A DNA stretch of 35,831 bases from a virus. The notes under the pieces are model-generated. The model made no database searches. It was given only the letters and a program-made list of their open reading frames with translations, and was not told where the DNA came from. Positions within the stretch are counted from its first letter, which is position 1. The number at the start of each line of letters is the position of its first letter. Below, one piece after another: positions 1 to 35,831 of the stretch. Both the position numbers and the translations under genes were made by a program. The stretch lies in IMG/VR virus record IMGVR_UViG_3300045988_034936; one strand, given 5' to 3'.

Positions 1-412
1 CGATGCAAGGGTGTCCGGCGATGCAAGGGTGTTCGGCGATGCAAGGGTGTTCGGCAATGCAGAGGTGTCCGGCGATGCAAGGGTGTCCGGCGATGCAAGG
101 GTGTTCGGCGATGCAAGGGTGTTCGGCGATGCATGGGTGTTCGGCGATGCAAGGGTGTCCGGCGATGCAAGGGTGTTCGGCAATGCAGAGGTGTCCGGCA
201 ATGCATGGGTGTTCGGCAATGCAGAGGTGTCCGGCGATGCAAGGGTGTTCGGCAATGCAGAGGTGTCCGGCAATGCATGGGTGTTCGGCAATGCAGAGGT
301 GTCCGGCGATGCAAGGGTGTCCGGCAATGCAGAGGTGTTCGGCGATGCAAGGGTGTTCGGCAATGCAAGGGTGTTCGGCGATGCAAGGGTGTTCGGCGAT
401 GCAGATTATGCA
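1..412 (+). repeat. 18-nt tandem repeat array: 21 full units from 17 to 394, a partial unit at 1-16 and a degenerate unit at 395-412. It continues at 35767..35831.
   Basis: Unit is ggc-(g/a)at-gca-(agg|gag|tgg)-gtg-t(c/t)c. Only about 4 of 18 positions vary and synonymous sites are invariant. A 72-nt higher-order repeat is visible (GNAEVS-GNAWVF-GNAEVS-GDARV[F/S] occurs twice). Confidence 0.95.
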
Positions 413-652
413 ATTGCGAAAGGTTTTGGGTCAGAGTTCAGGACTACTACTTTTTTTAAAACAAAAGATGAATCTATTGGAGTTAAATGTGGATGTTTCT
501 ACGGAACGCTTGACGAATTTAGACAAAAGGTAAAAGAAACACACAAAGATTCAAAAAAAGCTGTTGAATATTTGATGCTTGCAGATTTGATGGAGTATAG
601 ATTTTTAGGAACTGTCGGAGAAAATCCAATAGACGAAAGAGAGGGAAAGTAA
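1..652 (+). CDS. Hexapeptide (G-D/N-A-x-V-S/F) tandem-repeat protein, 3' part; the 5' part lies at 35620..35831
   Basis: The frame with codons starting at position 2 is the only one of three open + frames that continues past the repeats into a non-repetitive C-terminus (GDADYAIAKGFGSEF...CGCFYGTLDEFRQKV...). It ends at TAA 650-652 and is in phase with the ORF that starts at 35620. Confidence 0.75.
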   Translation, partial: DARVSGDARVFGDARVFGNAEVSGDARVSGDARVFGDARVFGDAWVFGDARVSGDARVFGNAEVSGNAWVFGNAEVSGDARVFGNAEVSGNAWVFGNAEVSGDARVSGNAEVFGDARVFGNARVFGDARVFGDADYAIAKGFGSEFRTTTFFKTKDESIGVKCGCFYGTLDEFRQKVKETHKDSKKAVEYLMLADLMEYRFLGTVGENPIDEREGK

Positions 653-997
653 ATGGCAGATCAAACTTTTAAAAAAGATGTTGATTATCCAGACGTAAAA
701 GAAAACTACGTAATCGAAGGAGAACTTACAGTAAAAATTACTCTTGCAGAATATAGAGAACTTGTTTCAGCAAAGGCTTTGAAGGATAAGGCTGTAAAGG
801 ATTTGGAGTCAGAAAAATACGAAATGTACAGAGAAAATGAAAAACTCAAAAAACAGAATGAAGAACTAAAGCATGAGCTGTACGAACTTCAAAAGAGAGA
901 AAGATTATATAAAGAAGGAAATGTAAATGGAGAGTATACGGAATTACGACAATTGGAAGACGACTCAAACAGAGCCGAAACCGCTAGAACATTGTGA
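653..997 (+). CDS. Coiled-coil hypothetical protein
   Basis: ATG directly abuts the upstream TAA. Charged heptad-like segment EKYEMYRENEKLKKQNEELKHELYELQKRE. Confidence 0.55.
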   Translation: MADQTFKKDVDYPDVKENYVIEGELTVKITLAEYRELVSAKALKDKAVKDLESEKYEMYRENEKLKKQNEELKHELYELQKRERLYKEGNVNGEYTELRQLEDDSNRAETARTL

Positions 998-1097
998 TAT
1001 ATGCGGTGAACCTTTATACGAAGGAGACTATATCACAGACATAGACGGGATGAATTGGTGTGACGAATGTTTAAAGGATAATAGGAGGTTACTGTGA
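927..1097 (+). CDS. Small zinc-ribbon protein (56 aa, CxxC...CxxC), overlapping the 3' end of the previous ORF
   Basis: Below the ORF-track length cutoff. ATG 927 is preceded by gaagga. Translation is MESIRNYDNWKTTQTEPKPLEHCDICGEPLYEGDYITDIDGMNWCDECLKDNRRLL. Its TGA (1095-1097) overlaps the ATG (1097) of the next gene, which suggests translational coupling. Confidence 0.35.
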   Translation: MESIRNYDNWKTTQTEPKPLEHCDICGEPLYEGDYITDIDGMNWCDECLKDNRRLL

Positions 1098-1714
1098 TGC
1101 TCAAAAACTATAAAGAGCTTTCAAAACTAGATGTAAAAAAACACTGCAAAAAACGCGACGGTCTTGACTATCTTCCTTGGACTGCATGTGTAAAGCTTTT
1201 GCACGAGAACGGAGCAGAGGTGGTTAGATGGGAACCTATTCCAGACCCGGTTACAGGATCAAGTCTGATAATGTCTAGCCAAACATTTACTGACAGCAAG
1301 GGAAATACAAACAGATGTTACGAGACAAGAATTAGGGTGACCATAGACGATAAAGTCTACGAAATGCAAACACCTGTAATGAACGGAGCTAACCCAGTAA
1401 AAGACAACAGCATGAGTCAGCAAAGAGTTTGGAACAGCATGTGCAGAGCGTTTGTAAAGTGTGTTGCTATTAATACCGGACTTGGTTTTGATTTGTGGCT
1501 GAAAGAGGAAAACGGAAATGACCCGTATATTCCAGAGTCACTTGAAAAATTAGCTTCGTCAGCAAAGATAAAGACTATTAAAAATCTTTGCGCTAGTCAC
1601 GGGATAGACGGAGATATGTGGGTTTTAAGTAACGGAAAAACATGGGAAACATTGACTGAAAAAGAAGCTGCAAAAATGCTTACTGCCATAAATCAAAGAT
1701 ACGGTGATGAGTAA
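1097..1714 (+). CDS. Rad52-like single-strand annealing protein, Sak / DUF1071 type
   Basis: AGGAGG at 1083-1088, 8 nt before ATG 1097. Motifs LDYLPWTACVKLL and QRVWNSMCRAFVKCVAINTGLGFDLWLKEE resemble the Sak/DUF1071 SSAP family, from memory of the family pattern. Confidence 0.65.
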   Translation: MLKNYKELSKLDVKKHCKKRDGLDYLPWTACVKLLHENGAEVVRWEPIPDPVTGSSLIMSSQTFTDSKGNTNRCYETRIRVTIDDKVYEMQTPVMNGANPVKDNSMSQQRVWNSMCRAFVKCVAINTGLGFDLWLKEENGNDPYIPESLEKLASSAKIKTIKNLCASHGIDGDMWVLSNGKTWETLTEKEAAKMLTAINQRYGDE

Positions 1715-2283
1715 TGAAATTCACAGGAAAACTAAAAGATCCAGTCATTGATTATATCACAGGTAAGATCACGGCACTAATCGAAATCAACGAGGATTTC
1801 AGACAGGCTTACGAAGAGTTGAAAGACTATAAGCTGGATATAGAAATCAAGAAGTATCGTAAAAAGCGGTCACTTGACGCAAATGCATTCTACTGGGTGC
1901 TTATTTCTAAATTGGCAAAAGTTCTTGACACTTCACTTCCAGAACTTCACAACTTGATGCTTTCGAAATACGGATATATAGAAATTCTGGAAGATAAGCC
2001 GGTGTTTACATTACTAGTAGACACCGAAGAGACAGAAAAGAAAGTAAAGGCATCTGAATACTACCACTTGAAGCCTACTAGCCAAGTAACAGAAATGGCA
2101 GACGGAAAACTATGGCGTACCTACATGTTAATGCGTGGCAGCAGTACATACAATACAGAGGAAATGTCGAGATTGATAAGTGGACTTATAACGGATTGCA
2201 AAGAAGCTGGAATTCCTGACCGTGAGATTGCTACACCAGACGAACAAAGGATACTAAAAGAAAAATATAACATTGAATTGTAA
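1714..2283 (+). CDS. NinB/Orf-like recombination mediator (tentative)
   Basis: TAATG start/stop overlap with the SSAP gene. The KKRSLDANAFYWVLISKLAK segment resembles the RSLDQN...W motif of lambda NinB. Its position next to an SSAP fits. Confidence 0.4.
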   Translation: MKFTGKLKDPVIDYITGKITALIEINEDFRQAYEELKDYKLDIEIKKYRKKRSLDANAFYWVLISKLAKVLDTSLPELHNLMLSKYGYIEILEDKPVFTLLVDTEETEKKVKASEYYHLKPTSQVTEMADGKLWRTYMLMRGSSTYNTEEMSRLISGLITDCKEAGIPDREIATPDEQRILKEKYNIEL

Positions 2284-2294
2284 AGGAGAAAAAA

Positions 2295-2900
2295 ATGGGA
2301 CAGAGACTTAATCTTGAAATAACTATTGGCGAAAACGTACTTGCTAACGCTTATTATCATTGGAGCGGTTACACAACTTCTTCTTTAAAGTTGGTAGAAT
2401 CTGCATTAAAAAAATTCGAAGAAGGAAAAAGATTTGTTTTAGACCGATACGAATTAGCATTAGATATGCTTGAAAATACAGGAGCTAAGCTTACAAGAGA
2501 CGAGCTTATGGAATGGAATTACCATACATTTACGGATTTTTCTGGAAAAGTTTTGCCAAGAAAAGCAAGAAGTTCGGACGGAGCCAATCGAAATGACGGT
2601 CTTATTTCTATAACTAGCGTTGGAATAAACGAAACTAGATCGTGGGAAGAAGCGAGAGTTTCAATTGACATCGAGAAAAAGATTGTTTTATTTGATGCAA
2701 TATGGCTTATAGAAGGCGGCGAAAACGAACTTGTAGAAGATTACGAAACAAACCCAGATGAAATACCTGAAATCAGCTTTAATTTTAAACAAATCCCGTT
2801 TGATAAGTTTGACGATATCAAGAATAAAATATTTTCTTTAATTGATGAAGAAATATATAAGTTTAAGCATGAAGGTAGTTTTTATTCTTTTATTGAGTAA
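2295..2900 (+). CDS. Hypothetical protein
   Basis: 201-aa ORF with aaggag RBS upstream, co-oriented within the early operon. Confidence 0.6.
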   Translation: MGQRLNLEITIGENVLANAYYHWSGYTTSSLKLVESALKKFEEGKRFVLDRYELALDMLENTGAKLTRDELMEWNYHTFTDFSGKVLPRKARSSDGANRNDGLISITSVGINETRSWEEARVSIDIEKKIVLFDAIWLIEGGENELVEDYETNPDEIPEISFNFKQIPFDKFDDIKNKIFSLIDEEIYKFKHEGSFYSFIE

Positions 2901-2905
2901 AACAT

Positions 2906-3199
2906 ATGAAGAAACTAACTAGCGTATTTACAACCGACTTAGAACACTGTTACTTCACCGGAAGCCCAAACGTACATATACATCATATTTTCCCAGGAAG
3001 CAGAAGAAAACTTTCCGAAAAGCGTGGTTTTGTAATACCACTTGTATATTACTTACACGAATTTGGAAAAGACAGTGTACACGAAAACCCAAACAAAGGC
3101 TTAGACCTTAAATTAAAGCAGATGGCACAGACTTACTATGAATCACACTATGGAAGCCGAGAGGACTTCATTCAAGAATTCGGTAAGTCTTGGCTATAA
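2906..3199 (+). CDS. Small His-rich (HNH/His-Me-finger-like) protein, function unknown
   Basis: 97-aa ORF with motif HCYFTGSPNVHIHHIFPGSRRKLSEKRGFVIPL...H...VHENPN. Confidence 0.5.
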   Translation: MKKLTSVFTTDLEHCYFTGSPNVHIHHIFPGSRRKLSEKRGFVIPLVYYLHEFGKDSVHENPNKGLDLKLKQMAQTYYESHYGSREDFIQEFGKSWL

Positions 3200-3310
3200 A
3201 GTAACCCGTAAACCTTGTTTTACGCACAGCACCTTAATATATCACATTCACTATATCTGTATAATTCGCATTCTCCCGGTCGCTGTGTGCCGGGAGAGAA
3301 AGGAGGATTG

Positions 3311-3664
3311 ATGGAAGGTAAAACCATCAAGAATCAAGGCATAGACATATTGGAATATATTCCATTTGGACACGATAACGCAATAACGAGAAAAGGGCTT
3401 TCTATTGTTCTTGGCATTGACGATAGAATGGTCCGTGATCTGATACATAACGCAAGAGAAAAACATACAATTTTAAATTTGCAGGATGGGAAAGGATATT
3501 TTAGGCCTGATCCAGATAAACCCAGTGACATAGCATTTGTTAAAAGGTATGTAATGCAAGAGGAATCAAGGATAAGGAATACCGGAATGAGTTTAAAAGC
3601 AGCGAGAAAGTTTTTGAAAGGAGTAAATATTTGTGAAGTACCACAACCGGAAAGTAACGATTGA
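3311..3664 (+). CDS. Hypothetical protein, possible winged-helix DNA-binding protein
   Basis: Start trimmed from 3215 to ATG 3311, which follows aaaggagg (3299-3306). The upstream 32 codons of the track ORF have no RBS. Confidence 0.55.
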   Translation: MEGKTIKNQGIDILEYIPFGHDNAITRKGLSIVLGIDDRMVRDLIHNAREKHTILNLQDGKGYFRPDPDKPSDIAFVKRYVMQEESRIRNTGMSLKAARKFLKGVNICEVPQPESND

Positions 3665-3989
3665 CGGCATAACCTTTGACAGTAAGAAAGAAGCTTACAG
3701 ATATAAGGAATTAAAGTTGCTACAGAAAGCAGGGGAAATATCTGATTTAAGACTGCAAGTAAAATACATATTGATTCCCGCACAATACAAACCTGACAGA
3801 ATAGGCAAGCGTGGTGGAATTAAGAAAGGCAAGATTATTGAGCGTGAATGTTCTTATATCGCAGATTTCGTCTATCAAGAAAACGGAGAAACAGTTGTGG
3901 AAGATACAAAAGGAATGAAAACGAAAGATTATATCATAAAAAGGAAACTGATGCTGTATGTTCACGGAATCAGAATTAGAGAGGTGTGA
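3633..3989 (+). CDS. DUF1064-family protein (putative Holliday-junction-resolvase-like nuclease)
   Basis: HNRKVTIDGITFDSKKEAYRYKELKLLQKAGEISDLRLQ ... YIADFVY...VEDTKG...IKRKL matches the DUF1064 pattern common in Firmicute phages. GTG start. Confidence 0.7.
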   Translation: MKYHNRKVTIDGITFDSKKEAYRYKELKLLQKAGEISDLRLQVKYILIPAQYKPDRIGKRGGIKKGKIIERECSYIADFVYQENGETVVEDTKGMKTKDYIIKRKLMLYVHGIRIREV

Positions 3990-4030
3990 GAGAACTTGAG
4001 CAAAATAATATCACGTAAGAAGGTGATAGA

Positions 4031-4741
4031 TTGAGAGACAGCTTTGTATTATACGTCAAATACCTTGAAAACATAGAGCTTCTAAATATGGAGCAAAGAG
4101 GAATTCTTTTGACAGCGTTAATGAAATACGCTTTGAAAGATGAAATACCGGAAATGGACGGCATGACAAAAATGGCATTCTCTTTTATTAAATCACAGCT
4201 TGACAGGGATTTCAAAAAGTATGACGAAACTTGCAAAAAAAGGGCTGAATCGGGGAAATTAGGTGGCAGACCTAAGAGCAAAGCGGATGATTCTAAAGAA
4301 AACCATGATAAAGCAAAAAAAGCAAATGGTTTTTCTGAAAAGCAAAATAACCCTGATAATGATAATGAATATGATAATGATAATGAGAATGATATAAAAA
4401 ATAAATATACGTGTGCTTTTGAGCAGCTCTGGACTGCGTACCCGAGAAAAAAAGAGAAAGCAAGAGCCTATAAGTGTTATAAGGCAAGGCTTAACGATGG
4501 TTTTTCAGAGGACGAGCTATTGTTAGCAGTTAAAAGATATGCAGAAGAGTGCAAAGAAAGAAGGACGGAAGATAAGTATATCAAGATGGCCTCCACGTTT
4601 TTGAGTTCTAATACACCATTTGTTGATTATCTTGGCGATTATACACCGCCGAAGAAAAAGGCGAATATTTCTGGATTTAACAACGCACCAGAAAGGATAT
4701 ACAGCAACATGGATGAATTAACGCGGGGGCTGATTGAGTAA
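4031..4741 (+). CDS. Replication-associated protein (DUF6291-like N-terminus plus DnaD/replisome-organiser-like C-terminus), tentative
   Basis: TTG start after gaaggtg. N-terminus FVLYVKYLENIELLNMEQRGILLTALMKY. A low-complexity D/N linker is followed by FEQLWTAYPRKKEKARAYKCYKARL. The start codon is uncertain (ATG 4088 is an alternative). Confidence 0.45.
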   Translation: MRDSFVLYVKYLENIELLNMEQRGILLTALMKYALKDEIPEMDGMTKMAFSFIKSQLDRDFKKYDETCKKRAESGKLGGRPKSKADDSKENHDKAKKANGFSEKQNNPDNDNEYDNDNENDIKNKYTCAFEQLWTAYPRKKEKARAYKCYKARLNDGFSEDELLLAVKRYAEECKERRTEDKYIKMASTFLSSNTPFVDYLGDYTPPKKKANISGFNNAPERIYSNMDELTRGLIE

Positions 4742-4753
4742 GGAGGATTGAGG

Positions 4754-4924
4754 ATGATGGGAACAACGCTTATATCTAACAGTTTTGGATCATTGCAAGA
4801 GTTTGAAAAATTTGCTCTTGACTGGTCTAGTATATGCTACAAGCTGAATAAATCGGACAGGAACAAGTCAGAGGTTGAAAGATGGAGAAAGGCGGTTGAA
4901 GCAAGACAGAATGAAGCGAAATAA
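4754..4924 (+). CDS. Small hypothetical protein (56 aa)
   Basis: Below the ORF-track cutoff. AGGAGG at 4741-4746, 7 nt before ATG 4754. Fills an otherwise empty gap between two + strand genes. Confidence 0.35.
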   Translation: MMGTTLISNSFGSLQEFEKFALDWSSICYKLNKSDRNKSEVERWRKAVEARQNEAK

Positions 4925-4966
4925 AAGATATGTAGGAAATCGGAAGAAAAGGAAGGTAAGGAGAAA

Positions 4967-5815
4967 GTGAAAAAAATAAAGTGCGAGATATACAGAGATT
5001 CAATGCAGAACTACAAGAAATATGCAATACCTCCGGCACAGCTAATTATTGCAGATGTCCCGTACAATGTAGGAAAAAACTTTTACGGAAGCAATCCGAT
5101 GTGGTACAACGGCGGCGATAACAAAAACGGAGAGAGCAAACTGGCCGGGAAATCAGCGTTTAACAGTGATTTTAACTTCAACTTGTATGAATACTTTCAC
5201 TTCTGCTCAAAGATGCTGAAAAAGGACGATAAAAATCCAGTTCCAAGAGGCAGAAGTTCCGAAAGCCCGTGCATGATCGTGTTTTGTAGTTTTGAGCAAC
5301 AGCCAACACTTATAGATGCAGCAAAAAAGCATGGATTTGTAAAGTACATACCACTTGTATTTGTGAAAAACTATAGCCCACAAGTATTAAAAGCAAATAT
5401 GCGTGTAGTTGGTGCTACTGAATACGCTTTGCTTTTATACAGAGATAAGTTACCGAAGTTTAGAAACGGTCTGAAAGTTGATGAGAACGGGAAAAACATC
5501 AGAGGAACAGGACACATGATTTTTAACTGGTTTGAGTGGGAAAAAGACGGAAAAGAGATTCCCAAAATACACCCTAGCCAAAAGCCGGTTAAAGTATTGA
5601 AAAAGTTAATTGAAACTTTTACAGATCCAGGAGATGTTGTTATTGATCCGTGTTGCGGTAGTGGTTCGACATTAAGAGCTGCTAAAGAAATTGGTCGTAG
5701 TTCTTTTGGCTTTGAAATTGATAGAAATTTCTATAACAGGGCAAAAAATGAAATGATTGCATTTCAGAAAGAAGATCAGATCAGCATGGAGGAATATTTG
5801 GAGGGGATTTCATGA
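4967..5815 (+). CDS. Orphan DNA methyltransferase (N6-adenine or N4-cytosine, beta-class motif order)
   Basis: Catalytic motif IV-like IIADVPYN near the N-terminus. AdoMet motif I VVIDPCCGSGSTLRAAKEIGRSSFGFEID near the C-terminus. No adjacent restriction endonuclease gene. Confidence 0.8.
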   Translation: MKKIKCEIYRDSMQNYKKYAIPPAQLIIADVPYNVGKNFYGSNPMWYNGGDNKNGESKLAGKSAFNSDFNFNLYEYFHFCSKMLKKDDKNPVPRGRSSESPCMIVFCSFEQQPTLIDAAKKHGFVKYIPLVFVKNYSPQVLKANMRVVGATEYALLLYRDKLPKFRNGLKVDENGKNIRGTGHMIFNWFEWEKDGKEIPKIHPSQKPVKVLKKLIETFTDPGDVVIDPCCGSGSTLRAAKEIGRSSFGFEIDRNFYNRAKNEMIAFQKEDQISMEEYLEGIS

Positions 5816-6108
5816 CACAAGTAGAACTTAAAAACGGCTATTACATCGAAATTAAAAAACTGTCTTACACACTCCGCCAGCGATACACCGGAAAATCAAA
5901 ATCCGGAGAGCCGAAAGAATCCATCCGCACTCACGGACATTACAACAAAATAGGACAAGCTATTATGCGGTACATAGAACTGATGCAGATGGACGTATTG
6001 GACGGAGAACGGGTTACGCTGGAAGAGTATGTAAAAACGATAGAACAAGTAAATAAAATCGCTGTACAAGGATTAGAGAACGTTCTTGAGCGGTTTGAAG
6101 TGAAGTAA
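5812..6108 (+). CDS. Hypothetical protein
   Basis: ATGA start/stop overlap with the methyltransferase gene. Confidence 0.55.
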   Translation: MTQVELKNGYYIEIKKLSYTLRQRYTGKSKSGEPKESIRTHGHYNKIGQAIMRYIELMQMDVLDGERVTLEEYVKTIEQVNKIAVQGLENVLERFEVK

Positions 6109-6118
6109 AGGAGAGAAT

Positions 6119-6565
6119 ATGTTAGCAGAAAATAAAGTTCAGTTAGAAGCGATAAAAACAAGAAATTATATGTTTAGTGAGAAAGATGGATATATTCTTT
6201 GCACCGAAGGGAAATACATTGTTTATATCAAAAAAGAGGACTTTCTTCTTGACATTGAAAAACAGAAGAAAATACCAGAAAAAGGAGTGGAGCAATTCTC
6301 GCCGATTAGAGTAAAAGGAGAAATCAGAGAAGCGGAACTTTCGAAAAGAATGGTTTGCCCTGGGACAATGATTTACAGAGCGATAAAAGATAAGGAAACA
6401 GGCGAATATGCATGGTTTAATGTGAAATACATTAATTTATTCAAAGAGTGCAATGTTGGATTGAGAAAAAATGAATCGAACAAAACATACGATGCGGTTT
6501 TTATGAGATACGGAGAAATTGTTGGATATGTTATGCCGATAGCGAGAGTCGAAGACTGGGATTGA
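6119..6565 (+). CDS. Hypothetical protein
   Basis: aaggagag RBS before ATG 6119; 148-aa ORF. Confidence 0.55.
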   Translation: MLAENKVQLEAIKTRNYMFSEKDGYILCTEGKYIVYIKKEDFLLDIEKQKKIPEKGVEQFSPIRVKGEIREAELSKRMVCPGTMIYRAIKDKETGEYAWFNVKYINLFKECNVGLRKNESNKTYDAVFMRYGEIVGYVMPIARVEDWD

Positions 6566-6585
6566 AAAGGAGGGGATAAATAGAA

Positions 6586-6888
6586 ATGAAAATAAAAATC
6601 CGTGATATATCTACGCGCAGACAAGGAGACACCGAAAGAAAACCAAACGTAATAGAAATTGACTCCGGCGGTATAAAATTCAAAGTCCATCGCCACATAT
6701 ACTACCCGGACACATGGTTATTATCATGCCGTAGGATGGGTATAGAGCATGAAAATTTAAAGACTGATGATTTGACGGAAGCACTGAAAAAGGCCAAGAT
6801 GTTTATTTTATCGGCGATTGAGGATGAAATTGCGATGTTGAAGCAGGCAAAGGAAGTGTTAGAGGAAAGTGAGGAGTTGATGATATGA
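6586..6888 (+). CDS. Hypothetical protein
   Basis: aaaggagg RBS upstream; 100-aa ORF. Confidence 0.55.
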   Translation: MKIKIRDISTRRQGDTERKPNVIEIDSGGIKFKVHRHIYYPDTWLLSCRRMGIEHENLKTDDLTEALKKAKMFILSAIEDEIAMLKQAKEVLEESEELMI

Positions 6889-7295
6889 CAGCATTAGGAA
6901 AGATATTGCATGAGATCGATTTACATGCAATCGAATTTGAATCGTTTGGATTATGTGATGATTATGTTAGCGTAGGATGGGTAAAAAACATCATAAAAAA
7001 GCACTTATCGGAAAACAAATGTTCAGAGTGTAGCCGGAGAAAATTCTACCAGATGGGATATGAGGATGGGAATAAAGATAATGACGGGTGGATTCCGGTT
7101 GAGGAGCGGCTGCCGGAAGAAGCAGGAACATATATTATCAATGCTTTAACCGGAGAAAGGAATATAGTAACCTTTGCAAAATGGCAGAACAGATATAAGC
7201 GATTTGATATGACAGGAGCAAGAACATATTGGAAAATTATCGCCTGGTGTCCTCTTCCAGAGCCGTACCGGCCAGAAAGGAGCGAGGGAGAATGA
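6885..7295 (+). CDS. DUF551-like protein
   Basis: ATGA overlap with the upstream gene. GWIPVEERLPEEAGTYII...WCPLPEPY resembles the DUF551 W..V.ERLPE motif. Confidence 0.55.
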   Translation: MTALGKILHEIDLHAIEFESFGLCDDYVSVGWVKNIIKKHLSENKCSECSRRKFYQMGYEDGNKDNDGWIPVEERLPEEAGTYIINALTGERNIVTFAKWQNRYKRFDMTGARTYWKIIAWCPLPEPYRPERSEGE

Positions 7296-7675
7296 GCGAG
7301 ATTAAATTAAAGTCGTGTCCGTTCTGCGGAGGCAGCGGAGAGTTATATAAAGATAGTTTTGAAAAATACTTTGCTGGTTGTCCAAAATGTGATTTTTATT
7401 ACGGAATAGAAATTGAATCTGGCGTTGAATTAATTAATGGGTGGAAGGCAAAATATAAAACAATAAACGAAGCTGTAGAATCATGGAACAGAAGGGCAGG
7501 TGAACAGCCTACGGTCTTTGATAAGGAAAAAGTAATTGAGCAACTTCAAGAGGCTTCTTATTGTGAATCATCTGACATATACGATGATGACGGCTACAAA
7601 CATGACTATTACGATTCGGAAGTTATAGACTTAGATAAGGCGATTGAGATTGTCGAGAAAGGCGGGATTGAATGA
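7292..7675 (+). CDS. Lar-family (restriction-alleviation-like) zinc-ribbon protein
   Basis: Start trimmed to ATG 7292 (ATGA overlap, gagggag RBS). N-terminus MSEIKLKSCPFCGGSGELY...CPKCDF is typical of the Lar family. Confidence 0.55.
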   Translation: MSEIKLKSCPFCGGSGELYKDSFEKYFAGCPKCDFYYGIEIESGVELINGWKAKYKTINEAVESWNRRAGEQPTVFDKEKVIEQLQEASYCESSDIYDDDGYKHDYYDSEVIDLDKAIEIVEKGGIE

Positions 7676-7959
7676 AGAAACTAACTAAATCCATTCTTGT
7701 CCTTCTCTCTACCATAGCATTGACCGGATGCGCTGCAGAACAAACAAAGCCAGCACCGGATCCAGAACCGATTGAAATCCAAATCCCGGAACCCTGCCGT
7801 TATGGTTTTGTCATGATCCGAACTCCGGAAGGAAACCAGACAATGTACTCCAGCAGCATAGACATCCAGAACGATGGCAGGGATGGAAAAGCTATTTATA
7901 TAGTTGTAGACGCTATTAATAATACGTGGTCTGGTGAAATAGAAAGCGGGGGAGAATAA
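7672..7959 (+). CDS. Small lipoprotein
   Basis: Signal peptide plus lipobox MKKLTKSILVLLSTIALTGC|AAEQ. Confidence 0.65.
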   Translation: MKKLTKSILVLLSTIALTGCAAEQTKPAPDPEPIEIQIPEPCRYGFVMIRTPEGNQTMYSSSIDIQNDGRDGKAIYIVVDAINNTWSGEIESGGE

Positions 7960-8354
7960 TGGAAAGATTAACAGAACGTGAACCATATTGGATGGGCGAA
8001 GAATTTTGGACAAGTGCAAGAGAGCCGGACGAAGAAGAAATAGACGCGGTTTATGAACGTCTGAAACATTATGAGGACATGGAAGAGCAGGGAAAGATTT
8101 TGTCGATTCCGTGCAAGCCTGAAGATGCGGTGTATGTAATTTCTGATTATTCAAACAACAAAACAAGATTCGAAATAATAAAAGCAGTAGTTACAACAGT
8201 CAGGCTTAAAAACGACGGAAAAACTGTTAGTTTTTCTTGCAGAGGTAAATGGAAAAACCAAAATCCTTACATAGGGAATTTTGTAAGTAATTCGATTGGG
8301 AAAACTGTATTTCTTACCGAGCAGGAAGCAAAGGAAGAATTAAAAAGGAAATGA
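7959..8354 (+). CDS. Hypothetical protein
   Basis: TAATG overlap with the upstream gene; 131-aa ORF. Confidence 0.55.
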   Translation: MERLTEREPYWMGEEFWTSAREPDEEEIDAVYERLKHYEDMEEQGKILSIPCKPEDAVYVISDYSNNKTRFEIIKAVVTTVRLKNDGKTVSFSCRGKWKNQNPYIGNFVSNSIGKTVFLTEQEAKEELKRK

Positions 8355-8356
8355 AT

Positions 8357-8476
8357 ATGAGTATACAGGAAATAATAGCAATCATACAGGCTGATGTAGA
8401 CGAAAGAAAAAGGCTGGCCGAAAAGATGGACATAGAGACGAATGAGGAAACGGAGGGCGTTAAATCGGATGAATAG
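8357..8476 (+). CDS. Small hypothetical protein (39 aa)
   Basis: Below the ORF-track cutoff. aagga RBS about 8 nt upstream of ATG 8357. Its stop overlaps ATG 8469 (ATGAATAG). Confidence 0.3.
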   Translation: MSIQEIIAIIQADVDERKRLAEKMDIETNEETEGVKSDE

Positions 8477-8642
8477 CGAGGGATATTCTGATAATACAGC
8501 AGAAAAGGCTATGAGAGAATACAACCGGATGCCGCACAAAGTGAAGTTTATTCTATATCACGTAAATTCCATATTACGGTTGAGCGGTTTTGAAGTATCG
8601 GAGATCAGACATAAAAAGAGCGGGAGGACATACAAAGTTTGA
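8469..8642 (+). CDS. Small hypothetical protein
   Basis: Same frame as track ORF 8442..8642. ATG 8469 is preferred because of the ggaggg upstream and coupling to the previous small ORF. The start is uncertain. Confidence 0.4.
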   Translation: MNSEGYSDNTAEKAMREYNRMPHKVKFILYHVNSILRLSGFEVSEIRHKKSGRTYKV

Positions 8643-9070
8643 GCTGGGAAGAAAACGAAAAGAAAAAAGAATATCTAAATGGATATAGGGAAGCGAAAAG
8701 ACGGGAAAAAAGAATACTGGAGCAGATACAGAGGTTAAGACTAGATAAAATGTTTCCTTGCCTTCAGAATGATGATATGCCACACGGACACAACCAAAGC
8801 GATTTATCTGACTATGCCGTAAAAATGGACGAGTTAATGGAAGAACTAAAAAAAGAAAGACTGCGAGCCGTAGATGAATATAACGAAATATATAAAACGA
8901 TTTCAAGGCTTGAGAACGAAAATGAAAAGGAAGTGCTGGTAAGAAGATATATAAACGGAGATAAATGGGAAGAGATTGCGGTTAAAATGAATTACGGATA
9001 TAGGCATATACATAAAATACACGGCTCCGCATTGATTAACATTAAAGTACCAGAACAAACATGGCACTAA
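8639..9070 (+). CDS. Late-gene transcriptional regulator, sigma-70 region-4-like (ArpU/RinA/DUF1492-type)
   Basis: The C-terminus EVLVRRYINGDKWEEIAVKMNYGYRHIHKIHGSAL looks like a sigma region-4 HTH. It is the last gene before a strong terminator and the packaging module. Confidence 0.5.
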   Translation: MSWEENEKKKEYLNGYREAKRREKRILEQIQRLRLDKMFPCLQNDDMPHGHNQSDLSDYAVKMDELMEELKKERLRAVDEYNEIYKTISRLENENEKEVLVRRYINGDKWEEIAVKMNYGYRHIHKIHGSALINIKVPEQTWH

Positions 9071-9154
9071 ATGGCACACTGAATTATGATATTATGATAT
9101 TGGAATCATACAGATGAAAAAAGCTGTAGTTTGACACTCTCACACTCCTTAGAT

Positions 9155-9195
9155 ATACCGCACATGGATTAACTTCTGTGTGCGGTATTTTTGTT
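9155..9195 (+). terminator. Intrinsic terminator separating the early/middle region from the packaging/late region
   Basis: Perfect 10-bp stem ataccgcaca (9155-9164) / tgtgcggtat (9179-9188) followed by ttttgtt. Confidence 0.7.
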
Positions 9196-9304
9196 AGTGA
9201 TTTGCATGTCCCGAGCAATGACATTCTAAAAGGCTCAAGCCCTATGGGGCGGTTGTGATAAATGGATATGTGAGAATCACAAAAAAAGAAGTGAAAGAAA
9301 TAAT

Positions 9305-9613
9305 ATGTTTGATTATTATAGCTCAAAATGGAAAAAGAAAAGAAAGAAAATACTAAGGATAGACGGATACGTAGACAGGATAGAAAAAAGGTATGGAAGA
9401 ATAACAGATGCTACAGTTGTTCATCATATATACCCGGCTGACGAGTATCCAGAGTATGCTTGGAGCGATTGGAATTTAATTAGCGTGAGTTTGGCAACGC
9501 ATAATAAACTAGAGAACAGAAAGACGGGGGAACTGACAGAGGAAGGAATAGCTCTACAGCGCAGGACGAAGCCGGGTGTAGATTGGAGGAGGAAAAAGAA
9601 TGGCAGAAATTAA
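9305..9613 (+). CDS. HNH endonuclease (terminase-associated type)
   Basis: VVHHIYPADEYPEYAWSDWNLISVSLATHNKLEN (H-N-H). Located just upstream of TerS/TerL, as in HK97-like cos phages. Confidence 0.8.
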   Translation: MFDYYSSKWKKKRKKILRIDGYVDRIEKRYGRITDATVVHHIYPADEYPEYAWSDWNLISVSLATHNKLENRKTGELTEEGIALQRRTKPGVDWRRKKNGRN

Positions 9614-9971
9614 AATGCCGGGAGGAGATAGTATTGAGGAATTTCGTGACGACTGTGTAACATACCAAAAAGCAAAAGAACGTTTGAAAAAGCTTGGGGT
9701 AAACACAGAGCAAAATGCAATTATATATTTGCAGCGTGAGGTTGATTACTACAGAGACAAGATCGCTCACATAGAAGAAAAAAATAGAATCCGGACAGGA
9801 TTGTTGGATGAATTTCAGCGCATGAGCATTATGCCGGCATCAGAAATTGGCATTAAGATGCCAATACTGGAGAGCATACCGAAAGATATGAGAGACAGGG
9901 TCGCATCAATTGAGCAGACTGCGGATGGAACTGTAAGTGTGAGGTTTGATAAAAATGACCTGGAGAGATAA
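9600..9971 (+). CDS. Hypothetical protein
   Basis: 123-aa ORF overlapping the HNH stop by 14 nt. Confidence 0.5.
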   Translation: MAEIKMPGGDSIEEFRDDCVTYQKAKERLKKLGVNTEQNAIIYLQREVDYYRDKIAHIEEKNRIRTGLLDEFQRMSIMPASEIGIKMPILESIPKDMRDRVASIEQTADGTVSVRFDKNDLER

Positions 9972-9974
9972 GAA

Positions 9975-10280
9975 TTGAACGCAAAGAAATGTGATAGGTG
10001 TGGTAAGTATTACGATCTATATGAAATGGATATACCGGAGAGATACAAAGATAGAATGAACGGGAAGATGAACTACGTAGCATTACACGGTAAGGATATC
10101 GAGCGATGCGATGGCATGCCGACAGGAAGCAGCAGACCTATTGACTTGCGCCCTGATTGCATGGATGGACTTCTTGGATATCTAAGCGGGCAAACACCAG
10201 AAGAAGCGGTGATTTCTATATGCATAGACAGGAATACTATAAGAAAAGTAATCGAAGATTTAGAGAAGAAAAAAAGCTGA
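9975..10280 (+). CDS. Hypothetical protein with an N-terminal CxxC
   Basis: TTG start 7 nt after ggagag; MNAKKCDRCGKYYDLYE. Confidence 0.45.
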   Translation: MNAKKCDRCGKYYDLYEMDIPERYKDRMNGKMNYVALHGKDIERCDGMPTGSSRPIDLRPDCMDGLLGYLSGQTPEEAVISICIDRNTIRKVIEDLEKKKS

Positions 10281-10330
10281 CCCCCCTACATACAGACGGC
10301 CCTCCCGGGCAGTTCTACTGGCAGGGGGTA
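10281..10330. other. Candidate cos (cohesive-end) region
   Basis: Strikingly G+C-rich intergenic tract cccccctacatacagacggccctcccgggcagttctactggcagggggta. It has ccccct/aggggg inverted ends and lies between the HNH-associated genes and terS. Confidence 0.35.
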
Positions 10331-10375
10331 AACATTTCCAACTCTAGGCTAAAATAAGACGAAAGGGGACTGTGC

Positions 10376-10750
10376 ATGCAGGCTATGAGTAAAATTAAGT
10401 GGAAAAACTTAATAAATAAGCAGCTATCAGCGTTGGGATTGCAGAACGATGCCTACGATAGCACGGTCGAATCCCTTGCAATGATACTTGAACAACGGGA
10501 CAAGACATTTGAGGAGTTCCAGGATAGCGGAGGAAAGTCCGTGATCGAATATACAAATAAAGGCGGATCGACAAACATGACAAAGAATCCGCTCCTTGTC
10601 ATGTGGGACGAACTCAATAAAACGGCGCTTGCGTACTGGCGTGAATTAGGAATGACCCCGAGTTCTTATAAAAAGCTGACCGGAGAAGGCCCGAAAAAAA
10701 AGGAGAAAAAGAAAGGACTGGCGGCAGCGCTTGCATCCATCGAAAGCTAA
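10376..10750 (+). CDS. terS: Terminase small subunit, P27 family
   Basis: Family-typical sequence ...[39 protein letters not shown]..., immediately upstream of and overlapping terL. Confidence 0.8.
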
Positions 10751-12485
10751 GAACTGGGATATCGTCATAAAGTACGCAGAGAGCATAAGAGACGGAACAA
10801 AGGTTGCCTGCGAAGAATTGAAACAGGCGGTTGATAGATTCTTTAGCGATTTGGAAAACACGGATTACTGGATGGACTACAAAGACCCGGAATTTTGCAT
10901 ACAGATTGTAGAGAAGACGCTTTGCAACATGCAGGGCGAAAAAATAGATGGTACACCTCTGCGAGGAAAGCCGTTTGAACTGCAGGACTATCATAAGTTC
11001 TGTATTTACAATCTCGTAGGGTTCAAACTAAAGGGTACTCACAATATCCGGTTTCACGAAGCGCTGATATACATTCCGAGAAAAAATGTCAAGACAACAT
11101 TTGCGGCAGCACTTGCGTGGTCGTTGTCTTTGCTGTATCGCAAGAGTGGTGCAAAAACCTACATAGCGTCAGCGGCGTTGATGCAGTCGCTTGAAAGCTT
11201 TAACTTTTTAAAATATAACGTCCGTCTCATGGGGGAAGATCAGAAGGAAGGCGGATCTGTAAAGATCATAGACAATAACAATGAACACAGCATGGAATCA
11301 TCTTTGGAAGATGGTTCTTTTTTTATACGAGCACTTGCGGCGAACCCGGATGCGCAAGACTCACTTAACTGTAACATTGCAATCGTGGACGAGCTACATG
11401 CCTTGAAGAAACCGAAACAGTACAATCTGTTTAAGGAGGCACAGAAAGCCTATACCAATAAACTGATAATTGGGATATCCACGGCAGGGGATAACGAGCA
11501 GTTATTCCTTGGCCAAAGGCTGAAATATTGTCGGAAGGTTTTGAATGGTACGGTGAAGGATGAGCAGTATTTTATTTTTATGTGTTGTGCACCGGAAGGA
11601 ATCAAAGATGGATCTGTAGACTTTACGGATCCGAAAATACATGAAATGGCTAATCCGGGATACGGAGTAACAATCCGTCCGGAGGAAATCATGAATGATG
11701 CGCTTCAGGCGCAGAACGATCCACAGCAGAGGAAAGACTTTTTTGCGAAGTCGCTGAATGTCTACACAAATGCCATGAAAGCATACTTCGATATAGATGA
11801 ATTTCGGAAAAGCGATCAGAAGTATAGCTGGACGCTGGAGCAGCTGGCTAAACTTCCGATTCAGTGGTATGGAGGCGCTGACCTGTCAAAACTCCATGAT
11901 TTGACAGCGGCCGCTCTTTTCGGAACATACCAGGGCGTTGATATCATTATAACACATGCGTTTTTCCCGGTAGTTTCCGCTCATTTGAAAGCCGAGCAAG
12001 ACAACATACCGCTTTTCGGGTGGGACGAGGACGGCTGGCTGACGCTGTGCAACAGCCCGACCGTAAACCAAGCCGACATAATCCGGTGGTTTTGCGATAT
12101 GCGAGATAAGGGCTTCAAGATTAAGCAGATTGGACATGACCGTAAATTCTGCCGGGAATATTTTATCGGAATGAAACAGGCTCGCTTCAATATTGTTGAC
12201 CAGCCGCAATACTACTACAAAAAATCCGAGGGATTCCGTCATATCGAAAAGAGTGCAAAAGACGGGGATCTCTATTATCTACATTCTGAAGCGTTTGAAT
12301 ATTGCGTAGAGAATGTGGCGGCAGTAGAAAAGACAGATGACATGATTCAATACGAAAAGGTTCAGCCGGAGCATCGAATAGACCTATTTGACGCTTCGGT
12401 TTTTGCGTGTGTGAGGTATTTGGAGAACATGGAACGAAGCAACAAAGCGAACAAATGGTTTGGAAAGGGGCAGAAGGATGAATAA
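10731..12485 (+). CDS. terL: Terminase large subunit
   Basis: 584 aa with Terminase_1-like organisation: an ATPase region with IAIVDELH (Walker B-like) and a C-terminal nuclease region. TTG start, with no in-frame ATG/GTG nearby. Confidence 0.9.
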
Positions 12486-13674
12486 GAGACAGCGGCAAAA
12501 AGTGAAAGCAAGAGCAGAGCCAAGCAAGAAAAGGTCTCAAGCGTGGCTGTGCAGTAGTGATGCTTTTGATACGCTGACATGTCAGGGATACACAAGTTTG
12601 GCGCATAACCCGGAAATTATAACCGGAGTTGGCAAGATAGCTAAGCTGATCGGGAGCATGACGATACATCTCATGCAGAATACGGAAGACGGAGACATAA
12701 GGGTCAGAAATGAACTTAGCCGGAAAATAGACATCAATCCAAACGAAAACATGACAAGATCTTTGTTTGTGCAGTGGATTGTGACCACGATGTACTTATA
12801 CGGAGATGGAAACGCTGTGGTGTATCCACAGTTCCGCAGGGGATACTTGCAAGACTTAAAGCCCATACCGGCATCAATGGCTAGTTTCATTCCTTCCGGG
12901 ATATGGGACTACATGGTAGCGATCAATGGGAAAGAATATTCTCCGGACGAAGTGCTCCATTTTGTTTTGAATCCGGGAAATTATTACCCCTGGAAAGGCG
13001 AGGGGCTTCAAGTGGCGCTCCGTGATGTTGCGAACAATCTGAAGCAAGCATCCACAACAGAGAAGGGGTTTATGAAGAGCAAGTGGAAACCATCCATCAT
13101 CGTGAAGGTGGACGCACTGACGGAAGAGTTCTCCAGCCCAGAAGGGCGGCGGCAACTGCTATCCGATTACATTGATACGGCAGAGGCCGGAGAACCGTGG
13201 ATGATCCCGGCAGAACAATTTGAAATCGAACAGGTAAAACCACTGTCACTGTCGGACTTGGCACTGGCAGACATGGTTCAGCTTGATAAAAAGACGGTTG
13301 CATCTATTTTAGGTGTGCCGCCTTTTGTTTTGGGCGTCGGTGAGTTCAAGCAGGATGAGTGGAACAACTTTATTGACTCGACAATTATGCCGGTAGCACA
13401 GTCCATGCAACAGGAATTTACAAAGAAATTATTGTACAGCCAGGAATACTATTTCAAATTCAATCCCAGATCACTATATAACTACTCATTGCAGGAAACC
13501 ATTTCCGCAGGTGCAGAAATGGTTGACCGCATGGCGATGCGCCGGAATGAATGGAGAGATTGGGTCGGCCTTCCTCCAGATGCAGAAATGAATGAATTGT
13601 TGGCGCTTGAAAACTATTTACCTGCTAATCGTTTGGGCGATCAGGGAAAACTGGTACAGAACGGAGGTGAGTAA
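12478..13674 (+). CDS. Portal protein (HK97 family)
   Basis: Start trimmed to ATG 12478, which overlaps the terL stop. Size and position match (terL-portal-protease-capsid). Contains the ...[11 protein letters not shown]... portal motif. Confidence 0.85.
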
Positions 13675-14271
13675 GTGGAGCAGAGAGTAATTCAATGTAA
13701 AGAGGCGTTCAAGACTCGTGAAGAGAACGGAAAAAGATATATCGAGGGATACTTCTCGGTTTTTAACCAGCCTTATGAAGTCTTTCCGGGGTGGATTGAG
13801 GAAATTGCACCGGGAGCATTTTCGAGGACATTGCGAGAAGGGAAAGATGTAAAAGTCCTGTGGAATCACAATTCAGATATCGTGCTTGGATCAACGACTA
13901 ACAGGACAGCATCACTAAGAGAAGATGAAGTCGGACTGTATGGAAGCGACGAAATCAACGAGGAAGATCAGGAAGCTAAAAATGGATATGCAAGAGTGGC
14001 CCGTGGAGATGTGAGAGGCTGCTCTTTTGGTTTTGACATCAAATCTATGGAGGAAAGCTGGGACGATGACGGGACATACCGGACAAGGATCACGGACGTT
14101 GATCTCTACGAAGTAAGCCCTTGCACATTCCCGGCCTACGCACAGACCAGCATATCGGCCAGGGCGAAAGACAGCCTGGAAGATGCGAAGAGACGTTTTG
14201 AACAGGCGAAGGAACAGAAAAGAAATGATTGGAGGGATTCTATGAGATCCCGACTGAAAGGAGAAAAGTAA
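13675..14271 (+). CDS. Prohead maturation protease (HK97/U35 family)
   Basis: GYFSVFNQPYEV...VLWNHNSDIVLGST...GDVRGCSFGF pattern, located between portal and capsid genes. GTG start. Confidence 0.85.
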   Translation: MEQRVIQCKEAFKTREENGKRYIEGYFSVFNQPYEVFPGWIEEIAPGAFSRTLREGKDVKVLWNHNSDIVLGSTTNRTASLREDEVGLYGSDEINEEDQEAKNGYARVARGDVRGCSFGFDIKSMEESWDDDGTYRTRITDVDLYEVSPCTFPAYAQTSISARAKDSLEDAKRRFEQAKEQKRNDWRDSMRSRLKGEK

Positions 14272-15986
14272 TGGCATTAAAGCAGATCATGCTTAGAAAG
14301 CAGATTGAAAGAAAGAAAACAGAGCTTGAGGGGCTGCGTGAGAAAGATGCTGATTTCCAGACCAGGGAAGAGGAGCTGGAAAAGGCGATTGATGAAGCGC
14401 AGACAGACGAAGAGCAGAAAACCGTAGAGGATGAAGTAGAAAAATTCGACGGCGAAAAAACTGCTCATGATGAAGCGAAAGCAAAGCTTGAATCAGAAAT
14501 CGGAGATCTTGAGGCAGAGCTCGAGGCTGCCGAAGTTGATCCTCCTGCTCCGGATCAGAGAACTATCAAAACAGAAAAGAAAGTGAGGACGAATATCAGA
14601 ATGAACACAGCAGAAATGAAAATCAGAAGCCTGCCGATGAATGTTAGAGCGTTTGACTCTCTTCCGATGGAAACCAGGGAAGCGATTGTGCAGCGTGACG
14701 ATGTTAAAACATTCCTGGCGCAGTTAAGAAGCATGAAAGGACAGTCCAGGGCAATCCAGGGTGGTGAACTGGAAATTCCGGTAGTATTCCTGGAGCTGAT
14801 CTCCGAAAACATGTACCGGTACAGCAAACTGCTGAATCGTGTGCGTGTAAGAAATGTACCGGGCGAAGCTAGACAGACGATTGCCGGAACTGTACCGGAG
14901 GCAATCTGGACAGAAATGTGCGGTGCTATCAACGAGCTTACTTTCGTGTTTAATCAGGTCACTCTTGATGGGTATAAGGTGGCTGGCTATGTTCCGGTAT
15001 GCAATTCCCTGTTGGAAGATACAGTGAGCAATCTTGACCTTGCCGGATGGATCGTGGAAATGCTGTCTGAATCCATCGGACTTGCAGAGGATAAGGCAAT
15101 TCTGTACGGTAAAGGATCTTCTGCGCACATGCCTCTTGGTATCGTGACTAGGCTGGCGCAGAAAACCAAGCCGTCTGATTATCCGGCAAACGCTCCGGCA
15201 TGGGTAGACCTTCACACCACGAACATCCAGAAAATCAACGGAGACTCTATGACAGGAGCCGAGTTCTGGAGCGCGCTGACTATCGCCGCAGGCAACACCT
15301 TCACGAAATATAACCGTGGAGAAATGTTCTGGGCTATGAACTCTAAGACCTACGCAAAACTGCGCTCTAAGCTTATCACATTTACCGCTACCGGTGATGT
15401 GGTGGCAAACCTGTTTGGAACGCTCCCGATCATCAATGGAGACATTGACATTCTGGAGTTCATTCCGGATGGGGATATCATCGGTGGGTATGGTGATCTG
15501 TATCTGTGGGCTGACAGACGGTCTATGGTGATCGACCAGTCCGAACATGTACAGTTCATCCAGGACAACACCGTATTCCGTGGAAAGGCTCGTGCAGACG
15601 GTGCTCCAATCATCCCGGGTGCATTTGTGGCGATCAACATTAATAACAAGGAAGTTACAACTGTGATGGCCTTTGCGGCTGATACTGCGAATGACGCTGA
15701 TCTGATTGCTCTTGCAGTTGGTTCCGAGACTATGGCTCCATCTTCCTTTGATCCGGATACGCTGACTTATACTATCGCTTCCGCAACACAGGCAAGTGAT
15801 AAGATTGAGGCTACACCGGCACAGGCTGACGCAGAAGTAGCGATCAGCTACAACGGAAAGAATGTCAGAAACGGAGGATCTGTAACATGGCTTGCAGACA
15901 GTGCACCGCATCCGCTGACCGTTACCGTTAAGAAAGGCAATGCTGTAAAAGTGTACACCGTAAATGTGACAAAAGCCGGTGACTAA
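14271..15986 (+). CDS. Major capsid protein (HK97 fold) with an N-terminal coiled-coil delta/scaffold domain and a C-terminal Ig/cadherin-like extension
   Basis: Start trimmed to ATG 14271 (aaaggagaaaag RBS). The N-terminal ~100 aa are charged coiled coil. The core resembles HK97-family MCPs. The last ~110 aa (DLIALAVGSETMAPSSFDPDTLTYTI...VKVYTVNVTKAG) look like a beta-sandwich decoration domain. Confidence 0.85.
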   Translation: MALKQIMLRKQIERKKTELEGLREKDADFQTREEELEKAIDEAQTDEEQKTVEDEVEKFDGEKTAHDEAKAKLESEIGDLEAELEAAEVDPPAPDQRTIKTEKKVRTNIRMNTAEMKIRSLPMNVRAFDSLPMETREAIVQRDDVKTFLAQLRSMKGQSRAIQGGELEIPVVFLELISENMYRYSKLLNRVRVRNVPGEARQTIAGTVPEAIWTEMCGAINELTFVFNQVTLDGYKVAGYVPVCNSLLEDTVSNLDLAGWIVEMLSESIGLAEDKAILYGKGSSAHMPLGIVTRLAQKTKPSDYPANAPAWVDLHTTNIQKINGDSMTGAEFWSALTIAAGNTFTKYNRGEMFWAMNSKTYAKLRSKLITFTATGDVVANLFGTLPIINGDIDILEFIPDGDIIGGYGDLYLWADRRSMVIDQSEHVQFIQDNTVFRGKARADGAPIIPGAFVAININNKEVTTVMAFAADTANDADLIALAVGSETMAPSSFDPDTLTYTIASATQASDKIEATPAQADAEVAISYNGKNVRNGGSVTWLADSAPHPLTVTVKKGNAVKVYTVNVTKAGD

Positions 15987-16001
15987 AAGCGAGGTGAGTA
16001 A

Positions 16002-16286
16002 ATGACAAGCGAGGAAAAACTTGCGCTGTTAAAACAGGATCTGCAAATGCTCACATCGGCAAATGATGCTTTCCTTAAGTCTTTGATAACTACGGCAGAA
16101 TCGGCTATTCAGCGTGAGGGGATCACGCTTGTTGAAAATGATATGGACATAGATATGGCGGTGGTGCAATACGCCGCCTATCTATTCCGTAAAAGGGCAT
16201 CAAGCGAAACGGCTATGCCAAGATTCCTAAGATATCGGCTGAATAACATCCTGTTCTCACAGAAAGGGGACAGACATGACGTTTGA
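16002..16286 (+). CDS. Head-tail connector (gp6-like, Phage_connect_1 type)
   Basis: MTSEEKLALLKQDLQMLTSANDAFLKSLITTAESAIQREG is typical of this family. It is the first gene after the capsid gene. Confidence 0.7.
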   Translation: MTSEEKLALLKQDLQMLTSANDAFLKSLITTAESAIQREGITLVENDMDIDMAVVQYAAYLFRKRASSETAMPRFLRYRLNNILFSQKGDRHDV

Positions 16287-16617
16287 CGATGGAATACTTA
16301 CTATTTACGGTGTGGAAAATATTGCAGAACCAGGGATGATGCCGGAAGAAGGTCTCGTTGAGAAGGAAAAATACTACTACGGATTCGACACACTTGGAAT
16401 CAACCGATACTATACGGCGATGCAAGCCAAGCAGCTGATAGAGTCCGTCGTCAATATCCCTGGGTGGGGAGAAATCAAAGCAACTGATATTTGTGCGCTT
16501 GACAACGGAGACCAGTTCCGGATTGTAATGCGCCAGCCCACTTTTGATGAAAACGGTCTTAGGATAACAAAACTGTCGCTGGAAAGGATAGGGGATCAAT
16601 ATGATATCAAAGATTAA
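16276..16617 (+). CDS. Head closure / head-tail adaptor protein
   Basis: Assigned by position and size (113 aa) in the neck module. Overlaps neighbours on both sides. Confidence 0.55.
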   Translation: MTFDDGILTIYGVENIAEPGMMPEEGLVEKEKYYYGFDTLGINRYYTAMQAKQLIESVVNIPGWGEIKATDICALDNGDQFRIVMRQPTFDENGLRITKLSLERIGDQYDIKD

Positions 16618-16936
16618 GATCATTCCGGAAACGCTCCTTAAGGTGACCAGCAATGTCGGGCATTACAAAGAGCTGGAAAAAGCAGATAAGTATATCGTTT
16701 GGGCTGAAGATTCGGAAGGTAGTTCCGTAGAGGGTGATAACCACAAGGTCAACCAGTCCATACAAGGGACTATTGATTATTTCACCAAAGACGAATTTGA
16801 TGAAAACATAGATAAGATCCAGCAGGAGCTTATCAATGCGGATATTTCGTTTTATATAAATTCCATCCAATACGAAGACCCGGACGAGGGCGGCGCTGGA
16901 TATATCCACTACGAATGGGTGTGGGAGGTGGCGTGA
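16601..16936 (+). CDS. Neck / tail-completion protein (putative)
   Basis: Assigned by position in the neck module; 111 aa. Confidence 0.5.
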   Translation: MISKIKIIPETLLKVTSNVGHYKELEKADKYIVWAEDSEGSSVEGDNHKVNQSIQGTIDYFTKDEFDENIDKIQQELINADISFYINSIQYEDPDEGGAGYIHYEWVWEVA

Positions 16937-17433
16937 TGGCTAAGATTGACTTTGATGCTGACGGGTACATGAAAGCAATAGAATCGCTTTCTGCGGACAC
17001 CGAAGAAATCGTAAAAAGCGCAATCTATAAGGGCGCTGACGTTGTGGCGAACGCCATTCGGCAGAATATACAAGCGATACCCATACAAGAGGGTGATAAC
17101 GGACTTCCTCCCGTTGCGAGAGACGGAGAAAAACTTTACGGAATCAGCCGGAGGCAAAAGGCAGACTTGTTAGCAGGATTCGGACTTTCTCCAATGGAAG
17201 AGTCCGGAGATTATATTAACACAAAGGCCGGATTTGACGGGTATGGAAGCGTAAAAACCAAAAAGTATCCAAAGGGAGTGCCAAACTCTATGCTTATGCG
17301 AAGCGTGGAGTCGGGCACTTCTTTTCGTGAGAAGCACCCTACTGTAAGGCTGGCTGTAAATAAGACGAGAAAACAGGCGCAGAAAATAATGGAAGAGGAA
17401 ATAGATCGACAAATCAGACAAAGAATGGAGTAG
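16936..17433 (+). CDS. HK97 gp10-family tail/neck protein
   Basis: Start trimmed to ATG 16936 (ggaggtgg RBS, overlaps the upstream TGA). MAKIDFDADGYMKAIESLSADTEEIVKSAIYKGADVVANAIRQNI is typical of gp10-like proteins. Confidence 0.7.
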   Translation: MAKIDFDADGYMKAIESLSADTEEIVKSAIYKGADVVANAIRQNIQAIPIQEGDNGLPPVARDGEKLYGISRRQKADLLAGFGLSPMEESGDYINTKAGFDGYGSVKTKKYPKGVPNSMLMRSVESGTSFREKHPTVRLAVNKTRKQAQKIMEEEIDRQIRQRME

Positions 17434-17439
17434 AAATAT

Positions 17440-18306
17440 ATGGCTATTAAAGGATTAACAACTCCGGTATTCGGAGATTACGGCTATGACGGGAATAAAG
17501 TAAGCTATTCAAACGGCTTTGTGTGCGGCTCTGCGATTGAGTATAGCGTGGAGTATGATGAACCAGATTCTAACGATCTCTATGGAGATGACCATGTAAT
17601 AGAGTCGGACAACGAAGTCTTCACAACGGGAACACTTACCTTATCAACCTCTGATCTCACGCAGCTTGATTCTAAGAGACTCCTTGGACTTAAGCAGGTG
17701 CAGGTGCAGGTCGGAGAGGAAACTGTAACAGAAAATGTATACGATTCTGATGCAAAGAAGATTCCGAAAGGATTCGGCATTATCGAAACACACCAGATCA
17801 ATAACATCAATAAGTACAGAGCAGTTATCCTTTGCCGGGTAAACATGAATATACCGGGAGAAGCTGCTACCACAAAGGGGGAGACTATTGAATGGCAGAC
17901 CAAGGAGATTGGTGGGAACATCCTGCGAAGCGATGAGCAGAGCGCTAACTACAATCATCCTTGGATGCGAGACGCATGGTTTGACACGCAGCAGGCAGCA
18001 AAAACCTATTTGCAGACCATGCTCAACGCAATCGGATACCTCGAAGTTTCTTCCGTGGCAGGTTCTGCAACGGGTGAAACGGTAATTAGTGTAACCCCTG
18101 CGGCGGCAGCGGGAAACAGCTATGTATATAAGGCACAGAATACCACACCGTCCTATAACGAGGACTTGACATCATGGACAGCACTGACGGTAGATACCGA
18201 CATGGAGATTACTGACGGAACAACTATCTGTGTAGCAGAGGTCACAGCACAGAAAAAGGCGGTAGCCGCTGGAATCGTAGTTGTATCGGCAAATAAGGGA
18301 GAATAA
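17440..18306 (+). CDS. Major tail (tube) protein with a C-terminal Ig-like extension
   Basis: Located immediately before the chaperone and tape measure genes. 288 aa. The C-terminal ~90 aa (LEVSSVAGSATGETVISVTP...) are Ig-like. Confidence 0.7.
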   Translation: MAIKGLTTPVFGDYGYDGNKVSYSNGFVCGSAIEYSVEYDEPDSNDLYGDDHVIESDNEVFTTGTLTLSTSDLTQLDSKRLLGLKQVQVQVGEETVTENVYDSDAKKIPKGFGIIETHQINNINKYRAVILCRVNMNIPGEAATTKGETIEWQTKEIGGNILRSDEQSANYNHPWMRDAWFDTQQAAKTYLQTMLNAIGYLEVSSVAGSATGETVISVTPAAAAGNSYVYKAQNTTPSYNEDLTSWTALTVDTDMEITDGTTICVAEVTAQKKAVAAGIVVVSANKGE

Positions 18307-18308
18307 GA

Positions 18309-18707
18309 ATGGGAAAAATTAGCTATGTGAAAATCGCAGGGAAAAACTATCCAATGAGTTTTTCCCTCGGAGTAACAAAAAAGTTGATATCCGAATACGG
18401 AAGCGTAGAGAAGATGAAAGCGAAGCTATCTAAACCCGGTAAGGAAGAAGAAAAGATAGATGCTGTCGTCGACATGCTTGCCATTCTTATTGCCCAGGGA
18501 TGCGCTTATAAGAACTTTTTTGAATCGGAATTACCGGCACCGGACGATGCTCCGATTATTGACGGAAAATGGACGGCGTTACCAAGAGAAGCGATTGAAA
18601 TATCTGTAGATATATTTGAGGTTGAGGGAATGGTTAATGCCATCATGCAGTGCATTGACGGTGGATCAAAAAAGGAAGTAGAGGGAAAGCCGGATAAAAA
18701 AATGTAA
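18309..18707 (+). CDS. Tail assembly chaperone (G-like)
   Basis: 132-aa ORF directly upstream of the tape measure gene. Ends in an A7 run followed by a hairpin (see findings). Confidence 0.7.
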   Translation: MGKISYVKIAGKNYPMSFSLGVTKKLISEYGSVEKMKAKLSKPGKEEEKIDAVVDMLAILIAQGCAYKNFFESELPAPDDAPIIDGKWTALPREAIEISVDIFEVEGMVNAIMQCIDGGSKKEVEGKPDKKM

Positions 18708-18900
18708 AAGCCACTCCGAGATTGACTCTCCGGAGTGGCTAAATGTCTCCGGCAGGCGAATGGGAATACCATATAGAGAGTATTCCTGCATGCCTATCGG
18801 TGAGTTATCCGATTTATACGACTTTTGGTTAGCACAAGAAGGAATTGTTGACTTAATCGACAAACGAGACAAAGAATTTTTCCCGGGAGGAATGATCTGA
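18661..18900 (+). other. Open alternative frame bridging the chaperone stop to the tape-measure start; putative frameshift (GT-like) extension
   Basis: The frame that is +1 relative to the chaperone gene is open from 18661 to TGA 18898-18900. It overlaps the chaperone 3' end, including the A7 run at 18696-18702. It has an internal ATG at 18760 but no clear RBS. Confidence 0.4.
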
Positions 18901-21191
18901 TGGCAGGATATGATATTGGGCCACGCATAGGTATCAAAGGCGAATCTGAATTTAATGCGCAGATTAAAAAAATAAATAATAGTCTCCGGGAATACGGATC
19001 TGAAATGAAAGCGCTTTCTGCTGAATTTGAACAAAACGAAAATTCGCAGGAGGCGCTTATTGCGAAGAGCCGTGTATATGAGAAACAGCTTGACGCACAA
19101 AGCCAGAAGATGAAAACGCTGCAGTCTCAATATGACAAAGAGGTTGCAAAGCTTAGAGAGCTCGGAGATGAATACTCAAGGCTAAAAGCTGAAATGGGAG
19201 AAAATTCAGCGGAGGCAGGTAAGGCAGAGGCGGCATTTAACAAACAGGCTGACACTGTATCTAAGTTAAAGGTCGCTATGAATGAAACCGAAGGCTATAT
19301 AAATAAGCTGAATAACTCGATTAGTAAAAATAGCCAAATGCTTGACGAGATCGGGAACGGAGCAAGAGACGCTTCAAATGACCTTGAAAAGCTCGGAGAT
19401 TCTGCGAAGGATGCCGATGATAGCCTGGATGATATTGCGAGCGCAACAAAAGCAGAGGCGTTGTCATCTCTTGCGGATGGGATTTCTTCCGCCGGAGAAG
19501 CTATGCGCAGTATGGTCGATGAATCAAAAGAATATTTGAAAATCATGGGACAGCTTGAAGCGTCTTCAAAGAATCTCGGCTATACAACTAAGGAAACAGA
19601 GCAGACATACATGCAACTGTATGGAGTCCTTGGAGATAACCAAACGGCTGCTACTGCTACGGCGAATTTGCAAGCACTTGGACTTGAACAGGGACAGCTT
19701 GTGCAAATGACAGATGCCGCTATCGGTGCATGGGCTCAATACGGAGATTCCATACCGATAGACTCTCTTGCGGAAGCAATAAACGAAACTGCTCAAACCG
19801 GAAAAGTAACAGGCACATTTGCTGATGTGCTCAACTGGGCCGGAACGTCAGAGGACGCATTTAACGAAAAACTGCAGTCCACGAGCGACAAGACTGAACG
19901 GGCTAACATGATCTTGCAGGAGATGGCAAAGCAAGGTCTTATCAAAAGTGCAGAGGGATTCCGGGAGAATAATGCTGCTCTTGTAGAATCAAACGAAGCG
20001 CAAGCAAAATATGAAGAAGCAATGAGCAAATTGGCAGAAGCCATCATGCCAGCGGTTTCAAATGCAATGGAACTTACGGCCGGTGCAATAGAAAAAATCA
20101 CCGGATTTTTTTCATCGCTGCCTGAACCGGCACAAAAATTTGCAACGATCATCGGAACGCTACTTGTCGTATTAGGGGCACTTGCACCGGTTATCTTATC
20201 GGCTGTAGCAGCCTTCACGATGTTGCAAGCTCCGCTTCTGCCGATCGTTGGAATTATTGCGGCCGTAGTTGCTGGCGTAGCGCTTTTGGTAGCTGCTTTT
20301 AAAAATTTGTGGGAAACAAACGAAGGATTCAGGCAGACCATAGGCGAGATATGGGCGCAAATCCAGAGTGCGATTTCGGTGGCTCTGTCCATGATACAGC
20401 AGATTATTTCGGCGTTCGTTCAATTGGTTTCCGTTATCTGGGAGCAGTGGGGCGACACAATCATGACCGTTGTGTCAAATACGATTTCGATGATAACGAC
20501 CATCATCAACGAAGGTCTTAACATCATTCAGAATGTAATCAAGTTGTTTACGGCTATTTTAGAGGGTGATTGGGAAGGCGCTTGGGATGCGGTGAAAAAT
20601 ATTTTATCTTCCGTTCTCAATATCTTAAAAACGCTCGTATCCACGGCGTTTAAAAACATGGTTACGATCATTTCATCGGTCGGCTCAAAAATCGGTTCTG
20701 CTGTGAAAAGTGCGTTTCAGTCTGCAATTTCTTTCATCACATCTTTGCCGAGCAAAGCGGCGGGTTGGGGACGTGACTTCATTAACGGACTGAAAAACGG
20801 AATCATGTCCGGGGTTAATGCGATCGTGAACGCTGTACGAAACGTGGCAAACCGCATCCGTTCTTTCCTGCATTTCTCCAGACCGGATGAAGGACCTTTG
20901 AGAGATTATGAAACATGGATGCCAGACATGTTAACCGGAATGGCCGATAGCGTGTACAAAAACCTCGACATCATACAAGATGCGGCTAAAACCATTTCCG
21001 GGACGATCAATAGCAATATTGTTGATGATCGTAATGGAGTAATCCGGTCAGCACAGGCAAGATATTCGTCAAGTATTGTAGTGCAGGGAGACAGCATTAT
21101 ACTTGACGGGAAAGTGATCGGAAGAACGGCAGATAAGTATATTACCGGAAGGCAGGTGGCAGGAATGAAAGCGAAAGGGGCGCATGCATAA
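18900..21191 (+). CDS. Tape measure protein
   Basis: 763 aa. N-terminal coiled coil, central hydrophobic TM-like block (IIGTLLVVLGALAPVILSAVAAFTMLQAPLLPIVGIIAAVVAGVALLVAAF), repetitive helical C-terminal half. Confidence 0.9.
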   Translation: MAGYDIGPRIGIKGESEFNAQIKKINNSLREYGSEMKALSAEFEQNENSQEALIAKSRVYEKQLDAQSQKMKTLQSQYDKEVAKLRELGDEYSRLKAEMGENSAEAGKAEAAFNKQADTVSKLKVAMNETEGYINKLNNSISKNSQMLDEIGNGARDASNDLEKLGDSAKDADDSLDDIASATKAEALSSLADGISSAGEAMRSMVDESKEYLKIMGQLEASSKNLGYTTKETEQTYMQLYGVLGDNQTAATATANLQALGLEQGQLVQMTDAAIGAWAQYGDSIPIDSLAEAINETAQTGKVTGTFADVLNWAGTSEDAFNEKLQSTSDKTERANMILQEMAKQGLIKSAEGFRENNAALVESNEAQAKYEEAMSKLAEAIMPAVSNAMELTAGAIEKITGFFSSLPEPAQKFATIIGTLLVVLGALAPVILSAVAAFTMLQAPLLPIVGIIAAVVAGVALLVAAFKNLWETNEGFRQTIGEIWAQIQSAISVALSMIQQIISAFVQLVSVIWEQWGDTIMTVVSNTISMITTIINEGLNIIQNVIKLFTAILEGDWEGAWDAVKNILSSVLNILKTLVSTAFKNMVTIISSVGSKIGSAVKSAFQSAISFITSLPSKAAGWGRDFINGLKNGIMSGVNAIVNAVRNVANRIRSFLHFSRPDEGPLRDYETWMPDMLTGMADSVYKNLDIIQDAAKTISGTINSNIVDDRNGVIRSAQARYSSSIVVQGDSIILDGKVIGRTADKYITGRQVAGMKAKGAHA

Positions 21192-21883
21192 TGTTTTCGA
21201 CAGAATTTAAAGGTGAAAAGGATGTTGACCATCATGTACTTACGGTAAGAAGACCCAGCATACCGGCTGCCGAGGAAAGAATAGAGGAAATTGAAATACC
21301 TGGCAGAAACGGCGGGCTGACTTCCAGTTCCGGGCTATACGATAATGTTGTAATCCCGGTAGAATTTAATTTTATGACTGCACCGTCGAATTGGAACGAA
21401 GTATATCGCAATGTCAAAAAATGGCTCTCCGGAAGCGGAGAGCTTAAATTTTCGGACGATGCTGGAATGTTTTATAAGGCGTTATTTTGCAGAATCACAG
21501 ATTCAGAGCGTACAAGCCGTAGACTTGGGAATCTAACGGCAGAGTTTACGTGTGATCCATTTTGTTACTATGAATACGGGAAGCGTGAGATTGCGATGGA
21601 ATCTCCGCTGTACAATCCCGGGTGGACATGCGAGCCAGTATATCGGATCACCGGAGAAGGAAACTGTACACTGACCGTGAATGGATATGAATTTACGGCG
21701 AATGTGGGACAGGAGATCATCATAGACACAAACCGGCAGATATCCTATAAGAATGACGGACAGATGCTGAATACGGATGTTACTGGGGATTATGCAGATC
21801 TGTGGCTCAAACCGGGAGATAATACGATTTCCGTAACATCCGGGTTTTCGGTTAATATAACGCCAATGTGGAGGGAATTATGA
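21191..21883 (+). CDS. Distal tail protein (Dit)
   Basis: 230-aa ORF directly after the tape measure gene (TAATG overlap), typical siphovirus position. Confidence 0.7.
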   Translation: MFSTEFKGEKDVDHHVLTVRRPSIPAAEERIEEIEIPGRNGGLTSSSGLYDNVVIPVEFNFMTAPSNWNEVYRNVKKWLSGSGELKFSDDAGMFYKALFCRITDSERTSRRLGNLTAEFTCDPFCYYEYGKREIAMESPLYNPGWTCEPVYRITGEGNCTLTVNGYEFTANVGQEIIIDTNRQISYKNDGQMLNTDVTGDYADLWLKPGDNTISVTSGFSVNITPMWREL

Positions 21884-23931
21884 TACAAGTCTACAAACCG
21901 GACAATACAAACTATGACAAAAACGGAGACATGACATTAATCCCAACGGTATGCGAATTATCAAGCGAGATCAACGGAGCGTGGGAGCTTACGATGAGCC
22001 ACCCCATAGATGACGAAGGGCGTTGGAAATACCTATCAGAAGAGGCGGTTATTTCAGCTCCGACGTTCCAGGGCGAACATCAGCTTTTTCGGGTTGACAA
22101 ATGTGTAAAGACGGACTCATCCGTTGAGGTTACAGCGTATCCTATTTTCTTTGACAGTGCGGATGATTGTTTTTTGATGGATGTACGCCCGACCAAGAAA
22201 AATGGGCAGGAAGCTCTCGATATCATGACAGAAGGAAGTAAATACAACGGACAGTCAGATATCACAACGGGCGGTACTGCGTACTTTGCGCGACGGAATC
22301 TCATGGATGCGATCAACGGAGAGAACGAACCTACATTTATCCAAATCTGGGGCGGCGAAATCTTATATGACAATCATACCGTCGTTATAAATGAACGTAT
22401 CGGGTCAAATAAGGGACTTGAAATCAGATACGGAAAGAACATGGAGTCCGTATCAAGCACGGTAGACATGTCTAACGTCGTTACTAGAATCGTACCTGTG
22501 GCTTACAATGGCAGGACGATGAGCGGTAATACTCCGTGGGTAGACAGTGAAAATATAAGTAAGTACGCAAAGATCTACACACGGGAGGTTAAATTTGAGG
22601 ACGTGAAGCTGGCGGAAGATGCCAATGAGGATGATGCGGAGAATGGCATTATTGTGTGCCAGGATCAGGAAGCTCTTGATGAAGCCCTTACGCAAAAGTG
22701 TGAAGACATGTATGCCGCAGGCGCAGACCTCCCGACTGTGAGCATTGATGTCAACATGATTGATCTACAGTATACAGATCAGTATAAGGACTTTGCCGAC
22801 CTGGTAAGTGTGGGACTTGGTGACGATGTGGCGTGCTACAACTATAAGCTTGGTATCACAACGACGGCGAGAGTCATCAAACTAACGTGGGATTGCATCC
22901 GGAACAGATCGGCAGGTATGACGCTTGGAGATTATGAATACAACTACTTCTCGGAGTTAACATCCAGCTTGCAGGCTATTCAGAAAGTGATCGGCCCGGG
23001 AGATACGCTGGTAGCGGAAAGAGTAAGCGGAGTACTTAACGCTATCAACACACAGCTTCGGTATCAGAAAAATATAGCGCAAAAGCAGGATGTAAGAGCC
23101 ATTTTATTTGAAGATACAGACCCGGACTCTCCTACTTATGGGGCGATGTGTTTAGGGACTCAAGGCTTTCAGATATCCGACACACGAACGGCAGACGGGG
23201 AAGACTGGGACTGGACGACAGCTTTTACAGCCAAAGGCGGTTATGCAAATGTATTGGTAGCTGGTTTGATTTCTGATAAAACCGGGCGTTCTTACTGGAA
23301 CCTAGATACGGGCGACATCGTGATAAACGGGAAAATCGTATCGTCAAGCGCGGAAATAACCGGCGGAAGTTTTAATGTACAGAGCAACAGCCAATATAAT
23401 TCTGTAATTTCTCTTCGAGCAGAGCAGCATGGATACGAATACCGGACAAACATGCAGCCGATACAGCTTGAAAGTATGGACGATAGACAAAAATACATAT
23501 CATGGGTTTCCGGTGCACTTGGCTTGGCGTGTGGAACATATAACGGAACGATAGACAACCCCGGTACGATTACGGCAAAATCCAGCATCGTACAAGGGTT
23601 TATACAGTGCGAAAAGTTGACGCAAACGTCCGATGCTAGGTTGAAAAAAGAAATAAAAGAAATCCCGGAAGAACTGGCAGAAAAGATTGTTTTATCAGCA
23701 AAGCCAAAAAGCTTTAAGTTCAAGGACGGGGATAAAACAATACTTGGATTTATTGCTCAAGATGTTAGGGAAATCCTAGGGGAAGATTACAATTTGTTCA
23801 TAGAAGAAAGCGAAAAGGATGGAATTAAAAACATGATGTCAGTATCCTACTTGGATTTTATAGCACCTATCGTGAAAATGATTCAAGTGCATGATTCAGA
23901 AATTAAAAAAATAAAGGAGGTGCTACGGTGA
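21880..23931 (+). CDS. Tail-associated protein (Tal-like) with a C-terminal S74-type intramolecular chaperone domain
   Basis: Start trimmed to ATG 21880 (GGAGG 5 nt upstream, ATGA overlap). The C-terminus ...TQTSDARLKKEIKEIPE...ILGFIAQDVREILGEDY...SVSYLDFIAPIVKMIQ matches the endosialidase-chaperone (peptidase S74) SD-x-R-x-K signature. Confidence 0.75.
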   Translation: MIQVYKPDNTNYDKNGDMTLIPTVCELSSEINGAWELTMSHPIDDEGRWKYLSEEAVISAPTFQGEHQLFRVDKCVKTDSSVEVTAYPIFFDSADDCFLMDVRPTKKNGQEALDIMTEGSKYNGQSDITTGGTAYFARRNLMDAINGENEPTFIQIWGGEILYDNHTVVINERIGSNKGLEIRYGKNMESVSSTVDMSNVVTRIVPVAYNGRTMSGNTPWVDSENISKYAKIYTREVKFEDVKLAEDANEDDAENGIIVCQDQEALDEALTQKCEDMYAAGADLPTVSIDVNMIDLQYTDQYKDFADLVSVGLGDDVACYNYKLGITTTARVIKLTWDCIRNRSAGMTLGDYEYNYFSELTSSLQAIQKVIGPGDTLVAERVSGVLNAINTQLRYQKNIAQKQDVRAILFEDTDPDSPTYGAMCLGTQGFQISDTRTADGEDWDWTTAFTAKGGYANVLVAGLISDKTGRSYWNLDTGDIVINGKIVSSSAEITGGSFNVQSNSQYNSVISLRAEQHGYEYRTNMQPIQLESMDDRQKYISWVSGALGLACGTYNGTIDNPGTITAKSSIVQGFIQCEKLTQTSDARLKKEIKEIPEELAEKIVLSAKPKSFKFKDGDKTILGFIAQDVREILGEDYNLFIEESEKDGIKNMMSVSYLDFIAPIVKMIQVHDSEIKKIKEVLR

Positions 23932-24674
23932 ACCAAATAACAAGAGATGTATATGTACTATCCAACAAAGTAAAAGAACATATAGACTACGTAAGATTTA
24001 CGAATGCGCTGCCTATCGTTTTTACATTCAGAGATTACAATATCCCGCAAGGATCTGTGGCAACTGCATTTTGTACAAAACCATCCGGAAAAGCAGTATA
24101 TACAGATGCTACCATATCAGGAAATACAATCACAATCGATGTTTCGGATCAGATGTTTATTGAACTCGGAAGAACGGTTATACAGGTGAAAATAGAAAAT
24201 GGAAGCTCAACCCTTGTCACGTTTGGGTGGCCTGTGGACGTTCACGAAAATAGCACAGAAGGAGATGTACCGCCTAGCCAAAACACAGGAGGATTTTTTG
24301 AAGAAGCTAACGAAATACTGGAAAACACACAAGATGCGGCTAATTCCGCTAACCAGGCAGCACAAGAAGCTAACAATGCAGCAGAAAGCGCAAATCAGGC
24401 AGCACAAGAGGCGTCAGAAGCGGCATCAAATATAAATGAAGACGCAATAAAAAATGCCATAGGCAGCTATTTCAATGACAATCCAATTGAAATAGATGAC
24501 CCATATCTCGATGTTGACACGCTTCGTTTTGCGTACATCACCGTACCGGAGCTTGAAAATTCAACTCTTTCTTTTCCGATAGGTTCAGATCCAAGCGCGG
24601 TACTCGCGAATGATGTGCAAGATTTGAAAGACTTTGCGAACCAATTCGAGGGGAAGACGCTGTATACAACATAA
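23928..24674 (+). CDS. Baseplate/fibre protein, BppU-N-like N-terminus plus alanine/glutamine coiled coil
   Basis: aaaggagg RBS, GTG start. The N-terminal ~110 aa resemble BppU/DUF2479-type domains. Contains the QDAANSANQAAQEANNAAESANQAAQEASEAASN coil. Confidence 0.6.
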   Translation: MNQITRDVYVLSNKVKEHIDYVRFTNALPIVFTFRDYNIPQGSVATAFCTKPSGKAVYTDATISGNTITIDVSDQMFIELGRTVIQVKIENGSSTLVTFGWPVDVHENSTEGDVPPSQNTGGFFEEANEILENTQDAANSANQAAQEANNAAESANQAAQEASEAASNINEDAIKNAIGSYFNDNPIEIDDPYLDVDTLRFAYITVPELENSTLSFPIGSDPSAVLANDVQDLKDFANQFEGKTLYTT

Positions 24675-24683
24675 GGAGGAGTT

Positions 24684-25289
24684 ATGAACGTAAGTTTTCA
24701 AAAATTAAATACATCTGGATTTATTACAGAGTCAGATCTCTCTGGTTATGTTACAGAAGAAGAGCTGGAAGATAAGGGGTATTTATCATCGGCGGATTTA
24801 GATAACTACGTGACGGAGAGTGAATTAGAAAATAAAGGATACCTTACATCTGTTCCATCCGAATATGTTACGGATTCAGAACTAGAAACAAAAGGATATT
24901 TAACGAACGCTGATTTGTCGGGGTATGCAACGGATCAGGAGCTGCAAAATGCAATACAAAATACGCAAAGAAGGTTTGTACTGTTAACTATTTCGGAAAA
25001 TTTGTGGGAGAACAATGGATTAGTAAACGTTTCCGTGAGCGGGATTGATAATTTATATGGTTCTGGAAATGTGACACCAATTGCATTTTTTGGAGATTTT
25101 CAAAACTCTTTAGGAGATTCATACTTCCAAGCGGTTCCTATGTTGGAAGAAAACATAAGCTCTTTCACACCGTGTATTAATTTCGCTTACGTGGAAAATG
25201 GAACACTATCCATTAAAATAGGGGATTACGCTGAACTTAAAAACCTGTATGTACTTCTTGCACGAACAGATAATTTTTTTGAAGGATAG
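24684..25289 (+). CDS. Tail fibre protein with ~20-aa periodic repeats
   Basis: aaggagg RBS. Four consecutive repeats of the form (S/N)xDLxxYVTExELExKGYL(S/T). Confidence 0.6.
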   Translation: MNVSFQKLNTSGFITESDLSGYVTEEELEDKGYLSSADLDNYVTESELENKGYLTSVPSEYVTDSELETKGYLTNADLSGYATDQELQNAIQNTQRRFVLLTISENLWENNGLVNVSVSGIDNLYGSGNVTPIAFFGDFQNSLGDSYFQAVPMLEENISSFTPCINFAYVENGTLSIKIGDYAELKNLYVLLARTDNFFEG

Positions 25290-25299
25290 GAGGTAAGAC

Positions 25300-26079
25300 A
25301 TGCCATATATATCTAAAATAGAAGCAAATATCAACGGAGAAAAACAGGACATACCTGTTTTTTCACCCGGTTTTGCCAACGCCGGTTCACACAATAGCAT
25401 CTTCCGAGGACAGAACCTAGGTTCATATGTTACATCTGAACAGTGGACAGCTATTCAAAATGGGACATTCGATGATTTATACATCGGAGATTATTGGGTT
25501 ATTGACGGCATAAATTGGAGGATTGCAGCTTTTGATTATTACTATAACTGTGGCGATTCAGCATTTACAAAACACCATGCAGTAATAGTACCTGACACAT
25601 CGTTGTATTCGCACAATATGAACGACACGAATGTCACTACTGGAGGATATGTGGGATCGAAGATGTACACAGAAGGGTTAGGACAGGCGAAAACACAAAT
25701 ACAAAATACATTCGGAGTATCACATGTCCTGACACATAGATTGCTTTTAACCAACGCAACTACGAACGGGTACGCATCCGGAGGAGCATGGTTTGACAGC
25801 GTAGTAGATCTCATGTGCGAAACAATGGTATATGGATCCATGATAATGTCGCCGATGAATAATGGAACGAACATTCCTTACAACTACCGCATTGAAAAAG
25901 GACAGCTGCCTTTATTCCAAATGGCGCCACAATATACATTCAACCGAAGCGGAACGTATTGGCTAAGAGACGTTGTATCCGCCTCGTATTTCGCGAATGT
26001 GTACGGCAACGGCATTGCGTACGGCGACTCCGCGTCTAATGCTTTTGGCGTTCGCCCGGCTTTCTGTATCGGAATCTAA
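25300..26079 (+). CDS. DGR target protein: putative receptor-binding tail fibre protein with a C-terminal variable region
   Basis: taggaggt RBS. It is the last gene of the tail module. Its C-terminal 27 codons before the last 7 (25978-26058) form the VR copy of the downstream TR. The ...YWLRDVV...FGVRPAF ending is typical of C-type-lectin-fold DGR targets. Confidence 0.85.
   Translation: MPYISKIEANINGEKQDIPVFSPGFANAGSHNSIFRGQNLGSYVTSEQWTAIQNGTFDDLYIGDYWVIDGINWRIAAFDYYYNCGDSAFTKHHAVIVPDTSLYSHNMNDTNVTTGGYVGSKMYTEGLGQAKTQIQNTFGVSHVLTHRLLLTNATTNGYASGGAWFDSVVDLMCETMVYGSMIMSPMNNGTNIPYNYRIEKGQLPLFQMAPQYTFNRSGTYWLRDVVSASYFANVYGNGIAYGDSASNAFGVRPAFCIGI
25978..26058 (+). repeat. DGR variable repeat (VR)
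   Basis: Gap-free 81-nt alignment to 26673-26753 gives 67 identities and 14 mismatches. Every mismatch lies opposite a TR adenine. Confidence 0.9.
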
Positions 26080-26081
26080 AA

Positions 26082-26106
26082 TCTCGCCCTCCTTGTGAGG
26101 GCGAGA
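26082..26106 (+). promoter_or_regulatory. GC-rich hairpin 3' of VR (candidate DGR target-recognition hairpin/cruciform)
   Basis: Perfect 10-bp stem tctcgccctc (26082-26091) / gagggcgaga (26097-26106) with a 5-nt loop cttgt. It lies 24 nt after the VR homology ends and has no following T-run. Confidence 0.6.
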
Positions 26107-26122
26107 GAGGAAAGGGAAATAA

Positions 26123-26650
26123 ATGTCAGTAGTTAAGAGAAAAAGGAAAGAGTCACCATTTGAAGTATTTCACCATCTCACCAAAATGCGACAGAATATT
26201 ACCGATTTATTGTTAAGAGACTTTGGATACAGCAATGAAAAGTTTCAGAAAAAAATAGAGAGGAGGTACGGAGGGAAGAAATTTGAAGAGCTGACCGACG
26301 TACAAAAGAAGGATTATGAGCGGCAAAAGGAGAGGAATGTGGCATTTGATGAATGGTATATTGCCAAAGAACGGGAAACGGTAATAGAATGCATCCATTC
26401 GATCAATGAACATGTATATGTAGCGAATAGCATATATCCAACCTGCCAAGAAGAGCTAACAGAGAGAAGATTACATCAGGACATTGCAATCGGGCAATGT
26501 GCAAGGCTCGCACAGGAACTGCAGTATGCAATAGAAACGTTGCCAGTAAATGTGAACACATATCTTAATATCGCACACGACATCGAAAAGGAAATCGCAC
26601 TTCTGAAGGGGTGGAGAAAATCAGACAATAAGTTCAAGAAGAATTTTTAA
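26123..26650 (+). CDS. avd: Accessory variability determinant (Avd)-like helical protein
   Basis: Located between the target gene and TR/RT. Predicted all-helical, basic. A C-terminal half such as HVYVANSIYP...RRLHQDIAIGQCARLAQELQYAIE...LLKGWRKSD fits the four-helix-bundle Avd family. At 175 aa it is longer than bAvd. Confidence 0.65.
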   Translation: MSVVKRKRKESPFEVFHHLTKMRQNITDLLLRDFGYSNEKFQKKIERRYGGKKFEELTDVQKKDYERQKERNVAFDEWYIAKERETVIECIHSINEHVYVANSIYPTCQEELTERRLHQDIAIGQCARLAQELQYAIETLPVNVNTYLNIAHDIEKEIALLKGWRKSDNKFKKNF

Positions 26651-26672
26651 AGTATTTTGGGGCAAACTCTGT

Positions 26673-26753
26673 ACCGCCTCGAATTTCGCGAATGTGAACA
26701 ACAACGGCAATGCGAACAACAACAACGCGTCTAATGCTAATGGCGTTCGCCCG
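26673..26753 (+). repeat. DGR template repeat (TR)
   Basis: 81 nt in the avd-RT intergenic gap. Read in the VR frame it encodes T A S N F A N V N N N G N A N N N N A S N A N G V R P. It has 12 AAY codons and 25 adenines, and ends in the GC-rich ggcgttcgcccg. Confidence 0.9.
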
Positions 26754-26819
26754 ATTTCGACTGTGCGATTAAAAGACACTCGATCGTTTCGCACAGAAGA
26801 AAGGAGAGATTGTCCCTCT

Positions 26820-28025
26820 ATGGAGAACATAGTAAATACACGGCATGATGCCGGTGGTTACGACCAGTCCGGCTATAAACATGCCATTTATGACGGAAAT
26901 GTACTATATGAAGCATTCCTTAAGGCAAAGAAAGGAAGTGATTGGAAAGGAAGTGTACAGCGATTTGAAATGGACTATCTTTTCGGACTGGCAAAAATAC
27001 AGAAAGAACTACAGGAAGAAACATACCGATTTAAAGAAGGGAGTTCATTTATTATTAGGGAAAGAGGGAAGGTTAGAAAGATAACGGGAGAGAAGATAGA
27101 TGATAGAATCGTGAAACATGCGCTTTGCGACGAGGTGATTAATCCCGCAATCAAGAAATACCTAATACATGACAATGGAGCAAGCCAGGTTGGAAAAGGA
27201 ATCGAATTTACCCGTCGAAGACTTGAACAGCATTTACATCAGTATTATAGGAGAAATGGGACAAATAAAGGATATATACTAATTATGGATTTTTCAAAAT
27301 ACTACGATAATATCAGACACGATGTTGTTAGAGATATGATGAAAAAGTATATAGATAACCCTTATGCTTTACGACTCATTGATAAGGTGCTTGAAAGTGA
27401 AAGGGTGGATGTGTCCTACATGACAGAGGAAGAGTACGGTTCCTGCATGGAAGATGTCTTTGATTCATTGAAATACTTCGACATTCAATCGGAAAAACTC
27501 ACGGGGAAAAAGTACATGGAAAAACATATGAATATCGGAAATCAGGTTGCACAAAGCGTTGGGATCAGCTACAGAATTCCGTTTGATAACTTTTTTAAAA
27601 TTGTAAAAGGATTTGATTCATATGCAGCATATATGGATGACAGCTATGCGATACATGAAAGCAAGGAATTTCTTGAAGAAGCGCTGGGAGAGTCGATAGA
27701 TGTAGCAAAGAGCATTGGTATAACTGTAAATTTAAAAAAGACTCGAATATGTAAGTTATCTGACATGTGGAGGTTTCTACAAATACAGTATTCTTTAACG
27801 GACACAGGAAGAGTCATACACAAAATTAATCCAAAGAGACTGACAGTTATGCGACGTAAAATGAAGAAACTATCTGGATGTTTAACGGAGAAAGAATTTT
27901 CCAACCTTTATCATTCATGGTTCAATAGCTATTCAAGATATATGAGCAAGAAGCAACGCGAAAACATGGATATACTTTATGAAGATATAAAGACAAAGCA
28001 CTACAAAAGGAGGAGAACATGTTAG
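26820..28025 (+). CDS. DGR-type reverse transcriptase
   Basis: Start trimmed to ATG 26820 (aaggagag RBS at 26801-26808). RT motifs present: ILIMDFSKYYDNIRHD (motif A type D-x-x-K-Y-x-D-x-I-x-H), IGNQVAQ (DGR-like [ILV]GxxxSQ variant of QGxxxSP), YAAYMDDSYAI (YMDD). Confidence 0.9.
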   Translation: MENIVNTRHDAGGYDQSGYKHAIYDGNVLYEAFLKAKKGSDWKGSVQRFEMDYLFGLAKIQKELQEETYRFKEGSSFIIRERGKVRKITGEKIDDRIVKHALCDEVINPAIKKYLIHDNGASQVGKGIEFTRRRLEQHLHQYYRRNGTNKGYILIMDFSKYYDNIRHDVVRDMMKKYIDNPYALRLIDKVLESERVDVSYMTEEEYGSCMEDVFDSLKYFDIQSEKLTGKKYMEKHMNIGNQVAQSVGISYRIPFDNFFKIVKGFDSYAAYMDDSYAIHESKEFLEEALGESIDVAKSIGITVNLKKTRICKLSDMWRFLQIQYSLTDTGRVIHKINPKRLTVMRRKMKKLSGCLTEKEFSNLYHSWFNSYSRYMSKKQRENMDILYEDIKTKHYKRRRTC

Positions 28026-28630
28026 CAAAATTGATAGGACAAAGTCTGTATTTTCCACCGGAAGGAGCAGATGAAGGAGAATTAATTGCAGATGGATATA
28101 AGGAATATGAACAGAATGACCCGCCAGAACATCTACCAAAAACACAACAGGCAGTATGCAAGTTGGAGGACACAGGAAATAAGATCGTTATGTCATGGGA
28201 TATTATACCTGCCCAGCCAAATCCAGCGGAAGCCATGCAGGAAATCCAGATACAGGCTATTTTATCACAAGTAACACAGAGCGAAGATAAGACTCTTGGT
28301 ATCAAATGCATGGAACTATTCCAAATGTATGTACAGGAAAAGCAGCACGAAGCAGGAGAAGTTGCTCTTCACCCGGATACCGGATACCCTAAAGAGTGTA
28401 TGACGAACTATGATGGGGCGATACAGACAGACTGGACGATAGACACAGCTTCGCTTTGGAAGCCGTGGCACAGTACAGATCCGGACTACGCACTTCCATT
28501 TGAACATCCAACCGGGGCGCACGACATATATAAAGCAGGCGAGTATATGATATGGACAGATGGGGATATAAAGAAGTGCATACAGGACACAAGCTATAGC
28601 CCGGACGAATATGCGCAGGCGTGGGAATAG
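28019..28630 (+). CDS. Hypothetical tail-associated protein with a CBM5/12-like C-terminal motif
   Basis: aaggagga RBS; overlaps the RT stop by 7 nt. The C-terminus WKPWHSTDPDY...YKAGEYMIWTDGDIKKCIQDTSYSPDEYAQAWE resembles the carbohydrate-binding CBM5/12 aromatic pattern. Confidence 0.5.
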   Translation: MLAKLIGQSLYFPPEGADEGELIADGYKEYEQNDPPEHLPKTQQAVCKLEDTGNKIVMSWDIIPAQPNPAEAMQEIQIQAILSQVTQSEDKTLGIKCMELFQMYVQEKQHEAGEVALHPDTGYPKECMTNYDGAIQTDWTIDTASLWKPWHSTDPDYALPFEHPTGAHDIYKAGEYMIWTDGDIKKCIQDTSYSPDEYAQAWE

Positions 28631-28646
28631 AAAGGAAAGTGAGGAC

Positions 28647-29120
28647 ATGATGAAAATGAATTACGCAGAACCAATTATAAACGGGTATAACGCAATCACA
28701 GGGACCATTGTTGCTGTATTATCCTATATATTAGGAGAGCACTGGTTTTTGTTTGTGGCATTTTTGTTTCTAAATGTGACAGATTGGCTTACCGGATGGA
28801 TGAAAAGCCGCATGGCTGGAAGAGAAAATTCTATGGCCGGGTGGAAAGGCGTGCTTAAGAAGCTAGGATACTGGTTAATGATTATGGTAGCATTTGGAGC
28901 CAGCGCGGTATTTATTGAAATCGGAAAGGCGATTGGAATTGACCTGGGTATTACGACACTGCTTGGCTGGTTTGTTCTTGCAAGCTTGATAATCAACGAG
29001 ATCCGTTCCATTGTAGAAAATTTTGTGGAAGCAGGTTACAACGTGCCAGCAGTTTTAGTGAATGGACTAGAGGTAGCAGATAAAGTAGTGAATAAAGAGG
29101 AGCATTCGGGGGACGCATGA
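28647..29120 (+). CDS. Holin (Phage_holin_4 / TcdE-like)
   Basis: Start trimmed to ATG 28647 (ggaaagtgagga upstream). Has tandem Met codons and three or four TM segments. WLTGW...GWKGVLKKLGYWLMIMVAF...INEIRSIVEN is typical of the family. Confidence 0.8.
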   Translation: MMKMNYAEPIINGYNAITGTIVAVLSYILGEHWFLFVAFLFLNVTDWLTGWMKSRMAGRENSMAGWKGVLKKLGYWLMIMVAFGASAVFIEIGKAIGIDLGITTLLGWFVLASLIINEIRSIVENFVEAGYNVPAVLVNGLEVADKVVNKEEHSGDA

Positions 29121-29136
29121 CAGCGTCCTCTTTTTT
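29109..29136 (+). terminator. Terminator-like hairpin plus T6 at the holin/endolysin junction (possible attenuator)
   Basis: 8-bp stem with one G.U pair, ggggacgc (29109-29116) / gcgtcctc (29123-29130). The 6-nt loop contains the holin stop. It is followed by tttttt (29131-29136) and then the endolysin AGGAGG. Confidence 0.4.
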
Positions 29137-29149
29137 AGGAGGAAAACTT

Positions 29150-30604
29150 ATGAGCATGAATGGAATTGATATCAGCAACCACCAGGCAGGACTTAATCTT
29201 GCAAAAGTGCCTTGCGACTTTGTGATCTGCAAGGCGACGGAAGGAACCGGATTTGTAGACCGGTATTGCGATGGGTGGATCCAGAAAGCCTTACAGCTGG
29301 GAAAAAAAGTAGGAGTGTATCACTTTGCCACTGGCGGTAGCTCTGGAGTAGCAGAAGCGGATTTCTTCTATAAAAATATAAAGGGCTATGTTGGGAAAGC
29401 AATCCTTGTTCTGGATTGGGAAGCAAATGCAGTGAATAGGGGAGTAGCCTATGCGAAAGCCTTTCTGGATCGGATCTACCAGCTTACAGGTGTGAAGCCG
29501 CTCATTTATATGAGTAATAGTGTAGTCCACGCCTATGATTGGTCCACTGTAGTGAATGCGGATTATGGGTTGTGGAATGCCGGATACTATGCCGGGTATG
29601 AAACGATGGGCTATAATCCAAATGCTCCTCTTTATGGCGGAACAGGAAAATGGAAGGCTTGCGCCCTTTATCAGTACACCTCATCCGGAAGGCTTTCTGG
29701 ATGGAACGGAAATCTTGACCTTAACGTATTTTACGGCGATAAATCAGCATGGGACAAATATGCGGGAACATCTGGTGTAGTTTCATCTGATCCAGACGGA
29801 GAAACAAAATCTGGTGGAACTGTTCAAACACGAAAAAATGATACAGGTGACGTTTCGTATCAAGTCCATTCCAGATGTTATGGTTGGATGGAAAGCCGTT
29901 GTGATGGCGACATGGCAGGAACTACCGGACAGAACAGAAGAATTGAAGCGTTAAAAATCTGGTTAAAAGAAGGAAAGATTAACAGCGTAAAAGTTCATTT
30001 AAAGACTGACGGAGACAAGACATATAACAATCCTACCAAGGATACTGTGATCGGTACTACCGGACAGAAAAAGCGTATAGAAGCCATTACAATCAATTCA
30101 GATGTTCCACTCCGTTATCGTGTGCATCAGAAAACATATGGCTGGACTGGATGGGTAAGCAATGGAAAAACAGCTGGTAGAACAGGACAATCAAAACAGC
30201 TTGAAGCTATTCAGATTTATAAACCTATGTTTTTAGTACGTGGTCACGTTCAGACTAGCGGTTGGAGCAGATACGTTGGAGACAAAGAAACGGTTGGAAC
30301 AACAGGAAAATCAAAGAGATTGGAAGCTTTGCAGTTTGATCCATTGGACGAAGTGATCGAGTGTTCGGCTCATATCCAGGGCGAGGGCTGGGTTCATTAT
30401 GGTGTAATCACAAAAGATACTGTAATTGGAACCGTAGGAGAAGCAGAAAGATTGGAGTGCTTACGGTTTAAGGGCGATTTTGAATTCAGAGTGCATGTAC
30501 AGGGAAGTGGATGGACAGACTGGACAGAAGCGGACGGAGTTGCTACATTAGGAACTACCGGACAAGCGTTAAGAATTGAAGCAATCCAATTCAGAAGAAA
30601 GTAG
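29150..30604 (+). CDS. Endolysin: GH25 muramidase plus six ChW (clostridial hydrophobic W) cell-wall-binding repeats
   Basis: Start trimmed to ATG 29150 (taggagga RBS). N-terminus MNGIDISNHQAGLNLAKVPCDFVICKATEG...VGVYHFA is GH25-like. The C-terminal half has six ~42-aa repeats of the form YxVHxxxxGW...G..GTTGQxxRIEAIxI. Confidence 0.85.
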   Translation: MSMNGIDISNHQAGLNLAKVPCDFVICKATEGTGFVDRYCDGWIQKALQLGKKVGVYHFATGGSSGVAEADFFYKNIKGYVGKAILVLDWEANAVNRGVAYAKAFLDRIYQLTGVKPLIYMSNSVVHAYDWSTVVNADYGLWNAGYYAGYETMGYNPNAPLYGGTGKWKACALYQYTSSGRLSGWNGNLDLNVFYGDKSAWDKYAGTSGVVSSDPDGETKSGGTVQTRKNDTGDVSYQVHSRCYGWMESRCDGDMAGTTGQNRRIEALKIWLKEGKINSVKVHLKTDGDKTYNNPTKDTVIGTTGQKKRIEAITINSDVPLRYRVHQKTYGWTGWVSNGKTAGRTGQSKQLEAIQIYKPMFLVRGHVQTSGWSRYVGDKETVGTTGKSKRLEALQFDPLDEVIECSAHIQGEGWVHYGVITKDTVIGTVGEAERLECLRFKGDFEFRVHVQGSGWTDWTEADGVATLGTTGQALRIEAIQFRRK

Positions 30605-30647
30605 AATTTTTAAAACGTTTTACTCTTTATACTTCGTTTGGTTAATC

Positions 30648-30668
30648 TTTGCTAACAATTTGCTAACA
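30648..30668 (+). repeat. 21-bp direct repeat tttgctaacaatttgctaaca, copy 1 (attP-region site)
   Basis: Exact second copy at 30844-30864. Each copy contains ttgctaaca twice. Confidence 0.8.
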
Positions 30669-30690
30669 AACTCAATTTTAAGAAATAAAA

Positions 30691-30737
30691 AATCCTTGAG
30701 GTTACCTATTTTACGGTAATTTCAAGGATTTTGTATT
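30691..30737 (+). terminator. Intrinsic terminator of the late/lysis operon
   Basis: 16-bp stem (two G.U pairs) aatccttgaggttacc (30691-30706) / ggtaatttcaaggatt (30715-30730), followed by ttgtatt. Confidence 0.65.
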
Positions 30738-30843
30738 ATGCGGAGAAAGGGACTTGAAAACATACCAATTTTTCGTAAAACATGCCAAAAATCAAGGTTT
30801 TATCCGCTTTTAAATAAAATTTCATGCCAAAAAATACCGATGT

Positions 30844-30864
30844 TTTGCTAACAATTTGCTAACA
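30844..30864 (+). repeat. 21-bp direct repeat tttgctaacaatttgctaaca, copy 2; overlaps the last codons and stop of the integrase gene
   Basis: Exact match to 30648-30668. On the minus strand it encodes the integrase C-terminus ...LLANC*. Confidence 0.8.
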
Positions 30865-31960
30865 GGTTAATGTTTTTTATTCGGTTGTTTCTCTCTTCTT
30901 TCATCCGTTCTGTTACGTGCATATATACCTCTCTTGTCACTTTGCTATTTGCGTGTCCTAATCTATCCGATATCGTTTCTAAATCAACCCCGGCTTCTGC
31001 CATCAATGCCACATGTGTATGCCGCATAATGTGAGATGTGATTTCTCTTCCCAGTACATTCTTGGCCGTTCGCTTTAAACATTTGTTATATGCATAATAT
31101 TGAACATGATTCCCATTTTCATCACACACAAATAGCCTAGTTCTTACACCGTTTCTCATGCATTCGCTCATAGTGTATGCTTTAATCTTCCGACACAAAT
31201 CTAATAATTCATCTTGCATATATACTTCCCTAGTTGATGTTAACGTTTTAGGTGCCGTGACAATATCGTTTACAATGTCAACCGTCTTATTCACACTTAT
31301 AATGCGATTTTTAAAATCAACGTCTTTTTGCTCAAGCGCGATTGCTTCGCCGATCCTAAGGCCGGATAGAGCAGTAAGAGCCGCCAACATTCGCCACTTT
31401 GTAACGGCTATATTTTGTAGCAGTTTTTTTAATTCGTCACGCTCTAAAAACTTTTCTTTTAGCCGAATAGCTTTCTCTTTGTCCTCATAAGGCGTAAGCT
31501 TATCAATATATCTAATATCGTCTATCAAATCGTTTCTATATCCCCATCTTATCAATGCTTTAAAACGCTTCAGACGTTCGTTAAGTGTTCCGTTTGGTTC
31601 TCCTGTTCTATTGAAACAATCTCTTACATACCCGGCAGTCAACCGATTAGCTATGACATCGCCGCCGAGAATCCTAGCAAGTGCATTTGTGGCAAATATG
31701 TTTCTTGTGTACGTAGATTTTGTTACCGTTCTGCTTTGATCTTCCTGGTAACGTCTTACAAGCTCTGAAATCGTAATATCTTCCGTTCCTGTAAACTTTA
31801 GTTTCTCTTTGATTTTGTCTGCTAGAATTTCTCTTGCCATCTTTTTGTAGTGATTCGTATTCTTTTCCAGTGTAACAGATGCGCTTTTTAATTTTCCAGT
31901 CATGGGATCGTTATACCTTTCGGTAAATACAAATTTTCCATTCCTTTTCACAACATACAT
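30848..31960 (-). CDS. int: Tyrosine recombinase / phage integrase
   Basis: Start trimmed to the Met of MYVVKRNGKF (aaaggagg RBS). The C-terminal catalytic region has ...LSGLRIGEAIAL... (R), HIMRHTHVALM (H-x-x-R) and ...LGHANSKVTREVYMHV (H...Y). Confidence 0.9.
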   Translation of the reverse strand: MYVVKRNGKFVFTERYNDPMTGKLKSASVTLEKNTNHYKKMAREILADKIKEKLKFTGTEDITISELVRRYQEDQSRTVTKSTYTRNIFATNALARILGGDVIANRLTAGYVRDCFNRTGEPNGTLNERLKRFKALIRWGYRNDLIDDIRYIDKLTPYEDKEKAIRLKEKFLERDELKKLLQNIAVTKWRMLAALTALSGLRIGEAIALEQKDVDFKNRIISVNKTVDIVNDIVTAPKTLTSTREVYMQDELLDLCRKIKAYTMSECMRNGVRTRLFVCDENGNHVQYYAYNKCLKRTAKNVLGREITSHIMRHTHVALMAEAGVDLETISDRLGHANSKVTREVYMHVTERMKEERNNRIKNINLLANC

Positions 31961-32071
31961 TGTATCATCCTCCTTTTTGCGTATAAAAATAACAGCCCGT
32001 CTCTTGCAGGCTGTCACCGAAGATGATACAATATATATTGAATTGCGGTGTATCTCTTCGGAGTGCACTTT

Positions 32072-32106
32072 CCGCTCTGGTGTTGGCGCGCCGGGGCGGT
32101 TTTTTT
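32072..32106 (+). terminator. Plus-strand intrinsic terminator in a region where both flanking genes are on the minus strand
   Basis: 9-bp stem ccgctctgg (32072-32080) / ccggggcgg (32091-32099) with two G.U pairs, then T7 (32100-32106). On the minus strand the wobble pairs become C-A mismatches and no U-run follows the stem. Confidence 0.5.
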
Positions 32107-32109
32107 GTA

Positions 32110-33165
32110 TTATTGTAAAGAAATTTCTTGAGTGTCTTTTGAATCATCAAGAGAGATAAAGTCCGATGCTTCTATAGTAACATTGTTATTGTCCGATAAA
32201 CTGAACACCTGACATACTTCAATGCTATTTCCTGGCTGGACATCCATCATGTAATTATTCACCGAGCTATTGTCCTCTGCAAGTATTGCAGTTTCACATT
32301 GTGCACCGTTTTGAAAGCATTGTATATAAGAACTAGCCGCCGCACTTGTATTTTCTTCACCTGTATTCGTAAATGTGTAATAATAATACAGGCAAGTTTT
32401 TCCTTCGTAGTCAGTTCCGGTTTCATGTTTTAAATATTTTACGTTGTAACCAGTTCCGTCAAAATCAATAATTCCGTCATCGTCTTTCCTTTCTTGTGAT
32501 TCCGTACTTTGCTTTTTGTTTGTATTGTCTTTACTGTCGCCGCTTCCTTTTGACGAAAAAGCGACAAATCCAGAAATTAAAGCCACAATAACAACAGCTA
32601 CAATAACTCCGATTGCAGTTTTATCCTTGCACACAAATAAGAAAAATATATGCAAAGCTGCAAATATAGCAGAAAGAACAGACCATATAGCCAAGTCGGA
32701 ATATGTACCTACATTTGCCGATCCCAAAAGCGCACCGACGAAATAAAGAATCATAGGAACTATAAATGCAGGCGTGCCTTCACGTTTTCTCATGCAAATA
32801 GTAACAATTCCAGCAATTGCCATGCACAAAGCTAATACAAAACCAGCTGATCCACTTACTTCTCCGCTACCAGAAAGAATATTTGACGCTCCGGCCGCAC
32901 ATGATTGAAGAGAAATAATAAAAAACAAAAGCAATGAAATTATACCTATAATAAGTCTAAACGTTTTAAACCTATATTGTGTTTCCGGCTCCTCTGGCTC
33001 ATATTCAATTCTTTTTACGGGTTTTCGTCTTTCTGTATTAGTGCGTTGCTTTGGTCTTTGGTTTTCCTCCCTCCATTTGTATTTCAATCGGCAATTATAG
33101 CACAATCCGTATTCGGGATTTTTCTTGCTTCTTTTTAGCTCTTCGCCACATCTAGGACACTTCAT
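32110..33165 (-). CDS. Lysogeny-module membrane protein: N-terminal zinc ribbon, four TM helices, C-terminal extracytoplasmic beta-rich domain (DUF4352/DUF5067-like)
   Basis: MKCPRCGEEL...CYNCRLKY, followed by hydrophobic segments, a K/D/S-rich linker, and then IIDFDGTGYNVKYLKHETGTDYEGKTCLYYYYTFTNTGEENTSA... Confidence 0.7.
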   Translation of the reverse strand: MKCPRCGEELKRSKKNPEYGLCYNCRLKYKWREENQRPKQRTNTERRKPVKRIEYEPEEPETQYRFKTFRLIIGIISLLLFFIISLQSCAAGASNILSGSGEVSGSAGFVLALCMAIAGIVTICMRKREGTPAFIVPMILYFVGALLGSANVGTYSDLAIWSVLSAIFAALHIFFLFVCKDKTAIGVIVAVVIVALISGFVAFSSKGSGDSKDNTNKKQSTESQERKDDDGIIDFDGTGYNVKYLKHETGTDYEGKTCLYYYYTFTNTGEENTSAAASSYIQCFQNGAQCETAILAEDNSSVNNYMMDVQPGNSIEVCQVFSLSDNNNVTIEASDFISLDDSKDTQEISLQ

Positions 33166-33362
33166 AATATCTTCCTCTCTTCCTTAGATTCCTTACATTG
33201 AGAAATTTATATAATCGCATAAGCGGTTATACCTATATTTGCATTAAAAGTGTAAATTTAGCTTATTATAATCGAACATTTGTTCTTTTTATTTTGCTTA
33301 ATCTGTGATATTATAACACTAAAGGAATTTCGATAGTGTTTTTGCGGATGGGAGGTAACAAA

Positions 33363-33470
33363 ATGGATTATAAAACAAAATTAATTAACCTTATAGCTAC
33401 TATAAACAACCCAAAGTTATTAGAGTATCTATACAAATTAATTAAAACGTTTTTAGAATTGCGGAGCTAA
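33363..33470 (+). CDS. Small hypothetical protein (35 aa), convergent with the repressor gene
   Basis: Below the ORF-track cutoff. gggaggt RBS 7 nt before ATG 33363. Translation is MDYKTKLINLIATINNPKLLEYLYKLIKTFLELRS. Confidence 0.3.
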   Translation: MDYKTKLINLIATINNPKLLEYLYKLIKTFLELRS

Positions 33471-33481
33471 TACAGCTCCGC
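33461..33481. terminator. Hairpin between convergent genes (possible bidirectional terminator)
   Basis: gcggagc-taataca-gctccgc, a 7-bp stem that overlaps both stop codons. Confidence 0.35.
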
Positions 33482-33832
33482 CTTTTCGGACAAACTCTCA
33501 ATTATTTGTTTCACAGCATTTCTGTCTGCCAAAGAAAGCGAGTAATATTTTCTTATCATATCTACCGTTTCAACATCCGATAAAATCCTTGCATCTAAGG
33601 ATGGGTCTGAATCAAGTTTTTCATCTGTTAAATCGGATTTACCAATCCCAAAATAATCCGCAAGCTTTTGAATTTTCCCAAGACCAGGGACGGAGTTTCC
33701 TTTACACCACATATTTAAAGTGCTTGGGTTTTCTCCTATATCTCTAGCTACTTCATTTTGTTGCTTTCCGTTTAATGAAATATAATAATTGAGGTTTTTG
33801 GCAAAAACACGTCTCTCCTTATCATCAGCCAT
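33467..33832 (-). CDS. cI-like repressor, XRE-family HTH
   Basis: FAKNLNYYISLNGKQQNEVARDIGENPSTLNMWCKGNSVPGLGKIQKLADYFGIGKSDL is a canonical XRE HTH. It is divergent from a cro-like gene. Confidence 0.85.
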   Translation of the reverse strand: MADDKERRVFAKNLNYYISLNGKQQNEVARDIGENPSTLNMWCKGNSVPGLGKIQKLADYFGIGKSDLTDEKLDSDPSLDARILSDVETVDMIRKYYSLSLADRNAVKQIIESLSEKAELY

Positions 33833-33855
33833 ATCTATTACCTCCTACGCTTTAT

Positions 33856-33884
33856 ATTATAAACGAATATAAAGAAAAATTCAA
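33856..33884 (-). promoter_or_regulatory. Leftward (repressor) promoter
   Basis: On the minus strand: -35 TTGAAT (complement of 33879-33884), 17-nt spacer, -10 TATAAT (complement of 33856-33861). The -35 overlaps an ATTCAAT operator half-site. Confidence 0.55.
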
Positions 33885-33914
33885 TATGAAATTCAATTAC
33901 TTTTAATTTTAGTG

Positions 33915-33943
33915 TTGACAATTCAATTTGATTGAATTATAAT
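33915..33943 (+). promoter_or_regulatory. Rightward early promoter with an embedded operator
   Basis: Consensus TTGACA (33915-33920), 17-nt spacer, TATAAT (33938-33943). The spacer is the palindrome ATTCAAT-ttg-ATTGAAT. Confidence 0.75.
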
Positions 33944-33974
33944 TTAACTATAAGATACGAAAGGAGGTATGAGG

Positions 33975-34193
33975 ATGCCTAGAATATCATTAGAAGCAGC
34001 AAGGGTTAATGCTGGCCTAACACAGAAAGAACTCGCCGAAATGCTTGGGGTTTCAAATGTTACAATCGTTAATTGGGAAAAAGGGAATAGCGAGCCTAGT
34101 GTTTCTCAGCTTAGAAAAATCAGTGAACTTTCTGGAATCCCTATGGATTTTATTTTTATACCTGATAAATCCAATAAAATTGAATTATCATAG
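33975..34193 (+). CDS. Cro-like XRE-family HTH protein
   Basis: ATG 33975 is preferred, 7 nt after AGGAGG; ATG 33969 is too close. LTQKELAEMLGVSNVTIVNWEKGNSEPSVSQLRKISELSGIP. Confidence 0.8.
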   Translation: MPRISLEAARVNAGLTQKELAEMLGVSNVTIVNWEKGNSEPSVSQLRKISELSGIPMDFIFIPDKSNKIELS

Positions 34194-34224
34194 CTAAAAT
34201 CTAGCATTTAAAGGGGGTGATTTA

Positions 34225-34395
34225 GTGAAGAAAAAGTTAAAAGATATCAAAGAAAAAGTGATTTTGTTTTTACTTGAAACTTTTTTGATTCTTTTTCCAT
34301 TCATATGCGTGGCTGTGGTAATCCTTTTTGCTTACATGGTAAGCACATCGAATTTGCCGGACTGGTTTAAATTTTGGATTTTGTCGAGTAGATAA
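34225..34395 (+). CDS. Small membrane protein (56 aa)
   Basis: Below the ORF-track cutoff. aaggggg RBS before GTG 34225. Hydrophobic core ILFLLETFLILFPFICVAVVILFAYMV. Confidence 0.4.
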   Translation: MKKKLKDIKEKVILFLLETFLILFPFICVAVVILFAYMVSTSNLPDWFKFWILSSR

Positions 34396-34406
34396 GGAGG
34401 TGCAAC

Positions 34407-34949
34407 ATGAAATTTAAAGTCGGAGATAAAGTCATAACGCTAAAAGAACGTGATCATATCGGGGCGTTATTGTTTCCGGTCGGAACAATTGGAACTATTA
34501 CAGAAATTTATTCTGGTAGTGATCTTCCATATAAAGTCGAAGCAGAAGACGATTATTGGTATTATTCGGAAGATATGATCGGAAAAGTAGTAGAAAGGAA
34601 AGAGGATATGAAGAAAGAATTTACAAAGGACGATTTAAAGGACGGGATGATTGTTGAGTATAGAGAGGGAAGCAGGAGATTAGTTGTAGGAAATATTCTG
34701 TACGGTATCGAATCGTATACAACTATAAATTCGCATAATCACGATCTTACATACTCCGATCACGATCTCGATATTATGAAAGTTTATCAAGGATATGCCG
34801 GAACGCTAAAAGAAGTTTTTAGACGTCCTGGAAATCTTATATGGGAAAGAGAACGAAAAATCAAGGACGTTTCTACCAAAGAAATATACGAAGCACTTAA
34901 AGAAAAATATCCGGGATTTGCAGAATTTAATCTGCCTTTCAATGACTAG
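34407..34949 (+). CDS. Hypothetical protein
   Basis: taaggaggtg RBS before ATG 34407; 180 aa. Confidence 0.6.
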   Translation: MKFKVGDKVITLKERDHIGALLFPVGTIGTITEIYSGSDLPYKVEAEDDYWYYSEDMIGKVVERKEDMKKEFTKDDLKDGMIVEYREGSRRLVVGNILYGIESYTTINSHNHDLTYSDHDLDIMKVYQGYAGTLKEVFRRPGNLIWERERKIKDVSTKEIYEALKEKYPGFAEFNLPFND

Positions 34950-35316
34950 GGCGCAAATTCTCCAAGAGCTGTACCGTGTCCGTGGCGAAATCGATGATTT
35001 AATTGAATGTGTTAGCGAACCGGAACAACAGCCAGCGAGATATGAAAAAACAAAGTATTTCCGTGAGGTATACGGAATCAAAGCAACTACACAGCAGACA
35101 AGGCGTGATGCTATACGGGAATGGATAAGGAAAGGCAGATATCCGAGTAATTCATTCATGGGAAATCTGCTAGACAAAGCAGTCTACTACGATTACGTGA
35201 AGAACAAAAAGAATCTAAGCATCTATCCGAAAAGCGTACCGCCTTACGACCCGGAGATATCACTAAAAGAAGCGTTAAGATTGGAGCGTGAAAGGATTGG
35301 GAATCAAGAGACATAA
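34942..35316 (+). CDS. Hypothetical protein
   Basis: The ORF is open from 34918. ATG 34942 overlaps the upstream stop (ATGACTAG). No clear RBS, so the start is uncertain. Confidence 0.45.
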   Translation: MTRAQILQELYRVRGEIDDLIECVSEPEQQPARYEKTKYFREVYGIKATTQQTRRDAIREWIRKGRYPSNSFMGNLLDKAVYYDYVKNKKNLSIYPKSVPPYDPEISLKEALRLERERIGNQET

Positions 35317-35518
35317 GCAAAAGGCGGTTTTAATAAATACGGTGCATGATCTGATCTGTAATGAATGCAGTTTTGCGCTGGAACTAAGAGAGAAAGCCTT
35401 GAATGTTTTCGGTAAAGCAAAAGGAAGTGCGAGGGATGCATTCCAGGGATTGATCCTTTTAATCATCCCATTCGCTGAAATCATGCTTTTCGGGATTGCA
35501 GAGAAATTTCTATTTTAG
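35288..35518 (+). CDS. Hypothetical protein (weak call)
   Basis: 76-aa ORF with a GTG start, poor RBS spacing and a 29-nt overlap with the previous ORF. Confidence 0.25.
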   Translation: MKGLGIKRHKQKAVLINTVHDLICNECSFALELREKALNVFGKAKGSARDAFQGLILLIIPFAEIMLFGIAEKFLF

Positions 35519-35619
35519 GAGGTGGTTACATGGACAAATAAAAATGTGCCGTCACGAAGGACAGGCACACACAAAAATAGTCAAGTAAATAATAACAGAA
35601 AAGAGAGGGAAAGTAAAGG

Positions 35620-35831
35620 ATGAAGAAATTTGAATTAACATCAGAGTTTATCACTAATTGTTTTGGAACAAAATTATTCCGCATAAAGGCGTTGATTGAA
35701 TTTGGAAATGTAAATACTGGAGAACTTGGAGGATATGTTGAAAAAGAAGAAAATCTTTCGCAGTCCGGCAATGCATGGGTGTTCGGCAATGCAGAGGTGT
35801 CCGGCGATGCAAGGGTGTCCGGCGATGCAAG
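35620..35831 (+). CDS. Hexapeptide tandem-repeat protein, 5' part; runs off the window end and continues in frame at position 1
   Basis: ATG 35620 follows gagagggaaag. N-terminus MKKFELTSEFITNCFGTKLFRIKALIEFGNVNTGELGGYVEKEENLSQSGNAWVFGNAEVSGDARVSGDA.. enters the same 18-nt repeat that fills 1-412. Confidence 0.75.
   Translation, partial: MKKFELTSEFITNCFGTKLFRIKALIEFGNVNTGELGGYVEKEENLSQSGNAWVFGNAEVSGDARVSGDA

Follow-up and report, generated by a model that had tools for sequence, protein, structure and literature searches.

Anatomy, natural variation and RNA elements of a diversity-generating retroelement in a gut phage of Claveliimonas bilis-like Lachnospiraceae

Diversity-generating retroelements (DGRs), which are common in gut phages, are the only natural means known by which prokaryotes hypermutate selected proteins. 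In the DGR of Bordetella phage BPP-1 (mtd-avd-TR-brt; cryo-EM structures of the bRT-Avd-RNA complex, PDB 8ub7 series), the target gene is followed by the accessory gene, the template repeat (TR) and the reverse transcriptase (RT) gene. The variable repeat (VR) lies at the 3' end of the target, mutagenesis affects adenines only, and a GC-rich box is followed, after about 21-23 bp, by a GC-rich hairpin downstream of the VR. The RNA of the ribonucleoprotein (RNP) carries, in this order, a duplex between the upstream region and the spacer, a stem-loop that follows the TR directly, and a second, distal one capped by a UNCG tetraloop (bioRxiv 10.1101/2023.10.23.563531). All of these features, the order of the RNA elements included, recur in the stretch of phage DNA that is described here (35,831 nt, IMG/VR record IMGVR_UViG_3300045988_034936; the window).

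The closest cultured phage is Acutalibacter phage Fontainebleau (ON453893.1). Its RT is 42% identical to that of the window and has the same insertion, its 184-aa protein is homologous to the long Avd-like protein of the window (hhalign 99.7%), its target ends in DUF6273, and its GC-rich post-VR hairpin has the loop CTTGC. It differs in belonging to another host family and in having no nucleotide-level similarity to the window, and its accessory and target genes are annotated as hypothetical only. Roseburia phage Shimadzu (LR596903.1), in which orf22-24 are annotated as tail fibre, Avd and reverse transcriptase, is likewise a temperate Lachnospiraceae phage, and its cassette has the same order, is situated between the tail and lysis modules, and contains a DUF6273-ended target and an Avd homologous to the window protein (hhalign probability 97%, E 1e-10). 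However, the Shimadzu RT is 31% identical to the window RT and lacks the insertion between motifs A and B, the Avd has 136 aa and lacks an insertion as well, and the phage resembles myoviruses, having genes for baseplate J and P2_I. According to PMC11792537, Shimadzu diversifies two proteins; the window contains one VR only. DUF6273-type DGR targets are also found in gut phages nd4/nd12 (tgt2, 234-294 aa) and in the Faecalibacterium prophages Lelie, Roos and Pioen, which differ from the window in lineage and host and often have a second target (tentaclin or Hoc-like) that is absent in the window. Cassettes of the order target, Avd, TR and RT whose target ends in DUF6273 have been described before from phages of gut Clostridia, and the DGR of the window is a well-preserved case of a system known from related gut phages and no new kind.

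A preliminary description had read the segment 25300-28025 as a DGR. This reading is supported by an adenine-specific TR/VR pair, a bRT-like RT, a divergent Avd and a DUF6273 target (Table 1), and the locus is very probably a complete and recently active element. Its carrier is a temperate gut prophage of siphovirus type, and the host, a member of the Lachnospiraceae, is Claveliimonas bilis itself or a near relative. The canonical order of target, avd-like gene, TR and RT, which had been pointed out beforehand, is shared by all 37 related loci and by the cultured phages Shimadzu and Fontainebleau. A megablast search with the cassette found no matches among 50,697 deposited phages. A 203-aa open reading frame after the RT gene was considered as a further member of the cassette and rejected, being confined to the window's own clade.

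Table 1. Features of the retroelement and its surroundings (positions in the window)
Feature	Position	Strand	Description
DGR target gene	25300..26079	+	ORF, 259-aa distal tail protein; VR inside the C-terminal DUF6273 domain
Variable repeat (VR)	25979..26058	+	target codons 227-253; 12 diversified codons matching the AAY codons of the TR
GC-rich box GGCGTTCGCCCG, IMH-like	26047..26058	+	3' end of VR; same 12 nt in TR at 26742-26753
Post-VR DNA hairpin/cruciform	26082..26106	+	10-bp GC-rich stem, loop CTTGT; begins 23 nt past the GC box
Divergent Avd-like accessory protein	26123..26650	+	175 aa, all-helical, pI 8.9; insertion of ~45 residues relative to short Avds
Long-range RNA duplex, 5' strand	26659..26670	+	brackets TR; pairs with 26805-26816; analogue of the BPP-1 'cPRT Stop' duplex
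Template repeat (TR)	26674..26753	+	read in the VR frame: (T)ASNFANVNNNGNANNNNASNANGVRP; 12 AAY codons
TTTC (26755-26758):GAAA (26799-26802), candidate template:primer duplex	26755..26802	+	encloses stem-loop P1
Stem-loop P1	26761-26768 with 26789-26796	+	position of the Avd-binding stem-loop of BPP-1
Long-range RNA duplex, 3' strand	26805..26816	+	between RT Shine-Dalgarno (26801-26806) and start codon at 26820
Short stem-loop CTATG-GAGAA-CATAG	26818..26832	+	holds the RT start codon, followed by invariant GTAAAT; read from alignments
DGR reverse transcriptase	26820..28025	+	401 aa; insertion of ~30-40 residues between motifs A and B
RNA hairpin P2	26844..26883	+	within RT codons 9-22; two helices with 13 pairs in all; tetraloop UACG (UNCG-type), 26859-26862

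Realignment reproduced the 81-nt repeat of the preliminary description in full. The segments 25978-26058 and 26673-26753, offset by 695 nt, align without gaps and are identical at 67 of 81 positions. Each of the 14 mismatches has an adenine in the TR (8 A>T, 5 A>G and 1 A>C), 11 adenines are unaltered, and the 56 non-A positions all match; a difference at a non-A position, which had been named as evidence against a DGR, is found at none of them. The probability that 14 of 14 mismatches fall by chance on the 25 TR adenines is 2.4e-9 (hypergeometric). Every mismatch occupies codon position 1 or 2 in the frame of the target. The first one, at codon 227 (25978/26673), probably does not belong to the functional repeat: in 26 near-identical relatives Ser227 is invariant and the other 12 A-templated codons are hypervariable, and a repeat finder puts the start of the repeat at 25979/26674. 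The working VR and TR therefore comprise 80 nt and differ by 13 mismatches, and the 24 adenines of the TR are distributed over 12 AAY codons. The TR of BPP-1 has 134 nt. A scan of both strands of the window found no second target or VR. An exact search of IMG/VR with 64 nt of the TR gave no matches; among the related loci, L013 and L014 have an identical TR, and L001, L012 and L015 a nearly identical one.

The tips of tail fibers are classic hotspots of diversifying selection and of allele recombination, and it might be supposed that the VR owes its diversity to these ordinary processes and that the RT belongs to an unrelated retroelement nearby. The substitutions, however, are present only where a non-coding copy 695 nt away has an A, and non-A changes in the TR are mirrored in the VR, a pattern predicted by neither process. 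Such mirrored changes are AGT and CGTCCG in L012, and GGC and AGC in L015. In both loci the TR stays conserved while the cognate VR copies the TR-specific non-A substitutions. Judged from these natural variants, transfer in the lineage is concerted and directional, from TR to VR.

Natural variants also took the place of sequencing reads for the question whether the VR is invariant or varies at positions that are not templated by A, either of which had been listed as an objection to a DGR; hypervariation is confined to A-templated codons. Among 26 near-identical 259-aa proteins, 12 of the 13 A-templated codons carry 7-12 residue types, all of them NNY-encodable, and the non-A columns of the VR hold singletons only. 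L013 is 99.3% identical to the window over 4701 nt, and 14 of the 31 differences are at the 25 A-templated sites (P=4e-26); apart from these 14 VR bases the two sequences are the same between 25028 and 28627. In L015, 18 of 35 differences from the window are at A-templated sites (P=1e-35). The TR/VR pairs of relatives, which were detected by a diagonal scan, have mismatches at TR adenines in 11/11, 12/12, 16/16 and 17/17 cases. Across the family, TR adenines account for 466 VR/TR mismatches, and the 70 at other positions are clustered in a few decayed or misaligned copies.

These comparisons between related genomes suggest that the DGR has, in all likelihood, been active recently. It could instead be a relic: the window copy would have lost the ability to home, and its VR/TR differences would be left over, unchanged, from earlier activity. 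Decayed copies do exist in the family. In L021 and L037 the RT or avd is truncated and the TR is not detectable. L001, a C. bilis prophage/isolate copy, has nine non-A VR/TR differences, mostly at codon position 3, and a G>A change that disrupts the stem of P1; homing appears to have ceased in it, so that activity does not extend to every copy of the lineage. The window copy, in contrast, retains all 56 non-A identities together with intact open reading frames, RNA helices and RT catalytic motifs. Furthermore, as the 99.3%-identical phages differ from its cassette solely at A-templated VR bases, homing postdates a very recent divergence. A relic is thus very unlikely, and recent activity of the window copy is the preferred reading.

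The RT gene ends, as first listed, at 28025, and its ATG is preceded by an AAGGAG Shine-Dalgarno sequence; gene calls in relatives also give 401 aa. The motifs DFSKYYDNIRH, IGNQVAQ and YMDD, reported earlier, are all present. In the I-G-x-x-x-A-Q motif the DGR signature residues I, G and Q are retained; BPP-1 has IGxxxSQ here. The equivalents of bRT residues F66, R74, I76, I181, G182 and Q187, for which active-site roles have been described (bioRxiv 10.1101/2023.10.23.563531), are conserved. The window RT is longer than the 328-residue enzyme of BPP-1 and has an insertion between motifs A and B that distinguishes the two. The best NCBIfam match of the RT is a group II maturase model, which might point to a group II intron, a retron or an Abi-type element of no relation to the VR. 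Yet this match scores 57 bits against a cutoff of 300 bits, and the PADLOC retron/DRT defence models score at most 65 bits. Rfam detects no group II intron or retron RNA, the whole window being empty at gathering thresholds. The sole PDB sequence match is Bordetella bRT (8ub7), at a marginal E of 1e-6; the phage RT family PHROG 1423 is matched with 185 bits, and the RT is homologous to that of the DGR-annotated phage Shimadzu. In these sequence and profile comparisons, the grouping with non-DGR enzymes that had been raised as a possible objection is not seen, and the RT sides with DGR RTs. The combination of ordinary VR diversification with an unrelated retroelement is exceedingly improbable.

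The 175-aa open reading frame was confirmed with its original limits, and the claim that it encodes an Avd holds in the broad sense: by profile and fold comparison, the predicted protein is a divergent Avd. The part of the claim that did not hold is membership in the Pfam Avd / 23S rRNA-IVS family (PF05635), which is matched by none of 24 family members even at E<=10. Pfam and NCBIfam searches with the accessory protein, and PDB sequence searches by single sequence or by profile, likewise gave no Avd. PHROG 3206 ('Avd protein of DGR'), however, is matched by 23 of the 24 members, with a best E of 8.5e-7. The AlphaFold2 model (pLDDT 82.5) is all-helical. Foldseek finds no significant global fold match to it in the PDB at E<=1e-3, only a local one, at 2.0 A, to the IVS-family protein 2rld, and its top fold match in BFVD is an 'Avd-like protein' (TM 0.75). 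Length, insertion and invisibility to the Pfam Avd model set this protein apart from the Avd of BPP-1.

The target gene, whose first listing was also correct, is flanked by tail genes on one side and by holin/lysin genes on the other. Pfam places DUF6273 at residues 203-257 with 23.6 bits, barely at the threshold of 23.5, and there is a weak match to a tail-fibre PHROG (E 8e-5). The protein has more than 8000 homologous clusters. A search of PDB sequences with its profile gave no matches, and its AlphaFold2 model, from a 28-sequence alignment, has a pLDDT of 42.7. DUF6273 has been reported as a DGR scaffold that resembles C-type lectins and bears the VR at its C-terminus (PMC10743442, PMC11792537). 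Where BPP-1 diversifies Mtd, the window would diversify this small DUF6273 tail protein, which, by analogy with BPP-1, is probably a host-recognition protein.

Homology between VR and TR stops right after the GC box, where the VR continues with GCTTTC and the TR with ATTTC; family-wide the sequences are ..CCN GCTTTC and ..CCN GATTTC, respectively. The hairpin that follows the VR folds with a centroid energy of -12.3 kcal/mol (z -2.3) and is found in 24 of 26 distinct relatives, in which the stems vary and the loop is conserved. Its five-nucleotide loop differs from the four-nucleotide GRNA consensus of BPP-1 (PMC3240598). As the hairpin immediately follows the stop codon and a scan rates it terminator-like on the minus strand, it might be an ordinary terminator. 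However, the locus has no minus-strand genes, the plus strand has no terminator call, the coding strand lacks a T-tract after the hairpin in all 26 relatives, and it is the loop CTTGT that is conserved while the stems change.

The RNA helices around the TR are supported by covariation, and the protein partner of each is suggested by its counterpart in BPP-1. In the long-range duplex, 97.5% of cells are paired and compensatory double changes occur in 7 of 12 pairs. P1 has at least 10 different arm sequences among relatives, with double changes in 8 of 8 pairs and a covariation of 0.435 versus 0.195 in shuffles, values that come from a model-fitted alignment (a small covariance model) biased towards structure. 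That model was needed because MAFFT aligned P1 out of register, so that RNAalifold missed it. The TTTC:GAAA pairing is invariant and for this reason uninformative, and the conservation of the GAAAGGAG box has another explanation, as the box doubles as the Shine-Dalgarno sequence of the RT gene. The candidate stem-loop at the start codon is an optional element, present in the window clade, L010 and L028 only. P2 is 97.2% paired, with double changes in 12 of 13 pairs and a covariation of 0.769 versus 0.207 in shuffles and 0.06-0.15 in slid controls. It occupies the site of the bRT-binding stem-loop of BPP-1 and may, by analogy, bind the RT. Promoter-like sites for the DGR RNA are no commoner than in shuffled sequences.

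Unlike in BPP-1, the TR-RT gap of the window is only 66 nt long, so that the RNA elements extend over the ribosome-binding site and into the coding region of the RT. The long-range duplex and the short stem-loop cover the stretch from the Shine-Dalgarno sequence to the ATG, as structures controlling translation would. Against this stand the order of the helices, which is that of the BPP-1 RNP (bioRxiv 10.1101/2023.10.23.563531), and P2, which covaries within coding sequence at a cost in amino-acid conservation. It is unlikely, although less so than a relic, that the hairpin and the helices are ordinary terminator or translation-control structures and not DGR cis elements. The two kinds of role are compatible with each other.

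By combining these data with what is known of BPP-1, it is possible to describe how the DGR of the window might operate. A transcript would include the avd-like gene's 3' end, the TR and ~65 nt at the beginning of the RT gene. This RNA would fold into the long-range duplex bracketing the TR, the stem-loop following it and the UACG-capped hairpin in the RT coding region, and would then join the RT and the Avd-like protein. Priming possibly takes place at the TTTC:GAAA duplex. In making cDNA, the RT would read the TR accurately at every base other than adenine. The cDNA would replace the VR at the 3' end of the tail protein gene, to which it may be guided by the GC-rich box and by the DNA hairpin downstream. 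Randomization of the 12 AAY codons could generate up to 15^12 (~1.3e14) variants of the ligand-binding face of DUF6273, and these variants presumably retune the recognition of host receptors.

The insertions in the Avd-like protein and in the RT co-occur in the window family and in Fontainebleau, and both are missing in Shimadzu and BPP-1. As they are found in the same lineages, they may form a new Avd-RT or protein-RNA contact. The RT start is crowded, with the duplex over the spacer between the Shine-Dalgarno sequence and the ATG, a stem-loop holding the ATG, and the putative RT-binding hairpin within the first codons. That this sub-lineage has a distinct RNP architecture, with paired insertions and RNA elements packed on the RT start, is a tentative idea and rather doubtful. 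If true, template function and RT translation would be mutually exclusive for each transcript, because the elements sit on the RT start, and mutagenesis would have a built-in autoregulation.

The general picture of DGRs is unchanged by this locus. It is a clean natural example, from a lineage with a cultured lysogenic host species, Claveliimonas bilis, and with many near-isogenic variants whose differences are restricted to A-templated sites. Covariation in the family alignment also supports, outside Bordetella, the RNA plan of the BPP-1 cryo-EM structure. With its cultured host, near-isogenic variants and RNA covariation, the locus is a reasonable model among phages of Gram-positive anaerobes, in which one could ask whether the BPP-1 mechanism generalizes, what role the Avd and RT insertions play, and whether mutagenesis is coupled to RT translation through the overlap of the RNA elements with the RT start. 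The 80-nt TR, the 12 AAY codons and the 259-aa single-domain scaffold also make it a compact candidate for engineering.

The cassette in the window is a genuine, complete and recently active diversity-generating retroelement (DGR). The coordinates and counts that the preliminary description had given for its open reading frames and its repeat were all reproduced exactly. The 81-nt alignment between the variable repeat (VR), at the 3' end of the target gene, and the template repeat (TR), at an offset of 695 nt, contains 67 identities. All 56 non-adenine positions are identical, 11 adenines are unchanged, and each of the 14 mismatches is found where the downstream copy has an A (8 A>T, 5 A>G and 1 A>C). 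The hypergeometric chance of such an adenine-only pattern is 2.4e-9. A repeat finder returned 25979-26058 and 26674-26753 as the largest direct repeat of the region, and the functional repeat probably starts at 25979/26674, because codon 227, the site of the first apparent mismatch, is a Ser that is invariant across 26 relatives. All 14 changes fall at position 1 or 2 of a codon of the target frame. Translated in the VR frame, the TR yields T-A-S-N-F-A-N-V-N-N-N-G-N-A-N-N-N-N-A-S-N-A-N-G-V-R-P, and its 12 AAY codons are the classic DGR design.

Features of the window cassette: reading frames and RNA elements around the TR
Feature	Coordinates	Strand	Evidence
Target ORF, 259 aa	25300-26079	+	ORF check
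Accessory ORF, 175 aa	26123-26650	+	ORF check
Reverse transcriptase ORF	end at 28025	+	ORF check
Long-range duplex bracketing the TR	26659-26670 with 26805-26816		97.5% paired; compensatory changes in 7/12 pairs
TTTC:GAAA pairing			invariant
Stem-loop P1, directly 3' of the TR			double changes in 8/8 pairs; covariation 0.44 vs 0.20
Hairpin P2, UACG cap, RT codons 9-22	26844-26883		97% paired; double changes in 12/13 pairs

Relatives of the window show that the system has operated recently. The target proteins compared were 26 full-length members of the window's cluster and a sister cluster, each cluster representative being 96% identical to the window target and several proteins being identical over residues 1-226. 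In this set, 12 of the 13 A-templated codons display 7-12 residue types apiece, every one of them NNY-encodable, and the non-A columns of the VR contain singletons only. All VR/TR mismatches are at adenines in the window (14/14) and in four related loci, L012 (16/16), L013 (11/11), L014 (12/12) and L015 (17/17). Non-A variants of the TR in L012 and L015 recur as identical bases in the cognate VR, and this pattern of shared bases shows TR-to-VR transfer in the lineage. The window and the near-isogenic L013 are 99.3% identical over 4.7 kb, and 14 of their 31 differences are at the 25 A-templated sites (P=4e-26); from 25028 to 28627 they differ at A-templated sites only. The comparison with L015 places 18 of 35 differences at such sites (P=1e-35). 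Over the 33 loci with both repeats, 466 mismatches are at adenines and 70 elsewhere, the latter concentrated in few copies. One of these few copies, L001 (10679-11507), lies in a prophage of a cultured Claveliimonas bilis isolate (AP027743.1). It has nine non-A VR/TR differences, mostly synonymous and mostly at codon position 3, and a G>A change that breaks the RNA stem P1 (TCGCACAG to TCACACAG), while its ORFs are intact. This copy seems to have decayed and to home no longer. Two truncated cassettes in bacterial genomes are probably DGR remnants: L021 of Moryella indoligenes DSM 19659, where only 114 RT residues match and a TR was not found, and L037, with 61 avd residues left. Two IMG/VR relatives have a second, unrelated 108-nt repeat pair some 3-4 kb past the RT (L011, 8128-8235 and 8331-8438; L008, 4954-5061 and 5157-5264). 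Here, too, every mismatch coincides with an adenine in the second copy (23/23 and 19/19), which suggests that these phages have either an additional TR/VR pair or another DGR.

The reverse transcriptase (RT) matches Pfam RVT_1 and the phage RT family PHROG 1423 (185 bits), and a search of PDB sequences yields a single match, 8ub7, the DGR RT of a Bordetella phage. The group II maturase model reaches 57 bits against a cutoff of 300 bits, and defence-system RT models at most 65 bits. In alignments, the protein keeps equivalents of F66, R74, I76, I181, G182 and Q187 of bRT, the RT of Bordetella phage BPP-1, which in a cryo-EM study lie around both the template base and the nucleotide about to be incorporated (bioRxiv 10.1101/2023.10.23.563531). 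Its signature motif is IGNQVAQ, in which A takes the place of S as the last residue but one. Between its motifs A and B the RT carries some 30-40 extra residues, an insertion that also occurs in family members and in Acutalibacter phage Fontainebleau but not in Roseburia phage Shimadzu or bRT. The RT stop codon is overlapped by an acidic 203-aa ORF (28019-28630, pI 4.3), which has no match in Pfam, PHROG, NCBIfam or PADLOC; it is kept solely in the window's clade, and more distant relatives lack it downstream of the RT.

The accessory protein has no match in Pfam, NCBIfam or PDB sequences, profile searches included. Its family comprises ~1,700 clusters, and 23 of 24 sampled members match PHROG 3206, 'Avd protein of DGR'. 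The profile aligns with the annotated Avd of Shimadzu (97% probability, E 1e-10), relative to which the window protein has an extra insertion of about 45 residues, and with a 184-aa hypothetical protein of Fontainebleau (99.7%). AlphaFold2 predicts an entirely helical fold (pLDDT 82.5). The C-terminal half of this model can be superposed, at 2.0 A, on 2rld from the IVS-protein family, and a search of a viral fold library ranks an 'Avd-like protein' first (TM 0.75). The protein is thus a divergent Avd that lies outside Pfam's Avd family. In the window, the avd-like ORF stops 22 nt upstream of the TR. In many relatives (homologues P0041, P0046, P0067 and others, 211 aa), the ORF is not terminated ahead of the TR but continues across it (…NFANVNNNGNANNNNASNSNGVRPDF), making the TR nominally coding.

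The family of the accessory protein is found in isolates of Lachnospiraceae and other Clostridia (Oribacterium, Moryella, Dorea, an Eubacteriaceae isolate) and in many MAGs. Clostridia-type cassettes also occur in MAG bins labelled Bacteroides, Bacteroidaceae, Spirochaetales, Akkermansia, Parabacteroides and Oxalobacter (L022, L026, L027, L030, L035 and L036). These are more likely mis-binned phage contigs than evidence of true hosts, but L035 and L036, the most divergent (avd 47% identical), might be real.

The C-terminus of the target protein matches DUF6273 in Pfam with a score barely at threshold. Published work describes this domain as a DGR scaffold that is C-type-lectin-like and carries the VR at the C-terminal end (PMC10743442, PMC11792537). 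The target is found in public collections, and its 90% cluster includes the chromosomal BDZ80532.1 of Claveliimonas bilis, which sits in a prophage whose genes are arranged in the same order.

Both VR and TR end at their 3' sides in a GC-rich 12-mer, GGCGTTCGCCCG, where the homology stops; family-wide, GCTTTC follows in the VR and GATTTC in the TR. Compared with all related loci, the window clade has lost a G after the GC box of the TR (26753-26759; CCG/ATTTC versus the consensus CCN/GATTTC), so that TR and VR are out of register past the box. This clade diversifies all the same, and homology beyond the 3' edge of the GC box seems dispensable. A GC-rich 10-bp hairpin with the loop CTTGT and without a T-tract begins 23 nt beyond the box. 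Among 26 distinct relatives, 24 have such a hairpin, Fontainebleau being one of them. Its median start is 24 nt past the box, the stems come in many sequences and the CTTGT-like loop is conserved; in shuffled sequences, 7 bp are attained in just 2.8% of cases. In BPP-1, (GC)14 is followed by 21 bp and a hairpin, whose stem matters by its structure and not its sequence and whose loop is constrained (PMC3240598). Box, gap and hairpin of the window follow the same logic.

The RNA elements around the TR occur in the order given for the BPP-1 RNP (bioRxiv 10.1101/2023.10.23.563531). The covariation of P2, the hairpin inside the RT 5' coding region, is 0.77, compared with 0.21 in shuffles and 0.06-0.15 in slid controls. 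By analogy, these elements may serve in Avd binding, priming, termination and RT binding.

The window represents a temperate prophage of siphovirus type, with genes for TerL, portal, an HK97-family capsid, a tail module, holin, a GH25-ChW endolysin and integrase. The cassette, with tail genes on one side and lysis genes on the other, is syntenic in every locus examined; a second VR was not found in the window. The major capsid protein (14229-15986) ends in a Cadherin-like beta-sandwich domain and the putative tail tube protein (17440-18306) in an SbsC-type Ig-like domain. Both belong to a type of surface decoration domain that has been associated with adhesion in gut phages. At the contig's left end (1-405) lies a tandem array of ~22 copies of the 18-nt unit CGATGCAAGGGTGTTCGG (87% match, 72-nt higher-order period). 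It overlaps ORFs 3-533 and 11-652, and could represent replication-origin iterons or a coding repeat.

None of the deposited phages is similar to the cassette at the DNA level. The nearest RTs are those of Fontainebleau (42%) and Shimadzu (31%). The DGR is of an already known type, because both phages share its tail fibre-Avd-TR-RT layout and DUF6273 targets, and DUF6273-target DGRs have been published from gut Clostridia phages (PMC11792537, PMC10743442). To this picture the window makes modest additions: the co-occurring insertions in Avd and RT, the hairpin loop CTTGT, and a covariation-backed RNA plan that overlaps the start of RT translation.

Follow-up and report, generated by a model that had tools for sequence, protein, structure and literature searches.

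The question raised by this locus is why an 81-nt stretch of viral DNA (positions 26673 to 26753, plus strand) should carry almost all of its adenines in asparagine codons, and whether such an arrangement belongs to a functional diversity-generating retroelement (DGR), to a peptide-coding gene end or to the relic of a DGR that has fallen silent. The stretch lies within a window of 35,831 nt, by which we mean the whole of the DNA analysed (IMG/VR record IMGVR_UViG_3300045988_034936). We read it, at a probability of roughly 0.93, as the template repeat (TR) of a functional DGR in a prophage of gut Lachnospiraceae. The hallmarks of a DGR are present together at this locus, namely an adenine-specific pair of a TR and a variable repeat (VR), an adjoining reverse transcriptase (RT) gene, a VR that lies in frame in a coding target, and a TR that stays constant against a VR that varies. 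The cassette runs in the order target with C-terminal VR, hairpin, accessory gene, TR, spacer and RT. Set against this reading are two VR changes at non-adenine positions, an RT motif other than IGxxxSQ, an accessory protein with no detectable similarity to Avd, and structure and profile comparisons of the target that brought up no significant PDB match and no likeness to Mtd.

The TR and the VR (25978 to 26058, plus strand) are direct repeats of 81 nt, offset by 695 nt and aligned without a gap; they are the only two copies of the repeat in the window, and a second VR sought within the window was not found. The VR encodes residues 227-253 of the target CDS 25300-26079; codon 227 starts with the first base of the VR, as (25978-25300)%3 = 0. 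In the VR frame the TR reads ACC GCC TCG AAT TTC GCG AAT GTG AAC AAC AAC GGC AAT GCG AAC AAC AAC AAC GCG TCT AAT GCT AAT GGC GTT CGC CCG, exactly as the preliminary description had given it: of its 25 adenines, 24 fall within 12 AAY codons, all of them in codon positions 1 and 2, and the remaining one opens the leading ACC, the other 14 codons being an adenine-free scaffold. Every mismatch between the TR and the VR (14/14) falls at a TR adenine, and nine of the 12 AAY codons are altered in the VR of the window, to Y, Y, G, I, Y, G, D, S and F, the same count and the same residues that had been listed beforehand. The hypervariable VR codons (n=12) are 230, 233, 235-237, 239, 241-244, 247 and 249.

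The choice of frame is decisive for what such a template may produce. In frame 0, that of the target CDS, no stop can be reached through adenine substitution, and the TR is open in this frame alone; frames 1 and 2 are devoid of AAY codons, and stops are reachable in both. A frame that contradicts the proposed confinement of the adenines to AAY positions 1 and 2 did not arise. Because the mutable adenines sit in these two positions, each event would give a site templated as Asn one of 15 amino acids, with stops out of reach, and because the scaffold codons without adenine (Ala, Ser, Phe, Val, Gly and the terminal GVRP) would be copied faithfully, the fold would be preserved. The arithmetic put forward at the outset, of NNY codons that encode 15 amino acids with zero stops and of 15^12 = 1.3e14 protein variants, was reproduced.

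Among 200,000 mononucleotide shuffles of the TR, none (0/200,000) placed 24 adenines in in-frame AAY codons, the best shuffle reaching 16. Asn accounts for 44% of the TR codons vs 5.6% in the other phage genes (5,673 codons). The scaffold provides an independent test: none of its 14 four-fold-degenerate codons (Thr, Ala, Ser, Val, Gly, Arg, Pro) ends in A (0/14, P = 1.3e-3), in an AT-rich phage with a GC content of 41.6% where 22-50% of four-fold codons end in A, and 12% in the case of CTN, which is absent among the scaffold codons. The TR is poor in adenine where variation is silent or harmful, and rich in adenine where it is productive.

The same layout recurs in relatives. In IMG/VR relatives with RTs 54-56% identical to that of the window, the scaffold drifts synonymously (GCG -> GCC, GTG -> GTC, CGC -> CGT) and the 12 AAY positions are kept, and the same retention is found in Acutalibacter phage Fontainebleau and in a lineage whose accessory protein is 63% identical. 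Across 75 related TRs that are read through by accessory ORFs, Asn is preserved in 90% or more of the sequences at all of the 12 sites but one; at this exception, the eighth site, 35 have Tyr and 32 have Asn. The Asn-codon layout is real and under selection, and the word codon-optimised, used at first sight of the window alone, proved apt, given that the AAY positions are kept in relatives with RTs 42-55% identical despite the synonymous drift of the scaffold. As a separate observation, two IMG/VR relatives (L008:4951-5270 and L011:8125-8440) carry a second, unrelated TR/VR-like pair, with repeats of 113 nt lying 203 nt apart and 21-25 adenine-specific mismatches, a sign that these phages may have another DGR or a further target.

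Selection on the layout does not by itself tell on what the selection acts, and here the accessory gene comes into play. This ORF (26123..26650, plus strand) encodes a basic protein of 175 aa (pI 8.9) and occupies the position that avd holds in BPP-1. Avd-type accessory proteins are four-helix bundles, represented in Pfam by PF22296 or PF05635. The accessory protein of the window had no match in Pfam, NCBIfam or PHROGs; its homologues number 1,686 (E <= 0.001), and a single one bears the name 'Avd-like' in nr. The protein is strongly conserved, 45 columns being invariant across 43 sequences, and the gene is kept beside the RT in relatives. In hhalign comparisons, the accessory profile reached a probability of 0.2% against the bAvd family (PF22296), both profiles being shallow (Neff ~2), and it gave no match to a single bAvd sequence, again with a shallow profile; because of this shallowness, the negatives are not proof that an Avd is absent.

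In 75 of 120 homologues, which form a class of 208-212 aa, the accessory ORF continues across the TR, in the frame of the AAY codons, and ends in a tail like ...SNFANVNNNGNANNNNASNSNGVRPDF, so that the TR becomes visible as protein sequence. Examples are the relatives P0293-P0388, and contig L025 (3501-4136) provides confirmation at the DNA level. This gives rise to the thought that the AAY layout stems from selection acting on an Asn-rich peptide that is translated, the TR being, or having recently been, the coding 3' end of the accessory gene; the frequency of the read-through and the fact that frame 0 alone is open through the TR both lend it some substance. In the window and in 10 sister contigs, however, a TAA at 26648-26650 closes the accessory ORF 22 nt before the TR, in another frame, and the 12 AAY codons are still intact. 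Selection on a peptide would, moreover, leave unexplained both the lack of third-position A in the 14 synonymous scaffold codons and the absence of AAR codons, and the VRs sample exactly the NNY set that AAY codons template. We consider the peptide explanation very improbable and hold to the TR as the template of a DGR. A more ambitious proposal takes the accessory protein as a new DGR factor, unrelated to Avd and widespread in gut Bacillota phages, with the TR serving as coding tail and template at once in most lineages and with rare adenine mutagenesis of the TR by its own machinery accounting for eroded TRs (L015, L004-L006, P0308); we find this rather unlikely. The accessory protein and the in-frame TR fusion of the relatives are, in our opinion, the only parts of this locus that are perhaps worth further work.

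Natural variation bears on whether the system works. The exact RT protein occurs on at least 21 contigs, and 10 of these, independent of one another (L012-L021), were compared with the window, all from human gut where the metagenome sample labels state a source. In the ~1.9 kb made up of the 3' flank of the VR, the accessory gene, the spacer and the RT, each of these 10 contigs departs from the window at 0-2 nt only, and the TR is unchanged from that of the window in nine of them. The VRs, in contrast, differ from that of the window by 11-18 nt in nine contigs, the one of L013 being identical, which makes 10 distinct VRs in the window and the 10 contigs. Comparing each VR with the TR that accompanies it shows substitutions at 148 of 247 A sites (68 to G, 58 to T, 22 to C) and at only 2 of 560 non-A sites, in good agreement with the protection of the scaffold that had been predicted from the adenine pattern. 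At the protein level, 26 full-length near-identical targets, contained in the two 90%-identity protein clusters around the target of the window, have VRs that are unique in every case (26/26).

It might be argued that this DGR is an inactive relic, that the VRs differ because alleles fixed long ago have been passed around by phage recombination, and that the TR pattern is a fossil, since activity is known only by inference, the RT motif is deviant (IGNQVAQ) and some TRs of the family are eroding (L015, L004-L006). Fixed alleles hardly account, however, for 10 distinct VRs beside 1.9 kb that differs by 0-2 nt, for a different VR in each of 26 near-identical proteins, or for 148 changes at TR-adenine positions vs 2 elsewhere, and the RT ORF is intact, retains YMDD and is identical in every contig examined that carries it (at least 21). 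We give scarcely any credence to a relic, and the DGR is apparently active, to judge from the differences between samples.

The erosion of TRs, beside the unassigned accessory family, is the one other feature here that departs from the ordinary. In L015 (TR 2854-2934) three adenines are lost (AAC -> GGC, AAC -> AGC) and the VR of the same contig has the same G there, as is expected if non-adenine TR bases are copied faithfully in the TR-to-VR direction. Loss of TR adenines, which sometimes affects both adenines of a codon, was also observed in L004-L006 (AAC -> ACC, AAT -> ATT) and in P0308, with its tail NANHNPASNST. Such erosion looks like rare adenine mutagenesis of the TR itself, or like VR-to-TR gene conversion.

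What the system has yielded in nature may be read from the same near-identical proteins. All residues at the 12 sites (312/312) belong to the NNY set, with no Lys, Glu, Gln, Met or Trp, and each site displays 6-12 chemically diverse residues, an indirect hint that the variable residues may be exposed at the surface. In a set of 121 homologues, the 12 VR columns are the most variable of the C-terminal domain, with a mean entropy of 3.1 vs 0.64 bits elsewhere. From the spectrum at TR adenines (A kept 40%, G 28%, T 23%, C 9%) an entropy of 3.6 bits/site and about 1e13 effective variants are obtained. The theoretical repertoire of 15^12 given in the preliminary description is sound as arithmetic and holds as an upper bound; the realised repertoire is narrower. 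Cys occurs at 0.05x its expected frequency and Pro is absent from the 12 sites, and Tyr, Gly, Ala and Leu stand 1.6- to 2.8-fold above expectation, ratios that are indicative only, as the expected values were calculated from related data under a simple model in which the sites are independent. They indicate that selection removes Cys and Pro.

Both ends of the repeat help to delimit the tract that is transferred. At the 5' end, the VR base aligned with the TR adenine at 26673 is T in nine of the 10 distinct VRs and A in one, never G or C, and residue 227 is Ser in all of the 26 near-identical target proteins. A TR-like ACC at the start of the VR is seen in L017 only, TCC being the conserved VR state; the suggestion that a leading ACC had become TCC thus probably has the direction reversed. 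Because the VRs show only T or A here and Ser227 is invariant, base 26673 behaves as a homology-boundary base that is not freely mutagenised, and from these sequences the leading TR adenine is best taken to mark the 5' edge of the tract that is transferred, not a 13th variable site. A gapped alignment of the 5' end (TGTA-CC vs TGTATCC) was also considered; it is possible but would bring a frameshift on homing, and it fits a tract boundary at 26673.

At the 3' end, the VR and the TR have a GC-rich dodecamer in common (GGCGTTCGCCCG, plus strand, 26047..26058 in the VR and 26742-26753 in the TR), where identity stops and the flanks diverge. The position of GGCGTTCGCCCG matches that of the GC-rich part of an IMH. 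Just past CGCCCG the TR of the window has a 1-nt deletion relative to the VR, relatives read GATTTC in the TR vs GCTTTC in the VR just past the shared end, and the VR 3' flank (26059-26122) is invariant in 10/10 contigs with the identical RT. Since the TR and the VR differ beyond the dodecamer and the VR flank never varies, the dodecamer appears to mark, in the manner of an IMH, where the transferred tract stops on its 3' side. A hairpin follows at 26082..26106 (plus strand), 23 nt past the VR and 2 nt past the target stop; its GC-rich stem is 10 bp long and its loop 5 nt. The 86-nt stretch 26040-26125 folds as DNA with a dG of -14.5 kcal/mol (z = -2.3), and relatives have a GC-rich hairpin of other sequence at the same location. 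By analogy with known systems, the hairpin at 26082..26106 is probably the target-recognition hairpin, and the combination of an IMH-like GC-rich end with a downstream hairpin, a feature of DGRs, can be recognised in the sequence. As an intrinsic terminator the hairpin was rejected, the T-run being on the minus strand only and no gene converging on it.

The protein that carries the VR is encoded by a gene of 259 aa (25300..26079, plus strand) directly 3' of the tail and tail-fibre genes, and the VR lies in its last 33 residues. Residues ~26-257 make up a DUF6273-type module, a putative receptor-binding one, that is common to 3,068 clusters at 50% identity; Pfam DUF6273 (PF19789) itself scores 23.6 bits, vs a cut-off of 23.5, over residues 203-257 only, and the PHROG assignment of the target is tail fibre. 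A first AF2 run on 121 close homologues (63-96% identical) ended at a pLDDT of 45 and was discarded; a second, with 150 representatives (48-78% identical), attained a pLDDT of 93.8 and a pTM of 0.89. In the resulting model, the VR forms strands 230-234, 240-244 and 248-251 together with the loops between them. Among the predicted viral structures of BFVD, it matched models of gut-phage proteins labelled DUF6273 or receptor-binding protein with a probability of 1.0. Profile and predicted structure together identify the target as a DUF6273 module whose C-terminal end carries the VR, and a role in receptor binding is putative.

The likeness to C-type lectins is only weakly supported. Foldseek of the model against the PDB gave nothing at E <= 0.001; the top match was the IgA peptidase of Thomasclavelia ramosa (9qa6), whose N-terminal domain is a DUF6273 (PMC12402451). 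Next came the C-terminal domain of Legionella Lcl (probability 0.80, 54 columns), and the lectins CD94, MBP and SP-D appeared weakly, with E about 1-6. Mtd and TvpA were absent among the listed PDB matches of the model. An hhalign comparison of the target profile with Mtd gave a probability of 0.55% and no similarity, and PDB sequence searches with the target, whether as a single protein or as two profiles, returned noise only. On the side, ORF23 of Lactobacillus phage JCL1032 (NC_019456 23736-24482), annotated as tail fibre, shows 52% identity to the target across 95% of its length, so that the same module is found as a tail fibre in a dairy phage.

The RT (26820..28025, plus strand, 401 aa) matches Pfam RVT_1 (E = 9e-11) and phrog_1423 (E = 5e-54), and its YMDD is intact at 27630-27641. 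The RTs of DGRs usually carry IGxxxSQ; here the motif, at 27534-27554, reads IGNQVAQ, a Ser-to-Ala variant. The sole PDB sequence match of the RT is BPP-1 bRT (8ub7, E = 1e-6), to which it is 25% identical by BLASTP (E = 2e-12), and relative to bRT it has an insertion of ~45 aa (about 27380-27530) before IGNQVAQ. Both the insertion and the motif variant are shared by relatives (e.g. LNIGDQVAQ in L004). A scan of GTDB genomes with the RT brought up one relative only, 43% identical, in a Synergistaceae MAG.

Between the TR and the RT lies a spacer of 66 nt (26754..26819, plus strand), comprising an 8-bp hairpin, in which 26761-26768 is paired with 26789-26796, and the ribosome-binding site of the RT, GAAAGGAGAG. 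It is identical in 10/10 contigs, and in an alignment with three relatives, four sequences only, 4 pairs are changed on both sides. The AAY frame of the TR continues stop-free into the RT ORF, and the mechanical ORF call starts at a GTG at 26694 (to 28025). A TR-RT fusion from this GTG, as an N-terminal extension of the RT, was rejected, as a strong ribosome-binding site precedes the ATG at 26820, 10/10 gene calls start there, and the frames differ in L002; the in-frame continuity is probably a coincidence.

By analogy with BPP-1, the TR and the spacer would be transcribed, and the RT, probably with the accessory protein, would copy the TR RNA into cDNA, inserting random bases opposite template adenines. 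The cDNA would then replace the VR, direction and position being set by the GC-rich 3' end common to both repeats and by the hairpin beyond it. The enzymology, as well as the parts assigned to the accessory protein and the hairpin, is carried over from that system and should be taken as presumptive.

The comparison with the BPP-1 DGR (mtd/avd/TR/brt) is close in architecture. Both systems have the order target, accessory gene, TR, RT; in both a tail protein carries the VR at its C-terminal end, the TR and the VR differ at TR adenines only, and a GC-rich 3' repeat end is followed by a hairpin. Under the same computation, the BPP-1 TR has 10 AAC codons with ACG and ATC, which makes 12 variable codons of the same design. 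The differences lie in the TR length (81 nt here vs 134 nt in BPP-1), in a DUF6273 target whose sequence similarity to BPP-1 Mtd is undetectable (hhalign 0.55%), in an accessory protein of 175 aa whose similarity to bAvd is likewise undetectable with shallow profiles, in an RT with a ~45-aa insertion and IGNQVAQ instead of the IGSLTSQ of bRT, and in the host, here a Gram-positive gut anaerobe, unlike that of BPP-1.

DUF6273 is already a published DGR target domain, reported in the Faecalibacterium prophages Lelie, Roos, Pioen and CP11 (PMC11792537), in phages nd4 and nd12 (PMC10743442) and in Toutatisvirus (bioRxiv 10.1101/2024.10.15.618418). These gut Bacillota phages share with the present one the gut setting and the VR at the C-terminus of the DUF6273 domain; their RTs are ~26-31% identical to ours, and the present phage is distinguished by a single target and a Lachnospiraceae host. 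The closest cultured phage is Acutalibacter phage Fontainebleau (ON453893), which has the same order of target, accessory gene, TR, RT, holin and lysin, with an RT 42% and a target 49% identical, and whose TR encodes SATNFCNVNNNGNANN with AAY at the same positions. It differs in its diverged sequence and its host, and in its record the RT is the one DGR part with an annotation beyond hypothetical protein. In Bacteroides DGRs, the TRs are dominated by AAY codons (about 10.5/TR), which yield 15 amino acids but no stop, and non-synonymous changes make up 99.9% of the outcome (bioRxiv 10.1101/2024.11.15.621889). Those DGRs are chromosomal or ICE-borne and diversify pilus-tip adhesins, whereas the one described here acts on a phage tail protein.

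The AAY design is, in consequence of this published work, standard DGR biology, and there is nothing new in the rule itself. What the locus adds is a widespread uncultured prophage of human-gut Lachnospiraceae whose DGR, apparently active, varies 12 sites of a DUF6273 tail protein, and with it a natural data set in which an identical RT and TR accompany dozens of distinct VRs. This data set illustrates the published AAY rule. It also shows that the realised repertoire is under selection, being poor in Cys and Pro and rich in Tyr, Gly, Ala and Leu. The importance of the locus goes little beyond annotation.

The carrier is a temperate siphovirus-like prophage of gut Lachnospiraceae. Its genes in the window include terminase, portal, capsid, a tail endopeptidase (21868-23931) and two fibre-like genes, as well as a holin (28611-29120), a GH25 endolysin with ChW repeats (29117-30604) and an integrase on the minus strand (30848-32068). 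The host is probably Claveliimonas bilis, because a near-identical target (WP_316269806.1) is encoded in that genome, and the ChW-repeat endolysin fits a clostridial host. No GenBank phage was matched by the cassette in a megablast search, and Rfam matched zero families over the whole window. Two further genes of the phage were noticed in passing. An ORF of 203 aa (28019-28630), without a match in Pfam, PHROGs or NCBIfam, overlaps the RT stop by 7 nt and recurs between RT and holin in 10/10 sister contigs, at lengths of 138-207 aa. The major capsid protein (Phage_capsid, 14229-15986) ends in a C-terminal Cadherin-like beta-sandwich domain, which may be a decoration or adhesion module.
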